A stretch of 64,000 bases of DNA. Origin: Candidatus Bathyarchaeota archaeon (GTDB lineage: Archaea > Thermoproteota > Bathyarchaeia > Bathyarchaeales > Bathycorpusculaceae). Position numbers and translations under genes: made by a program. This document shows, piece after piece, positions 1 through 64,000 of this stretch. The notes beneath the pieces are model-generated. The model made no database searches, was not told the DNA's origin, and was given only the letters and a program-made list of their open reading frames with translations. Position 1 is the stretch's first letter. Every line of letters begins with the position of its first letter. The stretch is taken from assembly GCA_963770935.1 (NCBI GenBank), contig CAVYRJ010000007.1, forward strand, positions 69,105-133,104, in the 5' to 3' direction.

Positions 1-102
1 GCAAAGAAGCAGACGATTTACCGTTTCTGAAGAAATGGAAGGAAAAAGCGCCCCAGAAAATTGTTTCTGAAGGCAAACCCTTTAACTTAAAATAAGTTTT
101 TT

Positions 103-1053
103 TTATCTTTTTATTTGTATTGCCCTGTTTTTTGCTGAGGACTGTAATGCAGCGGTTGCGACTTCTAGAGCTCTCACTCCGTCTTCGCCTGTAACGAGAG
201 GCTTCTTTTTGTCCACTATGCAGTCGACGAAGTGTTGGAGTTCCTGTTTTAATGGTTCTTGGAACTGGTTTCTAGGCTGAACGGTTTCTTTTTGTTGCTC
301 AATCCATAAATCCTGTGTAATATAGTCGAGTCGCATTATAGCGTCGCTTCCTGTGACGGTTAGGGAGCGGGTCTTGTAGGGTGTTAGCCAGTTGGATTCA
401 ATGAATGCGCTTTTGCCGTCTTTGTAGGTTAGCATTATGTGGGCGTAGTCTTCAAATTTTTGGATTCTCATTTTGCCCATCTTTGCGTAAACAGAGATTG
501 GATCCTCATTGGAAATGAAGCGCATAACGTCAATATCATGAATGGCGGTGTCCTTGACGACTCCGACATCGCCGATTCGCTCGGGCCATTGAGAGACACG
601 TTTAGCTGTGGCACATACTAGTTCTCCAATTTTTTTGTTCTCAACTGACTGGCGAATAATTTGCAAACCAGGTATGAACCGCATGAGGAAGCCAACGGTA
701 AGGTGGAGACCGTTTTCTTGTGCTGTTTTCACCAGTTTCTGGGCTTGCTGGGTGTTAGTTGCCATTGGTTTTTCTACTAAAACGTGTTTTCCTGCATTAA
801 GCGCTTTGATTGCTTCTTTAGCCAGAATCGTAGACCACGTGCAAACATTTACCGCTTCAATAGATTTGTCTTTTAACATTTGTGCGCTGTCAGAGTAGGC
901 TTTTACGCCGTATTGTGCAGCCATGGCTTTGGCTCTTTCCGGATTTACATCACAAACTGCGATAAGTTCAGTTGAAGTAAGTTCCTTGTATACTCGCGCG
1001 TGGTTTTTTCCCCATTGCCCAGTTCCGATTACTGCGACCCCAAGTTTCTTCAT
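103..1053 (-). CDS. Gfo/Idh/MocA family oxidoreductase (nucleotide-sugar 3-dehydrogenase-like)
   Basis: N-terminal Rossmann VIGTGQWG, family motif HVLVEKPMA and DTAIHDID; overlaps the stop of the upstream nucleotide-sugar dehydrogenase-like gene. Confidence 0.9.
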   Translation of the reverse strand: MKKLGVAVIGTGQWGKNHARVYKELTSTELIAVCDVNPERAKAMAAQYGVKAYSDSAQMLKDKSIEAVNVCTWSTILAKEAIKALNAGKHVLVEKPMATNTQQAQKLVKTAQENGLHLTVGFLMRFIPGLQIIRQSVENKKIGELVCATAKRVSQWPERIGDVGVVKDTAIHDIDVMRFISNEDPISVYAKMGKMRIQKFEDYAHIMLTYKDGKSAFIESNWLTPYKTRSLTVTGSDAIMRLDYITQDLWIEQQKETVQPRNQFQEPLKQELQHFVDCIVDKKKPLVTGEDGVRALEVATAALQSSAKNRAIQIKR

Positions 1054-2378
1054 TTCTTATCAGTTCCTCTTCCTAAGCCAAGATATATGAAGCCTTCTGC
1101 TTCAACTTTTTGGGGTTCAAAAATACCTATTAAATCAACGATAACCGCTGGTGCTTTCATTAGGGCTTTTAGTTTTTTCAGGTTTAATTTTTTAAACTCC
1201 TCCTGCCCCGTCAGAATTACAATGCAGTCTGTACCTTCCACCGCCTCATTTAAACTGGTCTTTACAACACGCCAATCTTGAGGACCCATCTTTGAAACGG
1301 GGTCGTAAAGGTTGGGTTTAGCGCCTTTTTGTTCAATCATCTTAACGAAAACGCCAGTAGCCGTCGTTGGGTTAGCGGTGCCTAAAACTGCGATTTTTGC
1401 TCTGCGCAAAGGTTTGCCACCGCTTCTTAGAGCATCTTGTGTTAAATTAACCGCGTGTTTAACCATGTTCTCGTTAATCTGCCTAGCCAACGTTGGAAGC
1501 CTAAGCTTAGCATTCAAGTTCTCCGCGCTATCCAGCAGCAAATACGCTTCGTTTCGGTGTTCTTCTTCAACGATTGTCGGCCAAAAGCTCGGATCGTTGA
1601 GGTCAAGGAATTTTAAAACTTTGAAGTAGTCGGTGTTTGCGTTTTCGCAGAAAACCGACAGCTCGTTAGCTAATGCCCTGTTTGCATCTTGCTTTGCCAC
1701 TGTGAAGAGCGTGGCTGTCTCTGCCGTTTTTATGTCGTTGATTTCCTTTACTTTTTTTGTAATAGTTTTGAGGATAATTGAAGCTGCGTTTAAGCTTGCT
1801 GGGTCGGCGGCTGCAACCTTCAACTCCAAGTCTGCAATCGCGGCCTTTAAGGTAAGGAGGGGGTTGTAGGCTAAACCAAAATCTTTCCCTACCTTGAGGC
1901 CCGACGTATTCTCCAATGTTTCTTTTACAGCGCCGTCAATGAAACCGATGCCTGCAATACCGCCATAAATAACCAACATGCCCTGATGGAGTGCTGCTCC
2001 GACTTGTTTACAAGCACTTACTATTTGTGAGTAATCTGTTTTTTTCTGTTCGTCCACTTTTGCTCCAATAGCTATTACGATGACGTCGCTTTGGGAAACA
2101 GCTTCTTTTCGGTCGTTGCTGACGCCTATTTGTCCCGAGTTGATGTGGTTTTTGAGGTTCGCTTCATCTCGCAGTTGCGAGTTTGGAGTTTTTCCCTTAG
2201 CCACCTTTTTCATAACCGTCGGGTCAGCGTCCGTGCAGATAACACTAAAGCCGACTTCAGCAAAAGCATTCGCGTAGCTGATTCCTTTTTGTCCACATCC
2301 GATAACGCTCACAGTATATTTTGAGCGCTTCTCCTTGGTGTCTACCTCTTCAGGTTTCAGGTTTAGGACTGGGGGCAT
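1050..2378 (-). CDS. UDP-glucose/GDP-mannose dehydrogenase family protein, catalytic motifs degenerate
   Basis: GCGQKG Rossmann motif and three-domain layout (SDVIVIAI, ANELS, AVEGTDCIVILT); the usual K..EN and GGHC motifs are absent. Confidence 0.8.
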   Translation of the reverse strand: MPPVLNLKPEEVDTKEKRSKYTVSVIGCGQKGISYANAFAEVGFSVICTDADPTVMKKVAKGKTPNSQLRDEANLKNHINSGQIGVSNDRKEAVSQSDVIVIAIGAKVDEQKKTDYSQIVSACKQVGAALHQGMLVIYGGIAGIGFIDGAVKETLENTSGLKVGKDFGLAYNPLLTLKAAIADLELKVAAADPASLNAASIILKTITKKVKEINDIKTAETATLFTVAKQDANRALANELSVFCENANTDYFKVLKFLDLNDPSFWPTIVEEEHRNEAYLLLDSAENLNAKLRLPTLARQINENMVKHAVNLTQDALRSGGKPLRRAKIAVLGTANPTTATGVFVKMIEQKGAKPNLYDPVSKMGPQDWRVVKTSLNEAVEGTDCIVILTGQEEFKKLNLKKLKALMKAPAVIVDLIGIFEPQKVEAEGFIYLGLGRGTDKK

Positions 2379-2415
2379 CAGCTATTTCTCCAAAGTAAAA
2401 GTTTTTTTTGGCTTA

Positions 2416-3786
2416 CTACATAGTTTCTAAGATTTGTTTAAGCCTTGAACTGTAGTCTTCCACTAGCTTTAATGCTTTTTCTTGGTTTTTCGCCTCAGCA
2501 TACAATCGGAAAACTGGTTCTGTGCCGCTTGGCCGAATGAGAATAGCGCTGGCGTCGCTAAACCAAATTTTGACTCCGTCTATAGTGCTGACGTTTTCGC
2601 CCTTAACTTGTTCTGAGAGCTTTTGTAGGAGAGGTATCTTTTTGTCGTCTGCGCATTCTATTTTTCCTTTTTCAATAAAATACTGCGGTTGTTCAGCGAC
2701 AAGTTCGGCAAGTGTTTTTCCTGTTTGCGCCATAGTGTTTAGCAGCAGTACAGTTGTCATTGCTCCGTCGCGGACCGCTTGGTGTGGACCGTAGAACACT
2801 CCGCCGTTCTCTTCCCCACCAAGACTGGCGTTCTGTTCCTTCATTTTTTGGGAGACAGTTACGCTTCCAACCTTTGTCCAAATTAAGTCGCCCTTGTATG
2901 CTTCAACAGTGTCTTTGATTAAGGTGGAAGAACTGACCGGAGTTATTATTTTAGCGCCCGGATTCTTGAGCAGGTACTGTTTTATGATTATAGCGAAGGT
3001 TTTGTCTCCCCAATAAATCTCGCCGTTGCCGCCAACAAAGATTGAGCGGTCAGCGTCACCGTCAAATGCTACCCCCATGTCGGCTTTGATTGCTTTTACA
3101 GTTGAAGCCAAATCACCCAAACTTTCGGGACGTGGCTCAGGCAATCTTCCAGGGAAGGTACCGTCGATGTTGGCGTTTATGCTAGTGATTTTGCAGCCGA
3201 GTTCCCTCAATAGCGAGGGCGCAGTTAATCCACCTACGCTGTTTGCGGCATCCACAACCACATGGAAATGAGCGTTTGCAATTTTTGTTTTGTCAACTTG
3301 TTTCTTGATAGCTTGAATGTATTCATCGTTAATTCCAAGCAACTCTCGCTTTGTTCCAAGTTTGTCCCAGGGGGCAAAAACGATTTTATTGTCAAAGTAA
3401 ATGTTCTCTATTTCAACCTCTTGCTCATGTGAGGTTTCGATGCCGTCACCCCAAATAACCTTAATACCGTTGTATTCTGGGGGGTTGTGGGAAGCCGTGA
3501 TGATAACTCCGCCATCCATCTTGTGGTTCTTAACAGCGAACTGCAGGGAAGGTGTTGGTGCCATTCCAGCGAAGAAAACATTGCATCCAGTGGCTGTCAA
3601 TCCAGCAATCACTGCTTTAGCAAACATCGGACCGCTGGTTCTAGCGTCATATCCTAAAAGTAAGTTTTTTTCTTTTCCGAAAAAAGTTCCGATTGAAGTT
3701 CCAATTTTTATGGCCATTTCAGGCGTCAATTCTACGTTGACAAGGCCACGGATTCCGTTTGTTCCAAAAAGCTTTCTTGTACTCAT
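2416..3786 (-). CDS. glmM: Phosphoglucosamine mutase / phosphohexomutase
   Basis: FGTNGIRG, ITASHNP phosphoserine loop, FDGDADR metal loop, GGEENGG, IRPSGTEP. Confidence 0.88.
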   Translation of the reverse strand: MSTRKLFGTNGIRGLVNVELTPEMAIKIGTSIGTFFGKEKNLLLGYDARTSGPMFAKAVIAGLTATGCNVFFAGMAPTPSLQFAVKNHKMDGGVIITASHNPPEYNGIKVIWGDGIETSHEQEVEIENIYFDNKIVFAPWDKLGTKRELLGINDEYIQAIKKQVDKTKIANAHFHVVVDAANSVGGLTAPSLLRELGCKITSINANIDGTFPGRLPEPRPESLGDLASTVKAIKADMGVAFDGDADRSIFVGGNGEIYWGDKTFAIIIKQYLLKNPGAKIITPVSSSTLIKDTVEAYKGDLIWTKVGSVTVSQKMKEQNASLGGEENGGVFYGPHQAVRDGAMTTVLLLNTMAQTGKTLAELVAEQPQYFIEKGKIECADDKKIPLLQKLSEQVKGENVSTIDGVKIWFSDASAILIRPSGTEPVFRLYAEAKNQEKALKLVEDYSSRLKQILETM

Positions 3787-3828
3787 GTAAGTTCAACTCA
3801 GTACTTACTTAACAAACAAGTCTAGGTT

Positions 3829-4902
3829 TTAAAATGTTTCAGTGACTTCTTTGGCTGGACAAATTACTGAACCATCATGCATGTGAACGCTGTCTTTAAC
3901 TCTGGCAAGGTCGCCAATTACACAGCCCTTGGGAAGTTTGACGCCTTTGCCTATTTTTGCTCCTTCTCCAACGATTGCTCCGTTGAGGATGGCACCGTCG
4001 GCTATTTGAGCTTCTGCAAAGATTACTGAATTGGCAATTTGTGCGTTTGTGCCCACTTTGACGTTTTTGCCCAAGATTGCATATGGGCCTATGACTGATT
4101 TTTCCCCAATTGAGACGCCTTCATCCAAAGCAATGGGGTTCTTTAACTCGAAGGATGCTGGATTTTTTTGTTCAACTTTTTTTGAGATGGCGTCGAGAAC
4201 TATTTTGTTTGCTTCTAAGTACTCTTGTGGCTTGCCAATATCTATCCATAAGCCATTGATGCAGTGGCCGCACAACTTGCCTTCCTCTGCCAACTTGGGA
4301 AAAACTTCTCGTTCCAAAGAAACTGCTCTACCCCCCGGAATATACTCGAAGATTTCTGGACTGAGAACGTAGGCTCCTGCGTTTATTAGGTTGCTTGGTG
4401 CATGCCCTCTGGCTGGTTTCTCAACGAACCGCCTGATTGTGCTGTCGTGTAGGTCTGCAACGCCAAAACTGCACGGATCCTCGACTTTGCAGAGCGCAAT
4501 TGTAGCTAACGCGCCCGTTTTTCTATGGGTCTCAAGCAGTTCTCGATAGTTAATGTCAGCATATATGTCGCCGTTTAGCATGATAAAAGGTTCGTCATGC
4601 CCGATTAGTTTCTCAGCTTTCTTTAGTGGACCACCTGTTCCCAGCGGCATCTTGGGCGGGTCAACGGAAAATCGGACTTTCAGACCACATTTTAACGGTT
4701 TATGTTGACGAATATAGAAACGGGTAAGTGCGTTGACGGCGAGGATGGCTTCGTTTACACCGTTGTTGACTAAACGTTCAAAAGTCCACTGAAGAAGAGG
4801 CTTGTTTACTATAGGAAAAAGAGTTTTCGGCCTAGAACAACTCAGCGGTCGAAGTCTTGTGGCAAAGCCACCCGCTAAAATCAATGCTTTCAGAGATGTC
4901 AC
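3829..4902 (-). CDS. NDP-sugar synthase (mannose-1-phosphate guanylyltransferase-like) with C-terminal hexapeptide repeats
   Basis: ILAGGFATRLRPL, PLGTGG, LNGDI, INAGAY, WIDIGKP; left-handed beta-helix tail. Confidence 0.9.
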   Translation of the reverse strand: MTSLKALILAGGFATRLRPLSCSRPKTLFPIVNKPLLQWTFERLVNNGVNEAILAVNALTRFYIRQHKPLKCGLKVRFSVDPPKMPLGTGGPLKKAEKLIGHDEPFIMLNGDIYADINYRELLETHRKTGALATIALCKVEDPCSFGVADLHDSTIRRFVEKPARGHAPSNLINAGAYVLSPEIFEYIPGGRAVSLEREVFPKLAEEGKLCGHCINGLWIDIGKPQEYLEANKIVLDAISKKVEQKNPASFELKNPIALDEGVSIGEKSVIGPYAILGKNVKVGTNAQIANSVIFAEAQIADGAILNGAIVGEGAKIGKGVKLPKGCVIGDLARVKDSVHMHDGSVICPAKEVTETF

Positions 4903-4983
4903 CTTGGTGTATGTAGTACAGTAATGATGCTGTTTTTATTTAAACGGTTATGGCGCTTAAATCTGAATTGAGGGTATCCAAAT

Positions 4984-6534
4984 TTATTCCCACTCGATTG
5001 TTGCTGGTGGCTTATGAGTAATGTCATAGACAACGCGGGTAACCTGTGGAATCTCGTTTGTTATTCGGGTAGAAATCTTCTCCAAGATGTGGTAGGGAAT
5101 CTTGGCAAAACTTGCTGTCATGGCTTCACGGCTCTCCATTGCTCGCACAGCAACAACGTAGCCGTACGCGCGTGCATCACCCTTAACGCCAGTAGCTTTC
5201 GTGTCTGTAACCACCGCAAAGTACTGCCATAGGTTCTCCATTAGATCATTCTTCTCGATTTCTTCTCGGACAATTTTGTCGGCTTTTTTTGCAATAACGA
5301 CTTTTTCGTCGGTTAACGGTCCGATTATCCGTACAGCTAAGCCTGGTCCTGGGAAGGGTTGGCGGTTGACTATTTCTTTGGGTAAATCCAGCATTCTTGC
5401 GACTTTGCGGACTTCGTCTTTGTATAGGTCTCGGAGAGGCTCGAGGATTTTCTTAAACTTTATCTTATCCGGCAACCCGGCAACGTTGTGGTGCGATTTT
5501 ATTTTGTCAGAGTTTTTTCTGAATCCTGATTCAATCCTGTCTGGGTAGATGGTGCCTTGGATCAGGTATATGGCGTCTGACTCATTGGCGATTTCTTCAA
5601 AAACCCTGATGAACTCCTCGCCCATAATTTTTCGTTTAGTTTCGGGCTCGGTGATTCCTCTCAATTTAGCCATGAACCTTTCTTGGGCGTTGGCAACGAA
5701 AAATCGGATTGGAAATTTTTGGAAGGCTTCGCGAATTTGTTCTGTTTCGCCTTCCCGCATGAAACCATGGTCAACATAAACCGCAGTTAATTTTTCGCCG
5801 AGAGCTTTAGCTGCCAATGCCGTAGCGACGCTGGAGTCTATCCCTCCGCTTAACCCAATAATGGCTCTGGCGCCATGGGTTTCGGTTTGGAGTTCTTTTA
5901 TCATTTTTCCTATGAGGTCTTCCATCTGCCAGTTAGCTTTGCATTTGCAGACTTGGAAGATAAAGTTTTGAAGCATGCGCATGCCCTTTTCGGTATGTAT
6001 GACTTCAGGGTGCCATTGGAGTCCGTAGATTGGTTTGGTTTTGTGCCTAAACGCTGCAACGGGGCAGTTTTCTGTGTGAGCTAACGATTCGAATCCTGGA
6101 GGCGGAGAGAAAACTGTGTCGCCATGGCTCATCCAAACCTTCTCACTCTCACTTAACCCTTCCAATACGCCCACTGGCTTGTCTATTGAGACTTGGGCAA
6201 TGCCATATTCTTTGCAGGTTGCCGGTTCAACTTTGCTGCCGGTTAGTTGAGCTAAAAGCTGATGCCCATAGCACAAACCAAGAATTGGTAAGTCCACTTC
6301 TAAGATGCGTGGATGAAGTTTAGGAGCGTTTGGTTCATATACGCTTGAGGGTCCGCCTGAAAAAATCATGCCTTTGACGTTAAACTTTTCATTTAGAGCC
6401 GCTACTTCTTCGGGTGAGATGTCGTGGGGAACTATTTCTGAGTAGACACCATGTTCCCTGATTCTTCTGCCGATGAGGTGGCAGTATTGCCCGCCGAAGT
6501 CCAAGACGAGTATCGTGTCGTATTTTGCTTGCAT
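4984..6534 (-). CDS. guaA: GMP synthase (glutamine-hydrolysing), fused GATase and synthetase
   Basis: LDFGGQY, GLCYGHQ, QWHPEV, SGGIDSS, RQPFPGPGL, KPPATIEWE. Confidence 0.97.
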   Translation of the reverse strand: MQAKYDTILVLDFGGQYCHLIGRRIREHGVYSEIVPHDISPEEVAALNEKFNVKGMIFSGGPSSVYEPNAPKLHPRILEVDLPILGLCYGHQLLAQLTGSKVEPATCKEYGIAQVSIDKPVGVLEGLSESEKVWMSHGDTVFSPPPGFESLAHTENCPVAAFRHKTKPIYGLQWHPEVIHTEKGMRMLQNFIFQVCKCKANWQMEDLIGKMIKELQTETHGARAIIGLSGGIDSSVATALAAKALGEKLTAVYVDHGFMREGETEQIREAFQKFPIRFFVANAQERFMAKLRGITEPETKRKIMGEEFIRVFEEIANESDAIYLIQGTIYPDRIESGFRKNSDKIKSHHNVAGLPDKIKFKKILEPLRDLYKDEVRKVARMLDLPKEIVNRQPFPGPGLAVRIIGPLTDEKVVIAKKADKIVREEIEKNDLMENLWQYFAVVTDTKATGVKGDARAYGYVVAVRAMESREAMTASFAKIPYHILEKISTRITNEIPQVTRVVYDITHKPPATIEWE

Positions 6535-6730
6535 TATAGTGGCTCAGAACTTATTGGGGTTTAGGCTCTAATTTAACATTACTATCTATTTTCTGTTAAA
6601 AATCAGGCGTTACTGTACCCCTGGATTGTTGATTTATGATTCATTGTTCGGGGAAAAACTAAACTTTTATTAACTTAATCATCTGAATATCAGAAGGATG
6701 TTCCAAAAAAGCCAGTTCGGCTGAAAGAAC

Positions 6731-7192
6731 GTGCAGGGTAGGATGGTTATAGAATTGAATGAAACTGACGTAAAAATTCTAAAAGGTCTCCTAGAGGATG
6801 CAAGGTTCTCGAGCAGACAAATCGCCAAGAATGTTGGCGTTTCAGTCGGCACAGTCTTGTCTAGAATTAAAAAGATGGAAGAAGACGGTTTAATCAAAGG
6901 GTACTCAGTTATCTTGGACCATGAAAAACTCGGTTTTCAATTGACTGTAGTGACTGAAATCACAGTCTCCAAAGGCAGACTTGTTGAAACAGAAAACGAA
7001 ATAGCCAAAATCCCCAATGTCTGCGGAGTCTACGACGTTACAGGCTTAACCGATGCCATCATCGTTGCCAAATTCAAGAGTCGCGAAGACTTAGGCGGAT
7101 TCACCAAAAAACTACTCTCGTTGCCGTACATAGAACGCACAAACACTCACGTAGTGTTAACGACAGTGAAAGAAAACTTCCGGTTACTCTAA
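6731..7192 (+). CDS. Lrp/AsnC family transcriptional regulator
   Basis: N-terminal HTH (DARFSSRQIAKNVGVSVGTVLSRIKKMEEDGLI) and C-terminal RAM domain (VYDVTGLTDAI); start may be the ATG at 6743. Confidence 0.92.
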   Translation: MQGRMVIELNETDVKILKGLLEDARFSSRQIAKNVGVSVGTVLSRIKKMEEDGLIKGYSVILDHEKLGFQLTVVTEITVSKGRLVETENEIAKIPNVCGVYDVTGLTDAIIVAKFKSREDLGGFTKKLLSLPYIERTNTHVVLTTVKENFRLL

Positions 7193-7210
7193 AAGGAATA
7201 AGCCGAAAAC

Positions 7211-8272
7211 TTAGGGATTAGCTTTTTCAGAGTGATTTTCCATCTTGTACTTTAGTTCTGGCGCGGCGATGGTGATTTTTGTTCCTGCCGCCACAGGACT
7301 GGTTATCCATACGTTTCCACCTATAACTACGTTGTCGCCTACTATGGCTTCTGCTCCCAGAAGTGTTGCGCCTGAATAGATGACTACATTGTTGCCGATG
7401 GTTGGGTGGCGTTTTCTGCCTTTTATTATGTTTCCTTTCTCGTCTTTTGGAAAGCTTAGCGCGCCCAAGGTTACGCCTTGGTAGAGTTTAACGTTGTCTC
7501 CGATTTCCGCTGTTTCGCCGATGACTACACCTGTGCCGTGGTCTATGAAGAAGCTTTTGCCGATTTTTGCGCCTGGATGAATGTCTATTCCTGTTAGGGA
7601 GTGCATGTGCTCGCTCATTATCCTTGAAATCAGTGGCACACCATTCAAGTAGAGCTCATGCGCTATCCTGTACGTAGAAATTGCGAGAACACATGGATAA
7701 CTTAGGATAACTTCTTCTGAGCTTACTGCTGCTGGGTCACCGATATATGCTGCTTCAATATCTCCGCTAAGCATGGAGCGGATTTCGGGCAGTTTTTCAA
7801 GAAGTTCCTTAACTACGACATGGGCGCGTTTTTGGCACACGTCCTGTGGGCACTCGCTGATTTTTCTGCATATGTACTTGAGGCTTTTCTCAACCTCTCC
7901 CGTTAGTCGCGTATAAACCGAAGTGAGTTTTGTGCCGAGATAGTATTTTACGTTGGCTTTGGTGATTTCTGAATCGCCTAAGTAACCTGGGAAGAGAATC
8001 GTGAATAAATCTTCTAAGACTTCAATAACTACTTTTTTAGCTGGCAGGTCTTTGCCTTCAAGATGATCCATGCCGCCGAACTTTTGGTAGTTGACCATGA
8101 TTTCGTCGACTAGTTTGGGAAGGCCTTTTTCAACCCAATCCTGCTCCACTTTGTCATTGTTTCGCATAAGGGCATCTAGCATTCTGTCTGGGTTCCAGCA
8201 GTCTGCTTCGAATTTTTTTTCTTTGCATTCTTGGCAATCTTTTGGTCGGAACTGGTTGGGTTTTGTGGACAT
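7211..8272 (-). CDS. cysE: Serine O-acetyltransferase
   Basis: GDPAA, YPC..A...[37 protein letters not shown]; directly downstream of cysK. Confidence 0.93.
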
Positions 8273-8343
8273 TTTCTTTCCCTTTCTCTACTATGTGAAA
8301 AGGGGGAATATAAGAAAAGCGTCTTTTTGACGCAAATTATATG

Positions 8344-9273
8344 TTAAGATTTTAGGTCTTGGAACAAAACCGTGCTTAAGTAGCGTTCTCCTGTATCTGG
8401 TAGGATGACGACTATTAGTTTGCCTTTGTTCTCTTCTCTTTTTGCGATTTCTATGGCGGCGTATGCAGCTGCTCCAGAAGATATCCCGACAAGTAAGCCT
8501 TCCTGTTGAGCAAGTTGTCTTGCCGTTTCCAGTGCCTGGTCGTCAGTTACTTTAAAAATTTCATCAATCAAATCCATCTTTAACACGTCGGGTTTAAAAC
8601 CTGCACCTATACCTTGAATTTTGTGGGGTCCTTTCTTTCCACCGCTTAGCACTGGCGATCCTGCCGGTTCAACCGCCACGGTCTTTAACTCTGGCTTTTG
8701 CGGTTTAATGAACTGCGCGATGCCTGTTATGGTTCCGCCTGTCCCCACGCCCGCAACAAGGATGTCTACTTTGCCATCGGTGTCTTCCCAGATTTCAGGT
8801 CCAGTGGTCTCTTTGTGCACTTTGGGGTTGGCTAGGTTTTTGAATTGTTGAGGCATGAAACTGTTTGGGGTGACTGCGATGAGTTCTTCGGCTTTTTTAA
8901 TTGCTCCACCCATGCCGTCGGGTCCTGGTGTTAGCACAAGCTGTGCTCCGTAGGCTTTGAGGAGGTTGCGGCGTTCCACACTCATTGTTTCAGGCATGGT
9001 TAGGATAAGTTTGTAGCCTTTGACTGCTGCTACCATGGCTAAGCCGATGCCTGTGTTGCCTGAGGTAGGTTCGATCAGAGTTCCGCCGGCCTTTAGGCCT
9101 AGTTTTTCTGCCTCGGCTATCATGCTTTGACATATGCGGTCTTTGACGCTGCCGCCCGGGTTTCTGGCTTCTATTTTGGCGAGTACAGTGGCGTTGGCTC
9201 CTTTAGTTAGTTTGTTTATTTGGACAAGGGGTGTTTTTCCGATTGTTTCAAGGACGTTTTGGTTGATTTTCAT
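8344..9273 (-). CDS. cysK: Cysteine synthase A (PLP-dependent)
   Basis: [16 protein letters not shown] (PLP lysine), [31 protein letters not shown]; ATG at 9273 preferred over TTG at 9282. Confidence 0.96.
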
Positions 9274-9290
9274 TTTTAACACCTAATTAT

Positions 9291-9305
9291 TATAACAGTG
9301 TTATA
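9291..9305. promoter_or_regulatory. Palindrome TATAACA-G-TGTTATA, candidate operator of cysK-cysE
   Basis: Perfect 7-bp inverted repeat between the minus-strand TATA-like box (TTTATAAC, about 9315-9322) and the cysK start. Confidence 0.55.
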
Positions 9306-9328
9306 GAGAGCGTTGTTATAAACTTTAT

Positions 9329-9363
9329 CACTCATTAACACTCGTAAAACACTATAACACACT
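9329..9363. repeat. Helically phased CACT motifs upstream of the cysK promoter
   Basis: CACT at 9329, 9339, 9350 and 9360 (spacing 10, 11, 10). Confidence 0.45.
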
Positions 9364-9439
9364 AAACCTAAAACACTTACGCCAAAACACAAAGTAAAGC
9401 CTTTAAATGAGCCCTGTTCCTATATTTCCGCAACACAAC

Positions 9440-9527
9440 GCGGAGGTCGCCCAGCATGGCCAAAGGCGTAGGACTGAGGCTCCTATCCCGCAGGGGTTCG
9501 TGGGTTCAAATCCCACCCTCCGCACCA
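9440..9527 (+). tRNA. tRNA-Leu(GAG), CCA encoded
   Basis: Acceptor stem GCGGAGG/CCTCCGC, anticodon arm TAGGA-CTGAGGC-TCCTA, long variable arm, T arm GTGGG-TTCAAAT-CCCAC, ending ACCA. Confidence 0.97.
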
Positions 9528-9595
9528 AAATTCAAGTTTTCCGAATACACAAAAGTAAAATAACTGTTTATAGCAATTGACAATCGGCGACTCGT

Positions 9596-9968
9596 ATGCC
9601 TATTTCAGTTAGGTGCCAATTTACTCAACGTTTTACAGTTTCTGCCCAAGAAGCATTCGACTGGTGTACAAACTCCGTGGAATTGCAGGGAGAATTGAGA
9701 AGCAAAAGTTAGTTCACATCTACCCGGACCACTACAAATGGACATCAACGCATTTAACGGGTCCAATTAAGCCTCCCAATTCCTTTATCAGATAACACCA
9801 CAGGGCAAAGATGCTACAGTTTTAACCTTTGAAGCGCTTCACATAAATTACGATGGAAAAGCTGATGCTAAACTATTTGCTGAGCGATTATGCAAAGAAG
9901 ATGCTCATGCATGGAAACTTTTGGCAGTCGCGATGGTTGAAGACAAGAACAGACGTCAGAAGTCTTAG
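9596..9968 (+). pseudogene. Fragmented gene, possibly SRPBCC/helix-grip fold
   Basis: Three protein-like fragments in successive frames: MPISVRCQFTQRFTVSAQEAFDWCT, GRIEKQKLVHIYPDHYKWTSTHLTGP and SQFLYQITPQGKDATVLTFEALHI...EDAHAWKLLAVAM; fold assignment is inference. Confidence 0.55.
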
Positions 9969-10172
9969 ACCTTTGATTTCCACAAAATAGTTCTTTGTCC
10001 AAGAACTCTTTTTTAAATCATTTGCCTTCATATAAAACGGTTGGATTCTCCGGGCATGATTGATATTTTTGCGGTCAATTGGTTTTTCCATCAATATAAC
10101 GATTTTCTTAAGTAACGCATAAAAGCCAATGATACACAGTGATAATTTAACACCAAGAAAGGTTTGGTAACA

Positions 10173-10787
10173 ATGTCTGCTAAAACTCAACAGAGAAAAT
10201 TCGTTTCAGTTGACCCAGGCAAATGCATTGGTTGCGGAATCTGCGAGTACGCTTGCACCGTGGAAAAGGGTGAAGGCATCTGGAATCCTCTTAGGTCCAG
10301 AATCAGGGTTGTCCGCATGGCACCTATCTTCAATTTTGCTTTAACTTGTCGAGGGTGCCAAGATGCAAGATGTGTAAAAGCGTGTCCCGAACGAGCTCTC
10401 TCACAATCAGAAAGTACAGGATTACTACTTATTGATCAGGATAAATGCAAGGGCTGCGATTGGTGTGTTCAAGCCTGTGAACATGGAGGAATCACCATTC
10501 ATTCTGAAACAGGAAAAGCTATCGCATGCAACCTCTGTGAAGGCGAACCAAAATGCGTCGAATCCTGTCCAGAGGAAGCCTTAGAAATTGTTGAGTCAGA
10601 CGAAGCAGCCGAAAAACGTTTCAATGACGCATTCACAAACCTGGCAGCGCAAACAGAAAAATTAACTGCAGCCGTCAAGAGCAAAGATTGGAAGCCGCTG
10701 TTAGCTACTGCCGAAAAACGTTCTGAGAAAATCACAGAGAAACTGCAAGCCTTAAACAAGAAGGAAAAAGCTAAAAAACAAAAATAA
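10173..10787 (+). CDS. 4Fe-4S dicluster (polyferredoxin-like, DmsB/HydN-type) protein
   Basis: CIGCGICEYAC, CRGCQDARCVKACP, CKGCDWCVQAC, CNLCEGEPKCVESCP; helical C-terminal tail. Confidence 0.9.
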   Translation: MSAKTQQRKFVSVDPGKCIGCGICEYACTVEKGEGIWNPLRSRIRVVRMAPIFNFALTCRGCQDARCVKACPERALSQSESTGLLLIDQDKCKGCDWCVQACEHGGITIHSETGKAIACNLCEGEPKCVESCPEEALEIVESDEAAEKRFNDAFTNLAAQTEKLTAAVKSKDWKPLLATAEKRSEKITEKLQALNKKEKAKKQK

Positions 10788-10796
10788 CTTTTTTCC

Positions 10797-11660
10797 TTAC
10801 AACAAGTTTCCTTCGTAACCACGCAGAAGACTGTCGATGTCTAATCCGACTTTCTCGCCAACGTAACCGCCTTCCAGAACAAAGAAAGCTGGTTTTTTTA
10901 ATTGTGCTACTTTTTTGCCGATCTCAAAATAGTCCTGCTCAACTAAGCCTAAAGTAGCTAAATCACCTTGATGTGTGTCAAAGCCTGCGGAAACTGCTAC
11001 GGCCTCAAACTTGGCTAAATCAACCATACTTAATGCTTTGTCGAGAGTTTCCAAATATCTTTTTCCGCCAAGATCCCCTGGTAAGGCGAAGTTTATGCAG
11101 TTGCCCTCTGTGAAGTTGCCTGTTCCAGGGTAATTGGGTGACTGGTGAAGGGAAACATAAGTTACTTTTGGGTCGCCTTGAAAAATTTCTTGCGTACCGT
11201 TTCCATGGTGTCCATCGATGTCTAGGATCAAGGTGTGTTTCCCTGATTCTTTGACTGCTATGGCGATGTTATTTAGGTAGCAGAATCCACGAGTGTAAGC
11301 TCCCAGTGCAGCACCGTTCCTTCCAACGTGGTGTCCAGGTGGACGCATAAGCGAAAAACCATTAATCTTGCTCGCTAAGAGTGCACTGCCAGCCGAGAGT
11401 CTAGCGAACTCATAGATGTTGTTGTATGCAGGTGTATCTGAATCTTCAACTAACCCTTTTTTTACGTTAAAAAGGTAATCAGCATCATGAATTCCTAGCA
11501 GTTCCCAATCGTCTGCTGGCGAGGGCTCCACAAACTCCCGACCCTTGGATTCCAAAATGTCATGCGCTCCTTTTACTCTCTGAGGTCCTTCAATGTGCCA
11601 TGTGCCATAGCCTAAGCATTTTTCTGAATAGACTATTTTTGTTTTCATCGCGGGTTGCAT
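10797..11660 (-). CDS. Histone deacetylase family amidohydrolase (Zn-dependent)
   Basis: RPPGHH, GFCYLNN, ILDIDGHHGNGTQ, SAGFD, LEGGY. Confidence 0.93.
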   Translation of the reverse strand: MQPAMKTKIVYSEKCLGYGTWHIEGPQRVKGAHDILESKGREFVEPSPADDWELLGIHDADYLFNVKKGLVEDSDTPAYNNIYEFARLSAGSALLASKINGFSLMRPPGHHVGRNGAALGAYTRGFCYLNNIAIAVKESGKHTLILDIDGHHGNGTQEIFQGDPKVTYVSLHQSPNYPGTGNFTEGNCINFALPGDLGGKRYLETLDKALSMVDLAKFEAVAVSAGFDTHQGDLATLGLVEQDYFEIGKKVAQLKKPAFFVLEGGYVGEKVGLDIDSLLRGYEGNLL

Positions 11661-11745
11661 CCATTAGACACATAAGTACGCTTTCACATTTTAAAAACAT
11701 AACTAGCCAAAATTAACATTACCGAAGTAATCGGAGACAAAGTTC

Positions 11746-13695
11746 ATGGTCGCTCAGAATCCATTTGACAACTTTCGCCAAGAATGCCAAACTACATTAG
11801 CAAACGCATTAAACAAGACTCTGCCTGAAATCAAACAAGCCACAATAATTCTAAACAAAACACCAAACATCGAATATGGACAATTAGCTTCATCTCTGTG
11901 CTTTGAGATGGCAAAAAAACTTGGACAGAAACCAATCGTTTTAGCCAAGCAACTTGTCGACGCCATGGACAAATATAGTTTCTGTCTCATTGAGAAGGTT
12001 GCGCCTGCAGGTGCAGGATACATAAACTTCTATGCTAACTTCGCCAAATTCTCATCTTTAACCTTGAAGTCAGTTAAAGCATTAGGGTTTGAATACGGCT
12101 TTGTAAAAACTGATAAGCCTCAAAAAATAATCGTTGAACATACCAGCGTTAATCCGCTGCATCCCATCCATATTGGTCAAGCCAGAAATCCAATGCTTGG
12201 GGATGCACTGGCGAGGATTCTCCAGTACAGAGGGCATGAAGTTTCACGGCACTATTACATTGATGATGTTGGTCGACAATCATCTGTGGTTGCATATGGG
12301 TATGCTAAACTTGGTAGACCAAAACCTACTGAGAAAGCAGACCTTTTCGTAGGTAAAATATACACAGTTACTAGTTGCCTAGTGGAGATAAATCGCCTAA
12401 AGAAAGCACGCGAGCATGCCAATGCCGTTCATTCAGCTGATGATTTAGTTAAGGCAAACAAAGAAATCGATGAGTGGATGTCGATTGCGGTTGAGCTTAA
12501 AGAAAAGTTTCCTGTGCTTTTCGAGGCGTTAACCGCAGAAATCGGTTTAGATGAGAACCCGGAAGAAGAAATCAACCGGTTGAACCGCGCTTACGAAGAT
12601 GGTGAACCAAACGCAAAACAGCTCATCCGGGAAGTGAGCGATTTGTGCCTTGAAGGCTTTAGGGAAACCATGAAGCGTGTCGGAGTCACTTATGATTCGT
12701 GGGATTGGGAGAGCGATTTCGTTTGGAGCACGCAAGTTAATGATGTTTTGGCAAAGCTGAAGACTTCAATGTTTGTTCATAGCGAAAAGGGCGTGTTGGA
12801 GTTTGACGCTGAAAAGGTTGTACAGGTCTTTGGTTTAAAGGCGAAGTTGGATTTAAGCCCAAACAACGAGGTTCCTCCACTTACGCTTGGACGCGCTGAC
12901 GGCACCACACTCTATACAACCCGAGACATAGCCTATACCCTCTGGAAGTTTAAGCAAGCCCAAAAAGTCATCAACGTAATCGGCATGGAGCAGTCGCTGG
13001 CACAGTTGCAGCTGAAAATTGCGCTTTACGCCATGGGTTATATTGAGTATGCTGAGAACTTGGTGCATTTCGCCTACAACTTGGTTACGTTGCCAGGTTA
13101 CAAGATGAGCAGCAGAAGAGGACACTACATCACGTTTGACGACGTTTTGACCGAAGCGGTTCAACGTGCTTATGAAGAGGTTTCGAAGCGTTCACCGATG
13201 CTCTCTGAGGAGGAGAAACGCACTATCGCCGACTTCGTAGGTTTAGGTGCTGTGCGGTATGCACTCGTCGACGTGGATTCTTCTAAGCCAGTGGTGTTCA
13301 CTTGGGAACGTGTGCTGAACTTCGAAACCAACAGTGCACCCTATGTTCAATATACTCATGCAAGAGCCTGCAGCATCCTTCGCAAAGCTGCGCGTGACCC
13401 CGAAAAACCAATGTTTGAACTGCTAACTGAAAAGCTTGAACACGAACTCATCTTAGCTTTAGCTGGGTTCCCTGACATGTTCATCGAAGCCACAGAATAC
13501 CATAAACCCAACATGATTGCCGACTATACAAACGTACTTGCGGATAAATTCAACACATTCTACAACGCTTATCCCGTGATTAAGGCGGATTCACGAGAGC
13601 TTAGCGATGCTAGAATTGCCTTGACACAAGCAATAAAAACCGTGATGCATAACGCACTTAACTTGATTGGTGTGGTTGCCCCAGAAAAAATGTAG
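11746..13695 (+). CDS. argS: Arginyl-tRNA synthetase
   Basis: VEHTSVNP..PIHIGQARN, DDVGRQ, RADGTTLYTTRDIAY, KMSSRRG, PYVQYTHAR, C-terminal APEKM. Confidence 0.96.
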   Translation: MVAQNPFDNFRQECQTTLANALNKTLPEIKQATIILNKTPNIEYGQLASSLCFEMAKKLGQKPIVLAKQLVDAMDKYSFCLIEKVAPAGAGYINFYANFAKFSSLTLKSVKALGFEYGFVKTDKPQKIIVEHTSVNPLHPIHIGQARNPMLGDALARILQYRGHEVSRHYYIDDVGRQSSVVAYGYAKLGRPKPTEKADLFVGKIYTVTSCLVEINRLKKAREHANAVHSADDLVKANKEIDEWMSIAVELKEKFPVLFEALTAEIGLDENPEEEINRLNRAYEDGEPNAKQLIREVSDLCLEGFRETMKRVGVTYDSWDWESDFVWSTQVNDVLAKLKTSMFVHSEKGVLEFDAEKVVQVFGLKAKLDLSPNNEVPPLTLGRADGTTLYTTRDIAYTLWKFKQAQKVINVIGMEQSLAQLQLKIALYAMGYIEYAENLVHFAYNLVTLPGYKMSSRRGHYITFDDVLTEAVQRAYEEVSKRSPMLSEEEKRTIADFVGLGAVRYALVDVDSSKPVVFTWERVLNFETNSAPYVQYTHARACSILRKAARDPEKPMFELLTEKLEHELILALAGFPDMFIEATEYHKPNMIADYTNVLADKFNTFYNAYPVIKADSRELSDARIALTQAIKTVMHNALNLIGVVAPEKM

Positions 13696-13855
13696 ACTTA
13701 CAAAATAGTTGAAAGCACAAATAAAACAAAAAACCAAACCACCAACATCTGTTTACAACCAAACCTTTCGTGCTCAGTTTTGCTTCTATAAAGGGCTAAA
13801 CCTAAAACAACAAAATAGAAATAAAGTGAAACAAAATAAAAAATTAGTTAGACAT

Positions 13856-14128
13856 TTACTCTAAAGGTTTGACGGGGGCTATTACCTCTTTTTCAAGGCT
13901 TTCTTTTTCAACGCGAGAAGACATAACTGCAACTACTAGCGAAAGCACGGCGATAAACAGATACGGCAGTATATTCGATAAGACAAAAAATGCAACATAT
14001 TCTGCTGGGGCATCAGGACTCGCAATTTGAAGAAGATAGAAAGTGTCGATGGCTGATAAAACCACAAATATTGTGGATGCGATTGCGAAGAAAATAGCAA
14101 CTTTTTGTATGATTTTCAAGTTATTCAT
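13856..14128 (-). CDS. Small membrane protein (two predicted TM helices)
   Basis: ATG start, two long hydrophobic segments, charged tail; no overlap with neighbours. Confidence 0.65.
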   Translation of the reverse strand: MNNLKIIQKVAIFFAIASTIFVVLSAIDTFYLLQIASPDAPAEYVAFFVLSNILPYLFIAVLSLVVAVMSSRVEKESLEKEVIAPVKPLE

Positions 14129-14359
14129 TATTTATCCCTATTATCTTTTGTATGGTGAACTGTCTCATTTTAAGCTATTGCCAAATCTGCTTATTTGGTA
14201 ATCTATTCACACTACTGTTTCACGAGGTCACAAAAATCGGTGTCACCCAATAATTTTTTGCATTTTCTATGGTGTCTTCCAAGATATTTTTTCGTTTATT
14301 TGAGGTAGATTTTTTAGATATGACCGAAATTATTCATAAAAGAAACTTGAGGCGATAAT

Positions 14360-15034
14360 ATGGGACAGTGCTGGGTCATTTGCAAAAAAACATTCAGCGT
14401 CACCTTAGTTTTTAATGCACTTTTATCCATCGGTTGCGCAATGGGCATCCTCTCAGGTCTCTACTGGCGCTACCAGAATTGGCAGCCATTTTCCCCCTAC
14501 CTTGTCAGCGCTAGCGTTTTTTGGGTTCTGATCGTTGCTGCAGTTATTAACATTTTTCCAAGCGCGGGACTCGGGCGCTCCCTACACACCGGTAGGTTGT
14601 TCTTTCACCATTATTTCTACGGCTTTCTAGTTTTACTTTTCTCAGCAGCTTACATCATTTTCTTCACGCCTGTGTCTTTGTTTAACATCTTTTTTGTAAA
14701 CGACACCAGCGTGTCAGTTAACGTTGGCAGGGTTTTCTTGCTGGGTGGAGGTGCTCTGGTTTTAGATGACCTTCCAGATGTTCATGGAAGAATTGATTCA
14801 TTCCTCTGTTGGCTAAAAACTAAAGCTGGGCAAGGCGGAAAAATAATCTCTGCATTGCAACTGATAACTGGCGCAGTCTCGTTCTACCTCTTTGTCGCAA
14901 TCACTCTGGCTATGAATCAAGATTCCTCGTACATTACCATAGCTAACTTAGTCGTACTTGTTTCCGTGTTCATAACGAGTATTACCTCACTCATTTTTTT
15001 TAAAAGAAAAATATGGCTAAAAATTCAGTGCTAA
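14360..15034 (+). CDS. Multi-pass membrane protein of unknown function
   Basis: Several hydrophobic segments with polar motifs FHHYFYG and GALVLDDLPD; SD-like GAGG upstream. Confidence 0.75.
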   Translation: MGQCWVICKKTFSVTLVFNALLSIGCAMGILSGLYWRYQNWQPFSPYLVSASVFWVLIVAAVINIFPSAGLGRSLHTGRLFFHHYFYGFLVLLFSAAYIIFFTPVSLFNIFFVNDTSVSVNVGRVFLLGGGALVLDDLPDVHGRIDSFLCWLKTKAGQGGKIISALQLITGAVSFYLFVAITLAMNQDSSYITIANLVVLVSVFITSITSLIFFKRKIWLKIQC

Positions 15035-15120
15035 ATACTTAACATCCCCCACTTGTCAGGCGTTCTCGCAATAACAAATTTCATATACAAGCCCAATAAT
15101 GTAAAACGAGGTGCAAACTA

Positions 15121-16191
15121 ATGGTTAACGATTCATATTTCCAAAAGAAACTTGAACCGATCAGGGTTACAAAACAGAAACCGATTTCACAGCTTTTAAA
15201 AGAAATGGGCAAAACTGCTTATCAAGGACGCAAACTAGGCGAAGCCGTTGACGTTTGGGAGAATATGATTAATTCAAAAGACACCGTAATTGCCATGGGT
15301 TTTGCGGGTTCCATGAGCACAGCGGGTCAATGGACAATTATTAATTGGCTTATGGAAAACCGTTTCATCGACGTGCTGGTCTCCACGGGCGCTAACGTTA
15401 GCGAAGACATCGTTGACGCAATGGGTTTGGGTTACTGGCAGGGAAGTCACATGGTAGACGACGCGACGCTCCTCAAAGATGACGTGAACAGGTACTACGA
15501 TGTTTACGGAAAAGAAACTGATTACCGTAAAATGGAAGAATTAGTCACAGACTTTGTCATGACTTGTAAAACCGAATACAACTATACGTCAGCGGAATTT
15601 CTCTATTTACTCGGCAAATACCTTGGCAAGAAAAAAATTCCCGCCATCTCCGCAGTTGCCGCAGCCAATGGTGTCCCAATCTTTAGTCCAGCTATGGTTG
15701 ACAGCGCATATGGCGAAACCTTCCTTTTAGCCAAAAACCAAGGACACACCGTCCACATTGACTCTGTCAAGGAATTTGACCAGTTCGTCAGCATTGGCAC
15801 AAAGACTAAGGAAGTCGGTGTTGTCTACATCGGCGGCGGAGTCCCCAAAGACCTGACCCAACTAATCGCCATATCCGTCTCGCCGATGACCTGCGACCAA
15901 GGCGTCAAAGGCAGAAAAGGCGGCTTACGCAAAAGCCTACAAGAATACTACTACCCCCACAAATACGCAATCCAAATCACTACCGACTCTCCGCAGTGGG
16001 GCGGATTAAGTGGATGCACACTGGAAGAAGCAATCAGCTGGGGAAAAATTAACAGCCAAACCGGCACTCGAGCAGTCTGCTATTGTGACGCAACCATCGC
16101 ATTACCCCTCATCTGCCACGCACTCGCTGAGCGTGTACCTGAGAAACGAAAGGGGCCAGACATGAGTTGGCTGTTTAAAGACGTCCAATAA
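15121..16191 (+). CDS. Deoxyhypusine synthase-like protein (divergent paralog)
   Basis: GSMSTAG, LVSTGAN, PAMVDS, IGGGVPKD, GGLSGCTLEEAISWGK (catalytic Lys kept), CDATIALP. Confidence 0.9.
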   Translation: MVNDSYFQKKLEPIRVTKQKPISQLLKEMGKTAYQGRKLGEAVDVWENMINSKDTVIAMGFAGSMSTAGQWTIINWLMENRFIDVLVSTGANVSEDIVDAMGLGYWQGSHMVDDATLLKDDVNRYYDVYGKETDYRKMEELVTDFVMTCKTEYNYTSAEFLYLLGKYLGKKKIPAISAVAAANGVPIFSPAMVDSAYGETFLLAKNQGHTVHIDSVKEFDQFVSIGTKTKEVGVVYIGGGVPKDLTQLIAISVSPMTCDQGVKGRKGGLRKSLQEYYYPHKYAIQITTDSPQWGGLSGCTLEEAISWGKINSQTGTRAVCYCDATIALPLICHALAERVPEKRKGPDMSWLFKDVQ

Positions 16192-16205
16192 ACGCCTTAT
16201 CTTTC

Positions 16206-17165
16206 TTATTTTTTCTTTTTACTTAACCTTGTTAAGAGCGAGCTTGTCATTATTGGCATTACTACGGTGGCGTCGCCTTCTATCATGATTCTTTTTGCTT
16301 TTTCGCTGATTTTTCCCCATGAAACTGCTTCGCGTGGTCTTGCGCCGCTTAGGCTTCCATCCCATTCATCTGCGGTGCTAATGTAGACCACAAAGTCTAA
16401 GCCGTCTTTGAATTGGTTCCACCAAATCGTGTGGTGCTTGCTGATGCCGCCGCCAACGATGAGGGCGCCGCTTTTCTTAGCGTCGAAAACGATATTGTTG
16501 AGGTCGCCTTCGTCTTTAAGCAGGTTAATCCTGAAATCCTTGTGATCTTGGCTGAAGAACCATAATTGGTAGCCTACTGAGCCGTCAGTTATGCCTGGCA
16601 CGAAAACTGGTATGTTGTTTTTAGCTGCCCAGTAAAGAATTGAGCTTTCATTGCAGCAGCGTAAGCCGATTTCGCGGCAGAGTTCAGTGGTTGAAAATTC
16701 TTTTTTGCCTTCTTTATAGAGGTCTTCAAGCATGCCGATGATTTTCTTTTCGATGATAACGCCATAGCTGTCGTTTGGCACAAGCACATTACCTAAGCGG
16801 TTTAATCCTTCTTGGTGCAGTTTGGAATCGTTCATGATGAAGCTGCCCTTGTAGTAGTCTTTCCAGCAACGGGCAACATCATGGTCTAAAGTGCCGCATG
16901 TAGTGATTAAGATGTCAACAAGACTGCGTTTAACCAGCTCTTTAATTACGCCTCGCGTACCAGTCGCACATATGTCTGCCGGGAAGGAGAGGAACTTGAC
17001 ACAGCCCTTTGAATTAATCATAGATTCCATGATGCTTACGCCTACAGCAAGCTTTCCTGCGGTGAAACCCCACGCAGCATCCATCTGGCTAACGAGTTCA
17101 TCTACTGACATTTTCTCTGTGAACTGGTAATCTTTCACGGCTACTTTATGTGCTTCTTTAGGCAT
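16206..17165 (-). CDS. dys: Deoxyhypusine synthase (canonical archaeal type)
   Basis: ITTCGTLDHD, NRLGNVLVPN, PGITDGSVG, GGGISKHH, GSLSGARPREAVSWGK, EGDAT. Confidence 0.92.
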   Translation of the reverse strand: MPKEAHKVAVKDYQFTEKMSVDELVSQMDAAWGFTAGKLAVGVSIMESMINSKGCVKFLSFPADICATGTRGVIKELVKRSLVDILITTCGTLDHDVARCWKDYYKGSFIMNDSKLHQEGLNRLGNVLVPNDSYGVIIEKKIIGMLEDLYKEGKKEFSTTELCREIGLRCCNESSILYWAAKNNIPVFVPGITDGSVGYQLWFFSQDHKDFRINLLKDEGDLNNIVFDAKKSGALIVGGGISKHHTIWWNQFKDGLDFVVYISTADEWDGSLSGARPREAVSWGKISEKAKRIMIEGDATVVMPIMTSSLLTRLSKKKK

Positions 17166-17225
17166 ACAACTGACTCCTACACCTGTTTAAGAAACATAAA
17201 ATAAATAGGTGTCGAAACAGCGGCG

Positions 17226-18116
17226 CTACTCTGAAAGATAACTGATGATGCGTTGGTAGATGTCTTTGTCGCTGGAGTCTTCGTAGCCTGCGTAGATGCT
17301 TGGGTTATCGTTAACTTCGACGACCACGTAGTCGCCGTTGACTTCTTTGATGTCCACGCCATAGAGTCCCTTGCCGACAACATTGCACGCTTTCAAAGCT
17401 ACTTCCCGGAGTCTCGCAGGCATGTCCCTTTTCTGTGAACTTACAGTTCTGCCCCAAATCACAGTTGGTTTGCCGCGAAGTTTGGCGCCATGCTTCCATT
17501 TGCCCTTAGGAATCATATATTTGCAGACATACAGCACATCGTTGTTTAGGACGCCAACTCTCCAGTCAAACGCTGTCGGCGTAAACTTTTGGATGGCTAA
17601 AACATCAGATTTCTTAAAGAACCGCTTGGCAACCTCACGAAAACTAGTTTCACAAGCAGCTTTTTCCACATAACGGGAGAAACTAGTGTATGGAGCCTTT
17701 ATGACAACTGGTTTTCCGAGCTCTTCAAAGATGTCATTGATCTTTTTGCGGTGCAAATCATCCTTATTTAAGAACACAGTGGGAATGTGTGGAACATTGT
17801 ACTTTTCGAAGAGTGCATATTGGTGGATTTTGTTGCCGCATACCGTGATGGATTCGGGGTCGTCGATGACTTTTATGCCTAGTTCCCACGCGGTTTTGGA
17901 AACCACATAAGCCGTGTTTAGGGGGTCTGTTGTTGCCCTGATGAAGACGGAATCGTATTTTGGCACGTCAGAAATGTTTTCGCGGAATAGGAAGTTGAAT
18001 TGGTTGCCTGATTTTTCAGCTGCTAATTTGAAGTTGGCAAGCGCGCCTTCCTCACGGGGATCAGTAAAATTATATTTCTCAACAAAACAAGCGATCTTAG
18101 ACACCGAAGGGTACAC
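17226..18116 (-). CDS. RimK-like ATP-grasp ligase
   Basis: VIDDPESI..CGNK, PVVIKAP.TSFS..V.K, QKFTPT.FDWRVGVL, YGVDIKE, VVEVNDNPSI. Confidence 0.9.
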   Translation of the reverse strand: MYPSVSKIACFVEKYNFTDPREEGALANFKLAAEKSGNQFNFLFRENISDVPKYDSVFIRATTDPLNTAYVVSKTAWELGIKVIDDPESITVCGNKIHQYALFEKYNVPHIPTVFLNKDDLHRKKINDIFEELGKPVVIKAPYTSFSRYVEKAACETSFREVAKRFFKKSDVLAIQKFTPTAFDWRVGVLNNDVLYVCKYMIPKGKWKHGAKLRGKPTVIWGRTVSSQKRDMPARLREVALKACNVVGKGLYGVDIKEVNGDYVVVEVNDNPSIYAGYEDSSDKDIYQRIISYLSE

Positions 18117-18798
18117 CCTGCTCAGAAATGAGCAAAACCTCTTTGGATATTATTTGCAAGTCCTGTTCGGAAAGCTCCTCTTTCTCTACGGGTTGCAGCC
18201 CACACAAATAAGCTTTATCTACAGTTTTTTGTATGTGAAGTTTGCAAATTGGGATTTTGAAAGTTACAAACACCTTTTTGGCGATTGATTCTGTCTCTGG
18301 ATCAGCGCCTGCAACCTTGCCAAAGAAGCTTTTAACAGTTAACACTTCACCCTTAAGTGGTTGAGCGCAAACAGCGAATTTATAATTCATCCCTAAGCTT
18401 TTCATAGCGCGATAGAGTGCGCTTTTGTTCTGGGCAATTTTGAAGCCATCGTAAATGAATGGGTTAACCGCGAACAAAATTACTGGTAAACCAAGCTCCG
18501 TAATGATTTTTTTAACTGAATCGGTGACGAGGTTGGGCAATGTTGGCACCCCCGCCTTCGCCGCACGGAGTAGAAGTAATGGGGTTCGGCTGGAATCGAT
18601 AATATTTTCGCATGATGGGACAACACGGTTGCCTAAAATCTCCGCGTGCATAGATACATAATAACCCGCTTTCATGTAGCGATATTCATTGCTGATGTTG
18701 AGCGTTGGTTCTTTGATTGTGGATTCTAAAAACGATGCAGGTTTTATTACTCGTAGATTAGCTGTTAGGTCGATGTTTGAGACGACCAACACGGTCAT
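18097..18798 (-). CDS. RLAN-domain protein (RimK-like ATP-grasp N-terminal domain) with degenerate ATP-grasp-like C-terminus
   Basis: EYRYMKAGYYVSMHAEILGNRVVPS matches the recalled RLAN pattern; overlaps the downstream ATP-grasp gene. Confidence 0.7.
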   Translation of the reverse strand: MTVLVVSNIDLTANLRVIKPASFLESTIKEPTLNISNEYRYMKAGYYVSMHAEILGNRVVPSCENIIDSSRTPLLLLRAAKAGVPTLPNLVTDSVKKIITELGLPVILFAVNPFIYDGFKIAQNKSALYRAMKSLGMNYKFAVCAQPLKGEVLTVKSFFGKVAGADPETESIAKKVFVTFKIPICKLHIQKTVDKAYLCGLQPVEKEELSEQDLQIISKEVLLISEQGVPFGV

Positions 18799-18905
18799 GA
18801 GACACCAGGTAATTGAAAGGCGTTATTCGTGCAGTTATATTTAAAATTAACTATTAATATATCAGCATCTCAAGTTAACGCTGAACAAAAAAAGGGGCAA
18901 AAACA

Positions 18906-20093
18906 ACGTATAAACCGCTAGAAGTCCTCGGACCAGAACACGAATACTCGCTGGTCGACAAAGATCTGAAAGTTTTGCCAATCGCCAACAAAATCATCAA
19001 GGGCTATTGTGGGAGGATCATAAACTTCATTGAACTTCCCAAGTTTACATTTGGAAAAGAAATGCAACTTCACGTTATGGAAATCAAAGCTAACACCCCA
19101 TTCAAAACGCCCACAGAATTTGAAGAAACCATGCAAGTCGCCGTAGAAACCCTCAGTCAAATAATACAAAAACACGGCGCTATGCTGCTTGGAACAGGCA
19201 TGCACCCGCAAATGAACCTCAAAGACACTGAAATCTGGCCTCACTACCACAGAAAAATCTACCGGCAATACGGCAAACTCTTTAACCTAAACCAGCATGG
19301 ATGGCTAAACATACAGAGCTTCCATTTGAATTTGCCTTTCGAAAAAGAAGCTGATGCTATCCCAATCCACAACCAACTCGCCAACCTATGCGCTTACTTG
19401 CCCGCGATTTCTGCTTCCTCGCCAATCTTTGAAGGCAAAAAAGGATCCGACATTGACAACCGATTACAATTCTACAAAGTAAACCAGAAAGAGGTCCCTT
19501 CCGTAACGGGCGAAGTCATTCCCGAATATACTTCTTCACTTAATCAGTACAAGCGTGATGTAATTGGGCGGTATTCAATGGATTTGGAGAGTGCAGGTGC
19601 AGACAAAACCCTGCTGCATCGGGAATGGGTTAATTCGCGAGGTGTGATTTTCCGTTTTGACCGCCGCGCTCTCGAAGTTAGGGTGATAGATGAGCAGGAA
19701 TGCGTTAAGTTGGATGTGGCGCTGGCATGTTTTGTGCGGGCTGCCCTCAGAGGTTTGATTGCGTCAAACGCAGAGCTTCTCCCTCATGATGTTTTAGTCA
19801 AAGACTTAAACGCGGTTATCAAGGATGGGCTTTATGCTAAAGTTTTAAGTCCAAATGGTAGGTCTGCGCGGGAGGTGTGCCGATTCTATCTCAAATTAGC
19901 TCTTGAGTATTCGGAGGATGATGAGAAAAAGTACTTGTGGCTAGTTGAGAAGCGGATTGAGGAAGGTAGCCTCTCTGAACTTATACGGGTAGACGTTTCT
20001 AAGCGCGCCCAAAAAACAGATTTCCATGAGGGCATCATAGATGTTTATTCAAGGCTTATTAAGTGCCTCTCCGATAATCAACCCTACTTTTAG
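18906..20093 (+). CDS. Glutamate-cysteine ligase family 2 (GCS2-like carboxylate-amine ligase)
   Basis: The open frame extends upstream of the track's TTG (18975) to include GPEHEYSLVD; also MEIK, GTGMHP, QSFHLN, SASSP, NSRGVIFRF, EVRVIDEQ; start uncertain (ACG 18906 proposed). Confidence 0.85.
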   Translation, partial: TYKPLEVLGPEHEYSLVDKDLKVLPIANKIIKGYCGRIINFIELPKFTFGKEMQLHVMEIKANTPFKTPTEFEETMQVAVETLSQIIQKHGAMLLGTGMHPQMNLKDTEIWPHYHRKIYRQYGKLFNLNQHGWLNIQSFHLNLPFEKEADAIPIHNQLANLCAYLPAISASSPIFEGKKGSDIDNRLQFYKVNQKEVPSVTGEVIPEYTSSLNQYKRDVIGRYSMDLESAGADKTLLHREWVNSRGVIFRFDRRALEVRVIDEQECVKLDVALACFVRAALRGLIASNAELLPHDVLVKDLNAVIKDGLYAKVLSPNGRSAREVCRFYLKLALEYSEDDEKKYLWLVEKRIEEGSLSELIRVDVSKRAQKTDFHEGIIDVYSRLIKCLSDNQPYF

Positions 20094-20101
20094 GTGCCCC
20101 A

Positions 20102-20644
20102 ATGCCAGAAGACAATAATGGAACAACGTACTCGTTTGATGTTTGTGGTCAATGTAGAAGCATATGTTGCCAAGACGCCAAACCGCCTCTAACTGAAAAC
20201 CGAAAACAAATCATCCAAGAATATCTAAAGAAACAAAGTATCAAAATAGCGCAACCCTTTACCAAAAACGACTATTCTTACCCAACTGTCGATGAAGAAA
20301 TTTACTGCCGTTTATTTAACAAAAAAACAGGCAAATGTATAGTGCATCTCGTTAAGCCGGAAACATGCGTTTCTGGGCCAATAACATTCGACATCAACTT
20401 CAAAACCAAGAAGGTTGAGTGGTTTTTGAAGAATTCAGATCTCTGCGCTTACGCAGGAATCCTATACAAAGACAAAGCCGCTTTCATGGATCATTTTGAA
20501 GTGGCAAAGAAACAAATAACCGCGTTAATCAAACGGTTGAGTGCCGATGAGTTGAGGGCAATTGTCAAAATCGATGAGCCCCATACGTTCAAGGTCGGCG
20601 AAGACAATTTGTCTCCTGAAGTAGTTAGAAAGCTTGGATTATAG
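20102..20644 (+). CDS. YkgJ family cysteine-cluster (Zn/Fe-chelating) protein
   Basis: CGQCRSICC, YCRLF, GKCIVH..KPETC, C-terminal LCAY; 8 nt after the GCS2 stop. Confidence 0.8.
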   Translation: MPEDNNGTTYSFDVCGQCRSICCQDAKPPLTENRKQIIQEYLKKQSIKIAQPFTKNDYSYPTVDEEIYCRLFNKKTGKCIVHLVKPETCVSGPITFDINFKTKKVEWFLKNSDLCAYAGILYKDKAAFMDHFEVAKKQITALIKRLSADELRAIVKIDEPHTFKVGEDNLSPEVVRKLGL

Positions 20645-20971
20645 AAAGCCAGCATCCCTTAGTTTAAGTGCCACAGCAATGTTACCTTTAAATTGGACTC
20701 TTCCAGTGAAGAAGGCTTTTTCTGCGCTAATTTTCTTATTTATTAGATCCATGAAGTCGTTTTCATTCATCTTCAAAGTTAGAGATGGAGTTGGGTTTGT
20801 TCCTTCTTTTACATCAAGTTTCTGGTCTTTTATAGTAATTATCCAGCTGCCTCCCTCAAGGCCCGTTACGTTTATTTGAGCTACAACGTCGATGCCAGCT
20901 GCTTTTTCTGGTTTAAACCTTGCGGGTAAAGTTTTATCGAAGAAATCTTTGGGTGTTTGTGTCTCCATCAT
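20639..20971 (-). CDS. SCP2 sterol-binding domain protein
   Basis: GGSWIITIK, PSLTLKM...DF, AFFTGRVQFKGNI..ALKL. Confidence 0.9.
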   Translation of the reverse strand: MMETQTPKDFFDKTLPARFKPEKAAGIDVVAQINVTGLEGGSWIITIKDQKLDVKEGTNPTPSLTLKMNENDFMDLINKKISAEKAFFTGRVQFKGNIAVALKLRDAGFL

Positions 20972-21030
20972 TTCAGCCTTTTGATTTTCAGCTATTTTAT
21001 GCAGTTGGGTTATTGAACGTTTGGTTATCT

Positions 21031-21789
21031 CTATCTGAAGAGGTCTCTTTCTTTTACTCTAGTAAGCGATGTTGCTGATGCGTTTTCGTCCGGTTGATAG
21101 TTGTATCCTCTGATGATGGCGGCTGGGATGCCTTCGTTTGCCTGGCCAATTACAAGTTCAGCAGCTGACGAAAGTTCGTCTGCAATCGCAGTTTGTTTAA
21201 TTTTGAGAACATAGCCAAAGAGGTCTTTTTCACCGCGCCTATCCCGTATAGGTTTGAATCCTGCAACGCCAACCGCTATGTTAATCTCGCCTAACCTAAA
21301 TGGTCTGCCATGAGTGTCAGAAACAATAACTGCCACATCCGCACCCGTTAAACGTTTGATTTCTTTTCTGATGTTTTCCGCCGAAGCACTTGGGTTCTTG
21401 GGTAAAGGCACCACATTTCTGTCACCAGAAACATTTGATTTATCTACGCCAGCGTTGGCGCAAATTATACCGCTGACGGTCTCTGTTATGATGCTGTTTT
21501 GACCTATTCGCACGATGTCTTTGGTTTCCTGTAAAATTACTTCAACCAATGATGGGTCTTTATTGGTTTTCTGCGCAATTTCCTTTGCTCTTTCCGAGGG
21601 CGTGACTTGGTCTAGGTTGATTATGTTTCCTTCCGCCTTCGAAACTACGACATGCGTAACTACGATAACGTCTTTAACTTGGATTGGGGTGTTCTGTTTT
21701 TTTGCCGCATCAACAATGAGCTTGCCTAAGTTGTCTCCTTTCTTTATTAACGGTAAATTCTCAACAGCGAATACTTGAATAGGATTCAC
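21031..21789 (-). CDS. cofE: Coenzyme F420-0:L-glutamate ligase
   Basis: VVSKAEG, ANAGVDKSN, VIVSDTHGRPFRLG, RGEKDLFGY.L, IADELSSAAELVIGQ. Confidence 0.92.
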   Translation of the reverse strand: MNPIQVFAVENLPLIKKGDNLGKLIVDAAKKQNTPIQVKDVIVVTHVVVSKAEGNIINLDQVTPSERAKEIAQKTNKDPSLVEVILQETKDIVRIGQNSIITETVSGIICANAGVDKSNVSGDRNVVPLPKNPSASAENIRKEIKRLTGADVAVIVSDTHGRPFRLGEINIAVGVAGFKPIRDRRGEKDLFGYVLKIKQTAIADELSSAAELVIGQANEGIPAAIIRGYNYQPDENASATSLTRVKERDLFR

Positions 21790-21928
21790 GCGTTTTGCCT
21801 CTTTTCTTAGGTTGCTAATTAAGCGATAGAACTTAAGTTTATCTTTGCCAAAAATTTAGAAAACAAAAAACTAAAAAAAGAATAGTTTGGAAAATTGTAG
21901 AGACCAAAAAGGTCTCTGATTTAGTTGT

Positions 21929-22654
21929 TTAGCTTCGGAACTTCTGCAGTTTTTGCAGCATCAGTTTGTCGCCTTCAGCGTCACCTGCGCATGTTGCAAT
22001 GATGCCGTCGACGAGTCCGACAAGTTGTGATGCTTTCTCTTCCACTGTTTCCATTGTTGCAGCAGTTGGCCAGCCAATCATTTTGACTGTTTCGACGTTT
22101 TTCGCTGTTCCGACTAGGAAGTATGCGAAGAGTGGCTTGTTAAGTTTTTTGCATTCTGCTGATACTGCTTTTAGTGCTTCAAATGATGAGTCTTCAAGGC
22201 GCATGAAGTATACGAAGTCCCATGGTTCGCGTACTCGTTGAAGTGTGTTTTCAATTGATTGTCTTGCTGTTAGTAGGCATCCGAGTTTTAGGTTTTTGGT
22301 CTTTACATTAGTGCGGATAAAGTCTCTTGCTGCTTCGGATGAAGGAAGCATTTTGATGGGTTCACCGTATTTGGGTTTGTCTCCCATTGTGACTGCTAAG
22401 CCGTCTAATCCGACGATGTCGGATGCTAAAGCTAAGCCTCCTACTTCAACTGGGCCTTTATAGTGTAGAATGAAGATTGGGACGACATATTTTTCTGGGT
22501 ACTTGTATTTGAGTAAGCAGCTTACTACTACACCGCTTGGAGCAGGGAAACCTGCTGCGCTGTCAGTTACGTTCCATCCATCGACTAGGTCTTTAAGTTC
22601 TTCGGCAAGCTTTAAGAATTTACGTGTTGGCACAAACTCGTTTAGTATTTTCAT
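21929..22654 (-). CDS. Short methylenetetrahydrofolate-reductase-like (MetF-like) protein
   Basis: ILNEFVP, VDGWNVTDSAAG and LAVTMGDKPKYGE resemble the MTHFR barrel motifs E..P, vnvtD.p.g and lalTGDpp..Gd; resemblance judged by eye. Confidence 0.55.
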   Translation of the reverse strand: MKILNEFVPTRKFLKLAEELKDLVDGWNVTDSAAGFPAPSGVVVSCLLKYKYPEKYVVPIFILHYKGPVEVGGLALASDIVGLDGLAVTMGDKPKYGEPIKMLPSSEAARDFIRTNVKTKNLKLGCLLTARQSIENTLQRVREPWDFVYFMRLEDSSFEALKAVSAECKKLNKPLFAYFLVGTAKNVETVKMIGWPTAATMETVEEKASQLVGLVDGIIATCAGDAEGDKLMLQKLQKFRS

Positions 22655-22769
22655 GGAGATTTCATCTCAGCTTAAAGGGTGAGATGTTTGGGTTAAAAAG
22701 CCTTTTGCATACGAAAGGTTTAGCTTTCAAGTTTAACGCTTTCTCCTTAAGTGTAATCAAAAACAACTG

Positions 22770-23636
22770 TTATTTTGGACTGTTTGCTTTTTTCAAGTTT
22801 TTTTTGGCGCGTGAGTGCTTAAATTTGGTTAATTTGATGATTTCTTCCTTATCAACTGGTTCCTTCGAGAAGTTAAGTTTTTTTAGCAGTTTTTCACCCG
22901 CCTTTGTCCTAATAATCACGGTTGAGTACCCTTTTTTGCTTCCTACGGAACCTACTGAGATGTCGGCTTGATGTGAGGTGAAATCATCGCAAAATCGGCA
23001 TGCTCCTTCAGCGGCGACATCGAGGTCTTTTACTTTGCAGCTAATCTCTTTTCCATCAAAGTACATCATGAATTTTCCATGCTGAACTTGAGTCTTCTCT
23101 GCTTTGTCCAAATCAACGTCAAACCTTGCCTTTATTTCATCTTTTAGTTTGGCGATATTAAAGGCTTCAAAACAAAATAAACCGATAATCGTGATTTTGC
23201 AATCGTTATTGAGGGTTTGCTGGATTTTTCTCGCCGTTTTAGCTTCGCAGGGCGTGCAAACGATGGCTATTCGCTTTTTGTCGCAGCTGATTAGTTCTCG
23301 TAATTTTTTTGTGACATTAACTTTGAGATATTTAGTTCCCTTCGCCGCCAAAACATCACTAGGATTCTCGGCAACGACTGCTTCAGCGCTATACCCTTTC
23401 CCGCGGCGAACAACTATGGCTGAATCAAACAAGCCCTCCTCAAAACCTTTAACCAAAAGTGAAGTAGCTATTCCGCCGTCCTGTCCCTTAATGCTGCTTT
23501 TTGCAGAAAAAATGTCACAGTAAACGCCAAGGTCCTTGTCTTCTATATCTTTCAAGAATTTCTGCGCGATTTTTGCTTTGTCTTGCGCGTCGGGGTTTTG
23601 ATGTTTTTCTGTTTTAGTTGTGTTCGTCTCAGGCAT
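22770..23636 (-). CDS. Coenzyme F420 hydrogenase/dehydrogenase beta subunit (FrhB/FdhB family)
   Basis: GQDGGIATSLL, KGTKY, VCTPCE, IGLFCFEAF, CRFCDDF...ADISVGSVG. Confidence 0.9.
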   Translation of the reverse strand: MPETNTTKTEKHQNPDAQDKAKIAQKFLKDIEDKDLGVYCDIFSAKSSIKGQDGGIATSLLVKGFEEGLFDSAIVVRRGKGYSAEAVVAENPSDVLAAKGTKYLKVNVTKKLRELISCDKKRIAIVCTPCEAKTARKIQQTLNNDCKITIIGLFCFEAFNIAKLKDEIKARFDVDLDKAEKTQVQHGKFMMYFDGKEISCKVKDLDVAAEGACRFCDDFTSHQADISVGSVGSKKGYSTVIIRTKAGEKLLKKLNFSKEPVDKEEIIKLTKFKHSRAKKNLKKANSPK

Positions 23637-23861
23637 ATTCGAAGTTCAACCGAAACTTTGATAAACTTAGTGGGTGTTTTCGAGCAAATAAAGTTTTAAA
23701 CGTTTATTATAGTAATCGCATTGAATTGAAACCACCAAATACTGATCAGCCTATCTTTAGGTTCTTGAGACAAGTTTTCACTATTCTACAAATATGTTTC
23801 TGTTTTTTCAAGGAAACGTAAATTAGTTTGGCAAGAAAATTATTCCTAGTTTGTGATTTGT

Positions 23862-24641
23862 ATGAAAGTAGCTGTTGCTGGTAAAGGCGGCGTCGGCAAA
23901 ACTCTCATCGCCGGCGGTTTAGCTCATGGTTTCGCTGAGCGTGGACTAAAAACAATAGGGATTGACGCGGATTCCTCCCCAAATTTAGGTTTAACATTGG
24001 GGTTATCAGCGGAAGAAACACGTAAAATAGTGCCCATTTCAGATAATAAGCCCTTGGTGGAGTCAAAAACAAGCACTGGCTACTCAGGCGTTTACAACCT
24101 AAACTTCAGCGTAGACGATATCGTAAAACAATACTCAATACCCACCCCTCTTGGAGTAAACTTGATTGTTATGGGAACAGTCCACTCAATGGGGGCAGGT
24201 TGCATGTGCGCCCCAACAGCTGTCATTCGTGCCTTGTTAAGGCACCTTGTTGTTGAACGCAATGAAGCAGTTGTTCTAGACCTTGAAGCTGGAGTGGAAC
24301 ACATCGGAAGAGGTACCGCGCAAGAGGTTGATGCATTGATAATCGTTGCAGACTCCAACTTAAAATCTCTAGAAATTGCCAAGCACATCCATGACATGGC
24401 TAACGCGGCGGGAATGAAACATCTCTATCTTGTGGGCAACAGAGTAATGAACGACACTCAAAAAGAAGCAATCCAATCTTTCGCAGCCCAAAACGGTCTT
24501 TCCATCTTGTCTTTTGTGCCTTTCGACCAAAAAGTAATCGAGGCTGACATGCTTGGCGTAACCCCGCTTAAGAACAAGGAAATAACAGCCGTTAAAACAA
24601 TAGATGGAATATGCGATCTTTTATTAAAGAAAGCAGCCTAG
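23862..24641 (+). CDS. cooC: CooC-type nickel-insertion ATPase
   Basis: GKGGVGKT, IDADSSPNL, metal motif GCMC, DLEAGVEHIGRGT. Confidence 0.88.
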   Translation: MKVAVAGKGGVGKTLIAGGLAHGFAERGLKTIGIDADSSPNLGLTLGLSAEETRKIVPISDNKPLVESKTSTGYSGVYNLNFSVDDIVKQYSIPTPLGVNLIVMGTVHSMGAGCMCAPTAVIRALLRHLVVERNEAVVLDLEAGVEHIGRGTAQEVDALIIVADSNLKSLEIAKHIHDMANAAGMKHLYLVGNRVMNDTQKEAIQSFAAQNGLSILSFVPFDQKVIEADMLGVTPLKNKEITAVKTIDGICDLLLKKAA

Positions 24642-24798
24642 CGTCGGGAATTTCCAAATAAATTTCTTTTCTTGTGGGTATTTAGCTTCTGTGTTTTGGT
24701 GAGAAAGCTCTGATAGAAGAAAAAGCTGTGTACTGCCCTTTTTGTTCTGGTTGTTTTAGGTTGCTTTTTTGATTTAGGGCTTGATTTGGTTGCAGATT

Positions 24799-24853
24799 GA
24801 GTCAGTAATAGTCAGTAATAGTCTATAGTAGTCCTTAGTAGTCAGTGATAGTC
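24799..24853. repeat. Degenerate 10-bp tandem array
   Basis: Units from 24801: gtcagtaata, gtcagtaata, gtctatagta, gtccttagta, gtcagtgata, then gtc; TAGTC recurs every 10 bp. Confidence 0.8.
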
Positions 24854-24899
24854 TGTAACCTTACAGGAATCGAAAACAAAATCCTGCAAATCCAAGACG

Positions 24900-25037
24900 T
24901 TGATATATTACATCGCAGGATCAGACTTAATTCCCGAGTTACGCAAAGACACCCCTGAACTCAAAAAATCTGCTTTGCAATCGGGGTCTCTGATTATGGG
25001 GGTTATCCCAATGTTATTGTTGTTGCTATTGGAGTAA
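24900..25037 (+). pseudogene. 3' remnant of a ZIP (ZupT-like) metal transporter
   Basis: Translates LIYYIAGSDLIPELRKDTPELKKSALQSGSLIMGVIPMLLLLLLE*, matching the recalled ZIP C-terminal YIA.sDLiPEL pattern; no 5' part. Confidence 0.7.
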
Positions 25038-25038
25038 C

Positions 25039-26028
25039 TTACAGCACGTATAGATTTCCAACACTATTGGCCACAAAAGCCTCTGAGAATTTCTCATGTA
25101 TGGCATAGAGTGCTCGCCAACCTGTACAATGTGACGGCACGATTAATTCAGGATTAATTTGTATTAATTCCCCTATTGTAGGCATTATTCTTTTTTCAAA
25201 TTCTTTCCCAGCTAAATGAAAGCCGCCAAATACAGCGTAAACCTTTGTTGTTCCAGTGATCTGTTGAACATAGTGTATTGTATTAATTATTCCTGCATGA
25301 GCGCACCCAGAAATGATGACTAAACCCTTGCCTTTCACATTAAAGACCAAAGCACGTTCATCTAAGATCAACGGATCAGACTGCCACATGCCATCCCTGT
25401 GAATTCGATTCTGAGTAAAGCCCTTTTCAAAATCAACAGTTCTCGGTATCTCACCAGTTACACAAGCCAAATCTTGGGCAATCAATTGTGGTTTTTTTGT
25501 GTTTACAATTTCTGCAGGCATAAGCTCCCATAAATGTGGAAACGATGGATATTCCTTGATTTCTCCTTTAGAATTGGCTGTTCCTCTACGCTTAACCATG
25601 TCTTCATGAGATATTATTGTTAAATCGCTTTTGTTAACCGCCTTTACCACTTCGGATAATCCCCCGAAATGATCGTAATGGCCATGTGAAAGAACAACAA
25701 AGGAAACTTCGCTTAAGTCAACTCCCATCCGCTTAGAATTAATGACTACTCCTTTGGGACTAACGCCTGTGTCAAATAGCAAAGTGCAGACTTTTTCACC
25801 GCTAAAAACTCTGATAAGCACACAAAAACCGTGCTCTGCAAACGGCAGTTCTGGATGTGCTTGAGCCCACTCGCATTCATATCGCTCTTTAGTCCAATTT
25901 CTCAGCGATTGCACCTCTTTTCTAGAGTTGCTTGACAGAAAATCTACACTATTATCCATTAAAGAAACAATTTCCAATTTTGACGTTTCTTTTAATCCTA
26001 CAGTTCCATTTTTCAAAGGGATAACCAT
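25039..26028 (-). CDS. MBL-fold metallo-hydrolase
   Basis: AEHGF, LLFDTG, LSHGHYDHFGG, SGCAHAG, GGFHL, PSHCTG; ATG at 26028 avoids overlap with the Lrp gene. Confidence 0.9.
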   Translation of the reverse strand: MVIPLKNGTVGLKETSKLEIVSLMDNSVDFLSSNSRKEVQSLRNWTKERYECEWAQAHPELPFAEHGFCVLIRVFSGEKVCTLLFDTGVSPKGVVINSKRMGVDLSEVSFVVLSHGHYDHFGGLSEVVKAVNKSDLTIISHEDMVKRRGTANSKGEIKEYPSFPHLWELMPAEIVNTKKPQLIAQDLACVTGEIPRTVDFEKGFTQNRIHRDGMWQSDPLILDERALVFNVKGKGLVIISGCAHAGIINTIHYVQQITGTTKVYAVFGGFHLAGKEFEKRIMPTIGELIQINPELIVPSHCTGWRALYAIHEKFSEAFVANSVGNLYVL

Positions 26029-26030
26029 CG

Positions 26031-26600
26031 CTATAGAGTTCCTCGATAATGTAAAGTAGCAGGGCAGCCAACACATTTTTTGGTTTCATATCTTGCACAA
26101 GTGCAGCAATCCACTTCACACGGTGCTTTGTCCTTTCCCTTGTGAGTGAGATATTCTCTAATTTGAAGAAACTGTGAAAACTCATTTTCACTGATTGGGT
26201 AAAACTCTGACCTGCGAATTCCCGCACTACTTCTTAATGAACACTTCTCCACAGATATGCTGTCAAGTGTATCTTGGTCTTCCGCAATAACAAGAGCGAT
26301 TAAGTTGTATCCACCAATAGTTTTGAAGATGTGGACTACCCGCGGGCAATCCTTGAAGCGCTTCATGACGTTTTGCATTGACTCAGCATCTTTCATTTCT
26401 AACAGTATCATGGCTGGAATTAACCTGAAAGCTGCAGGGTTCATTAAAGCTTGATTTCTTATGACTCCTTGATCTATCAGTTTGTTTAGTCTCTTCTTGA
26501 CGCCGACATTAGTGAATCCTGTAATCTGTGCGAGTTCTTCAAGCGTTGTTCTTGCGTCGATTTGTAGTTTGCTGATTATTTTTCTGTCAACGTCGTCCAT
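26031..26600 (-). CDS. Lrp/AsnC regulator with Cys-rich C-terminal extension
   Basis: HTH (DARTTLEELAQITGFT), RAM domain (TIGGYNLIA), tail CEVDCCTCARYETKKCVGCP. Confidence 0.85.
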   Translation of the reverse strand: MDDVDRKIISKLQIDARTTLEELAQITGFTNVGVKKRLNKLIDQGVIRNQALMNPAAFRLIPAMILLEMKDAESMQNVMKRFKDCPRVVHIFKTIGGYNLIALVIAEDQDTLDSISVEKCSLRSSAGIRRSEFYPISENEFSQFLQIREYLTHKGKDKAPCEVDCCTCARYETKKCVGCPATLHYRGTL

Positions 26601-26630
26601 AGATTCAACCTTCTTGTTTACTTTCTAAAC

Positions 26631-26669
26631 ATAACATATTAATATTGTTTATATATTAAACTATGTTAT
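26631..26669. promoter_or_regulatory. Inverted repeat ATAACATA / TATGTTAT in the divergent Lrp / NifX-like promoter
   Basis: 8-bp arms at 26631-26638 and 26662-26669 flank AT-rich TATA-like sequence. Confidence 0.4.
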
Positions 26670-26691
26670 CATCAAAACAAAGGTTATCCGA

Positions 26692-27075
26692 ATGACGAAA
26701 AGAATAATGATGCCAGTTGAAGACGAAAAAGGATTAGAAGGTAAAATTGCACACCACTTTGGAATGGCGCCCTACTTCGCCATAGTAGAACTTGACGAGA
26801 ACCAAAAAACTCCAAAGGTCAAAATTGAACCTAACAGATCTGAGCATATGGGCGGTGCCCCAGGGCACTCGCATGAAAGTTTCCTGGCATTGAAACCAGA
26901 CATTGTGGTAGCTTATTCAATGGGGCCAGGTGCACTAAACACCTTCTTGGACGCCGGCGTAACAGTTTTGGAAGCAACTGCAAGTACAGTCGAAGGAAAC
27001 ATTGAATCTTTCAAAAAAGGCAATCTCAAAGGACTTGTAAGTGCATGTCAACACGCTCATCACCATGAACACTAA
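26692..27075 (+). CDS. NifB/NifX family protein with His-rich tail
   Basis: AHHFGMAPYF, MGPGALNTFLDAGV.V; C-terminus CQHAHHHEH. Confidence 0.88.
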   Translation: MTKRIMMPVEDEKGLEGKIAHHFGMAPYFAIVELDENQKTPKVKIEPNRSEHMGGAPGHSHESFLALKPDIVVAYSMGPGALNTFLDAGVTVLEATASTVEGNIESFKKGNLKGLVSACQHAHHHEH

Positions 27076-27111
27076 AACCATTATTAACCTAAAATATTGA
27101 AGAATAAATGA

Positions 27112-27537
27112 GTGAAAAAATTGCCAAAAATTAAAGCAAAAGCAACATGGGTTGAAAACGTACGTTCAAAAGTTGATAATCAGAGAAACCATAGTGTGGA
27201 ATGTGACCTCTCGACAGCAGCAGGCGGAACAGATTGCGGTCCAACAGCCCTCGAATTAAGCTTAATGGCGTTAGCCGATTGTGGCGTCACAATTTTCGCA
27301 GATGTTTGCAAAAAAAGCAATATCAAACTCAAAATGGTTGAAGTCATAGTTGAAGCTGAAAAATCGCCCGATTCACCAATGATAAGTGGCGTTACCATGA
27401 AAGTCAATGCTTCATCTGATGCAAGGAAAGAGCTTATAGAGGCTGCTTGGAGAAGGACGGAAGCAAACTGCCCTGTACTGTTTATCTTTAAAGAACCAAC
27501 CCCAGTGAAGGTTGAATTTGAAGGGAAAACAGAGTAA
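27112..27537 (+). CDS. OsmC family protein
   Basis: GGTDCGPTALELSLMALADC and ANCPV conserved-Cys pattern. Confidence 0.85.
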   Translation: MKKLPKIKAKATWVENVRSKVDNQRNHSVECDLSTAAGGTDCGPTALELSLMALADCGVTIFADVCKKSNIKLKMVEVIVEAEKSPDSPMISGVTMKVNASSDARKELIEAAWRRTEANCPVLFIFKEPTPVKVEFEGKTE

Positions 27538-27555
27538 AAATTCAGGGCTTAGAAA

Positions 27556-28093
27556 ATGAAGACTGCTCTGATAATCTTTTGGTCTAAAACAGGCAATACA
27601 GAGAAGGTCGCAAACGCAATCAAACAAGGGTTAGAAGAAGCTGAATTTAATGTAGCTGTTAAGAAGCCCGAGGAAGCAGCCGAGATTGATTATTTTGATT
27701 ATGATTTAGTCTGCGTGGGCTGTCCATCATACTCGTGGCATCCTCCTGAACCTATAACCAACTTTCTAAAGAAAAAATTCGCTCGAATACCGAGAAAATG
27801 GTATAGTCAAGCCTTCAGCCCCAAAAGTTCCGGACAAGAACGCCATTGTCTTTGTAACTTACTCGGGACCACATACAGGAATCAACGAGGCAACTCCAGT
27901 TGGCAAGGATATAGCACAATACTTTGAACACATAGGCTTCAATATCATCGATGAATGGTATATCCTCAGCGAATTTCATGGTTCATTAGAGCACAGTACA
28001 TTAGGTAGATTGGGGGATGTCAGAGGAAAACCTACTGCCGAACAACTGCAAGTCATCAAAGACGACGCAAAACGAATAGGAAAACTTCTATAA
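27556..28093 (+). pseudogene. Flavodoxin-like protein interrupted by a +1 frameshift (real or sequencing error)
   Basis: 5' part FWSKTGNTEKVA...VGCPSY; after about 27776-27785 the +1 frame continues EYRENGIVKP...VFVTYSGPHTGINEA...AKRIGKLL* ending 28093. Confidence 0.8.
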
Positions 28094-28348
28094 CCCCCTT
28101 GCTTCCAATTTTGTGAAGCAAACTTCAGTTTTTTCTGAGAGCACGAATTAACTCGTAGAGACTAAAAAAGGCAAATTGTTGTTCAAATTCTTCAGGTATA
28201 ACCCTGCAAGAGAACTAATAGCTAATTCAAAAAATTCTTAACTACTTGAAAGCTATTTCTTTTTCAGATAGTTTAGAACCCGAGGTTCTAATCAACCAAT
28301 ATGTTGAAAAGGTTTATTTTAATAAAAAACAATACTTCACTGATCCCA

Positions 28349-29116
28349 ATGGAAATGCTTGAAGTTAAAGATTTATCAGTCAGGGTTGAAGGCAAACTCA
28401 TACTTAAAGAAATGAGCTTTAGCCTAAAGGAGGGCGTTAGCCATATTCTATTTGGACCTAACGGCTCAGGAAAAACTACACTAATCAGCACGCTTATGGG
28501 TCTACCAGGCTATGAAGTGGTCTCAGGCAAAATACTTCTTTGTGGCGTAGACATTACAGACAAAGGCGTCGATGAGCGGGCAAAGCTAGGCATGACCGTG
28601 AGTTTCCAAAATCCTCCTGAAATCACAGGTGTAAAGCTTGGCGACCTGCTTAAACTGTGTCTAGGTAAAGGTGAAACTGACGAGTTCACCGATGAAGAGA
28701 TGAAGCAAATTGCCGCTTTCAGATTAACTGATTTCTTGAACAGGGATATCAATGTAGGTTTTAGTGGTGGCGAGCGGAAGCGTTCCGAAATTCTACAATT
28801 AATTTTTTTGAAACCAAAACTGTTGTTATTGGATGAACCTGATTCAGGAGTGGACGTGGAGAGCCTACGTATGATCGCAAGTGAGATTCAACATTACATT
28901 GAAAAATCAGGTAGTTCAGCGTTAATAATTACACACAAGGGCGATATATTGGAGCACATAAAAGCAGTTTATGGCTGCATACTGCTTGGAGGTCAATTCC
29001 ACTGCTTTACTGATCCAATGAGCATCTACAAGGATATTAAAAAGGTAGGTTACGAAGAATGTGTGGCATGCAGAAGAAGAAAGCTCGAGGGATGGAAAAC
29101 TGAGCAACCAAAGTGA
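28349..29116 (+). CDS. sufC: Fe-S assembly ATPase, SufC/SmsC-type
   Basis: GPNGSGKT, FQNPPEI.GVKL, GFSGGERKRSE, LDEPDSGVD, C-terminal CVAC. Confidence 0.92.
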   Translation: MEMLEVKDLSVRVEGKLILKEMSFSLKEGVSHILFGPNGSGKTTLISTLMGLPGYEVVSGKILLCGVDITDKGVDERAKLGMTVSFQNPPEITGVKLGDLLKLCLGKGETDEFTDEEMKQIAAFRLTDFLNRDINVGFSGGERKRSEILQLIFLKPKLLLLDEPDSGVDVESLRMIASEIQHYIEKSGSSALIITHKGDILEHIKAVYGCILLGGQFHCFTDPMSIYKDIKKVGYEECVACRRRKLEGWKTEQPK

Positions 29117-30224
29117 CCTCACCAAAATTCCGCACAAAATACTCGAAGAAGCCCAAAAAGCAGGTCTAGAAACGCAAGAAAAGAATCGTTCAGCCACTTT
29201 TTTCCATTTAAATCAAGAAACAGTGGCGGCTAAAGTTAACGATCTCTATGAGGGCAAAGTAGAACTCATGGACATTAAAGCTGCTCTAAAGAAGTACACG
29301 TGGCTAGATGACTACCGTTGGAAGCTCGTTAGCAAAGACAAAGATGAGTTCACAAAGAAGGTAGCTGAAAATTACAGTGGCGGCTACTTTATGCGTATCC
29401 TTCCAGGAGCCGAAATATCTTTTCCTCTACAGTCTTGCCTAATGATTACTGAGCGCAATTTAGAGCAAAGAGTACACAACATCATTATCGCGGAGGAAGG
29501 ATCAAAAGCCCATATAATCACCAGTTGTGTTCAACATTCTTCCGTTCCTAAAGCGGCGCATTTGGGGATTTCAGAAATTTATGTTAAGAAGAATGCTATG
29601 TTAAACTTTACAATGATCCATCAATGGAGCGAAGACACATTAGTTCGACCTAGAAGCGCAGCCCAAATTGATGATAAAGCGACTTTTGTCTCAAATTATG
29701 TGTGCATGCGTCCTGTTCGAGATGTTCAGATGTATCCTGTTGCATACTGCAAAGGTGAATCCTCCAGGGTGAGTTTCAACAGCATACTATATGGGCAGAA
29801 AAACAGTCTTCTCGATATCGGATCCAAGGCAGTTTTAAGTGGGAGGGGCAGCAAGGCAGAGATGATCAGTCGCGCAATTTCACGTGAAGGCTCCAAAATG
29901 ATTATTCGTGGAATGATAGAAGGAAACAACTCAGAATGTAAGGGTCACCTAGAATGCCGAGGATTACTCATGGATGATGAATCATTAATGCAATCAATTC
30001 CGGAGCTTGTCGCCAGTAAAAAAGGTGTAGAAATAACTCATGAGGCTGCCGTTGGGAAGATTAGCGAGAAAGAAGTCACTTACTTAATGACACGCAGATT
30101 ATCGCGCGACCAAGCAGTCTCCCTCATAATAAGGGGATTTATGGATGTGAGTATTCTCGGTTTGCCAGAGGCTTTGAACACGGAAATTAAAGGCATCATT
30201 AACGCTTCTGCTAGCGCTGAATAA
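29100..30224 (+). CDS. sufB: Fe-S assembly scaffold, SufB/SmsB-type
   Basis: PLQSCL, HNIIIAEEGS, SEIYV, GHLECRGL, IPEL, ITHEAAVGKI, LIIRGF; start CTG 29100 proposed, track start GTG 29061. Confidence 0.9.
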   Translation: MSNQSDLTKIPHKILEEAQKAGLETQEKNRSATFFHLNQETVAAKVNDLYEGKVELMDIKAALKKYTWLDDYRWKLVSKDKDEFTKKVAENYSGGYFMRILPGAEISFPLQSCLMITERNLEQRVHNIIIAEEGSKAHIITSCVQHSSVPKAAHLGISEIYVKKNAMLNFTMIHQWSEDTLVRPRSAAQIDDKATFVSNYVCMRPVRDVQMYPVAYCKGESSRVSFNSILYGQKNSLLDIGSKAVLSGRGSKAEMISRAISREGSKMIIRGMIEGNNSECKGHLECRGLLMDDESLMQSIPELVASKKGVEITHEAAVGKISEKEVTYLMTRRLSRDQAVSLIIRGFMDVSILGLPEALNTEIKGIINASASAE

Positions 30225-30340
30225 CTTCGACTGAATAATGCTGAAAATCTCTTAGAGACAATGAAAGCGCGCCGTAGTTGTTACCATAGACAATATATGC
30301 AGGCTTTCGCTTAGAAAACAGCATAAACCTTGGAGGTTAT

Positions 30341-31111
30341 TTGTTAATGAAAACTCTTGTTACGGTTGGACGTGGCGGAACAGGAAAATCCAGTTTTACC
30401 GCTTTGATGGCTAAATGTTTTATAGAGGCAGGAACAGCACCGATACTTCTTGTTGATGCTGACCCAGACCAGAACTTAGCCGAAATGCTGGGTGTAGACC
30501 TCAAAGAAGCAGGGAAATCAACAATAGCTGACCTCATAGTTAGCACTTTCATTGAAGGAGGCGGTACTACAGTTGGCATTCCCCCAACTCAGCGTATTGA
30601 AAGCCGAATTTGGGAAAAAGGGCTCTATGAAGGCAATAACTTTGATTTTATGGCTGTTGGCACAAAATGGGTTGAAGGCTGCTATTGTATGCCAAACAGC
30701 GCACTGAAAGGAGCCTTGGAATCTTTAACTAAAAACTACAAGTTTGTTCTTGTGGATTCTCCTGCTGGCTTGGAGAATCTGAATAGGCGCATAACCTCAG
30801 AAGTCAATGACATTTTTGACATCCTTGATCACTCCAAAAAGTCTCAAGATCATGTCAGAAGGGCTTACAAAATTGCCAAGGAAGTTGACATGAAATTCGA
30901 AAACTTTTACATAGTGGGCGGATACCGTTTTCCAGCTGAATTGGGCAAGCAGGCGGAAGCTGACTTAGAATTCAAATACCTTGGAAAAATCCTTGCAGAT
31001 GACCAATTAGACGAGTACGTTCTCAATGGAAAGTCCTTGCTTGACCTGCCAAACGACAACAAAGCATACATTTCAGTGAAGAACATTCTCAAATCCTTGG
31101 GTTATTTATAA
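30341..31111 (+). CDS. cooC: Second CooC/AcsF-type nickel-insertion ATPase
   Basis: GRGGTGKS, VDADPDQNL, GCYC, DSPAGLENLNR; immediately upstream of cdhA. Confidence 0.85.
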   Translation: MLMKTLVTVGRGGTGKSSFTALMAKCFIEAGTAPILLVDADPDQNLAEMLGVDLKEAGKSTIADLIVSTFIEGGGTTVGIPPTQRIESRIWEKGLYEGNNFDFMAVGTKWVEGCYCMPNSALKGALESLTKNYKFVLVDSPAGLENLNRRITSEVNDIFDILDHSKKSQDHVRRAYKIAKEVDMKFENFYIVGGYRFPAELGKQAEADLEFKYLGKILADDQLDEYVLNGKSLLDLPNDNKAYISVKNILKSLGYL

Positions 31112-31247
31112 TCCCCAATTCTTTTACATAATTTTTAGGAAATCTTGCATTTCTATAGCTGTACCGTGACTTTTGCTTAGAAAATCTGGAAAGGTTTAAA
31201 AGGTCTGTAATTCAGCATAGTCATAAACCTTTACAGAGGTTTCAGAT

Positions 31248-33596
31248 TTGACTAGTAAAAACGTCCATGTAAAAATCGACGAAATGAAGACCAATAGTGG
31301 TCTTATTAAGAATCTTGAATTATCCATCGGCAAAGTTATCAACGACAATTATGCTGAGCCCATGGGACCAACCCCAATGCCCTCCATGACTACCCTTCGG
31401 GATTGGGACATGAAGCTTCTCACAAAATACAAGCCCTTCTACATGCCCGATTGCGATCTTTGCTGTCTTTGCACTTTTGGCAAATGCGACTTGACAGCTG
31501 GAAAACGAGGTGCATGCGGTTTAGACATTGCAACACAATCTTCTCGTATTGTGATGTTGGCTTGTGCAATTGGATCCGCATGTCACTCAGCCCACTCACG
31601 TCACCTTCTTCACTCATTAATTGAAAAGTATGGTCGAAGATTCCCCTTAGACATCGGCGGCTTGAACATTAAAGTTGAAGCACCAATCACACGATTGGTT
31701 ACAGGTATAAAGCCTGAAACGCTCGGTGATCTTGAAGATGTTTTATCCTATGTTGAAGAACAAATCACCCAAGTTCTTGCAGTAGGCCACACAGGTCAAG
31801 AAGGTAACAACTTAGACTTCGAATCAAAAGCAATGCACGTCGGCATGGTTGACCATGTAGGCATGGAAGTCGGCGATATCGCACAAATATCCGCTTTAGG
31901 TTACCCGAAAGCTGACCCAGAAGCGCCACTCGTAAAACTTGGCATCTCAAGCGTCGACAGAACCAAACCAGTCATCATGTGCATCGGCCACAACGTTATG
32001 CCGTCAGTCGGAATAATTGATTATGCAAAAGAAAACAAAGCTGACGATAAAATAGAAGTAGTCGGCTTATGCTGCACATCACACGACATGACCCGATACT
32101 ACAACCGCGCAAGAATCGTCGGACCAATTAGCTGGGAGCTGAGATTCATACGCGCAGGATTAGCAGACGTAGTGGTACTCGATGAACAATGTATTCGAAC
32201 AGACATATACGACGAAGCCGGCAAAGTCAACGCTCCAGTTATCGCAGCTTCCGAAAAGAACTGTATGGGCTTTAAGAACCGCACAAACGATCCAGCAGAC
32301 GAAATCGTCACTGACCTCGTTAGCGGCAAAGTCAAAGGAGTACTAATTCTTGACCCAGAAAAAGTCGGCGAAGTCGCAGTCCGCGTAGCACAACAAGTAG
32401 CTCCAATCCGCAAACGAAAGAACGTTCTCCCAAGCATAGAAGAACTTACGCAGATTGCAAAAACCTGCACACAATGCAAGAGTTGCCAACGCAACTGTCC
32501 ACAAGACTACGCAATTCCAGCAGCCATCAAAGCAGCAGCACAAGGAGACATAACTCTGCTAACCGATCTCTACGAGACATGCATTGGCTGCGGAAGATGC
32601 GAAGAAGCATGTCCGCAAAACATAATGATCCACAGCCTTATCGTTAAAGCAGGCGAAAAAGCAATGCTCTGCGAAGATAACCTATGCCGCGTCGGCAGAG
32701 GTGCTGTCTCAGACGTCGAAATCCGCAACGTCGGCAGCCCAATCGTCCTCGGAGAAATCCCTGGCATTGTCGCAGTCGTCGGTTGCAGCAACTATCCAAA
32801 AGGTGGCAAAGACGTCTACGACATTTGCAGAGAATTCGCAAGCAGACGATACATCGTCGTATTGTCAGGATGCTCAGCCATGTCCGCAGGCAGCTATCGC
32901 AACAGCGAAGGTAAAACCCTCTACGAAGAATTCCCCGGCGGATTCGAAGCAGGAGGAGTCATGAACGTCGGCTCATGCGTCGCAAACAGCCACATCGCGG
33001 GTGCAGCAATCAAAGTAGCAAACATCTTCGCCAAACGTTCACTAAGAGGCAACTACGAAGAAATTGCAGATTATATCCACAACCGCCTTGGTGCAGTCGG
33101 CTTAGCTTGGGGTGCATACTCACAGAAAGCAGCCGCAATCGGCGCAGGATTCTGGCGCTTAGGTGTACCAGTCCTCGTCGGTCCACACGGCGTCAAATAC
33201 AGACGTATGCTTCTTGGTAGAAAAGAAGATCCCAAGAACTGGGAAGTTCTTGATGCACGCACAGGCAACACAGTTAACGTTGGACCAGCACCAGAACACC
33301 TCTTCAACATGGCAGAAACCAAAGAAGAATGTATGGTTGCAATAGCAAAACTCTGCATTAGACCAAACGATACTTGGAAAGGACGCAGCATAAAATTAAG
33401 CCACTACGTCGACTTAAGCAAACGTTACCTCGGAGTCATGCCAAATGACCTACACCTGTTCGTGAGAACAATGGCTGATGTCCCATCAACGATGAAAGAC
33501 GAGTTTGTCAAGATACTTGAAGCAAATAACTGGCAAGAAACAGTAATTCCGGATCCAACCTTGCTTCCAAGAATGGTCCGAAAGATGAAGGAGTAA
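31248..33596 (+). CDS. cdhA: CO dehydrogenase/acetyl-CoA synthase alpha subunit
   Basis: CDLCCLCTFGKC, GHN, GLCCT, DEQC, two extra 4Fe-4S motifs, GCSNY, VGSCVANSH, YSQKA. Confidence 0.97.
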   Translation: MTSKNVHVKIDEMKTNSGLIKNLELSIGKVINDNYAEPMGPTPMPSMTTLRDWDMKLLTKYKPFYMPDCDLCCLCTFGKCDLTAGKRGACGLDIATQSSRIVMLACAIGSACHSAHSRHLLHSLIEKYGRRFPLDIGGLNIKVEAPITRLVTGIKPETLGDLEDVLSYVEEQITQVLAVGHTGQEGNNLDFESKAMHVGMVDHVGMEVGDIAQISALGYPKADPEAPLVKLGISSVDRTKPVIMCIGHNVMPSVGIIDYAKENKADDKIEVVGLCCTSHDMTRYYNRARIVGPISWELRFIRAGLADVVVLDEQCIRTDIYDEAGKVNAPVIAASEKNCMGFKNRTNDPADEIVTDLVSGKVKGVLILDPEKVGEVAVRVAQQVAPIRKRKNVLPSIEELTQIAKTCTQCKSCQRNCPQDYAIPAAIKAAAQGDITLLTDLYETCIGCGRCEEACPQNIMIHSLIVKAGEKAMLCEDNLCRVGRGAVSDVEIRNVGSPIVLGEIPGIVAVVGCSNYPKGGKDVYDICREFASRRYIVVLSGCSAMSAGSYRNSEGKTLYEEFPGGFEAGGVMNVGSCVANSHIAGAAIKVANIFAKRSLRGNYEEIADYIHNRLGAVGLAWGAYSQKAAAIGAGFWRLGVPVLVGPHGVKYRRMLLGRKEDPKNWEVLDARTGNTVNVGPAPEHLFNMAETKEECMVAIAKLCIRPNDTWKGRSIKLSHYVDLSKRYLGVMPNDLHLFVRTMADVPSTMKDEFVKILEANNWQETVIPDPTLLPRMVRKMKE

Positions 33597-33611
33597 ACGG
33601 AGGAAAATATT

Positions 33612-34154
33612 ATGTCCTGTGAACCATGGCAATGTGCAGAAATCGCCTCAACTAAAAAAGCAAATCCAATACAAAAACCCGAGATAGCAGTAGCAATGAT
33701 AAAACGCGCCCAACGTCCCCTTCTTATTGTGGGAAGCAACGCCACTGAAAGGTATATGGAAGGCAAACAACTAATCGAGTACCTAATTGACTTCGCTAAC
33801 GCCTCTAAAGTTCCAGTAGTTGCAACAGCCCATATGGTTGGCGAATTCATAAAGCGCGGATACCAGCCAGCAGCATTCATGAATGCAATGGAAATTGGCC
33901 AAAGAGTGGTCGACCCAGAATGGATGGGACTCGACGGCAAAGGACACCCAGACCTAGTTATTCTAGTCGGGTTACCCTACTATGTTGAATCATTGATGCT
34001 TTCAGGCATGAAACATTTTGCACCAGACCAAAAAACAATGACCATCGACAACCTTTTCCACGTCCATGCAAGCTGGTCTTTCCCAAACGCAACCCTTGAA
34101 GAGTGGGCTGCAAATCTCAAAGTAATGACCTCAAAATTTAATGGAGGAAATTAA
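33612..34154 (+). CDS. cdhB: CODH/ACS epsilon subunit
   Basis: AKRPLL-like KRAQRPLLIVG, GLDGKG.PDLVI.VG..YY, HASWSFPN; position in the operon. Confidence 0.93.
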   Translation: MSCEPWQCAEIASTKKANPIQKPEIAVAMIKRAQRPLLIVGSNATERYMEGKQLIEYLIDFANASKVPVVATAHMVGEFIKRGYQPAAFMNAMEIGQRVVDPEWMGLDGKGHPDLVILVGLPYYVESLMLSGMKHFAPDQKTMTIDNLFHVHASWSFPNATLEEWAANLKVMTSKFNGGN

Positions 34155-34159
34155 AAAAA

Positions 34160-35581
34160 ATGTCAATGTTTAAAGATATACCTGTTGAAGTTGGCGTAAT
34201 CTACGAAGGAGAACGAATTCGAAGAAATGACATGCAAGTAGAACTCGGCGGACCCACAGTTAAACAAAAGTTTGAACTCGCAAAAGTAAAACCCATGAAT
34301 GAAATCGAAGATGGAAAAGTCACCATCATCGGTCCAGATTTAAAAGACATGAAAGAAGGCGGCGCATTCCCGTTCGGCATCCTCGTTGAAGCAGCAGGCG
34401 CAAAACTCGACCAAGGCCTTGAAGGTGTCATTGAAAGACGCATCCACGGCTACCTAAACTACATCGAAGGCTTCATGCACCTAAACCAGCGTTATGACAT
34501 CTGGATACGCATTGGCAAGAAATCCTTCCAAAAGGGCTTAACCAGCTTTGACGCAATCGGCAAAGTTCTCTACAGACTCTTCAAGAGCGAGTTGCCAATT
34601 ATCGAGAAAGTTCAAATTACCTTTGTAACCGATCCAGCAAAACTAGAGGAAATGACCCCTGATGCGATGCAAGCCTACGAATCACGCGACGCAAAAGCCA
34701 GAGGCCTAAAAGACTCAGAAGTCGACACATTCTATGGATGTGCACTCTGCCAATCATTCGCACCAAGCCACGTCTGTGTCATCACACCACAAAGATACAG
34801 CAACTGCGGTGCAATCAGCTGGTTTGACGGCAAAGCCTCTGCAAGCATCGATCCGAAAGGTCCAGTCTTCGCAATTCCAAGAGGCGAAATTATCAACGAA
34901 GAGAAAGGTGAATTCGCAGGCGTCAACGAAGCCGCCAAGAAACGCACAATGGGCGAAGTTAACCAAGTCTGGCTCTACACAGCGTTTGATCACCCACACA
35001 CTTCATGCGGATGCTTCGAAGCAGTAACCTTCTACATCCCAGAAGTCGACGGATTCGGCGTAGTTAACAGAAACTTCAAAGGCGCAACAGTAAACGGCTT
35101 ACCCTTCAGCACAATAGCTGACTCCGCAGCAGGCGGAAGACAAATCGACGGATTCCACGGAATGTCCATCGAATATATGCGAAGCAAGAAATTCTTCGCA
35201 GCAGACGGCGGATGGAACCGAGTTGTTTGGGTACCGAAAGAAGTCAAAGAAAAAATAAAAGAATTCATCCCATCAGACATCGTTGACAAGGTCGCAACTG
35301 AAGAAAACGCAAAGAACATAGACGAACTCAAAGCGTTCCTAAAGGAAAAGAACCACCCAGTTGTCGCTAAATGGGAAGCAGAAGCAGCACCAGCAGCAGA
35401 AGCACAAGCCATTACAATTAACGAAGAAGCAGCAGGCACCATGATGCCAGTTGCAACAGCAGGGTCACTTCCAATAATGGCCGGCGGATTCAAAATCATA
35501 CTCAAAGACGCGAAAATCTACGCTAACAAAGTAATCATTACAACCGTTAAAGACAGCAAAGACAACAAAGACAAACGGTGA
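34160..35581 (+). CDS. cdhC: CODH/ACS beta subunit (acetyl-CoA synthase)
   Basis: YEGERIR, CALCQSFAPSHVC, CGAISW, HTSCGCFE, GGRQIDGF. Confidence 0.97.
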   Translation: MSMFKDIPVEVGVIYEGERIRRNDMQVELGGPTVKQKFELAKVKPMNEIEDGKVTIIGPDLKDMKEGGAFPFGILVEAAGAKLDQGLEGVIERRIHGYLNYIEGFMHLNQRYDIWIRIGKKSFQKGLTSFDAIGKVLYRLFKSELPIIEKVQITFVTDPAKLEEMTPDAMQAYESRDAKARGLKDSEVDTFYGCALCQSFAPSHVCVITPQRYSNCGAISWFDGKASASIDPKGPVFAIPRGEIINEEKGEFAGVNEAAKKRTMGEVNQVWLYTAFDHPHTSCGCFEAVTFYIPEVDGFGVVNRNFKGATVNGLPFSTIADSAAGGRQIDGFHGMSIEYMRSKKFFAADGGWNRVVWVPKEVKEKIKEFIPSDIVDKVATEENAKNIDELKAFLKEKNHPVVAKWEAEAAPAAEAQAITINEEAAGTMMPVATAGSLPIMAGGFKIILKDAKIYANKVIITTVKDSKDNKDKR

Positions 35582-36816
35582 TCTTCACGCCCCACCACGA
35601 CACAGACAAAAAGAAAGACGCTGAAGGACTACAGCTAAGCGACGACTTACTAGCAGCACTCGCAAAATTCCAAACAATCGAGATAGAAGACTTCCAAATG
35701 GACGCCAAAGAACTCGAAATCATCTTCGAAGCAGGCGCAGCAGGCCAAATAATGCCCAAACTAAAGCTCCCCCCAGCAGCCACAGCAGGCGGCAAACCAC
35801 TCAACATGCTACAAGTTCCATTCCTACCACCTATCGAAACCTACCCAAACAAAATCACTGAAGTAAAACTTGGCGGAACAAGAAGCGAAGGCGGCACACG
35901 CGGTCGATCGCTCACTATTGGCGGAGAAGTTTCTCCCGCTTTCTACACTTTTGAACGACCAATGCCACACAAACCAGTAATCACATTAGACGTTTTCGAC
36001 ATGGAAGTCCCCCTAAGCAAAGCAGTCAAGATGCACGTCAAAGACGTCGTCGGCGACCCAGCAGCATGGGCAAAACTTGCAGTTGAAAAATTCGGTGCAG
36101 ACATGGTTACTATGCACTTAATCAGTGTTGACCCACTACTCAAAGACGCATCACCTAAAGACGCATGTAGAACCATTGAAAAAGTCCTGCAAGCCGTGGA
36201 TGTACCACTAGTCATCGGCGGATGTGGAGACCCAGTTAAAGACACAGCCGTTTTCGAAGAAGTATGTGCACAATTTCCAGGCGAACGCTTCCTAATCAGC
36301 TCCGTCACACGCGACATGGACGTGGAGAAATGTGCCAAATTCATCAAAAAAGCAGGTCACGCAATTCTCTCATTCACACCAATGGACCTCAACTTGGCAC
36401 GTGAGCTCAACAGACGCCTCTACGACCATGTAAGCAGAGAAGACATAATCATGGACTTAACCACCGCAGCGCTCGGCTACGGTTTAGACTATGCATTCAC
36501 AAACATGGAACGCGCACGCATGGGCGGCTTAATGGGCGACGTCGAACTGGCACACCCAATGTCCTCAGGTACAACTAACGCTTGGGCAGCAAGAGAAGCA
36601 TGGCTAAAAATGTCAGCTGAATGGGAACCACGCGAACTCAGAGGTCCACTCTGGGAAGTAACAACAGCCATAACCCTGTTGCTCGCAGGCGTAGACCTAT
36701 TCATGATGATGCACCCTGCAGCTGTAAAAACACTCAAAGATGTCACAAATTACTTAACAAGCGCTAAAAAAGCAGACCCAGCCAAATACGCAAACTGGGT
36801 TAACCTAAAAGCTTAG
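35578..36816 (+). CDS. cdhD: Corrinoid Fe-S protein small (delta) subunit
   Basis: GGTR...TIGGE, PLVIGGCG, LGYGLDY, NAWAAREAW, MMHP. Confidence 0.95.
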   Translation: MIFTPHHDTDKKKDAEGLQLSDDLLAALAKFQTIEIEDFQMDAKELEIIFEAGAAGQIMPKLKLPPAATAGGKPLNMLQVPFLPPIETYPNKITEVKLGGTRSEGGTRGRSLTIGGEVSPAFYTFERPMPHKPVITLDVFDMEVPLSKAVKMHVKDVVGDPAAWAKLAVEKFGADMVTMHLISVDPLLKDASPKDACRTIEKVLQAVDVPLVIGGCGDPVKDTAVFEEVCAQFPGERFLISSVTRDMDVEKCAKFIKKAGHAILSFTPMDLNLARELNRRLYDHVSREDIIMDLTTAALGYGLDYAFTNMERARMGGLMGDVELAHPMSSGTTNAWAAREAWLKMSAEWEPRELRGPLWEVTTAITLLLAGVDLFMMMHPAAVKTLKDVTNYLTSAKKADPAKYANWVNLKA

Positions 36817-36821
36817 GAGAC

Positions 36822-38255
36822 ATGACACAAATGGCAGAAAAGAAAAAAGGCGGATTAAAAGAACTAAGCCCCATACTTATTTACAAGTCCTTGCCAAAAA
36901 CTAACTGCAAAGAATGCGGCGTCGACAATTGCATGGCATTCGCCACAAAGATTGTCAACCGCGAAGTAGAACTTGACAGCTGCAAACCACTCCTCAAACC
37001 AGAAAACGCGAAATCCTACGCTATACTAAAAGATCTCCTAAAACCAGCAGTTAAAGAAATCACTGTCGGCGTCGGCGATAAAGCCAAGAAAATCGGCGGC
37101 AAACTCGTCATGTACCGCCACGAATTCACATACAAGAACCCAACAGCCATCGCAATCGACGTAACCGACGAAATGTCTGATGCTGAAATCGTCTCACGCG
37201 TACAGAAAACAGATAACTTTAATTTCGAATACATTGGCAACCAACTAAAGCTTGACATGATCGCGGTCAGATGCACTTCTGAAGATGCCGACAAATTCAA
37301 GGCAACAGTTAAGAAAGTTTCAGAAACTACCAAATTACCAATGATTTTGTGCACCCTTAACCCAGCAATCGCTGAAGCAGGCCTAATGGCAGCACCAAAA
37401 GCGCGCCCACTTCTTTACGCGGCAACCGCAAGCAACTGGAAAGACATGGCAGAACTCGCACTAATGTACAACTGCCCTATAGTCGCGTCCGCACCAAACG
37501 ACCTGAATACTCTGGTTTCACTCGCAAAAACCCTGATGGCTTACGGCGTAACCGACATAGTCTTAGACCCAGGCACATTCCCAGCTGACGGATTACCTGA
37601 CACAATAAACAACTTTACGATGCTGCGCAGAGCAGCAACCAAAGGCGGCGAAGAACTCGCAGGTTTACCCTTACTCGGTGTACCAATGGTCGCTTGGGTA
37701 GACAAAGGTGACACCGCAGATGACCTGATCAAATGGCGAGAAGCATACATCGCCTCAATGCTGGTTGTCCGCTACGCAGACGTACTCATAATCCACGGCA
37801 ACGACGGATGGTCACTACTACCAACCGCAGTGCTACGTCAAAACATCTACACTGACCCACGCAAACCAGTCGCAGTCGCAGCAGGCCTGAAAGTCTACGG
37901 CACACCCGACGAGAACTCACCAGTACTCTTTACCTCAAACTTTGCATTAACTTTCTACACCGTCGCCTCAGACATCGAAAGCAACAAACTCAACGCTTAC
38001 CTAATCGTGGTTGACACAGAAGGCTCAGCAATCGACAGCGGAGTCGCAGGACGCAAACTCACAGCCGAGCGAGTTGCCGACGCAATCAAAGCATCAGGAA
38101 TAGAGAGCAAAGTCAAGCACAGAAAAATTATCAGCCCAGGCAAAGCCTCACGCATCAGCGGCGAAATCGAAGAACTCAGTGGCTGGAAAGTCCAAGTTGG
38201 ACCAAGAGATAGCAGTGAGATACCTAAGTATCTTATTGAGAAATGGCAACCATAA
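36822..38255 (+). CDS. cdhE: Corrinoid Fe-S protein large (gamma) subunit
   Basis: LPKTNCKECG..NCMAFA...C, IYTDPRKP, TSNFALTFYTV, VGPRDS. Confidence 0.96.
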   Translation: MTQMAEKKKGGLKELSPILIYKSLPKTNCKECGVDNCMAFATKIVNREVELDSCKPLLKPENAKSYAILKDLLKPAVKEITVGVGDKAKKIGGKLVMYRHEFTYKNPTAIAIDVTDEMSDAEIVSRVQKTDNFNFEYIGNQLKLDMIAVRCTSEDADKFKATVKKVSETTKLPMILCTLNPAIAEAGLMAAPKARPLLYAATASNWKDMAELALMYNCPIVASAPNDLNTLVSLAKTLMAYGVTDIVLDPGTFPADGLPDTINNFTMLRRAATKGGEELAGLPLLGVPMVAWVDKGDTADDLIKWREAYIASMLVVRYADVLIIHGNDGWSLLPTAVLRQNIYTDPRKPVAVAAGLKVYGTPDENSPVLFTSNFALTFYTVASDIESNKLNAYLIVVDTEGSAIDSGVAGRKLTAERVADAIKASGIESKVKHRKIISPGKASRISGEIEELSGWKVQVGPRDSSEIPKYLIEKWQP

Positions 38256-38259
38256 GCCA
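38160..38259 (+). repeat. Direct repeat copy 1 (3' end of cdhE)
   Basis: Colinear with 39002-39101; 84 of 100 positions identical by hand count. Confidence 0.9.
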
Positions 38260-38371
38260 TTTTTTCCTTTTTGTTTTTAGCTCCATTATTTTATTAGCTT
38301 CTTTAGAATTCAAGATACCGCCTTCATAAGAGATTTAAGTGCAGAATGAGTCTTAATAGCAATGCTATCTG

Positions 38372-38608
38372 GTGGTTTACATGGAAGAGTTACTTGATAG
38401 GATAACAGTTGATCCTGATGTTCTTGTCGGAAAACCTGTTATTAGAGGAACCCGTGTCCCAGTCTACCTCATCGTTGAGCTTGTAGCTAACGGAATGACA
38501 TCTGAAGAAATACTAAAAGAATACCCGCGGCTAAAAGAGGAAGACATCAAAGCAGCACTAATTTACGCTTCTAAACTCGTAGAAAGCGAAGTTACAGTTG
38601 TACTCTGA
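38372..38608 (+). CDS. DUF433 antitoxin-like protein
   Basis: ITVDPDVLVGKPVIRGTRVPV...YP.L..EDIKAAL.YA. Confidence 0.92.
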   Translation: MVYMEELLDRITVDPDVLVGKPVIRGTRVPVYLIVELVANGMTSEEILKEYPRLKEEDIKAALIYASKLVESEVTVVL

Positions 38609-38625
38609 GAAGAGACAAATGTAAA

Positions 38626-38985
38626 TTGACGCAAACAATAATAGTCGATGAAAATATTCCTGGTAGTGTAACTAAATATCTGAATGCGAGGGGTTTTAAG
38701 ACTCTCAGTATTTGTGATGATTTTCTGAAAAGCGCTAAAGACACAATCATAGCAAATTATGCGGCTGAAAAAGGAATGCAAGTGTTAACTTTAGATTCTG
38801 ACTTTTCCCAGCTATATCATAACCTCTTCAGAGGCAGAATCACCGTTTTATTGGTAAAAGCAAACCCTGCGACCGCCGAAAACATAATCAGAATTCTGGA
38901 TGTAGCCTTAGAGAAAATAAGAAAGACTGAAACTCAAAATAAGCTTCTAATAATCACAAAAAAGAGGATCAGAATAATCTCTTAA
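38626..38985 (+). CDS. DUF5615 PIN-like toxin
   Basis: IVDENI, AKD..I...A, LTLDSDF; usual partner of DUF433. Confidence 0.88.
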   Translation: MTQTIIVDENIPGSVTKYLNARGFKTLSICDDFLKSAKDTIIANYAAEKGMQVLTLDSDFSQLYHNLFRGRITVLLVKANPATAENIIRILDVALEKIRKTETQNKLLIITKKRIRIIS

Positions 38986-39001
38986 TTCAATTTATTACTG
39001 G

Positions 39002-39101
39002 GGAGAAATTGAAGAACTCGGTGGCTGGAAAGTTTAAGTTGAACAATGCGACAGCAGCGAGATACCTAAATATCTCATAGAGAAAAGGCAACCATTAGCC
39101 A
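39002..39101 (+). repeat. Direct repeat copy 2 (degenerate cdhE 3' end)
   Basis: Translates GEIEELGGWKV*VEQCDSSEIPKYLIEKRQP versus cdhE GEIEELSGWKVQVGPRDSSEIPKYLIEKWQP. Confidence 0.9.
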
Positions 39102-39173
39102 CCCCCTCTTCTTATTTTGCTTTTTTAATTTTATTTTTGCAAACCATTTTTTGATCAAGATATCAAAATAAGG

Positions 39174-39413
39174 TCAATATTTTCCCATGACTTTTCTAAC
39201 AGCGATTTCAATGTCTTCAGTTTTAATTGTTTTTCTTCCTGCATATGTAGCATAGTCCAATGCTTCTTTTGCAATCTTTAAGCCAATTTTCCCAAGAACT
39301 CTTCCAAGCTCGTGCGCTGCTGCTTCACTTACCCTGTCTGCTCCAGCTTTCTCACATAATCTATGCATTGGAGCTAAGGCTATTTCTAATTCGTTCATTT
39401 GAGCTTTCTTCAC
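39174..39413 (-). CDS. Archaeal histone (HMf-like fold)
   Basis: LAPMHRL..KAGADRVSE.A, A.YAGRKTIKTEDIEIA. Confidence 0.92.
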   Translation of the reverse strand: MKKAQMNELEIALAPMHRLCEKAGADRVSEAAAHELGRVLGKIGLKIAKEALDYATYAGRKTIKTEDIEIAVRKVMGKY

Positions 39414-39470
39414 AGTCTCTTTTAATTTTTAAGACAATATTAAGCTTTGTTATCTTTTCCGCCGTTCTGT

Positions 39471-39484
39471 AGCAAATTATAAAT
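39471..39484 (+). promoter_or_regulatory. BRE/TATA-like promoter for the small Lys-rich ORF
   Basis: AGCAAA followed by TTATAAAT, about 25-30 nt upstream of the SD-containing segment at 39510. Confidence 0.55.
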
Positions 39485-39523
39485 ACAAATTGCTGTCATA
39501 CATAAAATCCCGAGGTTATTTTG

Positions 39524-39580
39524 ATGGCGAAGAAACCAGCTAAAAAAGTAGTAAAGAAAGCCCCGGCAAAGAAAAAGTAA
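39524..39580 (+). CDS. 18-aa Lys/Ala/Pro-rich peptide MAKKPAKKVVKKAPAKKK (not in the ORF track)
   Basis: ATG 39524 to TAA 39580, SD GAGGT at 39512-39516, upstream TATA, downstream T-rich tract; 9 of 18 residues are Lys. Confidence 0.7.
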   Translation: MAKKPAKKVVKKAPAKKK

Positions 39581-39603
39581 AACCTCGGCGTAAGCACATT
39601 CAC

Positions 39604-39621
39604 TTCTCTTTTTTTCTTTTT
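39604..39621 (+). terminator. T-rich archaeal-type terminator after the small ORF
   Basis: TTCTCTTTTTTTTCTTTTT-type pyrimidine tract about 25 nt after the stop codon. Confidence 0.45.
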
Positions 39622-39710
39622 CTAAAATTGTGAGTTCTGAGTTCACCAATTTGTCCGGGTTAAGTAATTCTTTTATAATTCGCTAAATTACTAGGATTTG
39701 GTGATTTTTA

Positions 39711-40112
39711 GTGGATCATACAATTGTACATTTTGAAATCCCGGCTAACGATATTGAAAAATTGAAGAAATTTTATATGGATTTGTTTGGCTGGACTATG
39801 AATAAGTATCCTGGACCAACAGTCTACTATCTCGTGGGAACTGTTCCCGTGGACGAAAAAACAATGATGCCGATTCGTCCAGGCGTCAACGGCGGACTAT
39901 ATGAGAAGAAGGATGCTTCAATGCCCGAGATGGCTAAGCCAATAAACTACGTTTCAGTAGAGTCAGTCGAGGAATATAGCAAGAAGGTTGAAGCGTTAGG
40001 CGGCAAAATCATCCAACAGAAAATGGAGATCCCAGGCTTGGGTTGGTGGGCGCTTGCGCTTGACCCAGACGGCAACGCCTTTGGCATGTTGGAGTATATG
40101 CAAAAAACCTAA
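39711..40112 (+). CDS. VOC/glyoxalase family protein
   Basis: IVHFEIPA, KFY..LFGW, GVNGG, VEALGGKI, DPDGNAFG. Confidence 0.92.
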   Translation: MDHTIVHFEIPANDIEKLKKFYMDLFGWTMNKYPGPTVYYLVGTVPVDEKTMMPIRPGVNGGLYEKKDASMPEMAKPINYVSVESVEEYSKKVEALGGKIIQQKMEIPGLGWWALALDPDGNAFGMLEYMQKT

Positions 40113-40280
40113 TCTTTCCTTTTTCTTATTTTCTAAATTTTACTTCTCTCTATCTCCCTGCTTGTTTGCTTTAAATCTTAATGTGTTAAAAATCCCATGT
40201 TTTTTACTTAAATTTGTACTAAAGGCGTATAAACCCCTTCTTTCCATCTATGAGCATTTACTGCTAGAAGGGACTGAAAA

Positions 40281-41762
40281 ATAGGCTGCGGTATCTTTGG
40301 AGCAATAAATTACGATAAACAACCCGTTTTTCCCTATGTTTACTGGGGGCTACGGGCTCAAAACCATCGAGGACACCAATCGCACGGGTTCCTGACAAGC
40401 AACAACAACCAATTTTATACCTACAAAGCCTTAGATCTTGTCCCAAGACTAAAAACAAGCGCAATAAATGAATGGTTCGGGCGCCTACCCGGATCAATAG
40501 GCATCGGCAACGTACGGTACACAACCTCAGGAAAATGCGACGACGTTTCCATAATCGACGGCACCCAACCAGTCGTCGCATCTGCAGATGGAATAAAACT
40601 CGCCCTCTCATTTAATGGCAACATCGTCAACACGCTGCCACTCAAAAAAGAAATAAATCAAAACTTTTCCGATTTCCTCTACAACTGCGACTCCGATATC
40701 GTGTGCCACAAAATGCTCCTGGCCCTAAAACAGGGTCAAGACCTGCCCTCAGCCGTCCGTACCGTTATGGAAAGCCTAGATGGTGCATTTTCCGTAACTG
40801 GAGTAACTGGCAATGGTCAATTCTTCGCCTTCAAAGACCCACACGGAATAAAACCCCTGTGCGCTGGACATGATCCCGAAAGAAAAACTTTCGCTTTTTC
40901 CTCTGAAACTGTAAGCTTAGACATGAACAGTTTTGTTAGAGATTTCGAGTTGAAACCGGGTGAACTTGTGACGGTTTCAGAAAATGGCTTTAACCGCACC
41001 CAACTTATTGAGAATCCGCGTCAAGCCTTCTGCTGTTTTGAATACGCTTATTTTGCAAGGCCTGACTCACGGTTTGACGGCAAATATGTTTATGAAATGC
41101 GAGAAGACTTTGGAAGAAATCTAGTTAAGGAATTCTCTGAAATCGTCAAGGACGGTGACATCATCATGTCTGTACCTGAAACCGGCGATGACTCAGCCAT
41201 GGGAGTCCATGAAGAGTCGGGTTTACGATGGGAACGTGCATCAAGACGCCACCGCTACGTTACCGAACGGGCCTTCATTCTGCTTAACAACGAACGCTAC
41301 TCAACTATCGACAAAAAAATTAACATCTTAGGAAGCAAAGTTGCGGGCAAACGAGTTATAGTAACTGAAGACAGTGTTGTTCGAGGCGACACAACAAAGG
41401 TTATCATAGAAAAACTTCGCAAGGCAGGAGCCAAAAAAGTTTACCTCTTCGTAACTTTCCCACGCATTATCGGACCGTGCTTATATGGTATCGATATGTC
41501 AAGTTATGGGCAACTTATCGGCTCAAGACATAGTGCTGTAGAAATCGCTAAAATCATCGGTGCAGACGCAGTATGCTACCAATCAATCGAAGGACTAATA
41601 CGCGCCACGGATCAAACTGAGGACCAGCTTTGCTTAGCCTGCATAACAGGCAAGTACCCCACGCCGTGTGCCCAGAAAATGGCTGACACAATGAAAAAAC
41701 GCTTCCTCGAAGGATACGAAGAAAAAGGAAGAATCTACGAAGCCGAAGAAGTCCAGCCGTAA
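40281..41762 (+). CDS. purF: Amidophosphoribosyltransferase
   Basis: Frame is open 414 nt upstream of the track's GTG (40701) to CGIFG at 40287, including HRG, VRYTT and NGN; then CCFEYAYFARPDS, EDSVVRGDT, PCLYGID, LCLAC; start is not canonical. Confidence 0.93.
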   Translation: MGCGIFGAINYDKQPVFPYVYWGLRAQNHRGHQSHGFLTSNNNQFYTYKALDLVPRLKTSAINEWFGRLPGSIGIGNVRYTTSGKCDDVSIIDGTQPVVASADGIKLALSFNGNIVNTLPLKKEINQNFSDFLYNCDSDIVCHKMLLALKQGQDLPSAVRTVMESLDGAFSVTGVTGNGQFFAFKDPHGIKPLCAGHDPERKTFAFSSETVSLDMNSFVRDFELKPGELVTVSENGFNRTQLIENPRQAFCCFEYAYFARPDSRFDGKYVYEMREDFGRNLVKEFSEIVKDGDIIMSVPETGDDSAMGVHEESGLRWERASRRHRYVTERAFILLNNERYSTIDKKINILGSKVAGKRVIVTEDSVVRGDTTKVIIEKLRKAGAKKVYLFVTFPRIIGPCLYGIDMSSYGQLIGSRHSAVEIAKIIGADAVCYQSIEGLIRATDQTEDQLCLACITGKYPTPCAQKMADTMKKRFLEGYEEKGRIYEAEEVQP

Positions 41763-41809
41763 TTGCTATAAAGCGTTCCCTCCACTGTCTATGCTTAACG
41801 GTGTATTGG

Positions 41810-43222
41810 ATGGAAAAAATCGGTGTACTAGTTGTTTCTTATGGCGCACGAGAAGTCGCCATGGCAGATGCTCTTCTGCGAAGCCAAAACTACCAAGTGG
41901 AACTTTTCGTCGCGGACAAACAACGCAACCCATTCAATGCGCAACACGCCACAAAACACAAGGTCATCCCAAACCTTGACATCAAAGAAATTTGCAAATT
42001 CGCCCAAGAAAACCGTGAGAAAATCGACTTTGTCATGGTTGGTTCAGAGAAACCGATAATCGAGGGCATTCGCGATCTAATTGAGAAGCAAACCGGCATT
42101 CCAGTCATTTGTCCCACCAAAGAGTACGCCATCGAAGAGAGCAAGATTGCTCAGCGAATACTTTTCGAGGAGATTGCGCCTGAGGCGAATCCGCGTTTCA
42201 AGATTTTTCATCCTGCGGATTTCAAGGGCAAAGATGTCCAAAAAGCTGTTTATCAATGGCTAGACGAATTAAACAACCAAGCTGTGGTGAAGCCTGATAA
42301 GCCTGCGTTGGGAAAAGGTGTTGGCGTCTGGGGTGACCACTTCGCAAATCGGGAACAGCTTTTTGAGCACTTTATGTCCAACTTCCAGTACGGCTCAGTT
42401 ATCATAGAAGAAAAAATCGATGGCGAAGAATCCAGTTGTATGGGTTTTTGTGATGGCAAACACTTCATTACGCTGCCCGATACCCGCGACTACAAACGCG
42501 CCTTCGACGATGACAAAGGTCCAAACACAGGCGGCATGGGCTCCTACAAGGATGTGGCGGATAGGCTGCCCTTCTTAACTGTCTCTGAACGTGAACAGGA
42601 GCTTGCTTTAGCTGACAAGGTTTTCAAGGGTTGGAAAAGAAAAATTAAAGACGATTCCGCACTCAGAGGCGTCCCATTGTACCTTGCATTCATGCACACG
42701 GGCAAAGGTATCAAAATCCTTGAAATCAACAGCCGCCCCGGCGATCCCGAAATCATGAACCTTCTCCCAATCATAAAAGATGACTTCGTCGATGTCTGCC
42801 TCAGAATGGTTGATGGCAACTTGATGAGCGTTGCAATGGAGAAATCAGCCACGGTGCTGACCTACAAGGTTCCCTCAGACTACGGCGGCTACGCCCAAGC
42901 CTACCCAGACGAATTAGATAAAGCCTCTATCAACACACCAGTTGATCTGACCAAAGCAGAGGCACTTGCCAAGAAGTTCGGCGATAAAATCCGTATCTAC
43001 CCAGGTTCCATGGAATTGCGCGATGGCAAAAACTACGCGCTCAAATCTCGTGCCATCGGTATTCTAGGCATCGGCGGCAGCATCGAGGAAGCGCGGCAAA
43101 TCAGCCAAGAAGGCGCCAAAGCGGTCATCGGCGGCGCACTTTGGAACCGCACCGACGTGGCCTCAAAACAACACATAGCCAAAAGCATTACCCACATGGA
43201 CAAGTTGAGGCACAAGCCTTGA
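41810..43222 (+). CDS. purD: Phosphoribosylamine-glycine ligase
   Basis: GARE.A, VVKPD..ALGKGV, IIEEKIDGEE, DYKRAFDDDKGPNTGGMG, EINSRPGDPE. Confidence 0.95.
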   Translation: MEKIGVLVVSYGAREVAMADALLRSQNYQVELFVADKQRNPFNAQHATKHKVIPNLDIKEICKFAQENREKIDFVMVGSEKPIIEGIRDLIEKQTGIPVICPTKEYAIEESKIAQRILFEEIAPEANPRFKIFHPADFKGKDVQKAVYQWLDELNNQAVVKPDKPALGKGVGVWGDHFANREQLFEHFMSNFQYGSVIIEEKIDGEESSCMGFCDGKHFITLPDTRDYKRAFDDDKGPNTGGMGSYKDVADRLPFLTVSEREQELALADKVFKGWKRKIKDDSALRGVPLYLAFMHTGKGIKILEINSRPGDPEIMNLLPIIKDDFVDVCLRMVDGNLMSVAMEKSATVLTYKVPSDYGGYAQAYPDELDKASINTPVDLTKAEALAKKFGDKIRIYPGSMELRDGKNYALKSRAIGILGIGGSIEEARQISQEGAKAVIGGALWNRTDVASKQHIAKSITHMDKLRHKP

Positions 43223-44301
43223 CACGTATCTTCATCTCCGACTGCGAAGGACCCATATCAAAAAACGACAACGCCTTCGAGCTGGCCGAGAATTTTATCC
43301 CAAACGGAGACAAGTTCTTCACAAACATAAGCCTCTACGATGACGTACTTGCAGATGCCCTAAAAAAACCTGGTTATTCTGCGGGCAGCACATTGAAGTT
43401 GATTTTGCCCTTCTTCAAAGCCTATGGCATAACCGATAGCCAGATGGAAGATTTCTCCGCCAAAAACATAATTCTAATCGCCAACACCAAAAGCACCCTA
43501 AACCATATACGAAAAATATCCGAAGCCTTCATCATTAGCACTAGTTACGAACACTACATCAAAGCTTTGTGCAAAGCAGTCGATTTCCCATACAAAAACA
43601 CGTACTGCACCAAGGTAAGCCTTGACAAATGTCCCATAACTCCGCAAGAGAAAGAACGCTTAAGGGAGATAGCGCAAGAAATCGCGCAAATGCCCTTAAT
43701 CGATATTCCAGCAAACGCAAAAATCCTCGAGGATTTTTCAAGCCGCGACCAAGCCTTTATCCAGCGTTTGGATGAGATTTTCTGGAGCTTAATTCCCAAG
43801 ATGTTTGTTGGCAAGTTTCTTACTGATGTTGTGACTGTTGGTGGGGAACAAAAAGCTGAAGCAATCCGTGATGTCGCAAAACGTTTAGGGGTGGCGTTGG
43901 AGGATGTTATGTACGTGGGTGATAGCATAACAGACATTGAAGCGTTCAAACTCGTTCGTGATAATGGGGGATTAACTGTTTCATTTAACGGAAACAGCTA
44001 CGCTGTGAAGAATGCTGAGGTGGCTGTTCAGTCGGAAAGTAATCTTGTCACGGCTGTAATAGCTGACTTATTCTGTAAGTTAGGCAAAATACAAACAATA
44101 AAAACGCTCAGCCAATGGAGCCTTGAGGATCTCAAGGAAAACAAAGTTGAAGAGACCCTACTCAAACTGCTATCCAACCTAAAGCCGGATGACCTGCCCA
44201 AAGTTCAAATAGTCACAGCAAAAAATATGGAATCACTCATAAAAGAGAGCAGCGCGTTTAGGAAGAAGGTTCGTGGAGTAGCCATCGGGAGACTTGGATA
44301 A
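43219..44301 (+). CDS. HAD-superfamily protein (EhaR-like)
   Basis: Motif I variant [41 protein letters not shown]; TTG overlaps the purD stop codon. Confidence 0.8.
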
Positions 44302-45211
44302 AATGGTTAAAGCAGTAATCGAAGATACTTACGCAGAAGCGTTCACAGGGATTTTTTGTCGGTTAATCGTGACTGCAGACGATGAGCAAACTCTGCATAA
44401 AGCAGCCGAAGACTCCACCTCTACGCCATCCGTCGTGATAGGCAGAACTGAAGGCGGCATAGAAAAATACCTGGCACCCAACGAAACCCCCGACAAACGT
44501 GTGGGCGCTATTCTGCAGTTTTGGGGGGAAATCAACTCCAAAAAAACATTCGAGGAATCGCTGAAAAAATTCGAAACCGAGCTCTCTTACCGCATCCGTC
44601 AAGACATCCTTGTAAAACCCTTCACCGCCGTTTTCGATGCTTTGCCCAGGACCGAGGGCAAACTGGACATGATGGAGAGTGTGGGTCATTGCGGTGATGG
44701 ATATGAATGGATTGAGAAACGGTTTGGTAGAGAAGTCATCGTTGTTCCATTGATGGTTCCTGACTTTGTGATTGAGCGTTATCTTGGTTATGCGAAGGGT
44801 GTTATGGGCGGCAACTTTTGGATAATGTGCAAATCAAAAGCTGCGCTAAATGAAGCGGGCGCCAAAGCCCTAAAGGCAATCCACAGAGTACATGGAGTCG
44901 TAACCACCTTTGATATTTGCTCAGCTGGCTCAAAACCCGAAACCCATTATCCAAAAATAGGGCCAACAACAAATCATCTCTATTGTCCATCGCTTAAATC
45001 GCGCTTAGGAAAGGAATCGAAGGTTCCTGAAGGCGTCGAATACATAGCAGAGATCGTTTATAACGGCGTTTCCTTAGATGCCGTTAAAAAAGCCACAAAA
45101 ACAGCAATTAAAGCCGTTTTAGATGTAGCGGGCGTTGTAAGGGTTTCCGCTGGCAACTACGATGGCAAACTAGGCGAACACAAAATCCCATTAAAAGAGT
45201 TGTTTAAATGA
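44294..45211 (+). CDS. Formylmethanofuran:H4MPT formyltransferase-like protein (divergent Ftr paralog, EhaS-like)
   Basis: [45 protein letters not shown]; non-canonical at [16 protein letters not shown] and [12 protein letters not shown]. Confidence 0.88.
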
Positions 45212-46122
45212 CAAGATTTGATGTAATAGGATTCGGAGCACTCAACGTTGATATGCTCTTCAAAGTAGACAAGCTTGCTTCTGCAGAAGAAGAAAGCTTC
45301 ATCGAAGATTACAAGGAAGCCTGCGGAGGATCAGCAGCCAACACCATGGTTGGGCTGGCAAGACTCGGCTGCAAAGTCGGGTTCATAGGCAAAGTCGCTA
45401 ACGACCGCGAAGGCAAGATGCAACTAGACTGCTTCAAAGCCGAAGGGGTTGACACCAGCGGCATAGTTGAGGCACCCAAGGGCAAGAGCGGTGCAGTGAT
45501 GGGGTTCGTGGATAGAAAAGGTGCAAGAGCCCTGTACATTAACTCAGGCGTTAACGACTTGGTTGAGCCAAGGGAAATAAAATGGGAATATGTTTCCCAA
45601 ACCAAATTCCTCCATCTGTCATCGTTTGTAGGGGAAAAATCGTTCCGCGCCCAAAAAAAGCTCTTAAGTGCCCTGCCTGATGGCGTGAAAATCAGCTTTG
45701 ATCCCGGCTCACTGTACGCTCAGAAAGGTTTTGCAGTAATAGAGCCAATGATTAGAAATTCTTATGTGTTGATGCCAAACGCCATTGAGCTTGAGCAATT
45801 AACAGGCGAAGAGGATTACCGAAAAAGCGCTGACTACCTGATTAGCATGGGGGTTAAGGTTGTTGCGGTAAAACTTGGTGCCAAAGGTTGCTATGTGACC
45901 GATGGCCAAGAAAAACTCAAGGTTGAACCTTTCAAAGTAAAAGCAATCGATACCACAGGAGCTGGAGACGCTTTCGATGCTGGTTTTCTTTATGGCTTAA
46001 TCAGCGAAAAAAGCCTTTACGAATGCGGGCAGTTAGGCAATTTTGTTGCTTCCCGAAACGTAATGAAACTAGGTGCACGTGAAGGATTGCCGTACGCTAA
46101 GGATTTAGCATTTCTTGGTTAG
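45208..46122 (+). CDS. PfkB/ribokinase family kinase (EhaT-like)
   Basis: [41 protein letters not shown]; ATGA overlap with the Ftr-like stop. Confidence 0.92.
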
Positions 46123-46923
46123 CTTTTCGATGATGCTTTGGAAGATGAATTTCCCATCACCGTACTGAAGCATCTGCTGCTGACGTGTCCAGTCGGGTTG
46201 CTGCCACCAGTACAACGCTCGTTCGGGATGAGGCATCAAACCAAAAATGTTGCCTTCCTTATTGCAGATTCCAGCAATGTCATAGAATGACCCGTTGGGG
46301 TTAATGGGATACTTGCAGTCGGCAACTTTGCCATCTTTATCACAATATCGGAAAACCAGCATGTCCTCGTTGATTAGCTTCTTTAGTAGTTCATTCTCTT
46401 TCTCCTTGGGGAAAAGCAGTCTACCTTCGCCATGGGCAATCGGCATCCTCAGCACTTTCCCAGCTGGAATCTTGCTTGTGAAAAAGCATTTTCCCTTGTT
46501 TTCCTGCTTGAGATAAATCCATTCACACTTGAAACCCGCTGGCTCATTGGTTGTTAATGTGGCTTCTGGGTAAGCGCTCATGCCTTCAAAGCCTGGAAGC
46601 AAACCGAATTCGACTAGGATTTGGAAACCGTTGCAAATGCCCAAGATTGGTCTGCCTTCATCGATGAAAGTTTCCATTTCTTTAGCCAGGTTCGCGGAGA
46701 GATGTCTTGCAAAAATCACTCCTGAACGTACATAGTCGCCAAACGAGAAGCCGCCAGGGAAAACCAGCACCGAATAATCCAAAAGATTGCGGCGTTTGAT
46801 TAATTCATTAACATGCACTGATTCCGCTTGCACGCCCAACTCTTGGAAAGCACGCTGGGTTTCTGCATCGCAGTTGGTGCCTCCAACACGCATTACGCAG
46901 ACTTTGATTTCATCTTGATTCAT
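46105..46923 (-). CDS. purQ: FGAM synthase glutaminase subunit
   Basis: GTNCDAET, PGGFSFGDY, GICNGFQIL, IAHGEG, MPHPER. Confidence 0.96.
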   Translation of the reverse strand: MNQDEIKVCVMRVGGTNCDAETQRAFQELGVQAESVHVNELIKRRNLLDYSVLVFPGGFSFGDYVRSGVIFARHLSANLAKEMETFIDEGRPILGICNGFQILVEFGLLPGFEGMSAYPEATLTTNEPAGFKCEWIYLKQENKGKCFFTSKIPAGKVLRMPIAHGEGRLLFPKEKENELLKKLINEDMLVFRYCDKDGKVADCKYPINPNGSFYDIAGICNKEGNIFGLMPHPERALYWWQQPDWTRQQQMLQYGDGKFIFQSIIEKLTKKC

Positions 46924-49307
46924 TGTTGCTTAACCTCTGGACTTAGGGTTTTCTTCCAGCTACGCCGTAATGCTTCAAGTGAAGAGTCGACTGCAACTTT
47001 GCCGTTTAAGCCTTTGACAAGCAGTTTCTGTTCCTGAGTTACCTTGCCAATTAAAGCGCAGTTTTTGCCTTTCATTAAGTCCTCAAAAACCTCCCTGTCC
47101 GCTTCGGCAACTTCGATTAGGAATCGACTGTTGGATTCAGAGAACAACACAAAATCGTTTCGCGCTAACTCTTTGCCTGGAACTTTGCACAAATCCAATT
47201 CTAACCCGTATCCGCCTGCAAACGCCATCTCCGCCGCCGCAACCGCTAAGCCACCCTCCGAGAGGTCATGGCACGACTTAACTAGGCCTGCGTCGATCGA
47301 TTTTGTGACTGCTCTGAAGGTGCGTTTGGCTTTGGCGCCTCTCACTTTGGGAACGCTTGCACCAAGGTAGCCTTTGAGTTTGTAGTATTCGGAGCCGCCA
47401 AGTTCGTTGAATGTTTCGCCGATGATGTAGAGGAGATTGCCTGGAGCTTTGAGATCCATGGATGTGGTCGATTGAAGGTTGGGGATTACTCCGACCGCAG
47501 TTATCAGCAATGTCGGGGTCACAGGTCCCAGCGGCGACTCGTTATAAAGGCTGTCTTTGCCCGAGATAAACGGTGCCTTAAACGCCACCGAAAAGTCGTA
47601 GCAAGCTTCGCAAGCACGTACTAATGAGCCGAGGCGTTCCGTTTTCTCTGGGTTTCCCCAAGTGAAATTGTCTAAAAGAGAAATTCTTCTTCCCCCAACA
47701 GCAACATTATTGCGTATAGCTTCGTCGATTGCGGATGCAGCCATCCAGTATGCGTCAATCTTGCCGTAGTTTGGGTTCATGCCACACGAAATAGTCAAGC
47801 ACTTTTGTGAGTCATCAAGCGGTTTCAGTACGGCTGCGTCGTTTGGTCCCGCGTATTCGCCTTGTAGTGGTTTGAGGGTTGTGTTGCCCTTGACTTCGTG
47901 GTCGTAGGTTCGGATGACGCTTTCTTTGCTGGCGATGTTGGGTGCTGCGAGTAGTAGCAGGAGGGTTTCAGTTAGGTTCTGTGGTTCAGCAAACTCCGGT
48001 TCGGTGAGTTTTGGAGTTTCGATTGTGGCAACTTTGGTGCTTTCACAAGGGTTAAACATGAAATCCATGTCGATGTCAGAGACTGTCTCACCGTTGTAGC
48101 TGAGTTGCAAACGCCTTTCTGGGATTAGTTTGCCTATGGCGTTTGCTTGAACGTCTTCTTTCTCAAATACGGCCATAACTCGCTCCAAGTTCTCTGTTGG
48201 CACAGTTAGGAGCATTCGTTCTTGGGATTCAGAAAGGTAGATTTCCCATGGTGCCAAACCCTGGTGTTTCAATGGAACCTTACCTAAATCAACAGTAATG
48301 CCGCAACTGAAACGTTCAGCCGTTTCGCCAACTGCAGAAGATAATCCGCCGCCGCCAATGTCAGTTATCGCTGAGCCCAATTGCAAATCTCGAATCTCAA
48401 TCACTGCACGTTTGACTTTTTCTTCTTCAATTGGGTCGGCAATTTGAACTGCTGGACGTGAAATTTCTTCTGATTTTTCGGTGAGTTCAGCTGAAGCGAA
48501 GGTCACGCCGTGGATGCCGTCACGCCCTGTTTTTCCGCCCGCCAAAACTACGAAGTCACCGACTTTGGCGTTTTTGGTATACTTGCTTAGGGGTAAGAGT
48601 CCTATGCAGCCGCAGTACACGATGACGTTGCCCGTGTAGCTGTCATCGAAGTATATGGCGCCGTTGACGGTTGGGATGCCCATGTTGTTGCCGTACGCGC
48701 TGATGCCTGCGGTTACACCCATGTACACATATTTGGGGTGCTTCACGCCAGCTGGAAGTTTGTTGTAATCATAATCTAAGGGTCCAAAACCCAGAACGTC
48801 AGTGCAAGCGATGGGATCTGCCCACACTCCGAGGATGTCGCGGATTACGCCTCCCACGCCTGTTGCTGCGCCACCAAATGGCTCTACCGCTGAGGGATGA
48901 TTGTGTGTCTCCACTTTAGCCGCGATGCCGTAGCCAAGGTCAAATTTGACAATGCCCGCGTTGTCCTCAAAAACGCTAACACACCATGGTGCCTTAATTT
49001 GTTTGGTGGCTTTAGCAATGTATGTTTTAAAGAGACTTTGGATTTCTTTGCTGCCGATTTGGATTTTGCCCTTAAACGTTTTGTGACAGCAGTGTTCACT
49101 CCACGTTTGACTTATCGTTTGCAACTCCACATCGGTGGGATTGCGTTTTTCTTTCTTAAAATAAGCTTGAATAACCTTTAGCTCTTCTGCGCTGAATCCC
49201 AAGGCAAGCTCGTTGTTGATTTCGTTTAGTTGCTGCTCTGTGGCTTTTGCTATGGTAAACTCTAGGACTTGGCTGTTTTTGCGTTGGGTGAAAAAGTCAG
49301 CGTTCAT
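46920..49307 (-). CDS. purL: FGAM synthase subunit PurL
   Basis: WSEHCCHK, ETHNHPSAVEPFGGAATGVGG..RD, DIGGGG, SESQERM, YDHEV, DLSEGG. Confidence 0.97.
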   Translation of the reverse strand: MNADFFTQRKNSQVLEFTIAKATEQQLNEINNELALGFSAEELKVIQAYFKKEKRNPTDVELQTISQTWSEHCCHKTFKGKIQIGSKEIQSLFKTYIAKATKQIKAPWCVSVFEDNAGIVKFDLGYGIAAKVETHNHPSAVEPFGGAATGVGGVIRDILGVWADPIACTDVLGFGPLDYDYNKLPAGVKHPKYVYMGVTAGISAYGNNMGIPTVNGAIYFDDSYTGNVIVYCGCIGLLPLSKYTKNAKVGDFVVLAGGKTGRDGIHGVTFASAELTEKSEEISRPAVQIADPIEEEKVKRAVIEIRDLQLGSAITDIGGGGLSSAVGETAERFSCGITVDLGKVPLKHQGLAPWEIYLSESQERMLLTVPTENLERVMAVFEKEDVQANAIGKLIPERRLQLSYNGETVSDIDMDFMFNPCESTKVATIETPKLTEPEFAEPQNLTETLLLLLAAPNIASKESVIRTYDHEVKGNTTLKPLQGEYAGPNDAAVLKPLDDSQKCLTISCGMNPNYGKIDAYWMAASAIDEAIRNNVAVGGRRISLLDNFTWGNPEKTERLGSLVRACEACYDFSVAFKAPFISGKDSLYNESPLGPVTPTLLITAVGVIPNLQSTTSMDLKAPGNLLYIIGETFNELGGSEYYKLKGYLGASVPKVRGAKAKRTFRAVTKSIDAGLVKSCHDLSEGGLAVAAAEMAFAGGYGLELDLCKVPGKELARNDFVLFSESNSRFLIEVAEADREVFEDLMKGKNCALIGKVTQEQKLLVKGLNGKVAVDSSLEALRRSWKKTLSPEVKQQ

Positions 49308-49555
49308 TTGGATTCAACGACGCTTATGGTGTAGTTGTCTTTGGTTGGGTTTGCCAATAGGCGTTTGCTCATTTCTTCCGCTTTTGCTTTGGCTTCTTTT
49401 GGTGAGGATGCTTCAAGGTTGACGGTGTAGACTTTGCTTACATCCACTGCTTCTACCTTGTAGCCGAGTTCCACAAGTAAACGTGCGGTTGTTTCGCCTT
49501 CCGGGTTGCTATGTCCGGGTTTGAGGCTGACTTCTATTTTGGCAGCGTATTTCAT
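49304..49555 (-). CDS. purS: FGAM synthase subunit PurS
   Basis: LKPGHSNPEG, LLANP..DNY; directly upstream of purL. Confidence 0.93.
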   Translation of the reverse strand: MKYAAKIEVSLKPGHSNPEGETTARLLVELGYKVEAVDVSKVYTVNLEASSPKEAKAKAEEMSKRLLANPTKDNYTISVVESK

Positions 49556-49613
49556 AATCCTCTAAATTAGGCACTCGGGATTTAAACGCTTTCGTCAAAA
49601 AGAATGCAAAACT

Positions 49614-50696
49614 TTACGTTAAAACCATGTGTTTGTTTTTGGATTCTATTTCCACTACTCTTTCCTTGTTGGTTACTTTGCCTATTAACTCTGGTTTTAC
49701 TCCATTCTCCTCGAGTTTGATCATGGCTTTGTCAACATCTATTTTGTCCACGATTATGCCAAAGCCCCAGCCCATATTAAACGTCTTAAACATTTCCTCG
49801 TCAGTTATGGTGTAGCCGAGTTCAGCAGCGGTTTTTTGTATTAAGCCAAAGATTGGTTGAGGCTTAAAGTTGTTGAATCTAAAACCTATGCCTGACGAGT
49901 AGTTTGCTAAGTTGTTGAACTTAGTGAAGGAGTCTCCTGTTATGTGCACGGCAGCTTTTACTTTGATTTCACGCGCCAGTTTCAGGAGCGGCTTTACATA
50001 AATTTTGGTAGGCTCCAAAACTTCAAGCGCAACTTCCCTGTCTAGGCCTTCTGGAATATCGTTGGGCATGTATTTACCTCCCCACTGTTTGAAGAGGATT
50101 TTCCGCACCAGTGTGATGCCATTGCTGTGAACACCGCTGCTGGCTAAACCAATGATGGGGTCGCCAGGCTTGATGCCCTCGCCTGTGATAATGTCTTGGC
50201 GCTCCACCTTGCCCACTGAGGAGACTACCATGTCGAACCCAGCGTTTTCCGCTATGCCTTTTATGATTTCGGCTACGTCTCCTGTTTCGCCACCTGTCAC
50301 TGGGCACTCTGATTCGTGGGCGCCTTGGATGATGCCTTTTAGCCATGCGTTTACAAGTTTGGGTTCGCTGGCTTGAGCGTGAATATTGTCTGCAATCGAG
50401 AGGGGTTTAGCTCCAGATCGGATAACGTCGTTGACTGCCATAGCGACTGCATCAACCCCTATAGTATCGTATTTCTGGGCTAATTCTGCGATGAGAACCT
50501 TGGTGCCTACACCCTCAATGACCAAATCTAAAAACGTGTTTTCACCAATGGCAAAGATGTTACCATAAGGGAGATGCATAACGCCACCGTATTGGCTATG
50601 CTGGTAAGTTTCATGAAGATTTTTTAGTTCTTTTTTGGATTCTACGCGTTGTTTACGGTTCACGCCTGCATCTGTGTAAGTGAAGTTTTTGGGCAT
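49614..50696 (-). CDS. purM: AIR synthetase
   Basis: YTDAGVN, GVGTKV, GGET, SSGVHSNG, LEPTKIY, HITG, TFNMG.G. Confidence 0.95.
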   Translation of the reverse strand: MPKNFTYTDAGVNRKQRVESKKELKNLHETYQHSQYGGVMHLPYGNIFAIGENTFLDLVIEGVGTKVLIAELAQKYDTIGVDAVAMAVNDVIRSGAKPLSIADNIHAQASEPKLVNAWLKGIIQGAHESECPVTGGETGDVAEIIKGIAENAGFDMVVSSVGKVERQDIITGEGIKPGDPIIGLASSGVHSNGITLVRKILFKQWGGKYMPNDIPEGLDREVALEVLEPTKIYVKPLLKLAREIKVKAAVHITGDSFTKFNNLANYSSGIGFRFNNFKPQPIFGLIQKTAAELGYTITDEEMFKTFNMGWGFGIIVDKIDVDKAMIKLEENGVKPELIGKVTNKERVVEIESKNKHMVLT

Positions 50697-51012
50697 AGCT
50701 ACGTTTCTCCTCGCACGCTAAATGATTAAGTAACTGTCTCATAACGATTTTGTTTCCAGAAGTTCCTTGTGCAGGTTGCTGCGTAATGTTTTTCTTTTCT
50801 TGTTTGGTTTGCTGACGTGTTTGGCCTTCAGCTAATAATGTTCAGTTAAGCGGTGATTATACTGCCTTTTCGTTTGTGATAGACCAGCAAACCAGCTTCT
50901 TCCAAGTGGAATAGGAAAACGATTTTTGAAAACCGAGTTTAGGTTTCGATAGCTTCTTCTCTGATTCTAACAAAAAATAAAAAAGGAAAGTTAATTGGTA
51001 GCTCTGTTGTTT

Positions 51013-53667
51013 TTATGGTCGTTTTCTGAGCACTAGGATTATTACGACGCCTATTATGGCCATGAATACGAACAAGCCGGCGATTGCGGGAACAAAGTAT
51101 GTGTCAGCGATAGATTGTGCCTGTGGTGTTGGTGCAGGAGTGCTAGCTGGTGCTTCTCCTACTGCCATGTAGGTTGTTGCTGTCGATGTGCCGTAGGATT
51201 TGGATCCGTCAAAGGTTGCGATAATTTGATATGTGCCTGGAATTTCTGGTGTGAAGAGAAGCCCATAGTTGCCATTTATGTCTGAGGTAGTGGTTCCGAT
51301 GGGTATGTAGTTGCCGTTGGGGTCAATAGTGGCTAAGTTTACTGGAACACCTTTTGCGTCTGCTGGGTATATTTGTTGCATGAACTTGTATTCCATCCAT
51401 GACTGCATGTCCTCGTCAGCTATTGCGGGAGTGCCCTTCAGAGTGAAATCTAACATATCATTAGCGTTGTGACTACCTGATGGAGACTGATCAGTGACTG
51501 TGCCTTCTATTAGGACGCTGTTGCCATATTCCGAGACTTTGGGTGATGTTGTGACTGTTGTAGCACTTGGTCCTCTGCCAAAGCAGTAAATCTTGTTATC
51601 AAAGTAGTTAAGACCTAAAACTTTCTCATCTGCCAATTGCATATACATTCCAGTAAGATGTGCACCGCCGTTTGCTCCAAAGCCCATAATTTTCCATATT
51701 TCTTCTCCATTTGTTGCATTAATGCAGCGTATGTTAGGTCCACGCCACATTGGCTGAGTAATTGAATGCTCACCAGTGAGGGTGTAGATTTTTCCATCGC
51801 AGATAGCGAAAATGTTGACTGGATAGTTGCCATAAGGCGATTCAAAGCCGACATTTGATGCTGTGTAATTCCAAACTTGCTTTCCTGTTTTTATGTCATA
51901 AGCGATAACTACTCCTCCATAGCCACTAGTGAAAAGCATCCCATTGTAGTAATTAACTTGCATACTGTAGTAGTTCATTTGTGGTTCTTGGTCAGTAACC
52001 CAGAGTTGCTGTCCTGTCCTCATGTCATAACCCCAGTATCTCAAGTATTTAGAGCCTCCAAGCGTTACAGTGTTTCCGCACAAGAACACACCATCTTCTG
52101 GATATATCGCTTGTAACACTAAGCTTGCGTTAGATGATGTTTCAGCATATGGGTCAGAGAAGTATGTTTCCCATAGTTTTTTGCCTTCTTCCCCTTGTCT
52201 GAGACTTACGGCCAGTAGATAGCCCTTAACATCTCCTCTCTCGTCATTTCTTCCCGCCGTTCCAATGATTACGTATTGGTCTTCACGTACGCAACGAATT
52301 GTGCCTGTTTCATTAAGCAGCGAATTTCGAGGACCTAAAACACTTGGTATTGATACGTTGAGTGAAAAAGCCTTGTTTCCGTCATGTACGTATTCCCCAG
52401 CAAGTAATTGACCTCTTCCGCCTGTTCCTGGTCTCCATTGCCAATAGTTAGTTCCGGAATCGCCTAACAGTTCTGAAGGTATTGCAGATGAGTTCCATAC
52501 TTGTAAATAGTAATTGGGATTTGTTGTGGTTCCTAGGTTGACAAGATTGAATCGCAGTATGCTTCCGTCTTTTCCGTAAACAGCTGTACCGCTTGAAGTC
52601 ACGTTGGCTATCTTGCATATTGATTTCAAGGTGTATCCGTCAAGCATTTCCCAGACTGTGCCATTAACGCCGCCAGGGTTAGTTATTGTAACACCTGATG
52701 TCCTCCATAAGTATGAGTAGCCGCCATGTTGATTAGGTGACTCGTAATTGTAGATTTGACCGAATGCTGGCATAGTTTGATTTATAAAGTATAATGTTTC
52801 ACCACTATACAAATCAACACATAACATACCTTCTGCCTTTGTATTGTCTGCACGTGGGCTGTACCACACTTTTCCGTTAAGAACGATTGCCGTCCAACTG
52901 AGACCTTGGTAGTGTCCTGTCATATAGCCCGTCTGGTTGAATCCTTCCTCCATTATCCCACCGATATAATAGGGTTTAGACCAAAGTACGTGTGCACTCT
53001 CCGGTCCCTCTCCTTGAACAAGACGTGTGGAAGTTCCACCTGCAGCACCTAATGGTTGTTCATGAGCACCGCCAAGCCAGTTTCCTCCGAGGATGTACCA
53101 GTTTCTATTTGCGCTATTAATTGGGCGTGTCCAATAGTCTTGCGGAACGGGTGACTCAGACCAAGGTTGTACGGGTTCTTGCTGGACTGTAAATTTACAA
53201 ATCGGGCTGACAGCGTCGCTATAGTAAGCTTTCGTAGTAGTTGTATTCTTCCATGCTGCTGGGAAAATGGATTGCACACTATATGTACCAACTATTTCTG
53301 GGGAATATGTAATGTATCCGCCGCCGACAGGATCAGTATAGGGTATGGTGAAGGTCTGTGTTGTATTGTCCGGCTTCGTGATGTGTATTTGTATTCCATA
53401 CCAGCCAGCTCTACCGCTTGGACTGGTTATGTTACCTACGGTTTCACCGATGTCTGGCGGCATATCTGAAGTCCAAGTAACAAGACTTACCAGCTGTCCA
53501 ACACCGACAACATCAGCGCCGCTAGCAACGTAAATATACGAAGTATACTTATTTACCGTCTGAGCATTAACGATTGGAAAAGTAAGCAACGGAATAGACA
53601 TAGAAAGCACGAGACTAAGAGCAATAATAATAATACCATTTTTTGTTTGTTTTTTTGAAAAGTACAT
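51013..53667 (-). CDS. Large secreted PQQ-like beta-propeller surface protein with C-terminal membrane anchor
   Basis: Signal peptide, repeated A/G.D..TG...W propeller motifs, S/T/P linker, terminal TM helix followed by RKRP. Confidence 0.85.
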   Translation of the reverse strand: MYFSKKQTKNGIIIIALSLVLSMSIPLLTFPIVNAQTVNKYTSYIYVASGADVVGVGQLVSLVTWTSDMPPDIGETVGNITSPSGRAGWYGIQIHITKPDNTTQTFTIPYTDPVGGGYITYSPEIVGTYSVQSIFPAAWKNTTTTKAYYSDAVSPICKFTVQQEPVQPWSESPVPQDYWTRPINSANRNWYILGGNWLGGAHEQPLGAAGGTSTRLVQGEGPESAHVLWSKPYYIGGIMEEGFNQTGYMTGHYQGLSWTAIVLNGKVWYSPRADNTKAEGMLCVDLYSGETLYFINQTMPAFGQIYNYESPNQHGGYSYLWRTSGVTITNPGGVNGTVWEMLDGYTLKSICKIANVTSSGTAVYGKDGSILRFNLVNLGTTTNPNYYLQVWNSSAIPSELLGDSGTNYWQWRPGTGGRGQLLAGEYVHDGNKAFSLNVSIPSVLGPRNSLLNETGTIRCVREDQYVIIGTAGRNDERGDVKGYLLAVSLRQGEEGKKLWETYFSDPYAETSSNASLVLQAIYPEDGVFLCGNTVTLGGSKYLRYWGYDMRTGQQLWVTDQEPQMNYYSMQVNYYNGMLFTSGYGGVVIAYDIKTGKQVWNYTASNVGFESPYGNYPVNIFAICDGKIYTLTGEHSITQPMWRGPNIRCINATNGEEIWKIMGFGANGGAHLTGMYMQLADEKVLGLNYFDNKIYCFGRGPSATTVTTSPKVSEYGNSVLIEGTVTDQSPSGSHNANDMLDFTLKGTPAIADEDMQSWMEYKFMQQIYPADAKGVPVNLATIDPNGNYIPIGTTTSDINGNYGLLFTPEIPGTYQIIATFDGSKSYGTSTATTYMAVGEAPASTPAPTPQAQSIADTYFVPAIAGLFVFMAIIGVVIILVLRKRP

Positions 53668-53824
53668 GTATTTTCTCCTTTTTTATACCGAGTTGTTCCC
53701 TAAATTTAATAAAGACTTGTGACTGCTTCAAGCACTCACAGTTTTTTCAGAAGTCTTATAAGTTCAAGACCTAAATACGGGAATACGAACCGACTCTCTT
53801 ACAAAGAAGGGAAAGTGCCTAAAT

Positions 53825-54649
53825 ATGAAAAAAGAAGACCTCACCGTCTTCACCAACCTGGGCTTAACTATAAGGCAAGCGCAAGTTTACTTAGCTGTCG
53901 CTACATTAGGACAGGCAAAAGTTGCAACAATGGCAAAAAAAGTTCAAGCAGATAGAGCAGAAATATACCGCGCTCTACCCAAACTGGAACAACTCAGGTT
54001 AGTGGAAAGGCAACTGACAACCCCTCTGATTTTTAAGGCAGTGCCAATAAGTGAAGCATTCAGAATCTTGTTGAAGTTGGACGCCAAGAGACATTACGAA
54101 TTTAAGGCTGACGCTAAACAGTTTGTAAAAAACTATGATGAACAACCCCTTGAAAGCCCAGAGGAGCCCCAATACCGCATAACTTTGGGAGAAAAAGCTG
54201 AAGTCAGAGAATATATTAAAGATACTGTGCAAACTCAGTCGAGCAAGGATAGCATTTTCGCTTGGAACCCCATGGTTTATGTGCTTAACAAGTACGCTGA
54301 CTTTCATGTTAAAACATTGAAAAGAGGTGTAAGGTATCGTTATATTACTCAAGTTCCCAAAGACGCGAAGATGCCGCAAATCATTCAAGCCTTAATGGAA
54401 ACAGGTAACCTTGAGATAAAATCAGTATTGAAAGATCCAAAAGTAGGTATAAGTATTTTTGATAGAAGCAATGTTAACATTGTTATTTTTCCGAGCTCTT
54501 CCCGCAAGGAAATGCAAGTTTTAAGATCAAGCAACTCTGATTTAGTTGATTCTCTACAAGACTATTTTGATATAAAATGGCAGTCAGCGGCAATGCCCTG
54601 CTGGCACGAGACTTCCAAAGTTGAAAAATGCATAAACAAAATCCTTTAA
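53825..54649 (+). CDS. TrmB family transcriptional regulator
   Basis: LGLT.RQAQVYL, RAEIYRAL.KL..L.LVE, FKAVP; divergent from the surface-protein gene. Confidence 0.88.
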   Translation: MKKEDLTVFTNLGLTIRQAQVYLAVATLGQAKVATMAKKVQADRAEIYRALPKLEQLRLVERQLTTPLIFKAVPISEAFRILLKLDAKRHYEFKADAKQFVKNYDEQPLESPEEPQYRITLGEKAEVREYIKDTVQTQSSKDSIFAWNPMVYVLNKYADFHVKTLKRGVRYRYITQVPKDAKMPQIIQALMETGNLEIKSVLKDPKVGISIFDRSNVNIVIFPSSSRKEMQVLRSSNSDLVDSLQDYFDIKWQSAAMPCWHETSKVEKCINKIL

Positions 54650-55032
54650 GTCTGCCTATTGCTTGGTCGCTTAGACATGTCTATTACGTTTAGCGCGGCG
54701 CAGGTACCCATTTAATCCCTCTGGTGTTTAATGATTTCTGAAGAAAGTTCCCAAGCCTAAAAATCCCCTAAACTGAGTACAACGTTCATTATATCATGTG
54801 CTTTGGACCCCCTTGAGAAATTAATTGGAAAAATAAGTCATGATCTATCGCGATTAACATTAGAAATTAACAATATACTTTTTTTATGCATTAATTTCAT
54901 ATTTTTTGAAGTTTTCCTTTTGGTCAAGTACCAGTATCTGAGTCATAATCTAAGTCGTAATCTTCATCTACCTCAATAATGTCACAGAAAAAGCTATTTC
55001 ATAAAAAGACGCTAAAACATTGAAATCTCACC

Positions 55033-55149
55033 GATTTTGAAGGCATCAGAGTTACCGTGTTCGATGACCGAGATAACTGGAAGTTTGCAATCATACGTCA
55101 ACCAACAAACTGCGCATACAACGTCGGCATTGATAGAATCCTAAAATAG
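55033..55149 (+). pseudogene. 3' remnant paralogous to the TIR-like gene at 59978-60827
   Basis: DFEGIRVTVFDDRDNWKFAIIRQPTNCAYNVGIDRILK* versus DLEGMKVTAFDDQDSWKLALIRELTNCGYTVNADRILK*; 95 of 117 nt identical by hand count. Confidence 0.85.
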
Positions 55150-55174
55150 GCGGGGATATAAGAACTGAGTTTTG

Positions 55175-56437
55175 TCAACGTCTACTTTTTTTTATTTTAA
55201 TGGCTATTATTGATGGTACAGAAATAATCAATAGGAGCAGAGCCATCAAAGCTGAAAACTCTGGAACTATGGGTGAGGGCGATGTTAGCGATGAAGAAGT
55301 TGGTTGTTGATTGGCAATTGCTCCGATGGCGTAGATGTAGTAGTCGTTTGAGCCTATGTATACGACGCCGTTAGCAACAGAGGTAAAAGATTCCACGTCA
55401 CCGTCGGTTTTGTAGCTCCATATTTTTTCACCGGTTTTAGCGTCCAAAGCATAAACATAATCATCTTTAGAGCCAATGTAAACCACGCCACTTGCGACAG
55501 CCGCATACGAGTCTATAGCGTCTCCAGTCTCATAGCTCCAAAGCTTTTGGCCCGTTGCAGCGTTCAAAGCATACACATTGTGGTCATCTGACCCAAAATA
55601 GACAATGCCATCCGCAACCGCAGGCGACGAAGTTACATAACCGTCTGTTGTGAAATTCCAAATTTTAGCGCCATCCTCGGCGTCCAATGCGTACAGATTG
55701 TGGTCGTTTGAGCCAAAGTAAACGATGCCGCCCACAACTGCAGGAGAAGAATACATAGAATCCTTCGGCTTAAAACTCCAGATTTTGCTGCCTGTCGTAG
55801 CGTCTAAAGCGTAGACGTAATCCCAAGAGGTAACGTAGACCACGCCATTAACAACGGCCGGAGAAGACCACACATAATTACTTGTTTGGAAGCTCCAGAT
55901 TTTGCTGCCATCTTCAACATTCAGCGCGTAGACATAATGGTCGTTTGAGCCGACATACAATACTCCGTCAACGACGACTGGCGAAGAATACACTTGGTTT
56001 CCTGTTGTGTAATTCCATATTTTGCTCCCAGTTTTGGCGTTTAAAGCGTAAACATTGTGGTCTAGGGACCCGACAAAGACTACATCGTTAACAACCGCGG
56101 CAATAGATTTAATTGAATACTCCGCCGCGAAACTCCATATTTTATTGCCTGTTGCAGCATCCAAGGCATAAACGGTGCGATCCTGCGAGCCGACATATGC
56201 AACACCATTTACGATTGATGGAGAAGAATATTCAACAGAATTGCCAGTTTTGAATTTCCAAAGAGTTTGATTGGTCAATGGTCCCGCTGAAGTAGAGTAG
56301 CCGGTGTGGGCTGCATCATGATGGAACATAGACCACCAGTCTAGAGTGTTTTGTTGAGCTTCAATTCTGGGTGTGAACAATATCAACGTGGATAAAAGAA
56401 AGAGCGCTAATGTGATCGCGAATTTTTTGCTGTTAAT
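55175..56437 (-). CDS. Secreted PQQ-like (BamB-type) beta-propeller protein with PEF-CTERM-like sorting tail
   Basis: Many repeats SSPAV..G.VY.GS.D..VYALDA.TG..IW; C-terminus VPEF, TM helix, basic tail; start uncertain (ATT 56437 proposed, track ATG 56494). Confidence 0.88.
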   Translation of the reverse strand: MNSKKFAITLALFLLSTLILFTPRIEAQQNTLDWWSMFHHDAAHTGYSTSAGPLTNQTLWKFKTGNSVEYSSPSIVNGVAYVGSQDRTVYALDAATGNKIWSFAAEYSIKSIAAVVNDVVFVGSLDHNVYALNAKTGSKIWNYTTGNQVYSSPVVVDGVLYVGSNDHYVYALNVEDGSKIWSFQTSNYVWSSPAVVNGVVYVTSWDYVYALDATTGSKIWSFKPKDSMYSSPAVVGGIVYFGSNDHNLYALDAEDGAKIWNFTTDGYVTSSPAVADGIVYFGSDDHNVYALNAATGQKLWSYETGDAIDSYAAVASGVVYIGSKDDYVYALDAKTGEKIWSYKTDGDVESFTSVANGVVYIGSNDYYIYAIGAIANQQPTSSSLTSPSPIVPEFSALMALLLLIISVPSIIAIKIKKSRR

Positions 56438-56672
56438 CCTATCAACCTCCTTTCCATTGGTTGGATAATCCAACCAGAATATATGTATTCTCATAATTCA
56501 AGTCTTTTTGGACTAAAATTTTTTCAATCCATCCATATAAGACATCAAAATCCTTCAACAATCAGAGGGGCATGCAGTCAAAAGATTGGAATTTTGAAAA
56601 TATTTGCTGTATTCTGTTGCATTCCAAAATTTTTTAAACAACGTCTATTACAATTATGTTCAGGTGTTTTGT

Positions 56673-56984
56673 ATGCCAACATCAACAACCTCAATTGATC
56701 GATATTCGATCAACTATTATTCAAATACGTCTACCCCCACAATTTCCCTTTGGAAAAACGGCGTAAATAGAAATGTTGCGTCCCTCGCTTTTCTACGCAA
56801 AGAGTCAGCTCTGCCTAGAGATTACTCCCGTGATGGAACTGCATTTCTCTTCTACCGCTTAGAAGACTATCCCAACATTGTTGATCTGCTTAGAAACGAA
56901 AAACCAGTGTTTCTTTTTTGGGACGAAACCGCCTATTCAATCATAACCAGCACGAGTGAGTCGGTGGGTGAAGGAGAAAAATAA
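56673..56984 (+). CDS. Hypothetical protein
   Basis: ATG 56673; globular composition with motif DLLRNEKPV...SVGEGE. Confidence 0.7.
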   Translation: MPTSTTSIDRYSINYYSNTSTPTISLWKNGVNRNVASLAFLRKESALPRDYSRDGTAFLFYRLEDYPNIVDLLRNEKPVFLFWDETAYSIITSTSESVGEGEK

Positions 56985-57258
56985 AAAGTAATAATCTAAA
57001 TCTACTTGAATTTGCCTTTATTGCTTGCAGAACTAGCTACCATTATCAAAAAAGGTTGACGGAAACCTATCAATAAGTCTATCCTCCTTTTTTTGTGAAG
57101 CAATTTAGGCATCATTTACGGGTTTTTCGCGCGATAATGAAATTTTAAGCGATACTTTTCTTAATGAATTAACCTTCTGACATGACCCCTGTATTTCCTC
57201 TTTTAACGTTTGTCAAACACTATAAATAACAGAAACCACTTTTCCCAGAGCCAAACTG

Positions 57259-58087
57259 TTGGTGAACGCTTTGACTGTAAACGTTGAAGTCATCTGCATT
57301 GGTAACGAATTGCTTATAGGCAAAATAGAAAACACCAACGCAACCTGGCTGGCAAAACAAATCTCACGGCTAGGCGCCAACCTGACGCGGGTAACAGTTA
57401 TCCAAGACATCGTTGAAGAAATCGCAGACACAATCAACGAAGTCGTAGCTAGGAAACCACAATTTATAATCACTACAGGTGGATTAGGACCAACCTTTGA
57501 CGATATGACCTTGCAGGGAGTCGCAAAAGCGTTAAACCGCAAACTAGAAGTAAATCCAGAAGCGCTGGCATTTGTAAAGCAACGCTGCACTGAATATGCC
57601 AAAAAAAGAGGCTATCCAACAGAAATTGAGTTAACGCAACCCAGAGTTAAAATGGCAACTCTGCCAGAGAGAACTGAAGTCGTTAATAACCCAATTGGCA
57701 CTGCCCCAGGCATAAGAGTCGACATTTATAGAACCGTCCTGTTTGTGTTGCCAGGTGTGCCCCCTGAGATGGAGGCAATTTTCGTTGGAAACTATATCGC
57801 CGTTGCTTAAGGAGGCTGCTCTTGGACGCGTGTTCTGTGAGCGAAGCGTTTTTGCTGAAAACATCTTTGAGTCCAAATTGGCGCCATTAATTGATCAGGT
57901 TATGAGCGATAATTCGGGTGTTTATGTTAAGTCTCATCCGTTTAACAAAACCAAGCCACAGGTGGAACTTCATCTAACGATAAACGCAGCTCAAGAATGC
58001 AATCCTGCGGAAAAACTTCGGAAAGCCTCTGAACATCTTGTGGATTTAATCGCGAAGAATGGTGGAACAATCAAAGCGAATTGCTAA
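57259..58087 (+). pseudogene. cinA: CinA-like (molybdopterin-binding domain) protein split by a +1 frameshift
   Basis: IGNELLIG...NTNA, TTGGLGPTFDD.T, NPIGTAPG, LPGVP.EM; continues in the +1 frame after about 57785 (ETISPLLK...YVKSHP). Confidence 0.82.
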
Positions 58088-58104
58088 AGGCAGTTCTGTA
58101 GGTT

Positions 58105-58356
58105 TTAGAATGAGCGAAAGCCGATAAAGCGAGGAACTATCCTGCAATAATTTTCATAGGGCTCTCCATACTTTTCTTTTAACCACGGTTCTTCGTTGAA
58201 TGTGGTGATCAGAAACAACAAAATTGCGAAGGCACGGTAATTAGAGCCATAAAAGAAGCAGTAAGAAAAAAAATGTCCCGTGAAAAGAACAATGAAACCG
58301 ACGTATTGGGGGTTGCGTGTATAACGATATACAGTTTTAAGCGTTTGGATTGCAGA
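58105..58356 (-). pseudogene. 3' remnant of an isoprenylcysteine/phospholipid methyltransferase family gene
   Basis: Start-less open frame VYRYTRNPQYVG...NEEPWLKEKYGEPYENYCRIVPRFI*. Confidence 0.7.
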
Positions 58357-58391
58357 TTAACTTGAAAAAATAATTTTGCGAGTTAAAGTTT

Positions 58392-58502
58392 TCAGTGCAT
58401 TCCAGTAAAATTTCCAACAATACCTGAAATCAAAAGAGTCAACAAAAAAATTGCAGTAGATATGCCCCCAACTCTCAAGGTGACTTTATTCTTTATTTTC
58501 AT
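58392..58502 (-). CDS. Possible 36-aa membrane peptide
   Basis: MKIKNKVTLRVGGISTAIFLLTLLISGIVGNFTGMH*: basic N-terminus plus one hydrophobic helix. Confidence 0.35.
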   Translation of the reverse strand: MKIKNKVTLRVGGISTAIFLLTLLISGIVGNFTGMH

Positions 58503-58795
58503 TGTTTTCTAAAATTTATTTATTTTTTAATTCTAATGTTATGTGAGCGTTAAAATTTTGAAATGCTTTCCTTGAAAATCTAATTGGTGGTGCTCTATTG
58601 CGGATTAGAGTTTAATTCAACCAAATACATTAAGTTCTCGTAAACAAATTATTCTGATTTGTTTGTCTTTGTTTTCTTGTTCTTTTAAGCAAATGATACA
58701 AGCCATGTTCACCACAAAAGACTCCGATAGTTGGCAAAATAATCGAGAGCCAAATAGATGGATGTATTGCTCCGAAACCAAAAGTTGTGAGGGCA

Positions 58796-59143
58796 TCATT
58801 TAAGGGCGTTGTAAATAGGAGGTTGTATTAACAAATCTTTGATGTACGTGCCTAAAGTAATGATTAGTATCAACATTATCCATATGAAAAATATGGACTT
58901 CGCAAGCTTAGCCTTAAATCTCAAGTTCCATAATTCGGAAATTAAAAAAGTAAAAGTCGACACCATTAGAACCAGCAAAAAATCTGTCGTCTTAAAATCA
59001 ACAATAGGGTCAACAGCAGGGCCTATCAAATATATAGCAAATAAAGCAGCACCCATTTCTAACATAAGAACAATCAAAACAACAGCGATAAGAATCCTAA
59101 ACTTTGAGCCCATCTTCACACTAAGGAAACTCTGAGCTGCCAT
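58796..59143 (-). CDS. Small membrane protein (about three TM helices)
   Basis: ATG start with three hydrophobic segments. Confidence 0.6.
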   Translation of the reverse strand: MAAQSFLSVKMGSKFRILIAVVLIVLMLEMGAALFAIYLIGPAVDPIVDFKTTDFLLVLMVSTFTFLISELWNLRFKAKLAKSIFFIWIMLILIITLGTYIKDLLIQPPIYNALK

Positions 59144-59319
59144 CGCTTAAGGTAATTGTTATTCAGTAATAATTATTATAAAGTCAGTTATCCGATGTCG
59201 CAATTACAATTTAGCAAAGGCGTACACTTAATTGTGGAGCTTACGATGAATATGACGCGTTTGTGTTCGAAAAAAAATAAAGCCACTTATATACCTACAA
59301 TCAACTAAAAGAATTTGAA

Positions 59320-59862
59320 GTGAAAGAATTGATCATTCGAGAAACAACCCCTGCGGACCTTCAAGACATACTCTATGTTGAACAAGAAGCATTCCGCCGA
59401 GATTCAGAGCCTCAGTTAACCAAAGACATGCTATCTGACAAATCCGCACAACCATACGTATCGCTACTGGCATACGTCGATAATCAGCCAGCGGGGCATA
59501 TCCTCTTCACCCACGGATACTTGACCAACAACCCAAAAGTTCAGGTTTCGTTTCTGGCTCCTCTGGCTGTAGTACCCAAGTTTCAGAGACAAGGAATTGG
59601 TGGTACACTAATCAAAAAAGGACTAGAAATTCTATCTAAATCAGGAATTGACTTGGTCTTTGTAGTTGGGCATCCGCAGTATTATCCACGGCACGGTTTT
59701 ACGCCAGCATCAAAACTTGGATTTGAACCAACATACCCAATTCCCAAAGAAGTTGCTGACGCATGGATGGTGCAGGCACTTCGCTCAGGCATAATCGGCT
59801 TCGTATTTGGCAAAGTGATTTGTTGTGACGTGATGAATAAGCCTGAGGTCTGGAGAGAATAA
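59320..59862 (+). CDS. GNAT family N-acetyltransferase
   Basis: AGHILF, LAPLAVVPKFQRQGIGGTLI, VVGHPQYYPRHGF. Confidence 0.93.
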   Translation: MKELIIRETTPADLQDILYVEQEAFRRDSEPQLTKDMLSDKSAQPYVSLLAYVDNQPAGHILFTHGYLTNNPKVQVSFLAPLAVVPKFQRQGIGGTLIKKGLEILSKSGIDLVFVVGHPQYYPRHGFTPASKLGFEPTYPIPKEVADAWMVQALRSGIIGFVFGKVICCDVMNKPEVWRE

Positions 59863-59977
59863 CATAGAAGTGTGTGTGCATAAAATTTAATCCCAACTAT
59901 TCTATACTTTCCAGAAAACTTTAAACGATATCTGAGCCTGCTATGGTAAGGTTTTTGTGCAGAGCGGTTGAATAGAC

Positions 59978-60827
59978 TTGAGCAGATTGTCGCTTCCCAA
60001 ATATCACATCTATATAGAATATGCCGAGCCAGAAAAGTCTGGGGTCCGCTTCAACGTTTCCCAAGAGGAACTTGACCGTACCTTCGCCACACCCTTCACT
60101 GCCGGACAGCCTTTCTGGTTTATGGGCAGACTCCTCAACCCAATTAAAGTCATCAAAGTCGTACTCTTCTGGTCCCACACAACAGCAGACAAATTAGCGT
60201 TGCCTAACCAAGAGAACCTCATAGCTGCCAAAGACAAAAAAAACCTCATCGAAAGTATCGTAAAAGGCAAAGTCAAAGGCGCTTACGTTTGCACAGAAAA
60301 ATTTTTGCCCTCGGCAAAGAAAAATACATTGTCCAACCAATCGGCAACCTCAACCTCAGGAAATTTGAGTCGCAGAATTATCGTTGTTTCCGGTGCAGAT
60401 AGCGAGATGAAGCAGGCTCTCACTGGAGCTTTAACTAAACTTTCGCTCATGCCTCTGGTTATGTGTGAAGAGCCAAGCCAAGGAAAAAAAATCCTGGAAA
60501 ACTTTAGCAGAGATTACGCCGATGTTGGCTTTTGCTGTGGTTTTGTTGTCACCGGACGATTTTGCATACGCCACAAATGAAGCCGCCGCAAAACGCAAGC
60601 TAAGACCTCAGCAAGACGTGGTTTTTGAACTTGGTTTTCTGTTAGGCAAGCTTGGCAAGGACAATGTAATTGTCTTCTGGAGGGAATGCGTAAACTTTGA
60701 GAGTCCCATCGATCTTGAAGGCATGAAAGTCACAGCCTTCGATGATCAAGATAGCTGGAAGCTTGCCCTCATACGTGAACTAACAAACTGCGGATACACC
60801 GTCAACGCCGATAGAATCCTAAAATAG
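59978..60827 (+). pseudogene. TIR-like nucleotide-binding protein (CAP12/Pycsar-effector TIR type) with unknown N-terminal domain, +1 frameshift at T4 60530-60533
   Basis: Removing one T gives EEPSQGKKILENF...YADVGFAVVLLSPDD...QDVVFELGFLLGKLG. Confidence 0.8.
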
Positions 60828-61004
60828 TCTGTCAATGCGCAAACACATAGTAAGCTTAGCCCTTTCTAACATAGTATTAGAGAAAATAGATAAGGGAGCT
60901 CTAACGAAAAAGATCAAGAAGCGAATATGTCGAGCTACATTATAAGACCCGTTTCTTCGCTAAAGAATTGGAAAACTGAACCTTACTTGAAGCCAATTTG
61001 CCAT

Positions 61005-62912
61005 TTAACTATTTGGTGGGGACAAACGTACTGTGAAAGTTGTTCCTTTGCCTTCTTGGCTCTCAAAAGAGACGGTGCCGCCTAATGATTCAGTCATGCG
61101 TTTAATTACTGCCAAGCCAAAGCCTTGACCTTTCGCTTTTGTAGTGAACATAGGTGTAAACAGCTTGCTTTTTACGTTTTCAGGAATGCCAACACCTGTG
61201 TCTTTAACCGATATGATCAAATCGTTTGCTTCTTTGTAAGCCTTTATAGTTAATTTTCCGCCTTTTGGCATGGCTTGAACAGCGTTATTTACCAAATTGT
61301 ACATTATTCGGTTTATGTAAGAGGAATCAGCCAAAAATTTTTTAGCGCCAGTTTCCGCTTTCACAGTTACTTTAATGTTTTCAGGCAAACCATTCTTTTT
61401 CAACAACTCATCAATTATGAGTTTTATGTCAGTTTCTTCTACATTTGGTTGTAGAGGTCTAGCAAAGTCTTGAAGATCTGCCACAATCTTGTTAATGTAA
61501 TCAATGTTCTTCTCAATTTCTGTTAAGCTTTCTAACGCATTTACTTTCTCATCACTCTCTGGAGTCGAGGCTAATTCAGTTTTAGCTAGAAAAATGTCGC
61601 TTATTATTGCCTGCAACGGGTTACGAATATCATGACCAACCATTCCCGCCGTAGCACCAATCGCAGCCAGACGTTCAGCATCTTTTAGTCTCTTAGCGCT
61701 TTCCTGAGCCAACTCTTCAGCTTTCTTTAGTTCGGTGATGTCTCTTGCTGCTGCAAAAACGCCTTGCCTTACGCCAGCTTCATTTGTGTAAATGGTAGCA
61801 TTGTACAATACATCGATTTTTTTTCCAGATTTATGCCTAATTGCCAACGGATAATCTCGTACAAACCCCTCATTGAAGACCTGCTTGTACCCCATTTTGG
61901 CTTTTTCAGGTTCTGTAAAGTAATTTGAGAAGTCGCTACCTATCAATTCTTCTCTTGAACAGCCAGTGGCAAGTTCGGTGGCTTGATTTACGTCGGTAAT
62001 TTTGCCCTCAGAATTAATTGTAACAAGAGGGTCTAAACTTGCTTCAAGCAAGCTACGCGAGTACATAGAGGCATCGCGTATTTGTTTCTCAGCGCGTTTA
62101 CGTTCTGTTATGTCGATGCCCATCTCGAGAATAAGATTTGAGCCGTCTGCTTCAATGAATTGAAAGTCATAAATGTCATAGTCGCGGCCATCCGGACCGG
62201 TCCATTCCCAGCGATGCGGACCATTAATCTTCAGGACCTTGTAAGTCTCACAATTCTCGCATGGTGATTCACGCTTGAAAAGAAAGTCGTAGCATCTCCT
62301 TCCATGAGACTCACCAAAACGCTCGCGAAAAATCTTGTTGGCAAAAGGCACACAATAGTCCTTATCGAGAAGAATAACGTAGACTGGAAGCGTTTCAAGA
62401 ACATTATAAAGACGCTGACGTTCAATAGAGACCTCTTCTGTGCGCTTACGCACCCTCTCTTCCAGTTCCTTGTTAAGTTTACTCAAAACTTCCTCAGCTT
62501 TCTTGCGCTCAGTAATGTCCTCGAACAAAGCCACGAAATGACCTTTCTCAGGACAATAAGCCACTACCTTGTACCACTTGCCTAAAGATTCAGCGCGATT
62601 CTCAAACTGTACCGGCTCTCCAGTTAAAGCAACCCGTCCGTAAACACCAATCCAATCCGAAGGATCCTTCTCAATGCCTGGGAGAACCGTGGTTACTTTC
62701 TTGCCTATGATTTTCTCTCTTTTAAGTCCCGTCATTTTTTCAAAAGCGTGATTGACCTCAAGAAAAATGTAATCAACTGGTTTTCCCGCCCCATCAACAA
62801 CAATTCTATGATAGGCAAAGCCATCAAGCATTTTGTTAAAAAACATATCGAATTGTTTCCGATCTACACCAACGGTTTTTGACCAGCCGCTCGCTAAAGC
62901 ATCGATTGCCAT
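61005..62912 (-). CDS. PAS-domain sensor histidine kinase
   Basis: Three PAS-like segments, H-box GHDIRNPL, N-box NLVNNAVQAM, DTGVGI, FTTK..GQGFGL. Confidence 0.95.
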   Translation of the reverse strand: MAIDALASGWSKTVGVDRKQFDMFFNKMLDGFAYHRIVVDGAGKPVDYIFLEVNHAFEKMTGLKREKIIGKKVTTVLPGIEKDPSDWIGVYGRVALTGEPVQFENRAESLGKWYKVVAYCPEKGHFVALFEDITERKKAEEVLSKLNKELEERVRKRTEEVSIERQRLYNVLETLPVYVILLDKDYCVPFANKIFRERFGESHGRRCYDFLFKRESPCENCETYKVLKINGPHRWEWTGPDGRDYDIYDFQFIEADGSNLILEMGIDITERKRAEKQIRDASMYSRSLLEASLDPLVTINSEGKITDVNQATELATGCSREELIGSDFSNYFTEPEKAKMGYKQVFNEGFVRDYPLAIRHKSGKKIDVLYNATIYTNEAGVRQGVFAAARDITELKKAEELAQESAKRLKDAERLAAIGATAGMVGHDIRNPLQAIISDIFLAKTELASTPESDEKVNALESLTEIEKNIDYINKIVADLQDFARPLQPNVEETDIKLIIDELLKKNGLPENIKVTVKAETGAKKFLADSSYINRIMYNLVNNAVQAMPKGGKLTIKAYKEANDLIISVKDTGVGIPENVKSKLFTPMFTTKAKGQGFGLAVIKRMTESLGGTVSFESQEGKGTTFTVRLSPPNS

Positions 62913-63058
62913 ATCTAAGCTTCACCTGACAAACCTTTAAAGATAGATACTCAGCAAATAACAGAACGCCCTTATTTGTTTTTTAAAAAAATTTCCGGAT
63001 GGTTCAGTTCTTTATTGCTTTTTCTCAAGCTTAATAGAGCAATTTAGAAGTAAAGGGA

Positions 63059-63124
63059 GTCAGCAGAAATAGCTGGAAACTTGACTTCATAAGTGAGCTT
63101 TCCAGCTGTGGGTTGGCAGTTGAC
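63059..63124. other. Predicted long stem-loop between the kinase gene and tRNA-Gly
   Basis: AGCTGGAAA (63071) pairs with TTTCCAGCT (63099-63107); inner ACTT-CAT-AAGT; outer GTCAGC / GTTGAC. Confidence 0.4.
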
Positions 63125-63226
63125 GTGGACAGGGTCCTAAAACAACCTCTTAGGTTTGATCGCAAAGTTTCTATATTAAATGAACTATCCCTATGCAATA
63201 GGCTATCGCATATAGCAGTAACAGTT

Positions 63227-63299
63227 GCGGTTGTAGTCTAGTTCGGTAGGACTGCAGCTTCCCAAGCTGTCGACTCGGGTTCAAATCCCGGCAACCGCA
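63227..63299 (+). tRNA. tRNA-Gly(CCC)
   Basis: Acceptor GCGGTTG/CAACCGC, anticodon arm GCAGC-TTCCCAA-GCTGT, T loop TTCAAAT, discriminator A. Confidence 0.96.
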
Positions 63300-63499
63300 T
63301 TCATATTTTTTAAAAGAAGCTTAATTTGAGCTTATTTGATAGCTATTAAATCTATAACCAGATTACACAGAGTTTGAAAAAACAGTCTGGAAAAATAAGG
63401 ATTTCTTGAAGCAGAAAAATAAGGATCAATTCAAAGCAATCTATCAAAACTTGCTTTAAAGTAGTAACGTTTTTCTCTGCCAGATTCAAAATAGAGAGT

Positions 63500-63931
63500 A
63501 TGTCTGCTAATAAAAAGAAAATGATTCTTGAGTGGAAAGGTAACTTTCGTTTTGAAGCAAAAAACCCCAATGGACTCACTGTCACTTTTGATGCGCCCAA
63601 AAAATATGGGGGAGATGAAACAGCGCCTTCACCTATGGAAACTCTTTTAGCGTGTCTAGCTGGGTGTACAAGTTTCGACGTTGTTAATATTCTAAAGAAG
63701 AAGCGTCAAAACATTTCGGGTTACTGGGTTGAAGTTGAAGGGGAAAGACGTGATGAACCGCCCGAAGTTTATACAAAAATCCAAATAAAATATGTAATCA
63801 AAGGAAAAAAAGTAAGTAAGGAAGCTGTTGAGCGAGCGATTCAACTTTCAAACGAAAAATACTGTTCAGTTGGAGCCATGCTCAGGAAAACAGCGGATAT
63901 AACAACTTCATACGAAATAATGCAAGAATAA
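63500..63931 (+). CDS. OsmC family protein (YhfA-like)
   Basis: PSPMETLLACLAGCTSFDVV.ILKKKR, AIQLS.EKYCSV. Confidence 0.92.
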   Translation: MSANKKKMILEWKGNFRFEAKNPNGLTVTFDAPKKYGGDETAPSPMETLLACLAGCTSFDVVNILKKKRQNISGYWVEVEGERRDEPPEVYTKIQIKYVIKGKKVSKEAVERAIQLSNEKYCSVGAMLRKTADITTSYEIMQE

Positions 63932-64000
63932 GCCAGACAATGCAAATCGCAAATGTCTACCAATTAGCCGTTAAACGACAATTTGCCTCCAAATTAACTA

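Follow-up and report, generated by a model that had tools for sequence, protein, structure and literature searches.

How does an intact gene come to be followed by a second, decaying copy of its own end? In the window analysed here (the whole stretch of 64,000 nucleotides of archaeal DNA), cdhE is followed by two small genes and then by just such a copy. The earlier note on this DNA suggested that an element had integrated into the 3' end of cdhE while bringing a replacement end from another allele, and had then shrunk to a toxin-antitoxin (TA) module. Based on our analysis, the insertion and the replacement end are well founded, and the shrunken element is not. In our opinion it is fairly probable that a TA cassette carrying its own cdhE end was inserted by a single crossover (Campbell-type), and that filled and empty alleles then spread by homologous recombination.

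The repeat and the genes between its copies

The gene itself is undamaged. cdhE (36822..38255, forward strand) is an intact open reading frame of 477 aa for the gamma subunit of acetyl-CoA decarbonylase/synthase (ACDS). It has the Pfam FeS and CdhD domains (PF04060 and PF03599), scores 581.9 bits against the NCBIfam equivalog model NF003195 (cut-off 306), and occupies the position expected for CdhE, with cdhD (TIGR00381, 447.8 bits) upstream in the cdh operon. Local alignment and a repeat search place the direct repeat at 38160-38259 and 39002-39101, 842 nt from start to start, with 84 of 100 positions matching and no gaps; this agrees with the 16 mismatches previously claimed for the last 100 nt of the gene. 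The two copies are the sole matches in the whole 1.98-Mb genome (E 6.5e-47 for copy 1 and 3.1e-25 for copy 2), hence the repeat is not a product of chance.

Copy 1, the working end of cdhE, is attL-like and is assigned to 38146..38259 (forward strand). The part recognisable here against copy 2, 38160-38259, consists of the final 96 nt of cdhE with the stop codon, followed by 4 nt (GCCA). In the better-preserved copies of three other genomes (G013, G099 and G004) homology starts 12-14 nt further upstream, which corresponds to about 38146 in the window. In G023 it seemingly extends some 20-30 nt beyond the stop into the T-rich terminator, a kind of sequence in which such an extension is hard to judge. 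Copy 2 (39002..39101, forward strand) is attR-like and, judging from the alignment and the codon comparison, is a native-type cdhE end that has been displaced and is decaying. Codon by codon, 15 codons differ through 16 nucleotides. Eight of these codons are synonymous, exactly the eight that had been listed before, and the reported change of CAA to TAA is indeed in frame, at 39035-39037. The remaining changes in copy 2 are of the non-synonymous type: S to G, G to E, P to Q, R to C (two nucleotides), W to R (AGG, 39086-39088) and stop to Leu (TTA, 39095-39097). The A at 39086 is private to the genome of the window, the conspecifics L086 and L087 having T. The T-rich terminator flank after copy 2 (39102..39139, forward strand) resembles the flank that follows cdhE in sister species without a cassette; it is identical to theirs at 36-38 of 41-45 positions, against 30-33 of 37-41 for the flank of copy 1, which in low-complexity sequence is modest evidence.

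Between the copies there are two open reading frames only, and they match DUF433 (PF04255) and DUF5615 (PF18480), the pair that had been stated. They are preceded by a leader (38260..38380, forward strand), recognised by alignment downstream of the primary stop; this type A upstream region, a probable promoter, is common to the TA cassettes of G021, G023, G099, G109, G111 and G126. The DUF433 antitoxin (38381..38608, forward strand; 75 aa, MEELLDRI...) matches PF04255 with E 1.6e-26 and 92.3 bits against a cut-off of 23.6. Its orthologues begin at MEELL, and an alternative GTG start lies at 38372. The DUF5615 PIN-like toxin (38626..38985, forward strand; 119 aa) has a TTG start, likewise found in G004 and G023, and matches PF18480 above the cut-off (E 4.9e-17, 62.2 bits); its match to PIN_10, 24.5 bits, is under the cut-off of 26.2. 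As read from the sequence, its acidic residues are D8/E9 and D57/D59 (in VDEN and TLDSDF). The two small genes are co-oriented, antitoxin first, with a gap of 17 nt, the layout of a type II VapBC-like pair, and we regard them as a predicted VapBC-type PIN/DUF433 toxin-antitoxin. With dN/dS of 0.07-0.13 for the antitoxin and 0.12-0.20 for the toxin, the pair is, to judge by substitutions, evolving under purifying selection and now and then inactivated: in the conspecific L087 the toxin has lost its start, and G013 and G021 have a broken toxin. Its maintenance is probably due to selection of the addiction or defence type. PIN-COG2442 (DUF433) pairs of VapBC type have been described (Makarova et al. 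2009, PMC2701414), including VapBC10 of Synechocystis (PMC3834315). They share with the present pair the compact two-gene operon and the DUF433 antitoxin upstream of a PIN-like toxin; within the PIN-like domains, the predicted toxin of the window differs from theirs in being of the DUF5615 branch.

Two other kinds of target or insertion can be set aside. An RNA gene as the target is rejected, since a search of 37900-39800 against Rfam gave one sub-threshold snoRNA match (18 bits against 50) and there is no tRNA near the site. A casposon or transposon is rejected because the cassette has no terminal inverted repeats and because a repeat of at least 100 nt is too long for a short target duplication.

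Further to the right lies a separate insert, outside the TA cassette (39140..39667), with a histone gene (39174-39413, reverse strand) and a Lys-rich micro-ORF of 18 aa (39525-39581). It is absent between cdhE and the glyoxalase gene in G001, G012, G023 and L085. In L079 this insert is 95-97% identical, whereas the TA there is just 83% identical.

Empty sites and the origin of the two ends

Empty sites show directly that, as the earlier note proposed, the TA pair was inserted at the 3' end of cdhE. At these sites the native right-hand neighbour of cdhE is a glyoxalase-family gene (assigned by Pfam), which in the window is found at 39711..40112 on the forward strand. It comes directly after cdhE in the sister species G001, G012, G016 and G020. 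The site is also empty within the species: on the conspecific metagenome contig L085 the cdhE stop is followed by about 100 nt and then by the glyoxalase gene, and TA pair, second copy and histone gene are all absent. Sample JGI 3300056968 has this empty haplotype, and the species is also present in 3300061209, 3300061641 and ENA ERZ25039459. The distance from the cdhE stop to the glyoxalase gene is about 100 nt in G001 and G012 as well, and about 150-190 nt in G020 and G016. If relatives without the TA pair had kept the second copy, the insertion would be in doubt; the second cdhE end is retained at none of the empty sites, either of the sister species or of the conspecific contig.

The conspecific contig further permits a comparison of alleles. 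The CdhE protein of L085 is identical to that of the window and the DNA is 99% identical (0.9% difference) up to the repeat. There are 13 differences over the preceding ~1380 nt, and then 8 in 33 nt, all of them synonymous and including a serine codon that is AGT in one and TCA in the other. This patch (38204..38236, forward strand) lies inside copy 1 and marks a switch of allele; the recombination breakpoint is placed between 38129 and 38204. Hence the working end of cdhE in the window is not the end of L085, which bears out the idea of a replacement end from another allele. Among filled conspecifics the islet is less divergent (0.37%) than its flanks (0.87% and 2.8%). These comparisons are best read as follows: in the species of the window, sites with and without the cassette now segregate as alleles, these are exchanged through homologous recombination, and the left breakpoint of the exchange falls within the repeat. 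Exact-protein look-ups of the glyoxalase and the histone for the right-hand breakpoint of the empty haplotype gave no match. The end of L085 also differs from copy 2, so that the insertion event did not take place in the background of that empty haplotype. Nor is the insertion recent in this species, given about 10 pseudogene-type changes in copy 2.

Did the two copies diverge as working ends of different alleles, or are they duplicates of one resident end? The latter would follow from a strict long target duplication, or from a local tandem duplication that was later hit by the TA. The window alone does not speak against such an origin. The earlier claim that both copies were once under coding constraint relied on the synonymous differences in the window, and these are insufficient for the purpose: 8 of the 15 differing codons are synonymous, where 36-40% would be expected if copy 1 were constrained and copy 2 neutral (P = 0.21). 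Polarisation with relatives assigns about 10-11 of the 16 changes to copy 2 as derived, with a neutral-type spectrum. Thus, by this polarisation, most of the differences between the copies in the window itself are neutral-type decay of copy 2, and the pattern fits a duplication followed by decay as well. Furthermore, both copies have T at the third position of a Ser/Gly codon (AGT against GGT), where most relatives have AGC, and the footprint of a target duplication is documented for restriction-modification genes (PMC2853133).

The claim of constraint does stand on the other genomes. There, copy 1 and copy 2 differ by 48 synonymous to 10 non-synonymous codons, against the expectation for one neutral copy (P = 3e-11), which requires divergence as working gene ends and indicates that in these genomes the two copies come from different functional alleles. 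A duplication of one end also sits badly with the comparison between copy 1 and the empty conspecific allele, where 8 synonymous differences in 33 nt stand against 0.9% upstream. In addition, copy 2 is nearer to ends of other species than to copy 1. Judged by difference counts on the 100-nt ends together with the conspecific comparison, it has 12-13 differences from the native-type ends of sister species and 16 from copy 1. In its last 56 nt the counts are 4 and 9, respectively. The nearest of all are the primary ends of G011 and G126. Finally, tandem ends without a cassette occur in none of the 120 genomes of the genus census described below. We therefore consider an origin of both copies from one resident end very unlikely. 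Gene conversion between the copies is rejected as a source of the synonymous pattern, because conversion would erase differences and not make synonymous ones.

Recurrence in the genus and the route of insertion

The arrangement is not confined to one species. Our census covered 120 congeneric genomes, all of them MAGs, one per species. In these genomes second cdhE ends are partial and occur nowhere but beside a cassette, at a distance of 0.7-1.3 kb downstream from the primary end. The cassette is either the DUF433/DUF5615 TA pair or a 359-aa archaeal ATPase (PF01637). The TA pair stands at the cdhE site in 14 genomes, with a recognisable second cdhE end in 9 of them, and the ATPase is followed by a second cdhE end in G013, G053, G062 and G132. 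In G013 there is a tandem array, in the order cdhE, ATPase, cdhE', TA, cdhE''. Toxin orthologues of at least 65% identity, whether in genomes of the genus, metagenome contigs or GTDB contigs, are every one of them at a cdhE end. The left boundaries of the two cassette types are about 11 nt apart (-14 and -25). Such near-coincidence may point to a site that is preferred, and thereby to a possible recombinase acting in trans. The ATPase has a C-terminal winged helix, and its cassette is bracketed by a hairpin motif specific to the locus, ACTTAYNGGNNNTAAGT. This motif may be an operator or, more speculatively, a dedicated second signal for recombination. This motif is absent from the window and from its genome, hence it is no part of the TA cassette there.

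If cassettes recur, they may have been inherited from a single old insertion in the genus ancestor, followed by vertical descent and many losses through recombination between the copies, the cassette being immobile today. Divergence of TA orthologues (dS 0.5-0.8) is indeed of the same order as that of host genes (0.5-1.1), so that much of the distribution could reflect old vertical inheritance with repeated loss. The TA is invariably at one site, some of its groupings match the host tree (G069 with G024), and deletion is favoured by direct repeats as long as 100 nt. The phylogeny of the TA is star-like and poorly supported, and TA and host distances are uncorrelated (Mantel r = 0.14, P = 0.17). 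Tree and Mantel result are together compatible with vertical or horizontal inheritance, although the lack of correlation is not what descent from one insertion would predict. In the cdhDE tree, genomes with the TA are scattered among 6 clades or more. What makes a single ancient insertion improbable, in our opinion, is the very uneven decay of the second copy, which is nil in G004 and G062 and heavy in G021, G023, G053 and G069. In G004 the copies differ by 6 synonymous and 0 non-synonymous changes, and the flank of the second copy matches the one native to its sister G019 at 142 of 148 positions, although the TA of G004 is at dS 0.57-0.84 to those of G000 and G023. A pseudogene of such an age should be unrecognisable. 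The second cassette type with its own boundary, the tandem array in G013, and an islet younger than its flanks among filled conspecifics point in the same direction.

The earlier note preferred another source, namely an element that integrated at the 3' end of cdhE and then shrank to its TA. Spelled out, this would be a larger integrase-bearing provirus, plasmid or island that used the gene end as attP, integrated site-specifically and decayed until its addictive TA was left. Tyrosine integrases classically leave direct repeats made from the 3' end of a gene, together with a replacement allele (as in e14/icd and in 14 of 68 thaumarchaeal elements, PMC6563490). A tandem array at one site, as in G013, is typical of such elements, the near-coincident boundaries suggest a defined site, and the genome contains five PF00589 matches that could act in trans. 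However, none of these five is on contig C7, and in the window neither the open reading frames nor a profile search revealed an integrase between the repeats. The cassette thus has no recombinase of its own. The same is seen in at least 13 repeat-bearing genomes: the interval between the copies contains no integrase, whole or fragmentary, and no other gene of an element. A search of the relatives for larger islands, which the note had recommended, found neither island nor integrase at the cdhE site in the 120 genomes, and no second copy more than 1.3 kb from the primary end. Searches of viral contigs (IMG/VR) with two degenerate cdhE-end patterns, a double hairpin motif and the toxin protein returned no match. 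Each insert is a single gene or operon, the toxin stop being separated from the repeat by 17-20 nt, and the same minimal cassette occurs in at least 17 lineages. Identical shrinkage in many lineages and with two unrelated cargos is hard to accept, hence we regard decay from an integrase-bearing element as quite improbable. An integron is rejected as well: besides the lack of PF00589 on contig C7, the flanks are the cdh operon and glyoxalase/purF, and the cassettes end in a cdhE fragment (in this comparison attC-type ends were judged by eye only).

Returning to insertion by a single crossover, the reading that we favour, the events could be as follows. A copy of the cdhE end, about 110-145 nt long, would travel with the two-gene TA cassette. 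A single Campbell-type crossover between the chromosomal cdhE end and the carried end would then add the cassette, giving the order cdhE with a cassette-linked replacement end (copy 1), cassette, and displaced older end (copy 2). cdhE is left intact, and copy 2 is now decaying. The catalyst is most likely host homologous recombination on the carried gene end, and possibly a recombinase acting in trans. It is tempting to speculate further that the terminal ~110-145 nt of cdhE are a portable homing arm for recombinase-free mini-cassettes, each of which pops in, displaces the resident end and stacks in tandem. The cargos would then be the TA pair, the STAND-like ATPase and perhaps the histone/micro-protein pair. 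We offer this extension tentatively and think it rather doubtful. If true, the cdhE terminus of this genus of Bathyarchaeia would be an integron-like loading platform without an integrase.

Comparison with known systems

The locus provides an archaeal example, with a conspecific empty site, of an addictive or defence cassette loaded beside an essential gene without damage to it and without a recombinase of its own. The layout recurs, with two different cargos and once as a tandem array, in over a dozen species, which makes the route of insertion testable. For annotation, a short orphan copy of a gene end is a useful sign of an insertion of this kind. Core genes can have mosaic 3' ends, which matters for the use of cdh genes as phylogenetic markers.

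The footprint at cdhE is already known from two systems. In Escherichia coli the element e14 and phage 21 integrate into icd, leaving icd together with a displaced icd 3' pseudogene; both are prophages of 15-40 kb with their own integrase. The parallel is close: the target belongs to central metabolism, the replacement 3' end is mainly synonymous, the displaced native end lies downstream, and the gene remains functional, restored by att-type direct repeats derived from its 3' end, with an empty site in relatives. Unlike these prophages, the insert at cdhE is 0.74 kb and has no recombinase, and no larger form is found in the 120 genomes. The second system is the insertion of restriction-modification gene complexes with long target duplication (Nobusato et al. 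2000, Gene 259:99; Furuta et al. 2010, PMC2853133). There too a compact addictive or defence complex without mobility genes is flanked by direct repeats of more than 30 bp that are single at the empty site. The differences are that the cargo here is a TA pair or a STAND-like ATPase, that the host is archaeal (the screen in PMC2853133 retained no case from archaea), that the cdhE copies are different alleles and not duplicates of one target, and that two types of cassette have used the cdhE site, in many species.

As for the site, the note considered a core metabolic gene unusual as a place of integration. This was overstated, since 14 of 68 integrated elements of Thaumarchaeota are in the 3'-distal part of protein genes (2019, PMC6563490). 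Those elements, from a related phylum, likewise target gene 3' ends, reuse sites in tandem and were recognised by comparing empty and occupied sites in relatives, but they either bring an integrase or belong to the casposons, and they have short att sites, whereas the cdhE repeat has 110-145 nt and no integrase. Because its integrase-free scar recurs in many related species, we view cdhE as a clear, but not unprecedented, case of selfish cassettes loading beside essential genes.

The second cdhE end and empty sites

In the window, which is C7:69105-133104 of a MAG of 1.98 Mb, cdhE (36822-38255; NF003195, ACDS gamma subunit, 581.9 bits, with FeS and CdhD domains) follows cdhD within the cdhA-B-C-D-E operon. 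Behind it come a DUF433 ORF (38381-38608), a DUF5615/PIN-like ORF (38626-38985), a second cdhE end (copy 2, 39002-39101), a histone gene on the minus strand, a micro-ORF and a glyoxalase-family gene, and next purF and purD. The earlier note had described a duplicated cdhE end around this toxin-antitoxin (TA) pair, and this is indeed what we find: the working end (copy 1, 38160-38259) and copy 2 match at 84 of 100 positions without gaps, and the repeat pair is unique in the genome (copy 2, E 3e-25). The note's eight synonymous differences and its CAA to TAA change are also correct on codon comparison of both copies; the remaining changes from copy 1 to copy 2 are S to G, G to E, P to Q, R to C, W to R and stop to Leu.

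The gene order cdhD-cdhE-(glyoxalase)-purF-purD is kept across the genus, and the empty sites that the note proposed to look for in relatives do exist. The glyoxalase gene starts ~100 nt past the cdhE stop in the congeneric genomes G001 and G012 and ~150-190 nt past it in G020 and G016, and in all four the TA pair, the second copy and the histone gene are absent between the two genes. The best control, being conspecific, is metagenome contig L085, which runs from the cdhE stop straight to glyoxalase; its CdhE protein is identical to that of the window, with 13 differences in about 1380 nt upstream. Conspecific contigs L084, L086 (783 kb) and L087-L090 have the filled arrangement.

A DNA search of the 120 genus genomes found the cdhE end in 111, and partial second copies in G000 (the window's genome), G004, G013 (two), G021, G023, G051, G053, G062, G069, G099, G126 and G132, with G044 rearranged. 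Without exception these stand 0.7-1.3 kb past the primary end, and every one is accompanied by a cassette. Therefore the second copy is not retained in cassette-less relatives among the 120 genomes; retention in relatives without the TA pair is what the note had expected to speak against its model.

Are the two copies different alleles?

The window alone gives a weak answer. Of changes made at random in the 32 codons, 22% are synonymous, and with copy 1 constrained and copy 2 neutral, 36-40% of differing codons are expected to be synonymous; the observed share is 8 of 15 (P = 0.21). Polarised by relatives, about 10-11 changes fall on copy 2, 3-4 of them synonymous in type, and this pattern is ordinary pseudogene decay. 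Thus the note's statement that both copies were once constrained does not follow from the window's own counts. In other genomes the copies differ at 48 synonymous versus 10 non-synonymous codons (P = 3e-11; 6:0 in G004, 11:1 in G062, 8:1 and 6:1 in G013, 8:2 in G099, 4:2 in G132, 4:2 in G051, 1:1 in G126). Further, when the working end in the window is set against the empty haplotype L085, 8 synonymous differences fall in 38204-38236 (codon pairs CGA/AGA, GAC/GAT, TCA/AGT, CCA/CCT, CTC/CTT and ATA/ATT), as against 0.9% upstream, which indicates a recombination breakpoint within the repeat, between 38129 and 38204. Copy 2 also resembles the G126 and G011 primary ends more closely than it does copy 1: it differs from those ends at 12-13 positions, with 4 in the last 56 nt, and from copy 1 at 16, with 9 in that stretch. 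The T-rich flank of copy 2 is similar to the native flank of sister species, and the second-copy flank of G004 is identical to the native flank of its sister G019 at 142 of 148 positions. The codon counts, the L085 switch, and the affinity and flank of copy 2 all support an origin from different alleles.

Cassette types, age and a flexible islet

The TA, assigned to the predicted PIN-COG2442 VapBC class (PMC2701414, PMC3834315), occupies the cdhE-end site in 14 genomes: as a pair in G000, G004, G013, G021, G023, G051, G069, G099, G109, G111 and G126, and as antitoxin alone in G024, G044 and G078. It is also found on four metagenome contigs, each time at a cdhE end. DUF5615 toxin paralogues (40-50% identity) are common at other loci across the genus; the window's genome has a decayed one (G000:C17:76237-76533, 42% identity, one in-frame TAA). 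In G013, G053, G062 and G132 a cdhE end copy comes after a second type of cassette, a PF01637 archaeal ATPase of 359 aa that has a winged helix at its C-terminus; the order in G013 is cdhE, ATPase, cdhE', TA, cdhE''.

The TA is, to judge by its dN/dS (0.07-0.2, with dS between orthologues of 0.5-0.8), under purifying selection; for cdhE, dS to the closest species is 0.52. In the cdhD+E tree TA-bearing genomes fall into at least 6 clades among cassette-less genomes. The TA's own tree has a star-like shape, and distances between TAs do not follow those between hosts (r = 0.14, P = 0.17). Second copies are intact in G004 and G062 and nearly erased in G021, G023, G053 and G069. Intact copies beside cassettes at dS 0.57-0.84 from the G000 and G023 TAs, the ones compared, are not explicable by one ancient insertion. 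We therefore infer repeated insertions, each displacing an end functional at the time, plus losses.

Within the window's species the insertion is old relative to strain divergence, since some 10 derived changes have built up in copy 2 and the empty haplotype has a different end. Filled conspecifics diverge by 0.37% in the islet 38070-39690, as against 0.87% in cdhE upstream and 2.8% in glyoxalase-purF, so the filled and the empty state now act as alleles that homologous recombination moves. Decay is still going on: 39086 A (W to R) is private to the window's genome, in conspecific L087 the toxin start at window 38628 is TTA instead of TTG with no 119-aa toxin ORF called, and on another conspecific contig, too, no toxin gene is called. 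Inactivation of the toxin is thus under way in the population.

The cdhE-glyoxalase/purF interval is a small flexible islet with other occupants. The histone gene and 18-aa Lys-rich micro-ORF (39140-39667) form a further insert, which G001, G012, G023 and L085 lack between cdhE and glyoxalase. Its identity to the window is 95-97% in metagenome contig L079, where the adjoining TA reaches only 83%, which suggests that the two genes are exchanged separately, as a cassette of their own. The interval also holds, 3' of cdhE in G007, G008, G014, G015 and G090, a flavodoxin-like gene (PF12682, 160 aa), again a variable occupant. In G002 (L036, oriented downstream stretch) a glyoxalase C-terminal fragment (3579-3758) precedes the full gene (3965-4360), beyond a P-type-ATPase-like insert of 924 aa that lies 3' of cdhE, another orphan gene-end copy next to an insert. 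G135:C5 (L063) has cdhE-glyoxalase-purF-purD twice, inverted, within about 16 kb of one contig; this may reflect a true inverted duplication or an error of assembly.

A palindromic motif, ACTTAYNGGNNNTAAGT (6-bp stem, 5-nt loop), is not in the window. It occurs at G013/L038, G053/L058, G062/L052, G132/L053, G007/L039, G078/L076, G090/L093, G004/L042, G051/L057, G044/L059 and G016/L045. Two tandem copies stand immediately 5' of the PF01637 ATPase start codon, as they do in front of some TA cassettes, and 1.5-2.5 copies immediately past the ATPase stop, the TAA lying inside the first half-motif. The 120 genomes hold 35 exact matches, about 26 of them at most 1.6 kb downstream of cdhE, and elsewhere matches are at chance level. 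The motif may serve as an operator or in recombination.

Route of insertion and known systems

The locus reads A-R-cassette-R'-B, where R and R' come from different alleles and R' runs on into native DNA. A single crossover yields just this arrangement when a circle (R + cassette) recombines with R in the chromosome. Such a circle can form when the two copies in a donor recombine, and integration would then need no more than about 110-145 bp of DNA at 85-95% identity. This route would account for three features: no integrase, strict restriction to one site, and stacking in tandem. No insert examined contains an integrase or other mobility gene, contig C7, which holds the window, has no integrase, and no trace turned up in viral contigs. 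The note's model is supported in part: the insertion with a replacement allele stands, and the decayed integrase element does not. There is a hint that, alternatively, a tyrosine recombinase acting in trans may have been the catalyst, since the two cassette types have near-coincident boundaries: the left limit of homology is at about -14 nt (window 38146) for TA and about -25 to -30 nt for the ATPase. The single crossover, in our opinion, offers a testable recombinase-free route, and the value of the locus lies in this together with the conspecific empty site and the recurrence across the genus with two cargos.

The footprint is the same as that of e14/phage 21 at icd, elements which carry their own integrase. 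It is also that of the restriction-modification 'insertion with long target duplication' (PMC2853133, citing Nobusato 2000), for which no archaeal case was found and in which the target itself has been duplicated to give the repeats (PMC2853133). The note had considered such a site unusual. We disagree: in Thaumarchaeota 14 of 68 integrated elements lie in 3'-distal parts of protein genes (PMC6563490), and with such targets common there, a protein-gene target is not unusual in this phylum.

Follow-up and report, generated by a model that had tools for sequence, protein, structure and literature searches.

A conserved lysine-rich micro-gene paired with an accessory histone gene in Bathyarchaeia encodes a candidate tail-like polycation

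An 18-codon micro-ORF, found in a stretch of 64,000 nucleotides from a Candidatus Bathyarchaeota archaeon (hereafter the window), is in our judgement very likely to be a real coding gene, given the way its sequence varies among relatives. Together with a fast-evolving accessory histone paralogue it constitutes a two-gene cassette in the genus of the host (g1). Duplication has affected the pair as a whole, and the association is evolutionarily maintained. A functional coupling of the peptide to the accessory histone appears somewhat probable. By analogy with known lysine-rich polycations, the best explanation, on which our confidence is evenly divided, is that the product would be a polycationic DNA-binding partner of this histone.

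The features of the locus are collected in Table 1. The host is uncultured, and its assembly comprises 1.98 Mb with 42.5% G+C on 18 contigs. The micro-ORF (codons ATG GCG AAG AAA CCA GCT AAA AAA GTA GTA AAG AAA GCC CCG GCA AAG AAA AAG TAA) specifies nine lysine, four alanine, two proline and two valine residues and one methionine, corresponding to a net charge of approximately +8.5 and a mass of 1.98 kDa; the description of half of the residues as lysine in the initial annotation, which was made from the window alone, was correct. Throughout the genome, no other ATG-initiated ORF of 12-40 aa has a higher lysine content, only four ORFs of this class reach at least 40% lysine, and the combination of TATA box and Shine-Dalgarno (SD) sequence seen here occurs a single time. 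Searches of the window's genome for a second copy of the peptide, or for a peptide beside its second histone gene, found none, and eL41-like small ORFs rich in arginine and lysine were looked for in the same genome with nothing convincing emerging. The initial annotation had described the peptide gene as lying head-to-head with a histone gene starting at position 39413. The orientation stands, but the start does not: the ORF list puts it at a GTG codon at 39413, while the tblastn alignments of the histone begin at MNELEIA, encoded from the ATG at 39398, in all relatives. Since this N-terminus is conserved, the histone most likely starts at 39398, and the start codons of histone and peptide are consequently 125 nt apart.

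Table 1. Features of the peptide-histone locus. Positions are those of the window; promoter and terminator functions are predicted.
Feature	Sequence	Position	Strand	Remarks
Accessory archaeal histone gene	MNELEIALAPMHRL...	39174-39398	-	74 aa; PF00808, E=1e-09
Putative histone promoter	AACAAAG (BRE-like), then CTTAATATT (TATA)	39436-39451	-	TATA-like element at 39436-39444, 37 nt before the histone ATG
Putative peptide-gene promoter	AGCAAA (BRE-like), then TTATAAATA (TATA)	39471-39476, then 39477-39485	+	
5' arm of stem	CCCGAGGTT	39509-39517	+	contains Shine-Dalgarno GAGGT, 39512-39516
Micro-ORF	MAKKPAKKVVKKAPAKKK	39524-39580	+	18 aa; ATG start, TAA stop at 39578-39580; read from sequence
3' arm of stem	AACCTCGG	39581-39588	+	anti-SD mimic straight after the stop codon; pairs with 5' arm 39509-39517
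Oligo-T run	T7-C-T5	39609-39615 (T7), 39617-39621 (T5)	+	predicted archaeal terminator

The coding nature of the micro-ORF was assessed by comparison with relatives. BLAST searches with the intergenic DNA, which involve no ORF definition, retrieved the unit from 11 of 24 further g1 genomes; with the window's own copy, and with two copies contributed by one genome, this gave 13 BLAST-defined copies. The frame is open in all 13, ATG and GTG starts interchange, and the stop codon is always TAA. All four indels within the ORF are multiples of three; the flanks carry indels of any length, with those of one or two bases being frequent. Variable columns at first, second and third codon positions number 0/4/8 in the 10 copies of equal length, 3/5/15 in 33 distinct genome-derived units (chi-square p = 0.004) and 2/4/13 in 58 distinct 57-nt alleles including metagenomic ones (chi-square p = 0.004). 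Among the latter, the invariant Ala2 is encoded by GCG in 16, GCA in 13, GCC in 16 and GCT in 13 alleles. Likewise, P5, K7, K8, K11, K12, A13 and P14, all left free by the search pattern, are 100% conserved with synonymous change at the third position, and only residues 6, 9, 10 and 15 vary, mostly between V, A and E. Synonymous-biased conservation had been proposed as a check in the initial annotation, and the 2/4/13 distribution provides it; loss of the ORF or of its frame in relatives had been singled out there as decisive, and the ORF proved to be kept in relatives, with no frame-disrupting change in orthologous loci. In combination, the codon-position bias and the conservation with synonymous change indicate purifying selection on the ORF at the protein level. 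The lysine pairs are encoded as AAG-AAA in a genome that uses AAA for 72% of its lysine codons. Such pairs break up long A-runs, a pattern that would fit selection against A-runs in a translated message.

The signals surrounding the ORF are conserved as well. The peptide promoter is invariant or nearly so across the 13 aligned copies, and TATAAATA or TTTAAATA is present in 98 of 133 distinct units; in 92 of these 98 it precedes the start codon by 37-38 nt. Of 118 metagenomic units, 102 have GAGG 8 nt ahead of the start codon, and the first run of at least five T residues is found 27-31 nt past the stop codon in 114/133 units. The putative histone promoter is conserved in relatives with the divergent 125-nt arrangement, and the two TATA boxes are located back-to-back, 32 bp apart, the one feature seen here that would bear on the co-regulation proposed in the initial annotation. 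The complete mini transcription unit reported in the initial annotation, with BRE/TATA, SD GAGGT, ATG, TAA and T-run, is thus present, and its layout recurs in more than 130 distinct Bathyarchaeia copies. Archaeal TATA boxes are centred near -26/-27, which predicts a transcript start near 39507 and a length of approximately 110 nt. From its own near-consensus BRE/TATA the gene would accordingly give an mRNA with a 5' UTR of ~17 nt, the ORF of 57 nt and a 3' UTR of ~30-40 nt finishing at the oligo-T terminator. Scans for promoters and terminators of the bacterial type are uninformative for an archaeon.

The predicted mRNA has one further conserved element, a stem closed between the SD region and the sequence directly following the stop codon, which was found in the minimum-free-energy fold as well as in the centroid fold. 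In 118/133 distinct units the stem reaches 6 bp or more, compared with 24/133 controls in which the 3' segment had been shuffled. The core, CCGAGG:CCTCGG, is nearly invariant; the variants CTTCGG and TCTCGG retain pairing via G-U, and the helix is extended on different sides by lineage (CCGAGGTT:AACCTCGG versus ATCCCGAGG:CCTCGGGAT). The stability of the whole-transcript fold is no better than that of shuffled sequence (z = 0.49), and only the closing stem is meaningful. Pairing of the SD-containing 5' end with the first 6-10 nt beyond the stop codon means that the mRNA masks its own ribosome-binding site. Conservation of the stem is evident, and its role can be proposed: a ribosome terminating at the stop codon would occupy the 3' arm and thereby release the SD sequence for the next round, so that the stem would gate or self-prime translation, or would stabilise the tiny mRNA, and it may additionally protect both ends of the RNA.

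The distribution of the unit was followed with exact degenerate DNA patterns rather than with an 18-column peptide HMM, which was dropped because it was too insensitive and missed known positives over 201 genomes. Run over the GTDB species genomes, the degenerate pattern returned many MAGs labelled 'Candidatus Bathyarchaeota/Bathyarchaeia', whose sampled habitats were palsa, bog and fen (Stordalen, judging by MAG names), SPRUCE peat and soils from Denmark. Within the order, 54/401 genomes match, and a reversed control pattern gave 6 matches. Of the 89 genomes in genus g1, 30 match the strict pattern, and the peptide is lacking from about two thirds of the species; approximately 20 genomes match in the sister genus g21, two in a third genus, g31, and a single, doubtful match lies outside the family. 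The homologous peptides are 15-23 aa long (e.g. VAKKAKKPAKKEEKKK and VAKKPAKKEVKKAPAKKAPVKKK), and their units share the promoter and a CCCGAGGTTAA.CTC-GTG context, from which we conclude that the units are homologous and that the product evolves as a charge-patterned, low-complexity peptide. One genome (G277) was negative by pattern, and anchoring on its second histone gene exposed the variant MTKKPVKKEEKKAPAKKK. Four variants of 20-21 aa were all absent when looked up as exact matches in a collection of 15 billion proteins; searches of Pfam and NCBIfam with the peptide variants gave no family at E<=10, an Rfam scan of the region gave only two sub-threshold chance matches (E 3.4 and 6.9), and a literature search found no description of an archaeal lysine-rich peptide or of a histone-adjacent small ORF. 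A viral origin was considered and rejected, the unit being absent from IMG/VR, where two matches were unrelated sequences. Stand-alone ORFs of the MAKKPAKK...KKK* type were seen in Cytophagales, where one of 21 aa lies between murB and the gene for a protein with a K/A/P-rich tail, and in Acidobacteriota and Omnitrophota. A stand-alone polylysine micro-ORF was likewise seen in Methanomassiliicoccales, another archaeal order.

The unit adjoins a histone gene at nearly all loci in the g1 genomes. Most often the two genes diverge with 125-129 nt between them; divergent spacings of ~320 or 410 nt also occur, and in tandem arrangements the unit follows the histone gene at 95-146 or 370 nt. Copies without a nearby histone gene are both copies of one genome (G343) and the copy of another (G022). 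An independent metagenomic sample of 118 units, of which 22 were unassessable, gave a comparable picture: in 78 of the 96 assessable units a histone gene lies within 700 nt upstream, divergently in 65 and in tandem in 13, with spacings of ~125, 260, 320 or 420 nt for the divergent and 90-160 nt for the tandem arrangements. Eight of the remaining assessable units have a ferritin-like gene downstream and 10 have neither neighbour. The genes flanking the pair are almost never common among 27 loci of different species, and the peptide-histone pair therefore behaves as a cassette. The number of peptide copies follows that of histones. In one genome (G385) four peptide genes are present, and each faces a histone gene of its own head-to-head; two others (G019 and G269) each contain two linked histones and one unlinked core histone.

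Peptide and histone number also co-occur at the level of genomes. At least two histones are encoded in 31/32 peptide-positive genomes, whereas 33 of 39 peptide-negative genomes encode one or none, with at least two in 6/39 (Fisher p = 7e-13, kinship among genomes being ignored). In the window's own genome (G000), a core histone is encoded at 159143-159361 of contig C1 with no peptide nearby, and the accessory histone is the one beside the peptide. In a histone tree built on 73 columns, with weak resolution, a tight clade unites the unlinked core histones. Longer branches outside this clade lead to the histones linked at 125 or 410 nt; those of the tandem and 320-nt arrangements are placed among core-like sequences. 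The linked histone itself is weakly basic (pI 8.8) and has no obvious acidic surface. Fusions of a histone to a K/A/P-rich tail were looked for among the 120 closest database histones and none was found; both this and the character of the linked histone were counted against the reading of the peptide as its DNA-binding partner. Long database 'histones' were rejected as tailed forms, their N-terminal extensions representing gene calls over-extended through the 5' UTR. In combination, the proposed association with the histone gene proved to be maintained within g1 of Bathyarchaeia, in the form of a cassette with an extra histone paralogue and with joint duplication.

The histone link is taxonomically narrow: apart from a single copy in a second genus, it is limited to one genus. 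The homologous unit of g21 and g31 is instead of a second type, here called type F, with a conserved, ferritin-like gene in tandem on the same strand 160-320 nt downstream of the unit, after the T-run, and a divergent gene for an ECF S-component on the other side. The downstream product has 326 aa and two ferritin-like domains, and no histone gene was found within 2.4 kb of the type F units of g21 and g31. One g31 genome carries both the histone-linked and the ferritin-linked type. For the histone-linked type of the window (type H), the downstream genes are unrelated between species.

More than 130 copies preserve the peptide scaffold M-A-K-K-P-x-K-K-x-x-K-K-A-P-x-K-K-K, where x is V, A or E. 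The peptides carry net charges of +6 to +9, with ~+6.5 in the EE variants, which contain two Glu; this lower charge was counted against the DNA-binding reading. Judging from length and composition, the product is probably too short and of too low complexity to fold and would be a disordered polycation, and the invariant Ala2 suggests removal of the initiator Met, giving AKKPAKKVVKKAPAKKK. Such a peptide would bind DNA electrostatically, in the manner of a free-standing histone tail or of an H1 C-terminal domain, and would neutralise DNA charge, thereby altering compaction by the co-located, tail-less accessory histone. At physiological salt, an 18-mer carrying +6 to +9 charges has only moderate affinity for DNA, and consequently the peptide would need to be abundant. 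That the peptide acts on DNA or chromatin at all is, by analogy, a proposal to which we give slightly less than even weight. A more far-reaching version can be put forward tentatively, as one that we doubt in its full extent: the pair would represent a portable two-gene chromatin module, in which a fast-evolving accessory histone, often with H49Y at the tetramerisation residue, and an 18-aa 'histone tail in trans' jointly alter DNA wrapping or bridging. The peptide would then be the first archaeal linker-histone-like or tail-like peptide and the archaeal representative of a broad, unrecognised prokaryotic class of oligolysine peptides, with its synthesis gated by the SD-masking mRNA.

Precedents exist for the interaction with DNA. 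The PAKKA repeats of mycobacterial Ku and Hlp bind DNA (PMC3553676), as do peptides of the AlgP KPAA repeat in vitro (PMC9239181), and in Toxoplasma an H1-like protein consisting of the tail only is associated with both chromatin and histones (PMC9769792). AlgP also associates with polyphosphate granules (PMC9239181), and the Toxoplasma protein likewise with ribosomal proteins (PMC9769792), so that the same papers support the foremost rival too, namely that a real polycationic peptide is made with a target other than chromatin: it would coat RNA or the ribosome, or bind polyphosphate or another polyanion, and its adjacency to histone or ferritin-like genes would reflect shared high expression or hitch-hiking in variable regions. 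The same polycation chemistry would equally suit RNA, ribosomes or polyphosphate. The units of g21 and g31, with no histone link, are in line with a non-chromatin target, and the long K/A/P/E-rich C-terminal extensions of uL24, uL18 and uL29 in the window's genome indicate that the chemistry is used on the ribosome too. Conversely, the peptide occurs in roughly one third of the species of the genus, unlike a core ribosomal component, its length of 15-23 aa and its free spacers are unlike those of peptides that fill a defined rRNA pocket, and the pairing with histone genes persists through many rearrangements and duplications. On balance we regard a non-chromatin target as rather unlikely.

The conserved SD:post-stop stem implies translational control, and from it a mainly regulatory interpretation draws support. 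Here a stem-gated mini-ORF dense in lysine codons (9/18) would sense Lys-tRNA or translation capacity, or the unit would act as an sRNA of ~110 nt; in either case it would control its neighbour (the ferritin-like gene in type F, the histone gene in type H), and the peptide would be incidental. The layout of type F does resemble an attenuator. In type H, however, there is no conserved gene downstream, and the histone gene is situated upstream or on the opposite strand, which makes read-through control in cis impossible. Classic leader peptides show no conservation at non-regulatory residues, unlike the present peptide, in which A2, P5, A13 and P14 are invariant with synonymous change. The region matches no Rfam family, and the z-score of 0.49 for the overall fold likewise speaks against a structured regulatory RNA. 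A mainly regulatory role thus appears improbable. The remaining alternative, that the ORF arose by chance in an A-rich, conserved non-coding region (histone promoter or UTR) and that no peptide is made, is strongly disfavoured: A-rich DNA gives lysine in one frame with few stops, and the non-coding parts of the unit are also well conserved, but neither accounts for the third-position bias, the four Ala2 codons, the in-frame-only indels, the interchange of start codons, the invariant TAA, the fixed SD spacing, the retention of a lysine-rich ORF in other genera despite nucleotide divergence, or the rarity of matches to the reversed control pattern.

The reading of the product as a DNA-binding partner of the histone leads to comparison with known chromatin polycations. 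The likeness to linker-histone H1 tails proposed in the initial annotation holds for composition and fails for homology. The peptide has the K/A/P-rich, basic composition of the disordered tails of H1/H5; the globular winged-helix domain of that family (PF00538) is absent, with test sequences of 20, 21 and 36 aa giving no Pfam match at E<=10, and no phosphorylation motif of the S/TPKK type is present, the window peptide and the main variants containing neither Ser nor Thr. Searches against the chlamydial and bacterial histone-like proteins Hc1 (PF07432) and Hc2 (PF07382) gave no HMM match at E<=10, a result that, with the little power of short, low-complexity queries, rules out membership while leaving the analogy intact. 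Having only 18 aa, the peptide has no histone fold (PF00808); the neighbouring gene does. An occurrence in 30/89 genomes, a length of 15-23 aa and the lack of an NCBIfam match set the peptide apart from small basic ribosomal proteins of the eL41, bS22, bL37 and bTHX type, and conservation that follows codon positions sets the unit apart from an sRNA.

By composition and presumed mechanism, the peptide resembles the H1-like Lys/Ala/Pro polycations and may be placed with them. H1-type tail domains and proteins span tens to ~100 residues. The peptide is far shorter, and it is archaeal, encoded by a separate micro-gene and without demonstrable sequence homology to them. The H1 C-terminal domain and the tail-only H1-like proteins of trypanosomatids and Toxoplasma gondii (TgH1-like) are likewise K/A/P-rich, disordered and polycationic (PMC9769792), and the tail-only proteins, which have no globular domain, act on chromatin with core histones; the gene for the present peptide has a histone-fold gene as its partner. 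The same lysine pairs spaced by A, P or V are found in the KPAA repeats of Pseudomonas AlgP and PhaF (PMC9239181) and in the PAKKA repeats of mycobacterial Hlp/HupB and Ku (PMC3553676). In those proteins the repeats are appended to folded domains of larger proteins, whereas here the repeat is the entire product. PAKKA-like sequences have been argued to have evolved repeatedly (PMC3553676). The bacterial stand-alone polylysine micro-ORFs are of similar type; none is histone-linked, their homology with the archaeal unit is indemonstrable, and convergence is likely. The literature, as searched, yielded no account of ORFs of this kind. Among the systems searched, pairing with a histone gene was seen only in the Bathyarchaeia units. 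Lysine-containing N-terminal tails do occur on some archaeal histones, in Heimdallarchaeota LC_3, Huberarchaea and Bathyarchaeota B23 (Henneman et al. 2018, PMC6136690). These tails are fused in cis; conversely, the histones described here are tail-less, and the lysine-rich element is a separate gene. Literature searches turned up no tail-like peptide encoded on its own.

What distinguishes the system is its micro-gene format, its archaeal host, the cassette formed with a histone gene and the self-masking mRNA. The latter adds an mRNA design in which the SD sequence is masked by the sequence right after the stop codon, and the unit as a whole exemplifies a conserved class of micro-genes overlooked systematically by gene callers. 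To our knowledge, archaeal histones of the HMf type are tail-less, and we know of no linker-histone equivalent in archaea. The pair bears on how tails and linker histones arose in chromatin evolution: as the peptide is inherited, duplicated and lost together with the accessory histone, it can be asked whether tail-like charge neutralisation works in trans.

Twenty-five histones are linked to the peptide gene at a spacing of 125 nt, comprising the accessory histone of the window and its counterparts in other genomes and contigs (L002-L212), and at the position corresponding to HMfB-L46 all of these carry Tyr. At the dimer-dimer interface position corresponding to HMfB-H49, Tyr replaces His in 13 of the 25, the window histone (ATYAGRK) being among these cases. 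The unlinked core histones carry Phe at the former position (14/17) and His at the latter (16/17). The DNA-contact residues R10, R19, K53 and T54 are near-invariant, the deviations being one K53T and, in a few histones, either R or K at positions 10 and 53. Judged from these residues, the Tyr substitutions in the accessory paralogue may alter its oligomerisation.

Many public Bathyarchaeia entries named "histone H3/H4" or "DNA-binding protein" (84-128 aa; database proteins P0001-P0108) result from gene calls that extend too far upstream. In the N-terminal stretches, such as ...NIALKRKRSYGEV-M... and ...KVKYSLKKRKK..., it is the TATA box and 5' UTR that have been translated; these stretches are not histone tails.

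Within the peptide ORF, the Lys pairs are coded near-constantly as AAG-AAA, in the window as well as in all homologues. The first codon of a pair alternates between AAG and AAA, while 57-58 of the 58 alleles have AAA as the second codon in each pair; the AAA share among Lys codons across the genome of the window is 72%. Avoidance of long A-runs may account for this coding in part.

The cassette of histone and peptide gene directly adjoins an apparent insertion, and the region is variable: a diverged duplicate of the 3' end of a cdhD-like gene is placed after a DUF433/DUF5615 (PIN-like) pair of toxin-antitoxin type. The whole Bathyarchaeia cassette is also present on a 1549-nt contig binned as "Thermodesulfovibrionales bacterium" (L032, JBAQLU010000216.1), most likely an archaeal contig assigned to the wrong bin. 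In the sister genera g21 and g31, the homologous units found upstream of a ferritin-like gene (L173-L192, L039, L071, L120) have constant flanks, with a divergent ECF-transporter S-component gene on one side and the ferritin-like gene on the other. The latter follows the unit downstream, in the same orientation and at a distance of 160-320 nt, and its 326-aa product has two ferritin-like domains (PF00210).

Lys-rich sequence was also observed elsewhere (coordinates in the table). In the genome of the window, the ribosomal proteins uL29, uL24 and uL18 have C-terminal extensions with much K, A, P and E (e.g. ...KAPKEKAPKAKAVAKEKAPKAKAPKEKAPKPA... and ...AKKPASKKAAPATAKK...), of >100 aa in uL24 and uL18 and ~40 aa in uL29.

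Features and their coordinates
Feature	Location	Strand
Peptide gene	window 39524-39580	+
Accessory histone gene	window 39174-39398	-
cdhD-like gene	window 36822-38255	
DUF433/DUF5615 pair	window 38372-38985	
cdhD-like 3'-end duplicate	window 38987-39101 (vs 38148-38260)	
uL29/uL24/uL18 genes	contig C2 of the window's genome (G000), ~6000-12500, outside the window	minus
Cytophagales ORF	within L024-L142, e.g. L024 1411-1476; L062 3230-3295; L101 5205-5270	
Acidobacteriota/Omnitrophota ORFs	L050 6910-6960; L066 190-237; L099 4849-4902; L096 5391-5447	
Methanomassiliicoccales 15-aa ORF	L038 3863-3910; L085 862-909; L126 1237-1284; L131 3889-3936; L140 3160-3207	

Among bacteria, ~40 genomes of Cytophagales/Cyclobacteriaceae (Bacteroidota) hold a stand-alone ORF of 20-21 aa, MAKKPAKKAAKKAKKAAKKKK, limited by an in-frame stop two codons upstream, with murB ~145 nt before it and hairpins after it. 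At most loci a gene follows after 140-470 nt; its product of ~105 aa has a K/A/P-rich tail at the N-terminus and gave no Pfam match. Stand-alone ORFs of 15-18 aa (e.g. MAKKPAKKAAKKPKKK, MAKKPAKKPVKKVAKKKK) occur in Acidobacteriota and Omnitrophota MAGs, two of them preceded by an SD site, ACGAGGTG.

Among archaea, five Methanomassiliicoccales genomes contain a 15-aa ORF, MAKKPEKKA(E/D)PKKKK, with a GGAGGTG Shine-Dalgarno site 9 nt before it. No histone was found near it at the five loci. Its position is conserved, with a membrane protein gene on one side and on the other a gene whose product has 246 aa and begins MKWRSH..., and it may represent a second archaeal family of polylysine micro-genes.

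What the first reader, a model, noticed from the sequence alone, without database searches (positions are those of the whole stretch)
43219..46122. HAD + divergent Ftr + PfkB triad fused into the purine cluster: candidate new GAR formylation route
Seen: the cluster encodes purine steps 1, 2, 4 and 5 (purF, purD, purSLQ, purM) but has no purN or purT for step 3 in this window. Directly after purD, and coupled by overlapping stop/start codons (43219-43222, 44294-44301, 45208-45211), lie a HAD protein, a formyltransferase and a PfkB kinase. The formyltransferase has [16 protein letters not shown] and [12 protein letters not shown] where canonical Ftr, as I recall it, has TGFxTSxIxCxxEAGI and RIGQCVxTxPT, so it looks like a paralog. 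Recalled knowledge: a similar HAD / second Ftr / ribokinase trio ends the methanogen eha operon (EhaR/S/T) with no defined function; no Eha hydrogenase genes are present here. Inference: the trio is an independent module that links C1 carriers (formyl-H4MPT or formyl-methanofuran) to purine synthesis. Ftr formylates a primary amine, chemically like the GAR glycinamide amine; the phosphatase and kinase could act on the ribose 5'-phosphate or on the carrier.
Basis: partly seen in the sequence, partly recalled or inferred. Interest (0 to 1): 0.9.

Follow-up and report, generated by a model that had tools for sequence, protein, structure and literature searches.

The report
Candidate missing archaeal purine formyltransferase module
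Three tightly coupled genes (a phosphatase-like protein, a second copy of the methanogen-type formyltransferase Ftr, and a ribokinase-like kinase) sit where related archaea carry PurN or PurT, so they are a strong, testable candidate for the third step of purine synthesis, whose enzyme has been missing in several archaeal groups since 2011.

Summary
In this Bathyarchaeia genome, purF-purD is followed by a HAD-IB protein, an Ftr paralog (Ftr2) and a PfkB kinase, coupled by overlaps or a 1-nt gap. purQLSM converges on them.

- **Own genome:** it has a separate canonical Ftr1 but no PurN, PurT or FolD.
- **Paralog clade:** Ftr2 belongs to a well-supported clade that also holds Hydrothermarchaeota, Archaeoglobaceae, Thermoproteota and Helarchaeota sequences. 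Almost all of these genomes also keep Ftr1.
- **Phyletic test:** I sampled 301 Bathyarchaeia genomes, of which 268 encode PurL and so need FGAR.
  - 139 have Ftr2 only.
  - 115 have only a PurN-type or PurT-type gene.
  - 1 has both.
  - 13 have none, and most of these are assembly gaps.
- **Slot test:** the position directly after purD holds HAD-Ftr2-PfkB, or bona fide PurN (followed by folD), or PurT, depending on the lineage.
- **Other phyla:** of 20 Ftr2-carrying genomes checked (18 from other lineages), none has PurT and one has a weak PurN-like domain.

This is classic non-orthologous gene displacement. It argues that the module makes formyl-GAR from formyl-methanofuran or formyl-H4MPT. 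No biochemistry exists, the roles of HAD and PfkB are unexplained, and orthology to methanogen EhaR/S/T was not tested. I found no paper that links Ftr2 to purine synthesis.

The parts
40278..41762 (+). purF (amidophosphoribosyltransferase), first gene of the operon; the start codon is unclear
   Evidence: TIGR01134 scores 243 bits on the 40701-41762 ORF. Reading in frame from 40278 gives KIGCGIFG with the catalytic Cys, and this 494-aa form aligns over its full length at 74-94% identity in relatives. There is no ATG, GTG or TTG before 40701.
41801..43222 (+). purD (GAR synthetase), of a divergent 'Bathy-type'
   Evidence: Pfam GARS_N, GARS_A and GARS_C all match. TIGR00877 scores 242 bits, below its cut-off of 288. 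It is the only PurD-like gene seen here. The same low-scoring type (235-280 bits) occurs in the trio lineages, and canonical PurD (330-500 bits) occurs elsewhere.
43219..44301 (+). HAD-IB family protein with a D-x-E-G-P motif I (AF1437 family); role unknown
   Evidence: It gives generic HAD Pfam hits only. Its closest solved relative is 1Y8A, the A. fulgidus hypothetical protein AF1437 (E 5e-31; Foldseek TM 0.82/0.94). After that come phosphoserine phosphatases, ThrH and MtnX. D8, E10, G11, P12, S107, T108, K212 and G234-D-S-I-x-D239 are invariant across Bathyarchaeia, Archaeoglobi and one other lineage. The AlphaFold model has pLDDT 94.
44303..45211 (+). Ftr2, a paralog of formylmethanofuran:H4MPT formyltransferase; candidate GAR formyltransferase
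   Evidence: Pfam FTR and FTR_C both match. It is 33-37% identical to solved Ftr structures. The AlphaFold model has pLDDT 90 and TM 0.87-0.90 to 1FTR, 1M5S and 1M5H. It is 35% identical to the genome's own Ftr1. It sits in a separate clade with 96/91 and 96/93 support. The Glu that aligns with the catalytic Glu of Ftr is invariant (E253).
45208..46122 (+). PfkB-family (ribokinase-like) kinase
   Evidence: Pfam PfkB scores 184 bits. The best NCBIfam hits are ribokinase (174 bits) and ribose-1-phosphate kinases (143-150 bits), all below their cut-offs. The NxxE and GAGD motifs are present. The PfkB gene that directly follows the HAD gene in Archaeoglobi is 44-50% identical to it.
46105..50696 (-). 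purQ, purL, purS and purM (steps 4 and 5), converging on the trio
   Evidence: NCBIfam equivalogs score above cut-off for purQ (321 bits), purL (680), purS (69) and purM (262). This arrangement is conserved in relatives.

Best explanation
**Proposal.** The purD-HAD-Ftr2-PfkB unit supplies step 3 of de novo purine synthesis, the formylation of glycinamide ribonucleotide (GAR) to FGAR. It does so in archaea that have methanofuran and H4MPT but no tetrahydrofolate C1 enzymes.

**Catalyst.** Ftr2 is the proposed catalyst. It keeps the Ftr fold and the catalytic Glu. It would transfer a carrier-bound formyl group to the primary amine of the glycinamide moiety. The donor would be N5-formyl-H4MPT, with GAR taking the place of methanofuran, or less likely formyl-methanofuran.

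**Shown here.** The gene order, the paralogy, the absence of PurN, PurT and FolD, the mutually exclusive distribution, and the equivalent position after purD.

**Inferred.** The substrate and the donor.

**Unresolved.** The roles of HAD and PfkB. My best guess, at about one chance in four, is that formylation happens on the dephosphorylated riboside. HAD would remove the 5'-phosphate, and PfkB would restore it using ATP.
For: 1. **Own genome.** It has Ftr1 plus Ftr2. It has no Formyl_trans_N domain and no PurT. tblastn finds no FolD, 5-formyl-THF cycloligase, PurN-like or PurT homologue.
2. **Synteny.** purF-purD-HAD-Ftr2-PfkB is conserved in about 80 species loci and in families f13, f15, f22, f23, f24 and f31.
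3. **Phyletic test on 301 Bathyarchaeia genomes.** 268 encode PurL. Of these, 139 have Ftr2 only, 115 have a PF00551 or PurT-like gene only, 1 has both and 13 have none. None of the 130 genomes in this organism's order has a PF00551 or PurT hit. Of the 13 with none, 4 carry a trio that is truncated or frameshifted, and 6 lack purD or have it only in fragments, which points to assembly gaps.
4. **Ftr2 follows the purine pathway, not the C1 pathway.** Outside this order, 19 genomes have Ftr1 but no PurL, and all lack Ftr2. Only one Ftr2 carrier lacks a detectable PurL.
5. **Same slot.** The gene directly after purD varies by lineage.
   - HAD-Ftr2-PfkB in the trio lineages.
   - Bona fide PurN (TIGR00639 156-218 bits), followed by folD.
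   - Bona fide PurT (NF006766 470 bits).
   - A divergent PurT-like gene.
   - A divergent PurN-like gene.
6. **Swaps within single families (f13, f23).** Relatives differ in carrying the trio or a PurT-like or PurN-like gene.
7. **Other phyla.** I checked 20 further Ftr2 carriers: 18 from Hydrothermarchaeota, Thermoproteota, Helarchaeota and Aenigmatarchaeota-labelled MAGs, plus 2 distant Bathyarchaeia. 17 have PurD, none has PurT, and 1 has a weak PF00551 hit.
8. **Literature.** GAR formyltransferase is missing in Archaeoglobi, Methanobacteriales and M. kandleri (PMC3261824). The same groups and ANME-1 carry an uncharacterised Ftr2, and the paper calls the GAR enzyme 'as yet unidentified' without linking the two (PMC9012536).
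9. **Chemistry (established knowledge).** Ftr interconverts two N-formyl amines. GAR offers an aminomethyl group attached to a five-membered O-heterocycle, like the head group of methanofuran.
Against: - No enzymatic or genetic data exist for any Ftr2.
- Outside Bathyarchaeia, Ftr2 is not next to pur genes, and in most cases it is not next to HAD or PfkB either.
- ANME-2a and ANME-2b are reported to have both Ftr2 and PurN (PMC9012536). One Bathyarchaeia genome here (G150) also has both.
- 63 of the 115 'PurN/PurT' genomes carry only a divergent PurN-like protein scoring 77-108 bits, below the PurN cut-off. In families f20 and f17 that gene sits beside a peptidase gene, not pur genes. The claim that one of the three options is always present therefore depends on an unproven assignment.
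- Related genomes are not independent, so the Fisher p-values overstate the evidence.
- A simple formyl transfer does not obviously need a phosphatase and a kinase.
- Thermoproteota carry Ftr2 without the HAD gene.
- Methanothermobacter is said to need formate for purine synthesis (PMC10579436). This could mean a formate-dependent step 3 instead.
Confidence: 0.6

Rival explanations
1. **Nucleoside-level, ATP-driven variant of the main idea.** HAD dephosphorylates GAR to glycinamide riboside. Ftr2 formylates the riboside. PfkB then rephosphorylates it to FGAR. The cost is one ATP, the same as for PurT.
For: - The three genes are translationally coupled and travel together across Bathyarchaeia families.
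- The HAD catalytic motifs are invariant across phyla, so it is an active phosphoryl-transfer enzyme.
- HAD and PfkB form a conserved adjacent pair in Archaeoglobi, and Ftr2 lies just upstream of HAD in one locus.
- HAD is absent from 10 of 11 PurN or PurT Bathyarchaeia lineages tested.
- PfkB kinases that phosphorylate ribosides of purine intermediates are known (own knowledge).
Against: - Carrier-to-amine formyl transfer should be close to isoenergetic and is pulled forward by PurL, so an ATP-driven detour has no obvious purpose.
- Thermoproteota have Ftr2 without HAD.
- Family f10 keeps HAD alongside a PurN-like gene and has no Ftr2.
- Ftr2 gains conserved Arg residues (R51, R102), which would suit a phosphorylated substrate.
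Confidence: 0.25
2. **Ftr2 is only an anabolic isoenzyme of Ftr.** It would still act on formyl-methanofuran and H4MPT. HAD and PfkB would serve the pentose-phosphate or PRPP supply for PurF, for example ribose-1-P to ribose-1,5-bisP to ribose-5-P. The true GAR formyltransferase would still be unknown.
For: - Ftr2 keeps the whole Ftr fold and the catalytic Glu, and it passes the NF002554 subfamily cut-off.
- PfkB scores 143-150 bits on ribose-1-phosphate kinase models.
- HAD-PfkB pairs occur without an adjacent Ftr2 in Archaeoglobi.
- Kaster et al. regard EhaS and EhaT as part of the Eha complex (PMC3087415).
Against: - It does not explain why the module sits in the PurN/PurT slot.
- It does not explain why the module is almost never found together with PurN-type or PurT-type genes.
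- It does not explain why genomes with Ftr1 but no PurL lack Ftr2.
- It needs a further unknown enzyme in exactly the same set of genomes.
Confidence: 0.15
3. **The module releases or activates formate.** It would take the formyl group from carrier-bound formyl and release it as formate or formyl phosphate. An ATP-grasp enzyme, for example the divergent PurD or PurP, would then use it. This would be analogous to PurU feeding PurT.
For: - PurD here is of a divergent type that tends to travel with the module.
- Formate is reported to be needed for purine synthesis in Methanothermobacter (PMC10579436).
- In bacteria, FhcD works with a hydrolase to release formate (PMC6926001).
Against: - No hydrolase partner of the FhcA or FwdA type is in the cluster.
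- The divergent PurD also occurs with PurN-like genes and without the trio.
- No PurT-like acceptor enzyme is present.
Confidence: 0.07
4. **The trio acts in cofactor biosynthesis or repair.** The cofactor would be methanofuran or H4MPT. The link to pur genes would then reflect shared precursors such as PRPP or a PurB-type step.
For: - H4MPT synthesis uses PRPP and PurB (PMC3261824), and it includes phosphorylated ribosyl intermediates.
- HAD and PfkB chemistry would fit such steps (inference).
Against: - Many Bathyarchaeia have Ftr1, and so use H4MPT and methanofuran, but lack the trio. These include all 19 genomes with Ftr1 and no PurL, and the PurN and PurT lineages.
- The slot equivalence with PurN and PurT is left unexplained.
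Confidence: 0.05

Closest known systems
Formylmethanofuran:tetrahydromethanopterin N-formyltransferase (Ftr, EC 2.3.1.101; PDB 1FTR/2FHJ, 1M5H, 1M5S) and bacterial FhcD (6S6Y)
   Same: It has the same two-lobe fold (TM 0.87-0.90) and is 33-37% identical. The Glu that aligns with the catalytic Glu is conserved. It passes the NF002554 subfamily cut-off.
   Different: It belongs to a separate paralog clade that coexists with canonical Ftr1 in the same genomes. It scores below the fhcD equivalog cut-off. Several conserved positions differ between the clades: G50 and R51 where Ftr1 has C/A and P/A, R102 for G, C133 for F, and G223-P224 for K-A. There is also an insertion of about 9 residues. It is encoded in a purine operon, not a C1 operon.
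EhaR / EhaS / EhaT, the last genes of the Methanothermobacter eha operon
   Same: EhaS was annotated as a second Ftr and EhaT as a ribokinase. Both are co-transcribed with eha and have no defined function (PMC3087415). A 2022 tree groups the Methanothermobacter and M. kandleri paralogs with Archaeoglobales Ftr2 (PMC9012536). An Archaeoglobaceae Ftr2 falls in the window gene's clade.
   Different: The genes around the trio here are pur genes, with no hydrogenase genes next to it. Direct orthology to EhaS, and the claim that EhaR is a HAD protein, were not tested, because I could not retrieve a Methanobacteriales locus.
PurN (10-formyl-THF GAR transformylase) and PurT (formate/ATP GAR transformylase)
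   Same: In sister lineages these genes occupy the same position directly after purD, and they almost never occur together with Ftr2. The proposed reaction product, FGAR, is the same.
   Different: There is no sequence or fold relationship. The proposed formyl donor is methanofuran- or H4MPT-bound formyl, not 10-formyl-THF or formate plus ATP. Ftr2 also comes with two extra genes.
AF1437 of Archaeoglobus fulgidus (PDB 1Y8A), a structural-genomics 'hypothetical protein'
   Same: It is the closest solved relative of the HAD protein (E 5e-31; TM 0.82/0.94). It shares the unusual D-x-E-G-P motif I.
   Different: AF1437 has no assigned function. In Archaeoglobus proper its gene is not next to Ftr2 or PfkB. 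It is about 30% identical to the window protein.

Membership tests
Ftr (EC 2.3.1.101) | FTR N-lobe plus FTR_C lobe fold | tested here: met
   Pfam FTR scores 148 bits and FTR_C 181 bits. Foldseek gives TM 0.87-0.90 to 1FTR, 1M5S and 1M5H.
Ftr (EC 2.3.1.101) | Conserved buried catalytic Glu (Glu245 in M. kandleri numbering, recalled from the 2FHJ paper; Glu252 in FhcD, PMC6926001) | tested here: met
   E253 in 'AEIVYNG' aligns with 'YEIVING' of 1M5H and 1M5S. It is invariant in the Ftr2 clade. The residue-number equivalence is inferred from the alignment.
Ftr (EC 2.3.1.101) | Orthology with characterised Ftr (falls in the canonical clade, or is the genome's sole Ftr) | tested here: not met
   It falls in a separate clade with 96/91 and 96/93 support. 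Canonical Ftr1 is also present in this genome and in 17 of 20 other Ftr2 carriers. It scores 232 bits on TIGR03119, below the 293 cut-off.
Ftr (EC 2.3.1.101) | Formyl transfer between methanofuran and H4MPT | not testable with these tools
   This needs an enzyme assay. I could not map residues onto the two coenzyme pockets, because no coordinates or residue lists were available.
PurN / PurT GAR transformylases | Formyl_trans_N fold (PurN) or ATP-grasp PurT fold | tested here: not met
   No trio protein has either fold. The resemblance is in function and position only.
EhaR/S/T module of methanogens | Location at the distal end of an eha hydrogenase operon | tested here: not met
   The neighbours here are purF, purD and purQLSM.
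EhaR/S/T module of methanogens | Orthology of the three proteins to Methanothermobacter EhaR, EhaS and EhaT | not tested
   No Methanobacteriales sequence could be retrieved. There is only indirect literature support (PMC3087415, PMC9012536).
HAD superfamily, subfamily IB (phosphoserine-phosphatase-like) | Motifs I-IV (nucleophile Asp, Ser/Thr, Lys, acidic pair) and a Rossmann-like core with a helical C1 cap | tested here: met
   D8, S107/T108, K212 and D235/D239 are invariant. The residue at +2 from the nucleophile is Glu, not Asp. The nearest folds are 1Y8A, then SerB, ThrH and MtnX.
PfkB ribokinase family | PfkB fold with the NxxE and GAGD motifs | tested here: met
   Pfam PfkB scores 184 bits. 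NAIE and GAGD are in the sequence.
PfkB ribokinase family | Membership of the ribokinase (RbsK) equivalog | tested here: not met
   TIGR02152 scores 174 bits, below the 300 cut-off. NF008353 scores 126 bits, below the 341 cut-off.

The most novel reading that the evidence does not exclude
**Claim.** HAD-Ftr2-PfkB would be a third, non-homologous way to make formyl-GAR, and it would work at the nucleoside level.

**Proposed steps.**
1. GAR is dephosphorylated.
2. The riboside is formylated from the methanofuran/H4MPT C1 pool.
3. The product is rephosphorylated with ATP.

**Consequence.** The 'subunits' EhaR/S/T of methanogen energy-converting hydrogenase A would then be purine enzymes. They would draw on the formyl-methanofuran that Eha helps to make, which would link Eha's anaplerotic role to nucleotide synthesis.
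Probability: 0.22. Interest if true: 0.92.

Novelty: new variant of a known kind. Interest (0 to 1): 0.85.

Why it matters
**The gap.** De novo purine synthesis is textbook metabolism. Even so, the enzyme for step 3 has been unaccounted for in Archaeoglobi, Methanobacteriales, Methanopyrus and ANME-1 since at least 2011.

**What the candidate would do if confirmed.**
- Close that gap.
- Show that formyl groups bound to methanofuran or H4MPT enter biosynthesis directly.
- Correct the annotation of thousands of 'Ftr' genes that are now counted as Wood-Ljungdahl or methanogenesis markers.
- Reassign two or three supposed hydrogenase subunits.

**Why it can be tested now.** The genomic evidence (mutual exclusion and the shared slot after purD) points to three specific proteins and two candidate formyl donors.

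Tried and rejected
- **Retrieving methanogen EhaR/S/T for a direct orthology test.**
  - An 11-sequence alignment was too diverse for the search for related loci.
  - A 4-sequence alignment returned Hydrothermarchaeota and Bathyarchaeia only.
  - Cluster look-ups gave no useful names.
  - A search with the Archaeoglobus HAD returned hits that, where named, were all Archaeoglobi.
  - The test was therefore not done.
- **'Ftr2 is just a lineage-specific canonical Ftr'.** Rejected, because 17 of 20 carriers also have Ftr1, and the two copies fall in different clades.
- **'The anticorrelation only reflects H4MPT versus folate use'.** Weakened, because folate-independent PurT lineages lack Ftr2, and so do genomes with Ftr1 but no PurL.
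- **Mapping Ftr2-specific residues onto the methanofuran and H4MPT pockets.** Not possible, because no coordinates or residue lists were held. Only clade-contrast positions are listed.
- **Step 9 (AICAR formylation) in this genome.** A PurH motif recalled from memory gave no hit. PurP could not be searched. This remains unresolved.
- **Gene neighbourhoods of Ftr2, HAD and purD in Hydrothermarchaeota.** These were uninformative.
- **White 1997 (purine labelling).** The paper is not held.
- **Terminator and promoter scans.** Hits were at chance level, and the scans are not suited to archaea.

Full report
**1. What is there**

The window comes from a Bathyarchaeia genome. The close homologues that carry an organism name are nearly all Bathyarchaeia or Bathyarchaeota MAGs. 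On the plus strand lie purF, purD, a 360-aa HAD protein, a 302-aa Ftr homologue and a 304-aa PfkB kinase. purQ, purL, purS and purM converge on them from the minus strand.

I read the junctions in the DNA:
- purD and HAD share TTGA at 43219-43222.
- HAD ends with TAA at 44301. The Ftr gene starts at ATG 44303, or at TTG 44294.
- Ftr and PfkB share ATGA at 45208-45211.

**2. The Ftr gene is a paralog**

The assembly is 1.98 Mb and 91% complete. It holds two Ftr genes.
- The gene on contig 9 carries the canonical motifs and is only 35% identical to the window gene.
- In a tree of 56 full-length cluster representatives, the window protein sits in an 11-member clade (support 96/91). This clade is separate from the 38-member canonical clade, which has support 100/99 and contains the genome's own Ftr1.
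- A second tree used named sequences. There the Ftr2 clade (96/93) contains eight Bathyarchaeia families, Hydrothermarchaeota, an Archaeoglobaceae sequence, Thermoproteota, Helarchaeota and Aenigmatarchaeota-labelled MAGs. The second Ftr copies of the same genomes fall in the canonical clade (100/100).
- Of 20 other Ftr2 carriers, 17 also have Ftr1.
- The fold is unchanged: the AlphaFold model has pLDDT 90 and TM 0.87-0.90 to 1FTR, 1M5S and 1M5H. The Glu that aligns with the catalytic Glu is invariant.
- Positions that differ between the clades include two new arginines, R51 and R102.

**3. The gap in this genome**

- The genome has no Formyl_trans_N domain and no PurT.
- I took FolD, 5-formyl-THF cycloligase, PurN, PurN-like and PurT proteins from related Bathyarchaeia and searched the genome with tblastn. 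None gave a hit beyond weak PurT-query matches to the carbamoyl-phosphate synthase gene.
- The organism therefore seems to lack folate C1 enzymes, yet it encodes steps 1, 2, 4 and 5.

**4. Synteny**

- purF-purD-HAD-Ftr2-PfkB has the same order in essentially all of about 80 species loci found with the protein.
- The order also holds in more distant Bathyarchaeia.
- The purD-HAD-Ftr2-PfkB core also holds in families f13, f15, f22, f23, f24 and f31; in f31 the purD side of the locus is not seen.

**5. Phyletic test conditioned on need**

I sampled 301 Bathyarchaeia genomes that are at least 80% complete. The same set was used in all four searches.

- An Ftr2-clade profile separates the two paralogs cleanly. 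Ftr2 scores at least 320 bits and Ftr1 scores 230-275 bits.
- PurL, whose substrate is FGAR, is clearly present in 268 genomes.

Among these 268:

| Category | Genomes |
|---|---|
| Ftr2 only | 139 |
| PF00551 or PurT-like gene only | 115 |
| Both | 1 |
| None | 13 |

- None of the 130 genomes in this organism's order has a PF00551 or PurT hit.
- Of the 13 with none, 4 carry the trio cut by a contig end or frameshifted. A further 6 lack purD or have it only in fragments, which points to assembly gaps.
- Ftr2 follows the purine pathway, not the C1 pathway. Outside this order, 19 genomes have Ftr1 but no PurL, and all lack Ftr2. Only one Ftr2 carrier lacks a detectable PurL, and its trio is flanked by purF, purD and purM.
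- **Caveat on independence.** Genomes are phylogenetically related, so the Fisher p-values are not probabilities. The pattern does include swaps within families f13 and f23.
- **Caveat on the PurN-type class.** The 115 genomes break down as follows.
  - 42 have a strong PurN.
  - 10 have PurT or a PurT-like gene.
  - 63 have only a divergent PurN-like protein (77-108 bits on the PurN model, below its cut-off). In f10 that gene directly follows purD. In f20 and f17 it sits beside a Peptidase_M55 gene, so its role there is unproven.

**6. The slot**

The gene directly downstream of purD differs by lineage:

| Lineage | Gene(s) directly after purD |
|---|---|
| Trio lineages | HAD-Ftr2-PfkB |
| f26, f30 | Bona fide PurN (156-218 bits), followed by folD |
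| f19 | Bona fide PurT (470 bits) |
| f14 | Divergent PurT-like gene |
| f10 | Divergent PurN-like gene |

This is the strongest single argument. Three unrelated solutions occupy one conserved position in an otherwise conserved pathway cluster.

**7. Beyond Bathyarchaeia**

I checked 20 further Ftr2 carriers. Eighteen come from Hydrothermarchaeota, Thermoproteota, Helarchaeota and Aenigmatarchaeota-labelled MAGs, and two are distant Bathyarchaeia.
- 17 have PurD.
- None has PurT.
- One, the Helarchaeota genome, has a weak PF00551 hit.
- In the 18 genomes outside Bathyarchaeia, Ftr2 is not adjacent to pur genes, and with one exception (locus L093) it is not adjacent to HAD or PfkB.

**8. HAD and PfkB**

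*HAD protein*
- It belongs to the family of AF1437 (PDB 1Y8A), an uncharacterised A. fulgidus protein.
- It is a subfamily-IB HAD. Motifs I to IV are invariant across phyla, and motif I reads D-x-E-G-P.

*Distribution of the HAD gene*
- Present in all nine Hydrothermarchaeota Ftr2 carriers.
- Absent from the six Thermoproteota carriers.
- Absent from 10 of 11 PurN or PurT Bathyarchaeia lineages tested. The exception is f10.

*Archaeoglobi*
- The HAD gene is directly followed by a PfkB gene that is 44-50% identical to the window kinase. This was seen in 6 of 22 species loci and in three further metagenomic contexts.
- In one locus, Ftr2 lies just upstream of HAD.

The three genes are therefore linked in a second phylum, but their biochemical roles are not explained.

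**9. Literature**

- Brown et al. 2011 (PMC3261824) could not find purN or purT in Archaeoglobi, Methanobacteriales or M. kandleri.
- Chadwick et al. [quoted passage not shown] Elsewhere in the same paper they note the lack of PurN and PurT in ANME-1, Archaeoglobales and Methanobacteriales, and call the enzyme 'as yet unidentified'. They do not connect the two observations.
- Kaster et al. 2011 (PMC3087415) treat EhaS (Ftr-like) and EhaT (ribokinase-like) as Eha subunits.
- Full-text searches for any paper linking Ftr2 to GAR formylation found nothing.

**10. Mechanism**

- **Shown:** the anatomy, the paralogy, the gap in the genome, the mutual exclusion and the slot equivalence.
- **Inferred:** Ftr2 transfers a carrier-bound formyl group to the glycinamide amine.
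  - Ftr normally interconverts two N-formyl amines.
  - GAR resembles the aminomethyl-furan head of methanofuran.
  - N5-formyl-H4MPT is therefore the more natural donor.
  - The transfer should be close to isoenergetic and is pulled forward by PurL.
- **Rivals:** these are listed separately with odds. The main weaknesses of the best explanation are the lack of any assay, the unexplained phosphatase and kinase, the co-occurrence of Ftr2 and PurN in ANME-2a and ANME-2b, and the lack of pur linkage outside Bathyarchaeia.

**11. Earlier notes of this scan**

- Several earlier AI notes on other Bathyarchaeia windows reached the same reading. They are not independent evidence.
- One later check reported that PurN and PurT are rare in Bathyarchaeia both with the gene (0 of 267) and without it (18 of 209).
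- My counts agree for carriers but not for non-carriers. 118 of 156 non-carriers have a PF00551 or PurT-like gene. 54 of those are strong PurN or PurT-type: 44 PurN and 10 of the 11 PurT or PurT-like, with the eleventh (G080) already counted under strong PurN.
- The likely reasons for the difference are strict equivalog cut-offs in the earlier check and its lack of conditioning on PurL.

**12. Not done**

- Orthology to EhaR/S/T was not tested.
- The enzyme for step 9 in this genome was not identified.
- The formyl donor was not assigned at residue level.

Noticed in passing
window 40260-40703: purF has no ATG, GTG or TTG before 40701. The frame is nevertheless open from 40278 and encodes the glutaminase domain with the catalytic Cys (KIGCGIFG). 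Relatives align over the full 494 aa. This suggests a non-canonical start codon or a sequencing error.
   Followed up: partly
window 41801-43222; loci L239, L240, L253, L254, L256: There are two PurD types. A divergent 'Bathy-type' scores 235-280 bits on TIGR00877, below the cut-off, and is 53-60% identical to the window PurD. It occurs in the trio lineages, in f10, f17 and f20 (genus g73), and in two Hydrothermarchaeota genomes. Canonical PurD (330-500 bits) occurs elsewhere. Within family f13 the trio arrives together with the divergent PurD.
   Followed up: partly
L207 8002-8817, L208 8053-8898, L225 4819-5766: Bathyarchaeia families f20 and f17 carry a divergent PurN-like protein of 271-315 aa (94-100 bits on the PurN model). 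In L207 and L225 its gene is paired divergently with a Peptidase_M55 (D-aminopeptidase) gene and is not near pur genes. It is unknown whether it is a GAR transformylase.
   Followed up: partly
L218 (genome G031, family f13): This genome has purF-purD-HAD-Ftr2-PfkB-purM, but no PurL was detected anywhere in a 98%-complete assembly.
   Followed up: no
L013 3968-14947: The purF-purD-HAD-Ftr2-PfkB cluster appears twice as a head-to-head inverted copy with frameshifts. This is probably a long-read assembly artefact.
   Followed up: no
L291, L295, L296, L297 (Archaeoglobi-type contigs): These contigs share a conserved context of DUF2150, then HAD-PfkB, then (in three of the four) Nre, then AdoMet synthetase. 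The HAD-PfkB pair travels without Ftr2 here.
   Followed up: partly
L239 6897-10046, L241 7831-10937 (Hydrothermarchaeota): purD sits between a coiled-coil protein of about 290 aa and an aspartate/ornithine carbamoyltransferase gene. This holds in genomes with the divergent PurD type and in genomes with the canonical type.
   Followed up: no
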